Numbered from the stretch's first letter, positions 1 to 11,252 are shown. The stretch is DNA of 11,252 bases from Candidatus Eiseniibacteriota bacterium (GCA_043810925.1 JBDRNT010000168.1:1-11252); one strand, 5' to 3'. Translations and numbers: made by a program. Notes: generated by a model from the letters alone, not told the origin.

Positions 1-126
1 CATTGATGTCATCGATATCCAGTTCGAACGCCAGGGTAGTGCGCTCGTTCCAGTAGGCGTGTAATACCCTGGGACTCCATCGGTTAGGATATTTCTCTTC
101 TGATTTGCAACTGGGAGGTGGATGGG

Positions 127-693
127 ATGATGACGACGAAAACGCAAGTCAGCAAATCCAAGAATGGCCGGCGCAGCCCGGCAGAGAAGCGAAACGAGCA
201 CTTTGCCAAGTTCATGCACGCGCTGTGGGACGTGGCCTTGGTACAGACATATCTGACGAAACGAGATGATCTTCTCGTACTACTGGCAATGCTGAGATAT
301 GCGGACTTCGATACGGGCGAGTGCGCTGTATTCATACCGAGGATGATGCGGGACACAGGCATCAAGCATGCGAACCAGGTTGTCCGGTCCATGGACAAAA
401 TCGAGGCGATGGGGGCGTTCAGACGACTGGAAGGGAAGAAGGGTTTCAAGAACGTCTACGGCAAGTCGGTAAGACGATACTTTCGGGCAACGGGGGAGGA
501 GATCATTGCACACGCGGTCGCCAATGACCTAATTAGTGAGGAGAAGATCAGAGAGATCGAGCTCCGGCAGGTCGAGAAGGAAATCCAGACCGAGGCAGAA
601 GGGGGGCTCGGAGCCGACGCCGGAGGGCTTGATGACTTCCCTGAGACCATCGATGAGATACTTGAGCACCTGCGGAGGGAGGGAAAGGAGTGA
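127..693 (+). CDS. Winged-helix (HTH_36-like, phage/ICE replication-protein N-terminal type) DNA-binding protein with an acidic C-terminal tail
   Basis: ORF 118..693; GGAGG at 114-118 favours the ATG at 127. The segment LLVLLAMLRYADFDTGECAVFIPRMMRDTGIKHANQVVRSMDKIEAMGAFRR resembles the HTH_36 pattern (recognised by eye). Confidence 0.6.
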   Translation: MMTTKTQVSKSKNGRRSPAEKRNEHFAKFMHALWDVALVQTYLTKRDDLLVLLAMLRYADFDTGECAVFIPRMMRDTGIKHANQVVRSMDKIEAMGAFRRLEGKKGFKNVYGKSVRRYFRATGEEIIAHAVANDLISEEKIREIELRQVEKEIQTEAEGGLGADAGGLDDFPETIDEILEHLRREGKE

Positions 694-704
694 CTGCTCA
701 CCCA

Positions 705-728
705 ACACAGAATCCCGGGAAGCTGTGT
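705..728. terminator. Imperfect inverted repeat downstream of the wHTH gene; possible terminator or operator
   Basis: ACACAG-AA-TCCC/GGGA-AG-CTGTGT, 11 nt after the stop codon, followed by an AT-rich tract without a true U-run. Confidence 0.3.
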
Positions 729-743
729 GACTATTTAGTTAAT

Positions 744-770
744 TGTACATATGTCAGACCCTCTGAGACA
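744..770 (+). repeat. IRL of IS481 copy 1
   Basis: Inverted match to 5126-5151. Confidence 0.75.
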
Positions 771-808
771 TATCATGGTAGATTCTAACGCACAACAAAG
801 GGGGTCTT

Positions 809-1535
809 ATGCTGACCAAGGAAGTCAGGGATTATCTAGCGCTGAGCAAGAAGAAGGTCGTCCTTGAGTTTGCCCGAGAGGTTGGGAGTGATGCCAAGTC
901 CTATCGCTCTTACGAGGTACCGAGATCCACATTCTATCGGTGGAAGAGGGCATTTGCGAAGGATGGTGAAGCCGGCTTAGTTCGGAAGAAACCTGTGGCA
1001 ATGAGCCATCCGCGCCAGTTAGCCCCGGAGGTCGTCGAGAAGGTTCTCCATCTCAGGCGGATCTACCACCTCGGACCTCAGAGAATCACCTGGTATCTTG
1101 AGCGCTATCACGGCGTGCAGACCTCCTGCTCCACAGTCTACCGCACCCTCATTCGCAACGGTATGAGGCGATTGCCAAAGAATGTGGGTCGTCGGGCGAT
1201 CCATACACGCCGCTACGCCAAGCAAGTGCCTGGCCACCACATCCAGGTGGACGTCAAGTTCCTCAGCCTTAAGACCAAGGATGACAGCAGGGTCCGCCGT
1301 TTTCAGTACACCGCCATCGATGATGCTACCAGAGTCCGGGCTCTGAAGATCTACAGGCGTCATAACCAGAAGAATGCCATAGACTTCATTGACTACGTGA
1401 TTGAGAAGTTCCCGTTCCGCATCCATACGGTCCGTACAGACCGGGGCCATGAGTTCCAGGCCCAATTCCACTGGCACGTCGAAGACAAGGGGGTGAGGCA
1501 TGTATACATCAAACCGCGTACGCCGCAACTCAAGG
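809..1535 (+). pseudogene. IS481-family transposase, 5' part (HTH plus the first two Asp of the DDE triad), interrupted
   Basis: GGGGG SD before ATG 809; motifs HIQVDVK, TAIDDATR, RTDRGHEF, YIKPRTPQL. Similarity to the intact 9861..10790 protein stops abruptly at about 1535, and the ORF runs on to 1567 in foreign sequence. Confidence 0.92.
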
Positions 1536-1555
1536 ATTATGCTTCATACTGCACC
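1532..1555. other. Left att junction of the recombinase element (AAGG core plus element arm ending in TGCACC)
   Basis: Boundary of transposase homology. TGCACC (1550-1555) lies 16 nt from the AA at 1532-1533, mirroring the right arm. Confidence 0.7.
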
Positions 1556-3628
1556 CCTTCCGTTTGATTCGATAGGACCTTAGGGACCCGCCTTCTATCA
1601 TTTATCTTTCGGCCCTGGCTTTTTCGAGGAGCATCAGGTCCTGGCGGCTCGTACAAGAACTCGTTCTTATCATTGCAAACATGGCTCGGCAGCAGTCCTT
1701 CCCGACGCCACGCCTTGACTGTACAACTTTTCACACCTAATCGCTTAGCTATTTCCTCAAGGGTCAGCATTCCAGACTCGCGCAGGCGATCATAATGACT
1801 GTTCAAGCCATACTTTCGCCGGATACCCTTGATGATGTGCCTTGAGAACGGCCTGCCGGTCCCAGACTGCAGTCCACGTTGGTTAAGGATCTCTACGATC
1901 TGTCCGTCTGTATGACGATTGACAAGCACATCGATTTCCTCTACAACAGCGCGTGGAGTGGTCCTTTCTTCCCAGGCGGACCTGGGAAGAGGCAGTTCCA
2001 ACGTGGTGGACGTTCCTCCTTTGAAGCATACGTGCATCGTAATCTGGTCCTTCTTGATCAGCGTGACATCCTCGAGCAACAGTCGCACCATGCGCTTGCG
2101 GTCCCGGTCTGAGGTATTGGGATCCTTCCACAGTCGAGGAAAATCAGCAGTCAGTGCCGTCACGCGACTCCGCACTTCTTCATCCACCTCGAGCCGATCC
2201 GCTTGGCGCTCGCGCTCATAATCCTCCTGTGCTTTCTCGAAGTCACGAAGTTTCTCATTCCACTCCGCCTCAAGGACATCCGCAACCAGACGATTGTTGG
2301 GATCCACCTGCATGTATCGCCTCTGGGCAAGCTCCGCTTCATAACGAACCCGTTGGACCTGTTGAGCGCGCAGCCTGTCTGCTTCCTCGAGGCGAGATGC
2401 CAGTTCCTGCTGCACCACCAGCGCGACGTCCAACGTCAAGGGTGTGATCATCTCAAGCAAAAGATCACCAATGGCCACATCGATTCCTCCTCCAGAGATA
2501 CGCTGGCAGGGTCTTTCGCCATGGGCGATCCCCTCGCGCTGACATAGGTAGTCTGGTGTCAGACGCCCTCTGCGTACATGATACCGTAGAGTCATACGTT
2601 TTCCACAGATACCGCACCACACGATGCCTTGCAGTAATGAGGGTCCTTCCCGGGGAGGGCTCTTACGGCGATCATGACCATACGCTTGTGATGCTGCTCG
2701 CAGACGTCGCTGATTATCTTCATAATCCTGCCAGGTAATATATCCTTGATGGGCATCGGGGATAAGTATCTGCCAGTCGGCTCGATCCAGTCTTTCCTGG
2801 TATTCGACACCATCGATGCGTTTCCTTGTCCTCGTTCGCCCGAAGACGAACGCACCGGCGTAGCGGGGGTTATGCAACAGCTGCAGTGCACGGCCGTGTT
2901 CCAGTTCAGCCCAGACAAGTTCACCTTTGCGTGGTCCTTTGCGCAGACGGCGCGGGAAAAGAAGCCCTTCCTTGTGAAAGTGCTTTACCACACCCAGGGC
3001 GCTACCTAAACGGCGGTATGTCGCAAAGAAAAGAGCTATTGTCTCTCGTACCTGCTTATCGGGATCCAGTTGTACCCGCTTCCGGGCATCGTATGAAAGA
3101 CCCACCGGTAAGGGGCCGGCGAGTTCACCCCGGCGCGCTTTGCTCAAGATACCTCCCCGAAGACGCGCTCGTAGAAGATGCAATTCCGCCTCACTCATCG
3201 TACCCTTAAGTCCCAGTAAGAGCCGGTCGTTGAAGCTATTGGGGTTGTACAGACCATCCTCATCGAGGATCAACGTGTCTGACAGGGCACAGATCTCCAA
3301 CAGGCGGTGCCAGTCGGTAGAGTTACGGGCAAGACGTGAGACCTCAAGGCCCAGGACGATTCCTGCCCGCCCCATACCCACTTCAGAGACAAGAGTCTGG
3401 AAGCCTTTGCGGTCTACCGCGCTCGGCCCCGGACTGGCCCAGGTCCGAGTCGATCACATGGACCCGCTCCAGCGGCCACCCGAGTGCCACCGCCCGCTGG
3501 CGCAATGCATACTGCTGCTTTGTGCTCTCGCTATTTTCCAATACCTGCCGCAACGTAGATTGGCGAACGTAAAGGTATGCATCCCGCTTCAGATGTGAGG
3601 CGGTCACTTTCAAACTCGCTTCGCTCAT
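1537..3628 (-). pseudogene. Large serine recombinase (resolvase, recombinase, zinc-ribbon, coiled-coil and C-terminal HTH domains), about 696 aa if the 1-bp frameshift at about 3424-3426 is corrected
   Basis: ORF 3383..3634 has the catalytic YVRQST and DSDLGQSG motifs. ORF 1537..3381 has EVSRLARN, LHNPRYAG, LLQGIVWCGICG...YLC...C and TLEEIAKRLGVKSCTVKAWRREGLL. Deleting one base in GGGGCCGAGC gives continuous GQSGASAVDRKGFQTLVSEVGMG. SD AAGGGGG lies 6 nt before ATG 3628. Confidence 0.9.
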
Positions 3629-3944
3629 GCGCATCCCCCTTCCGACTGTTATTAAGCACCATGCTGACCAGGGCTGTTATGAGCTCACCGCGCAACCTAC
3701 CGGAGAGTTCCATGTCGGGTTGCCACGACTCCACTCGTCCAGAATCGCTCATCTTCTCGACATCTGTCGGAGACATGTAGGCCTGCCACACCTTGATCCA
3801 CGCGGCCATGCCACGGCTAAGAAACAATGCCAGACCCGCCGAGCCTTCACTTCCACCCATTGCCTGCCGGCGGAGAGACTGGTAGGCACCAATCAACTCC
3901 CGGCTGGATGATAGAGAAGATGACCGGCCGGCTCGGTTCATCAT
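3531..3944 (-). CDS. Small accessory protein of the recombinase element (y4bB-like position), 137 aa
   Basis: Distal part of ORF 3531..4511. ATG 3944 overlaps the HTH gene stop (ATGA). Core motif YQSLRRQAMGG...GLALFLSRGMAAW. Its 3' end overlaps the recombinase start by 98 nt. Confidence 0.65.
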   Translation of the reverse strand: MMNRAGRSSSLSSSRELIGAYQSLRRQAMGGSEGSAGLALFLSRGMAAWIKVWQAYMSPTDVEKMSDSGRVESWQPDMELSGRLRGELITALVSMVLNNSRKGDAHERSEFESDRLTSEAGCIPLRSPIYVAAGIGK

Positions 3945-4411
3945 CGCTGACCTTTTTTTTGGCGCCGCGCCAGTGCTCGTTCGATACTGCGCGGGTGAAC
4001 AGTGATGCCAAAACGCGATTCTACCCGATCGGCCAAAGCTCTCGCGCCAAGAGAAGGCTCTTCGCCGAGCATCTCTTCGACATAATCCAGAACACCGTCG
4101 GTGAGCTTGTGGGCCCGCTGGGGACCTCGGCGTCGTGGGAACAGTCCCGCCAGACCGTTTTCTAAGAATCGCTTGCGGATCTCGTAGAACGTCACGCGTG
4201 AGAAACCAAATGACGGGGCAACCTGGATCACCGGGCGCCTCTCTTCGCTCGCCTGACGTAGCATCTCGTACTTTACCTGCAACAAATCGTTGGGATCGAA
4301 GAACTCGCTTTTCTCGAACAGCGGGTTGGTTACAGCCCGGGGATGGGGATTGAGCGTCCCCTCCTTGCGCAGGGCCTCGTGCTTGGAATCGCCGCGGGAC
4401 TTGCCGGCCAT
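3941..4411 (-). CDS. Helix-turn-helix (homeodomain-like, transposase-N-terminus type) protein, y4bC-like, 156 aa
   Basis: Strong SD AAGGAGG before ATG 4411; motifs FFDPNDLLQVKYEMLR, FGFSRVTFY, GLAGLFPRRRGP..AHKLT, ITVHPRSIERAL. No DDE domain. Confidence 0.85.
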   Translation of the reverse strand: MAGKSRGDSKHEALRKEGTLNPHPRAVTNPLFEKSEFFDPNDLLQVKYEMLRQASEERRPVIQVAPSFGFSRVTFYEIRKRFLENGLAGLFPRRRGPQRAHKLTDGVLDYVEEMLGEEPSLGARALADRVESRFGITVHPRSIERALARRQKKGQR

Positions 4412-4443
4412 GGTAGCCTCCTTCTATCGGGGACCAATCCGTC

Positions 4444-4459
4444 ATTGTGCGATCACAAT
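4444..4459. promoter_or_regulatory. Operator-like palindrome ATTGTG-N4-CACAAT
   Basis: Perfect 6-bp inverted repeat just downstream of the predicted -10 box. Confidence 0.45.
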
Positions 4460-4470
4460 ATGTTAAGTAT

Positions 4471-4498
4471 ATTATGCACCAGCCCAATCTCGTGTCAA
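4471..4498 (-). promoter_or_regulatory. Sigma70-type promoter for the HTH-orf-recombinase operon
   Basis: TTGACA (4498-4493), 16 nt, then CATAAT (4476-4471), with an A-rich UP-like tract upstream in an AT-rich intergenic region. Confidence 0.65.
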
Positions 4499-4601
4499 TT
4501 TCTTTTTTCACTAATCACCCTAATAATGAATGAGTTACCATGCTTCAGTTCCCCTATCATATCATTTCACTGTACACCAATCGGCATAATACACTTTACA
4601 C

Positions 4602-4931
4602 TCATGCTTGCCCCTCACGGCCCCGACAAGCCGGCACCTTCTCCGAGACAGCCTCCAGAAGCCCGGACAACTTCATAAGATCCGCAAGCCGAAACGGTGA
4701 TCGGCCAGCGGCCACATTCACAAATGGATCTACCGGGAAGATGCTTGTCCAACGAGCAGGAACTGAACTGAGCTTGCCCTCATCGTCGTGGAAGTAGACC
4801 CGATCTTCGCCCCAGTTATGACGGTACGTCACCAGCGAAAACGATCGACCGTATAAGAAATGGAATCGATGGGTGATCTGAAAAGTTTGCACCTTACCGT
4901 CGCCGGCAGGTGCACTTGACACTCGAGTCAA
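4602..4931 (-). CDS. DUF5372 / Y4bD-Y4pK-like small protein, 5'-truncated in the integrated state
   Basis: Motifs ITHRFHFLYGRSF, WGEDRVYF, SVPARWTS, DPF...GRSPFRLADL recalled as DUF5372. The frame is open up to the element end with no SD at the TTG at 4931; a probable true ATG is at 1547 on the opposite end. Confidence 0.75.
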   Translation of the reverse strand: MTRVSSAPAGDGKVQTFQITHRFHFLYGRSFSLVTYRHNWGEDRVYFHDDEGKLSSVPARWTSIFPVDPFVNVAAGRSPFRLADLMKLSGLLEAVSEKVPACRGREGQA

Positions 4932-4934
4932 AGG
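4909..4934. other. Right att junction of the recombinase element
   Basis: GGTGCA (4909-4914) lies 16 nt from the AA at 4931-4932, followed by the AAGG core; transposase homology resumes immediately after. Confidence 0.7.
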
Positions 4935-5116
4935 GCAAGGTCGAGAGATCCCACCGGTCAGACCAGGAGGAGTTCTACCAATTGCTGACGTATACGGACG
5001 ATGTAGATCTGAACGAGAAACTGAGAGAATGGGAGCGGTTCTACAACTACGATAGACCGCACGGAGCTTCTAACGGAAAAACACCTTACGAGGCATTGAG
5101 GGCTATGTTACAATAA
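4931..5116 (+). pseudogene. IS481-family transposase, 3' part (catalytic Glu and C-terminus)
   Basis: KGKVERSHRSDQEEFYQLL...WERFYNYDRPHGASNGKTPYE aligns with the C-terminus of the 9861..10790 protein. Confidence 0.92.
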
Positions 5117-5125
5117 CGGCGAAAC

Positions 5126-5151
5126 TGTCTCACAGGGTATGCCATATCACA
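5126..5151 (-). repeat. IRR of IS481 copy 1
   Basis: TGTCTCACAGGGTATGCCATATCACA, ending in ACA; starts 9 nt after the transposase stop codon. Confidence 0.8.
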
Positions 5152-5157
5152 GTCCCT

Positions 5158-8100
5158 TTACTGCCAGCTTCCTGAGGCTACGAAGGCAGCCCAGCCATAA
5201 GGGTGATCGCACCTGCCCTGGGAGCGAAGCTCCTCTATCGCAGCCAGCTGAATCCGGCGGATGGCTTCAGGCAGGGTTTCCCCACCTCTGCCATAAAGCT
5301 GCTCCATCATGTCCGCAGTCGACTCATCCGATATTGGCCAGAGGGCGCTCAACACGACCCTCACCCCCGCCATCTGAAAGGCCCTGCGCAGTCCATATAC
5401 TCCTTCCCCTTCCCTCACCTCGCCCAGAGCGCTCTCGCATGCCGATAGAACCACGGCCTCCGTATGATTGAGCCGCATCCCGGACACTTCGAAGGCGGTC
5501 ACCACGCCATCCTCGCAGCCCAGGCTGTCCGCAACCCTCCCACCCAAGTTTGCGCCGGCAAGGAGGAGTCCCGACAGAAGCAGAGGGTTCTCCCCGATGA
5601 ACTCACTCCCGGCCTCGGGGGCCTTTCCCGCGTCGGGAGTGCACTTGCCCCCCAGGAAGTAGCCATGCGTCGCAAGATGTATCACCCTGCTGTCCGGGGC
5701 CATCGCCTTAAGATTCTCCTCGCTTGCCTCGCGGCCACAATAGACTGTGACAGGTTCGGAGGTGGCGCCGGCCCAAGCCTCGCCTATTCTTTCCACTTCC
5801 CTGCGCGAATGGGGAAGGGGTGGGACCTTCATCGCAAGGAGATCATCGCATGCGGTCCGAGCACTCCGTGTTCCACTACTGCAAGCGAGTAGTGAGTCCC
5901 GTTCCGTCGGTTGAATCATCGACAGATGTTCGGCATCACTCACCTCATAATCCGGGTCACCAAGAGCAAGAAGCCCGCTGCCGACCGGCCAGTCATGCTC
6001 CAGTCGGGCCAGATCGCGACCAGCCGAGAGATAGTGAATTGTGTTGGTCTCGACCAGATACAAGCCATCGGGCCGGATGAGGCCGGCAAACGAGACCAGG
6101 TTCAATCCGGCATCAGGGGCGATGAATGCCGTCTCACCACCCGACAGGAAAGGTTCGACCGGACGCACCACAGCGCGATAGAGGTCCGCTGCTATGGATG
6201 CGTAGTCATCCTTGTCGGGCTCGACGGGTAAATGCTCCGCTGAGGCGACCCTCAGCATGTGCTCCCTGTACCGGGTTACAATTCCGTCTATCTCGCGCGC
6301 TTCTCCGAGATCAAGCAGGGCGGGCTCGCCGGTCTTATGGATGATCATGACCAGGTAGTGTGGGACTGTGTTGGCCGTCAGCGTCCGGTAGGAGTCGAAT
6401 TTCAGGTATTCAACCAGTACGGTAGCCTCGGGCAGGATCTCTTGTATCCGTGAGAAGTCGACATCCTTTGCCAGCTGCCGTCTTCTGAAACTGGCGCTCC
6501 GTCGAGCGAGGGCGGATTCAAGCTCGCCTGCCGCAGTGCTCAGCGAATCCATGAGATGAGAGTACGCCTCGGTCCCTTCGTCTCCCGGGCCGGCGACGAA
6601 GCGCTGAGAGATCTCGAGCTGAACATCCCTGAGGGCATCGGCAAGGCCCAGGCCTACAGAGTCGGTCGCTTCAACCAGCGCCGCCCGCCGTTCGAAGATT
6701 CCGTCTGAAACACTGCCCTTTGAATGGAGCACGATATCGGCCAAGCAGCGGGTGTCCTGGGCGGTTGCGGCATCGCAGCCGAAATAGCAGGAAATGTATT
6801 TGTCAGCAGAGGTACGCATTTCCTTTGAGTATTTCAAAGCATCCCGTTCGGCGAGCGCATACGAATTATCGCTGAAGTTCTTAAACCTGATGCCGAACGC
6901 GCGGTTGCTGAGCTCCATTGCCCTCTCATCATCCTGCGTTAGGCGGCAGAGCCAGCTCAGCGATTCCAGCGCTTCCGCCACATCCGGGTGGTTTTCGCCG
7001 AGTCCCTTCTCGGTTATCGCCAGGCCGCGCTCCAGGTATGATCGGGCTTCTGCGTATCTGCCCATGGCAACATAGAGATTGCCGAGATTGCAGCGGCTCC
7101 AGCCGGCCATGTGATGGTCCGGGCCCGAAGTCTCTTCATAGATCGCGAGGGCCTCGGTAAAGAGCGATTCGGCCTCGCTATATCGCTCCTGCATCTGAAG
7201 CAGGAGAGCCAGGTTACTCAGATTCCTGGCATAGCTGGGATGGTCAAAGCCATAGAAGTCCCGCCACATGGGCAGCGCCCGCCTATGATATTCCTCAGCC
7301 TTTGCATAGTCTCCCTTAACCTCGTATACGCCGCCAAGGTTGCTAAGGCTAGAGGCAATATAAATATGCCCCGGGGGCAGGTGCTTCTCGGCAATAGCGA
7401 GGGATCGCTTGTAATATGCCTCGGCGTCATCATACCTGCCTTGATACCAGTAGAGAGTTGCCAGATCGTTGGTGAACATGCCGATCCGCAGGTCATCCGG
7501 GCCGAGTGTCTCTTCCACCAGGGCGAGGGCGCGTTTGTAGACTTCCTCTGCTTCCGCATATCTGGCCTGCTCTCTGTATGCCCTTCCCAGACTGCTCAGG
7601 CTCATGGCGACGGCCGGGTTCGCGCTTCCGAGATTTCTCTCTCTGTTGGCAAGAGCATAGAGCTGGAGACGCTCGGCCTCGGCGTACTTCCCATGTTCGT
7701 GGTAAACGACGGACCCAAAAAAGAACAGGTTACCGAGACTGGGTTCGATGTACATGTCATCGCCGTACAACTCGTGACAGATGCCGAGAGCTTTCTCGAC
7801 GAGATCCTCTGCGGTCTGGTAGTCGGCCAGATTGTAGCAAGCGAGGGCCAGCCGGTTCAGAGATGTGACCACATCCATATTGTTGGGCCCCAGGGCGGTT
7901 TCCCGGATTGCCAGGGCCCGCTCCGCGAGCTGTCGCGCCTCCTCGTACCTGTATTGGTCGAGAACCGCGCCGGCAAGTTCGGCGAGAGTGGTTGCAACAT
8001 CCAGATGATCGGGTCCGAGCAGCCGCTCTCTGATCTCGAGCGCCCGCGTGAAGAGCGATTCGGCCCGGCTGTTATTCCCGACGCCCTTGCTGTAGAGTCC

Positions 8101-8337
8101 CAGATGATGAATGATTAGCGCGGTCGCCGAGTCGGGTTCACTCAGAGTCTCGATCGCTGTGTCGAGAGCCTCTTGTCCGACCACGAATGCCGAGTCGTAC
8201 TCCTCGGCCTGGTAGAGTGAGTCGGCAAGGCTGAGCAAATCCCCCCAGGTCCCGGCCGAGCACTGGGCGTACGAAGCGAGAACGGTAGCAACCAGAATCG
8301 GGACAACATGCTTTCTCACCGACGACTGACGCCTCAT
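5158..8337 (-). CDS. TPR-repeat plus CHAT-domain (caspase/HetF-like cysteine peptidase) protein with a predicted signal peptide
   Basis: About 9-10 tandem 42-aa kinesin-light-chain-type TPRs (e.g. AESLFTRALEIRERLLGPDHLDVATTLAELA). CHAT motifs IAPDAGL, HLATHG (His 5665-5667), LSACES (Cys 5437-5439), GLRRAF, SALWPISD, HPYGWAAF. A purine-rich SD favours ATG 8337 over TTG 8361. Confidence 0.93.
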   Translation of the reverse strand: MRRQSSVRKHVVPILVATVLASYAQCSAGTWGDLLSLADSLYQAEEYDSAFVVGQEALDTAIETLSEPDSATALIIHHLGLYSKGVGNNSRAESLFTRALEIRERLLGPDHLDVATTLAELAGAVLDQYRYEEARQLAERALAIRETALGPNNMDVVTSLNRLALACYNLADYQTAEDLVEKALGICHELYGDDMYIEPSLGNLFFFGSVVYHEHGKYAEAERLQLYALANRERNLGSANPAVAMSLSSLGRAYREQARYAEAEEVYKRALALVEETLGPDDLRIGMFTNDLATLYWYQGRYDDAEAYYKRSLAIAEKHLPPGHIYIASSLSNLGGVYEVKGDYAKAEEYHRRALPMWRDFYGFDHPSYARNLSNLALLLQMQERYSEAESLFTEALAIYEETSGPDHHMAGWSRCNLGNLYVAMGRYAEARSYLERGLAITEKGLGENHPDVAEALESLSWLCRLTQDDERAMELSNRAFGIRFKNFSDNSYALAERDALKYSKEMRTSADKYISCYFGCDAATAQDTRCLADIVLHSKGSVSDGIFERRAALVEATDSVGLGLADALRDVQLEISQRFVAGPGDEGTEAYSHLMDSLSTAAGELESALARRSASFRRRQLAKDVDFSRIQEILPEATVLVEYLKFDSYRTLTANTVPHYLVMIIHKTGEPALLDLGEAREIDGIVTRYREHMLRVASAEHLPVEPDKDDYASIAADLYRAVVRPVEPFLSGGETAFIAPDAGLNLVSFAGLIRPDGLYLVETNTIHYLSAGRDLARLEHDWPVGSGLLALGDPDYEVSDAEHLSMIQPTERDSLLACSSGTRSARTACDDLLAMKVPPLPHSRREVERIGEAWAGATSEPVTVYCGREASEENLKAMAPDSRVIHLATHGYFLGGKCTPDAGKAPEAGSEFIGENPLLLSGLLLAGANLGGRVADSLGCEDGVVTAFEVSGMRLNHTEAVVLSACESALGEVREGEGVYGLRRAFQMAGVRVVLSALWPISDESTADMMEQLYGRGGETLPEAIRRIQLAAIEELRSQGRCDHPYGWAAFVASGSWQ

Positions 8338-8625
8338 CGGGAACTCACCCTTCCTCGACAAGAATCATATCCGCGGTGAGGTCTAAAGATCAAGCTCCTT
8401 CTATCATCCCCGTGCGCCCTACATCTCCCACATGGGGCATGGCACAAATTCGTTGATTTTCCGCTCCGTAAGGGATGTAATCGCAGTATGCGAGCATACA
8501 GAGCTTCCGCCCGGCGAAGCGGGGGATGTGCTTCATGGTCGCCTTACACTGCAAACTCGGCATACCTCGGTGTCTCACTTATATTGGCACAGTGGTACTT
8601 AGTCCAGCATCTGGTTCTAGGCAGT

Positions 8626-9252
8626 TTAGCGATATATCGACTTTATCGCTCCCCAGTTTGATGGTTCAGCAGAAACAGGGTGTGTAGTCACCACGCCGAC
8701 GCCGTCAATATCCGCTCCCAGATTTGGGCCGGATTGCTGCCCTTGCCCCGCTACGTCAGTGAGGCGGACATACCACAGCTGCGCATCCGGTCCGAATCCA
8801 TTGTCGTCAATATTGACGGCGCTATACCAGTCTCCAGTTGCGGTTCCCACTACATACCATGTCACTGCATCGGCACTTACTTCCACGACTGTGTTTTCTG
8901 AAGACGGTCCTACTTCGTATACTAGAATGTCCCCATCCGTACTCCCTCCACCCGAGAAGGCGACAGAAAACCCAAGTGTGATACTACCGCCATACCCCAG
9001 GCTAACAAATGTACAGGAGGTACAGATATCATGACCATCCCAATCAGGAACACCTAAAGCTCTGCTGGGATCTCGATAGGGGGCTTCAGGTGTTCCGTTG
9101 CGCATAACCGGAGAATAATTGACAACCTCTGCTGCCCAGTCGGTTCCACCTGCATAATTGGGGATGAAAACTCCAGTGGCCATGAGCAATACCAGCAGGA
9201 TAATAGGACTATTTCTGCGAACATTTCTTGGGTGACTATGACCGGTTTTCAT
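8626..9252 (-). CDS. Secreted/cell-surface protein with a C-terminal WGxIKxxYR motif, 208 aa
   Basis: SD AGGAGG 5 nt before the ATG; basic-then-hydrophobic signal peptide; beta-rich domain FVSLGYGGSITLGF...DILVYEVG...VEVSAD...YVRLTD...GADIDGV; ends PVSAEPSNWGAIKSIYR. Confidence 0.85.
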   Translation of the reverse strand: MKTGHSHPRNVRRNSPIILLVLLMATGVFIPNYAGGTDWAAEVVNYSPVMRNGTPEAPYRDPSRALGVPDWDGHDICTSCTFVSLGYGGSITLGFSVAFSGGGSTDGDILVYEVGPSSENTVVEVSADAVTWYVVGTATGDWYSAVNIDDNGFGPDAQLWYVRLTDVAGQGQQSGPNLGADIDGVGVVTTHPVSAEPSNWGAIKSIYR

Positions 9253-9274
9253 GATCTCCTCCTAACCTTTCTTG

Positions 9275-9505
9275 CTAGTAACCACGATGCAACCTATGTG
9301 ATCCAGTTACACCAATAGGACTCATTTCAGTGGCGATGTAATAATCTGGCTGTGACTTGATGTGCCGCCCTGAGCCACGACGCATTGATTCTCCAAGCCG
9401 ACGATCGGATATTCCCAGCAAAATGGTATTCGCATTCACTTGCTCAGGAGATAATCCGAAACGACGACCTTTGTCCTCCGGAGGACATCTGTCTGGTTTA
9501 GTCAT
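9275..9505 (-). CDS. Possible small hypothetical protein or gene remnant (76 aa, MTKPDRCPPE...)
   Basis: Strong SD GGAGGT 6 nt before ATG 9505 inside ORF 9275..9661; stops 22 nt before the next gene; no recognisable motif. Confidence 0.3.
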   Translation of the reverse strand: MTKPDRCPPEDKGRRFGLSPEQVNANTILLGISDRRLGESMRRGSGRHIKSQPDYYIATEMSPIGVTGSHRLHRGY

Positions 9506-9860
9506 CTTGCCACCTCCCTTCGTGACGCTTGATACTACTGGAATTCGCCTGACCTGCCCCACGGTAATGATACCACAGAAGTACCACCTTTCCGAACCAG
9601 AAATCTTTTCAGATCTTTGAGCCTGATACTGGTCTCTTTTCAATGGGTCGCGTCCCCACAATAGTCAACGAAAGGCAGGAACGATTTCGGAAGGGATGTA
9701 CGCGAAAAGGTGTGAGCCGGTTGATGAAACTGACAGCAGGGTTCGCGACTGAGCTCTTGGCAATCACAGTCAACCCCGCGGCGGTTGAGGCGGGCAATCG
9801 GCCTGAGTCTCCCTCTGAGCGACATCCGCCGGCGCAAGGGGACAACCGGGCTATGATACT

Positions 9861-10790
9861 TCACACTTGTGGAAACACGGTTTTCCCCTCGCGGAGTCTC
9901 TCTCTGAGCACTTCGAAAGGTGTTTTTCCTTGATGTGACGTATGAGGCCGCTGGAAGTTGTAGAAATCCTCCCATTCCTTGAGTTTCTCATTCAGATCTA
10001 CATCGCCGGTATAACTCAGTAACTGATAGAACTCGATATGGTCGCTAAGATGTGAGCGTTCCACCTTTCCGTTGAGGTTCGGTCTCCCGGGTTTGATATA
10101 CTCATGTCTGATTCCAAGGTCCTCCACATGCCAGTGGAACTTTGCCTGCCATTCATGACCATTATCCGTACGAATTGTCTGTATCCGGAACGGAAACTTG
10201 CGGACGACATACTCCACAAACTTGATTGCTGTTACCTGGTTGTGCCTGGGATAGACCTTCAATGCCCGGACCCGTGTGGCGTCGTCAATAGCCGTGTATT
10301 GGTACCGCCTGACCTTCTTCCCACTGGGCCCACGCAGGCTCAGGAACTTAACGTCCATCTGGATGTGGTGACCCGGTACCTGCTTCTCGTAGCGGTGGGT
10401 CTTCACCTCTCTGCGCCTCGTATTCCGCGGAAGCCGGCTCATCCCGTGCCGTCTCAGCACCCTGTAGGTCGTACTCTCGGATGTCGCCAGATCAGGATGA
10501 TACCGCTTCATATACCAGCAGATACGATCTGGGCCCAGGTGGTAGGTCTTCCTCAGGTATAGAATCTTCTCTTCAGCCTCCGGTGTGGTGGCCCGGATGC
10601 TGGGGTTCTCGGGGCAGGGCTTGTAGTTTATCAGTCCCTTCTCACCATCCTTCTCATAGCGATGTTTCCAGTCGTAAAAGGTCTGTCGTGAGATCCCAAA
10701 GTGGCGGCAGGCTTTAGATATGTCGCCCACCTTCCCGGCGTACCTAAAGACCCTGAGCTTACGCTTTATCTCCCTCTCTGCCTTTGACAT
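9861..10790 (-). CDS. IS481-family DDE transposase, 309 aa
   Basis: HTH (ISKACRHFGISRQTFYDW), HIQMDVK, RTDNGHE, PNLNGKVERSH, YNFQRPH..HQGKTP; SD AAGGAG; the stop codon lies inside IRR. Confidence 0.95.
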   Translation of the reverse strand: MSKAEREIKRKLRVFRYAGKVGDISKACRHFGISRQTFYDWKHRYEKDGEKGLINYKPCPENPSIRATTPEAEEKILYLRKTYHLGPDRICWYMKRYHPDLATSESTTYRVLRRHGMSRLPRNTRRREVKTHRYEKQVPGHHIQMDVKFLSLRGPSGKKVRRYQYTAIDDATRVRALKVYPRHNQVTAIKFVEYVVRKFPFRIQTIRTDNGHEWQAKFHWHVEDLGIRHEYIKPGRPNLNGKVERSHLSDHIEFYQLLSYTGDVDLNEKLKEWEDFYNFQRPHTSHQGKTPFEVLRERLREGKTVFPQV

Positions 10791-10817
10791 GTCAACAGCT
10801 CCTTCGGTTGAAATTTC

Positions 10818-10845
10818 AGTCTAACTACCTCACCCAAAGTGTCAA
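10818..10845 (-). promoter_or_regulatory. Transposase promoter overlapping IRL of IS481 copy 2
   Basis: TTGACA (10845-10840, within the IR), 16 nt, then TAGACT (10823-10818). Confidence 0.55.
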
Positions 10846-10866
10846 CCGACGTGTGAAGTTTCATAG

Positions 10867-11166
10867 TGCCTCAGATCGGGCCATAGTGTGTGGGGCTACG
10901 CTGTCAAAAGTACGAAATGTGGTAAGTGCGGCGAGAAAATACGCACGCTGTACTATGTGTTTGGCGGATATGTAAATGGTGGCAATGCCGTTTGTCCAAA
11001 AGTCTTGTTCCGGAAGGAACCATTAGAGACAGATGTACTCAATCGGATTGGACTGAGAGTAGACTGGCTCTTGCAGAATGGGGGAAGGGAGAAGATAGAA
11101 GCGCTCTTAGCTAGTTCCCATCCCAAAACCCCCGATTTTCGCCGGCGTGGGTGCGTGAGAATGTAG
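10867..11166 (+). pseudogene. Degenerate fragment of a large serine recombinase zinc-ribbon domain
   Basis: The frame open from the IS end reads CLRSGHSVWG...YYVFGGYVNGGNAVCPKVLFRKEPLETDVLNRI. This fits CxxCG..MxG...YYxC...C....LE..V with two Cys lost. Confidence 0.55.
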
Positions 11167-11252
11167 ACCGTCCACCAGCAGTGGGGGACTCCCAAATCTT
11201 ATCTTCCGATTTAGTAACCGTTGCGATGTTACGCGGCACTACAGGGTGATCT

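Follow-up and report, generated by a model that had tools for sequence, protein, structure and literature searches.

An IS-sized transposon family with a large serine recombinase that very probably prefers the catalytic-glutamate codon region of other elements' transposase genes

We analysed a window of 11,252 nucleotides from a Candidatus Eiseniibacteriota bacterium and found a 3,399-bp insert within a transposase gene that is probably of the IS481 family. This insert is very probably a member of a widespread, IS-sized transposon family that employs a large serine recombinase (LSR) as its transposase and whose preferred target is the catalytic-glutamate-coding DNA of the DDE (rve-type) transposases of other elements. 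As judged from the sequences, the family would most likely consist of cut-and-paste, circle-forming serine-recombinase transposons that parasitise other insertion sequences. For the coordinates of all features see Table 1.

Table 1. Features of the insert and of the interrupted host gene (window coordinates).
Feature	Position	Strand	Remarks
Host DDE transposase (probably IS481 family), N-terminal part	809–1531	+	Ends with ...YIKPRTPQL
AA (TT on the element's coding strand)	1532–1533	.	First copy of the crossover dinucleotide; within AAGG
Right arm	1534–1555	-	GGTGCAGTATGAAGCATAATCC in element orientation; contains the recombinase stop codon (1537–1539)
Large serine recombinase, C-terminal 614 aa	1537–3381	-	End of catalytic domain, recombinase domain, zinc ribbon, C-terminal extension
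Recombinase N-terminal fragment, 83 aa	3383–3634	-	Pfam Resolvase profile positions 1–51; ...AYLYVRQST..., presumed catalytic serine
Small accessory ORF	3531–3944	-	Conserved Y-E-x-L-R ... G-x-x-x-W helices; relatives carry homologues in the corresponding place
HTH accessory protein, 156 aa	3941–4411	-	Pfam HTH_32 (E 4.9e-14), HTH_28
Sigma-70-like promoter TTGACA-16-CATAAT	4471–4498	-	DUF5372/HTH intergenic region; 11/12 matches
DUF5372 protein	4602–4892	-	PF17342 (E 3.6e-22); probable GTG start at 4892
Left arm	4909–4930	-	TGACTCGAGTGTCAAGTGCACC in element orientation; follows the crossover immediately
AA	4931–4932	.	Second copy of the crossover dinucleotide
Host transposase, C-terminal part	4933–5116	+	With AA, KGKVERSHRSDQEEF..., the catalytic-glutamate motif

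The insert comprises positions 1534–4930 together with one AA. The tetranucleotide AAGG is present at both junctions (1532–1535 and 4931–4934), so that the length is 3,399 bp with one copy counted. Without the insert, the host transposase reads ...KPRTPQL up to position 1531 and KGKVERSHR... from 4931 on. Both flanks are contiguous in a paralogous fragment (contig G000:C51), and an intact 309-aa paralogue in the window (9861–10790, minus strand) has ...KPGRPNLNGKVERSH... across the site. The insert and its exact ends, as originally predicted, are thereby confirmed. The N-terminal part of the host protein matches the NCBIfam model transpos_IS481 (E 3.3e-46, profile positions 17–227 of 284), with additional Pfam matches to rve and HTH_32; by itself it scores 158 bits on the IS481 equivalog model, whose cut-off of 224 refers to the whole protein. 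The C-terminal part, 61 aa to the stop, was compared with the intact paralogue P0001. Since the window's own assembly contains a single DNA copy of the element, the exact ends of this copy are derived from the restoration of the host gene and from multi-copy relatives.

Four co-oriented genes on the minus strand encode a DUF5372 protein, a helix-turn-helix (HTH) protein, a small ORF and a frameshifted LSR. Pfam searches found no DDE domain among these proteins and no family in any of the six longest ORFs on the plus strand of the insert; an Rfam search of the window gave no match. This ORF and Pfam analysis bears out the original description: the mobile unit is of IS size, has a large serine recombinase as its driver, adds three accessory genes to it and is devoid of a DDE gene and of cargo. 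The DUF5372 ORF as listed starts at a TTG (4931). An AlphaFold2 model of the protein (pLDDT 86.6) shows a five-stranded barrel with helices, and the predicted fold is SH3/KOW-like (Z 6.2), which is a generic match. DUF5372 is present in one of 18 genomes of this phylum, namely the window's own. The HTH protein also matches the NCBIfam models of IS481 (E 8.4e-13) and IS630 (E 1.8e-12) at N-terminal profile positions only, and is kin to the N-terminal DNA-binding region of these transposases. The start of the small ORF overlaps the stop of the HTH gene, and in the window the ORF extends into the recombinase gene. No Pfam family was found for it; its AlphaFold2 model is all-helical (pLDDT 71).

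The recombinase matches Recombinase (PF07508, E 6.5e-12), Resolvase (PF00239, 2e-07; profile positions 66–144 fall in the 614-aa part, positions 1–51 in the 83-aa fragment) and Zn_ribbon_recom (PF13408, 1e-05; 26.3 bits at a cut-off of 25.3). A MerR/HTH_17-like helix-turn-helix (MerR_1, E 1.2e-06) is located in the C-terminal extension. The resulting order of catalytic domain, recombinase domain, zinc ribbon and HTH, with the recombinase and zinc-ribbon domains C-terminal of the catalytic one, is that of a large serine recombinase; intact relatives have about 690 aa. The C-terminal part is 59% identical to a Burkholderia plasmid protein, and the ...YVRQST... motif aligns with intact relatives. 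The frameshift, between about 3412 and 3425, splits the resolvase-type catalytic domain. Of 82 copies, just two, that of the window and L094, have N- and C-terminal parts that do not share a frame. The ends of the window copy are intact but its recombinase is frameshifted; it is probably either a dead copy that can be mobilised only in trans or one that carries an assembly error. An NCBIfam match to XisF (52.7 bits) stays below the equivalog cut-off of 375, and assignment as an XisF-type developmental excisase was rejected.

With consensus motifs drawn from the same family, the right arm of the window agrees at 21 of 21 specified positions, which are conserved across phyla, and the left arm at 14 of 16, at the fixed family distance of 50 nt from the DUF5372 anchor. 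The family arms GGTGCAGT...CC-TT and TT-GG...GTCAACTGCACC are both present. Copies with one or both recognisable ends missing (20 of 83) were excluded. The left arm is the inverted-repeat partner of the right arm: in the window, 11 of the 22 positions agree between the two 22-nt arms and GGTGCA/TGCACC lies farthest out, and the family mean is 11.1 of 22 compared with 5.7 in shuffles. An imperfect inverted repeat, AGGTGCAGT, is conserved in the ends across phyla, 15–23 nt from the TT crossover. The earlier statement that terminal inverted repeats are absent therefore has to be revised, since a conserved sub-terminal repeat exists. A comparison of two identical elements at different sites (L080 and L082) revealed TT as the only overlap between flank and element on both sides, in agreement with the predicted role of AA as the crossover. 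This sequence pattern is that expected of 2-bp core exchange without target duplication by a large serine recombinase. Joined to each other, the ends would make an attP-like site.

The 80 loci analysed are the closest to the window's recombinase and come mostly from metagenome-assembled genomes (MAGs). The unit has a median length of 3,368 bp, with 61 of 63 copies between 3,250 and 3,500 bp, and DUF5372 and HTH genes precede the recombinase in 64 of the 66 loci with sufficient upstream DNA. A Verrucomicrobiales MAG contains 3,440-bp copies with 99.9% identity in at least three contexts. Copy pairs from Bryobacterales and Desulfopila are 87–89% identical, and their matching stops at the same ends. 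A 3.33-kb unit recurs on rhizobial plasmids. The literature search returned almost nothing in print on this family. No reads spanning a circle junction or an empty site were seen; the public sequencing runs found contain only 5–6% of the sequence's words.

The module might also be the remnant of an integration cassette of a phage or integrative element (an integrase with directionality factors), non-autonomous after loss of its cargo. The weak XisF match and an Xis-like HTH_17 stretch in the recombinase C-terminus would fit such an origin. We consider it extremely unlikely, because the size of 3.3–3.5 kb and the ends are constant in many phyla, genomes carry several copies at 99.9–100% identity, many MAG contigs are precisely of unit size and no phage genes were found adjacent to the element.

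In 45 of 52 unique sites the element interrupts a reading frame in antisense orientation, the glutamate codon lies exactly four codons further on and K/N-x-x-x-E follows the junction, compared with 621 of 16,440 control TT sites (3.8%); the count of 45 is slightly inflated because one copy in a citrate synthase gene (L020) scores K-x-x-x-E by chance. Flank ORFs of at least 100 aa (n = 50) contain Pfam rve in 34 cases and rva_4 in two, and NCBIfam assigns them to IS481 (38), IS3 (25), IS21 (15) and ISNCY_2 (10), cross-hits included. They are rve-type DDE transposases of the IS3, IS21, IS481 and ISNCY families. All ten representatives are transposases, cut at a single profile position per family: 311–313 of 369 in IS3 (308 in one 191-aa fragment), 222–226 of 294 in IS21, 226–228 of 284 in IS481 and 235 of 368 in ISNCY_2. 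Identical copies were found in different IS families. On pNGR234a, all three full copies, two of them 100% identical to each other, lie within ISNCY or IS21 transposase genes. Copies on plasmids of isolates agree with this pattern in Rhodococcus (IS3-type), Mesorhizobium (IS21-type), Aromatoleum (beside IstB of ISAzo4) and Streptomyces (beside TniB). Apart from L020, the off-pattern copies include one in a nucleoside deoxyribosyltransferase gene (L032) and one whose flank ORF matches DUF5338 only (L088); no Pfam family was found for the flank ORFs of L019, L053 and L064. The occurrence of relatives from many phyla at the same transposase codon looks like deliberate targeting and not like an accident, and the nested insertion in the window is the rule, not a lucky chance that exposed the ends.

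The original prediction had assumed a recombinase of relaxed specificity, for which the insertion into a transposase gene would be incidental. Other LSR clades are indeed described as truly multi-targeting in PMC10083194. Copies in the citrate synthase, deoxyribosyltransferase and DUF5338 genes would be explained in this way, as would the short core, C-AA-NG, which is all that joined ends and targets have in common. Relaxed specificity is nevertheless already disfavoured, and in our estimate very unlikely, as the sites concentrate on a single codon that is homologous between DDE (rve) transposase genes, and in each of four IS families the profile position of the cut is fixed. The targets belong mostly to one superfamily and not to many unrelated genes. 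On present data the DNA motif is inseparable from the protein conservation of the target.

It is very unlikely, too, that insertion is random and that only copies in dispensable DNA persist. Insertion into an IS element is neutral, an idea that Perret et al. are said to have raised in 1997 for the IS islands of NGR234. Selection cannot, however, explain why genes of approximately 300 codons, from several IS families, are hit at a single exact codon and in a single orientation, and it cannot account for the constant TT crossover.

A variant compatible with our main explanation leaves only the chemistry to the recombinase, while the accessory proteins pick the target, e.g. by recognition of IS DNA features or of transposase-DNA complexes. 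Downstream of a conserved internal promoter, the HTH gene, the small ORF and the recombinase gene follow one another directly, the stop of one overlapping or adjoining the start of the next. Among relatives, 31 of 54 unique intergenic regions contain the same promoter hexamers with at least 10 of 12 matches (best scores average 9.5, compared with 7.9 in shuffled sequences). The HTH and small proteins are predicted to bind each other. The complex obtained an ipSAE of 0.66 (three runs, 0.65–0.67), whereas the best of three controls reached 0.01; at least 75% of the contacts agree between runs, they take in alignment-invariant residues, and the pLDDT of the partner is 56. In the tool's calibration, 58 of 80 solved complexes and 2 of 110 mismatched pairs attained the pass mark, counts that apply only roughly here because the analysis's own alignments were used. 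This predicted complex, the retention of the three accessory genes in 64 of 66 loci, the resemblance of the HTH protein to transposase DNA-binding regions and the shortness of the shared core would all suit target choice by accessory proteins, which we regard as possible but rather doubtful. Although the target IS families differ in their ends and N-terminal domains, insertion occurs at a fixed codon, which points to direct reading of the local DNA. LSRs normally read about 40–50 bp unaided.

Based on LSR chemistry and the anatomy of the element we propose the following cycle. The recombinase would bind both ends at their repeat motifs and cut them at TT with a 2-nt stagger, and the half-sites would be rotated and rejoined. 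This would release a circle whose joined ends form a quasi-palindromic attP-like site of about 46 bp and leave the host transposase gene scar-free again. In the next step the circle would recombine with a new site, ...CCN-YAN-NNN-AA|N-GGN/GCN-NNN-NTN-GAR..., which precedes the Glu codon of the DDE triad by four codons. Because TT is asymmetric, insertion would always be antisense. The target IS would be inactivated. Insertion at such a site would do the host no harm, and most bacteria would possess the site, in multiple copies and often on plasmids. DUF5372 is located between the left end and the internal promoter; speculatively, its co-transcription with the recombinase might occur only across the circle junction.

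The closest known system is the y4bA-y4bD / y4pH-K repeat of Sinorhizobium fredii NGR234 (pNGR234a), which is probably 'NGRIS-4' of Perret et al. 1997 (J Bacteriol 179:7488). Its likeness to the insert, pointed out in the original prediction, proved real. The 3.3-kb unit carries the four genes of the window in unchanged order (DUF5372, HTH, an 88-aa ORF and a 694-aa recombinase), an order and a size of about 3.3–3.5 kb that hold for the family. The recombinase is 51% identical to that of the window over 99% of its length. Both elements share the end architecture TGCA-N16-TT-N16-TGCA, and the NGR234 copies occupy the same codon. The window copy differs in being frameshifted and in coming from an unrelated, sparsely sampled phylum. 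Perret et al. reportedly noted copies inside other ISs; the serine-recombinase mechanism, the codon-level target and the spread across phyla are reportedly not described there.

Serine-recombinase transposons are few, and the textbook cases, IS607 and Tn4451/Tn5397, are known for loose target choice. Tn4451/Tn4453 (TnpX) and Tn5397 (TndX), like the DUF4368 'multi-targeting' LSR clade (PMC10083194, PMC13137831), also use an LSR as transposase, exchange strands at a 2-bp crossover without duplicating the target and presumably pass through a circle; unlike them, the window element is IS-sized, free of cargo, equipped with three conserved accessory genes and directed at a specific coding motif instead of loosely defined sites. 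The IS607 family is also IS-sized and, according to PMC6188088, has a serine recombinase and lacks classical terminal inverted repeats and target duplication. IS607 TnpA is small, often accompanied by TnpB, has a DNA-binding domain that precedes the catalytic one and shows minimal target specificity, whereas the window recombinase begins with the catalytic domain and its target is specific; membership in IS607 was rejected on this domain order. DUF4368 occurs in 63% of the TnpX/TndX-like multi-targeting clade (PMC10083194), and a Pfam search up to E 0.01 did not find it in the window; assignment to this clade was rejected on the domain and on the range of targets. Clustering of targets at 50% identity would still class the present elements as 'multi-targeting'.

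Target choice here is the opposite of loose, being codon-precise and conserved across IS families and phyla, which would make this a mobile element living on other mobile elements. In its broadest form, which we advance tentatively, it may be a pan-bacterial, possibly archaeal 'hyperparasite of insertion sequences', whose serine recombinase, with the HTH-small protein complex and DUF5372, evolved to read the catalytic-glutamate-coding DNA common to IS3, IS21, IS481, ISNCY and Tni-type transposases; insertion would silence the transposase and excision would exactly restore it. If so, the family would provide a natural, reversible brake on transposition and a ready-made integrase with a landing site that is multi-copy in most bacterial genomes. 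With scar-free excision, such an integrase would suit genetically intractable bacteria. The family would account for 'IS islands' and nested ISs on rhizobial plasmids and elsewhere, and add a layer to IS population dynamics. In annotation, many gene sets labelled 'recombinase family protein / DUF5372 / HTH' would belong with many of the transposase pseudogenes called 'broken' as the two halves of one event, and DUF5372 and the unnamed small protein gain a testable role.

The 'res-site hunters' Tn5053/Tn402, which target resolution sites by means of a DDE transposase with TniB/TniQ, offer an analogy only, as mobile elements that aim at a functional site of other mobile elements. The window family differs from them in using a serine recombinase and in targeting the region of transposase genes that codes for the catalytic core. 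One Streptomyces copy adjoins a TniB gene.

The insert interrupts the transposase gene of a probable IS481-family element, and the reading frame of this host gene resumes beyond it (see the table below). Both flanks are contiguous in a paralogous fragment on contig C51 of the window's assembly, and an intact 309-residue paralogue of the IS481 family within the window (9861–10790, minus strand) reads ...IKPGRPNLNGKVERSH... across the site. According to these two paralogues nothing else is missing from the host gene. The tetranucleotide AAGG is present at both junctions (1532–1535 and 4931–4934), so that the insert measures 3,399 bp counting one copy. This is the size given in the original prediction, and the observation of an inserted element is confirmed. 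The intact paralogue has about 68% DNA identity to the interrupted gene. Its homologous site is unoccupied (...GRPNLNGKVERSH...), and an Asn codon there takes the place of the Lys codon of the occupied copy. The gene directly next to the interrupted IS (5158–8361, minus strand) encodes a protein of 1,067 residues that comprises numerous TPR repeats and, at its C-terminus, a CHAT domain (PF12770, E 3.6e-59).

Host gene and genes of the insert; the four genes of the insert are listed in their order on the minus strand.
Feature	Position	Strand	Remarks
Interrupted IS481-family DDE transposase ORF	809–1567	+	normal to ...YIKPRTPQL at 1531, foreign sequence after
Resumed transposase frame	4931 to stop at 5116	+	same frame; opens with KGKVERSHRSDQEEFYQLL...
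DUF5372 protein		−	PF17342, E 3.6e-22
HTH accessory protein, 156 aa		−	Pfam HTH_32/HTH_28
Small ORF		−	without Pfam family
Large serine recombinase		−	Pfam Resolvase, Recombinase, Zn_ribbon_recom; C-terminal MerR/HTH_17-like stretch

A Pfam search found no DDE domain inside the insert, and its six longest plus-strand ORFs matched no Pfam family. An Rfam search of the window found nothing, and a phmmer search of PDB sequences with the recombinase gave 0 matches. In the window the recombinase gene is split over two frames, with the switch between about 3412 and 3425. Since only the window and one other locus (L094) show this split among the 82 copies with both parts, the frameshift is damage or an assembly error and not a trait of the family. 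A programmed frameshift is ruled out by the 80 of 82 relatives that are read in one frame. Three marine metagenome runs contain only 5–6% of the words of the sequence and are uninformative on habitat or frameshift. The window copy is ordinary and probably inactive; the interesting part is the behavior of its family.

Relatives of the recombinase occur in 519 plasmid records, at up to 12 places per record and with a best identity of 59% (tblastn). Among one-genome-per-species contigs, at least 588 of 599 candidate stretches encode such relatives, and we kept 80 loci for the family comparison. These belong to Acidobacteriota, Planctomycetota, Desulfobacterota, Chloroflexota, Gemmatimonadota, Actinomycetes, Verrucomicrobiota, Elusimicrobia, Bacillota, Proteobacteria and one archaeal MAG; many of their contigs are merely unit-sized. 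DUF5372 and HTH genes lie upstream of the recombinase in 64 of the 66 loci whose upstream DNA spans 1,600 nt or more (exceptions L043 and L045). The gene order of the window is also found on a Burkholderia plasmid and on pNGR234a of Sinorhizobium fredii NGR234, where the y4bA–D repeat consists of DUF5372, HTH, an 88-residue ORF and a 694-residue recombinase, which confirms the resemblance noted in the original prediction. A megablast search with the NGR234 region showed a 3.33-kb unit recurring across rhizobial plasmids. The window's assembly contains one DNA copy of the element, and DUF5372 was found in this genome only among the 18 of its small phylum. The assembly has a further recombinase of the family, 52% identical, on a 2.3-kb contig (G000:C138, L005), and a same-family genome, G006, has two more (L003 and L006, 44–45% identical) on short contigs.

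The extent of the unit follows from copies that lie in one and the same genome. It comprises 3,440 bp in a Verrucomicrobiales MAG (99.9% identity, at least three contexts), 3,407 bp in a Bryobacterales MAG (copies 87% identical) and about 3,380 bp in a Desulfopila MAG (copies 89% identical). Written in the direction of the genes, the two ends are flank-TT-GGNCNAAGCCGTCAACTGCACCT ... GAGGTGCAGTATGAAGCNTANNCC-TT-flank, and the TT crossover is bordered by CC and GG. The right arm takes in the final codons of the recombinase gene together with its stop, and the left arm stops a fixed 50 nt ahead of the conserved DUF5372 start. Right ends were called in 74, left ends in 66 and both ends in 63 of 83 copies; the 20 copies without both called ends were excluded from the length and target counts. 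Units have a median length of 3,368 bp, with 61 of the 63 copies between 3,250 and 3,500 bp. The arms of the window copy agree with the consensus at 21/21 and 14/16 specified positions. At loci L080 and L082, where the elements are identical, the base before the left TT is not the same, nor is the base after the right TT; both differences are outside the TT, which confines the exchange to it. The exact ends originally proposed are thus supported by restoration of the host gene, by multi-copy relatives and by this pair of loci.

Terminal inverted repeats had been thought absent. The two arms nevertheless form an imperfect inverted repeat with a mean of 11.1 matches out of 22, compared with 5.7 in shuffles, and arm positions 15, 17 and 19 match in 91–98% of 56 unique arm pairs. 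Joined to each other, the arms would form a quasi-palindromic site of about 46 bp. A quasi-palindromic site is the usual form of attP in serine integrases, and the joined arms would share this form. Two copies are irregular. The left end of L043 is 6.3 kb from its right end, which implies extra DNA inside; the unit at L048 has 2,997 bp, and its DUF5372 and HTH frames are fused. L085 carries an element otherwise identical to those at L080 and L081 and shares their left flank, with a different right flank, which suggests recombination or deletion between element copies in one genome. A contig of a Candidatus Argoarchaeum ethanivorans MAG (L070) contains the four-gene module (recombinase 57%, HTH 46% and DUF5372 39% identical), whose arms were not recognized with the family consensus. 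This could be either real cross-domain spread or a binning error.

We rebuilt the empty site of each copy and translated it on the strand opposite the element genes. The target set consisted of 55 sites with at least 26 nt on both sides, 52 of them unique. The motif K/N-x-x-x-E directly follows the junction in 45 of the 52 unique sites, a count inflated by L020, which lies within citrate synthase and has K-x-x-x-E by chance. Among control TT sites in the same flanks, 621 of 16,440 (3.8%) have the motif. The relaxed target specificity originally assumed is not borne out by these numbers. Recurrent contexts are SMSRxGNPYD^NAxCESF, ANSPQA^KGRVER, DGKGRWVD^NVFVERLW, RxGNx^KGRVERAI and the site in the window, KPRTPQL^KGKVER.

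The interrupted genes mostly encode transposases. Among 50 flank ORFs of at least 100 residues, Pfam rve was matched in 34 and rva_4 in 2; NCBIfam matches, in which related models cross-match, were IS481 (38), IS3 (25), IS21 (15) and ISNCY_2 (10). All ten representative flank ORFs are transposases, and their match ends at one profile position per family: 311–313 of 369 for IS3 (308 in one 191-residue fragment), 222–226 of 294 for IS21, 226–228 of 284 for IS481 and 235 of 368 for ISNCY_2. On pNGR234a, all three full copies are located at the target codon, one in an ISNCY gene and two in IS21 genes. Two of these copies are 100% identical to each other, and one recombinase therefore serves several IS families. 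Further copies on plasmids of isolates agree with this pattern; they have an IS3-type target (Rhodococcus opacus), adjoin IstB of ISAzo4 (Aromatoleum EbN1) or have an IS21-type N-flank with the left part lost (Mesorhizobium). The copy on a plasmid of Streptomyces sp. YIM 121038 (L115) adjoins a TniB-family gene and interrupts the frame ...PRSPAE^KGAVERTF..., an indication that genes for Tni/Tn7-type transposases may serve as targets too. Apart from L020, exceptions are L032, within a nucleoside deoxyribosyltransferase gene, L019, L053 and L064, whose flank ORFs have no Pfam family, and L088, whose flank ORF matches DUF5338 only.

The best-kept DNA positions of the target (sense) are C −8, A −5, G −3, AA, G +3 and T..GA from +10 to +13. 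Since these positions fall on Pro, Gly/Ala and Glu codons, reading of the DNA would be indistinguishable from protein conservation in these data. A Verrucomicrobiales MAG locus (L107, G041:C2) was considered as a near-identical empty site and ruled out, as it diverges into unrelated sequence 3 nt from the site. The IS21 that is the target in L082 has a further copy at L107:1410–1580, with similarity lost 3 nt from the insertion point; this break may represent another insertion, or truncation of the IS, at the same spot. No near-identical empty site was found in pNGR234a, where IS21 relatives are only 67–68% identical.

Taken together, the element is best read as a conservative, circle-forming serine-recombinase transposon. 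Its attB-like site would be the DNA surrounding the codon for the catalytic glutamate in rve-type transposases, and entry would always be antisense to the transposase gene. The unit with its ends, the TT exchange point and the target rule are shown by the sequence data, and we infer a circular form, scar-free excision and roles for the accessory proteins. The original interpretation holds with respect to class, ends and the NGR234 link and fails on target specificity and terminal repeats.

Among known elements, the NGR234 repeat is the closest relative; Perret et al. (1997) reportedly named it NGRIS-4 and noted copies within other ISs. Literature searches for NGRRS-1/NGRIS-4 gave only papers that cite Perret 1997 and nothing on the element, those for y4bA only Cry4Ba toxin papers, those for DUF5372 nothing, and those for serine recombinases with IS families, transposase genes or attB nothing relevant. 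In contrast to Tn4451/Tn5397 and the multi-targeting clade, which have DUF4368 according to the accessible part of PMC10083194, the window element lacks this domain (Pfam) and its family has a defined target. From IS607 the family differs in domain order and size. The accessible part of PMC10083194 does not mention transposase genes as targets of large serine recombinases, a point on which its supplementary Pfam-enrichment figure may bear. Our searches turned up no account of the rule at codon level, of the spread across phyla or of the accessory complex; the supplements of PMC10083194 may list target-gene domains.

The stop of the HTH gene abuts or overlaps the small-ORF start in the window and several relatives, and the small-ORF stop overlaps the recombinase start in two annotated plasmid relatives (pNGR234a and Burkholderia). 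The window has a promoter-like site, TTGACA-16-CATAAT (11/12 matches), upstream of the HTH gene. Of the 54 unique intergenic regions compared among relatives, 31 contain a site with at least 10/12 matches, mostly with identical hexamers. Within window 4201–4800, the GC content falls to about 0.50 in the DUF5372/HTH intergenic region, compared with 0.56–0.60 in the remainder of the element, and this dip coincides with the conserved promoter-like site. The start of DUF5372 is approximately 40 nt inside the left end and precedes this site, so that joint transcription with the recombinase would occur only across a circle junction or from outside the element.

The predicted fold of DUF5372 is a five-stranded barrel with helices (pLDDT 86.6). 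Foldseek returned nothing for this model at E up to 0.001, and VIA-align only generic SH3/KOW/Tudor barrels (Z about 6), which imply no function. The small protein is predicted to be helical (pLDDT 71). Its predicted complex with the HTH protein scored 0.66 in three runs (0.65–0.67), compared with 0.01 for the best of three controls; in the calibration of the predictor, the pass mark was attained for 58 of 80 solved complexes and for 2 of 110 mismatched pairs, counts that apply only roughly here because our own alignments were used. The runs share at least 75% of contacts, the pLDDT of the partner is 56, and the predicted interface includes invariant residues of both alignments. This modeling supports a putative complex of the two proteins. 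The HTH protein is similar to the HTH-containing N-terminus of IS481/IS630 transposases and is 32% identical over 38 residues to the IS481 paralogue in the window.
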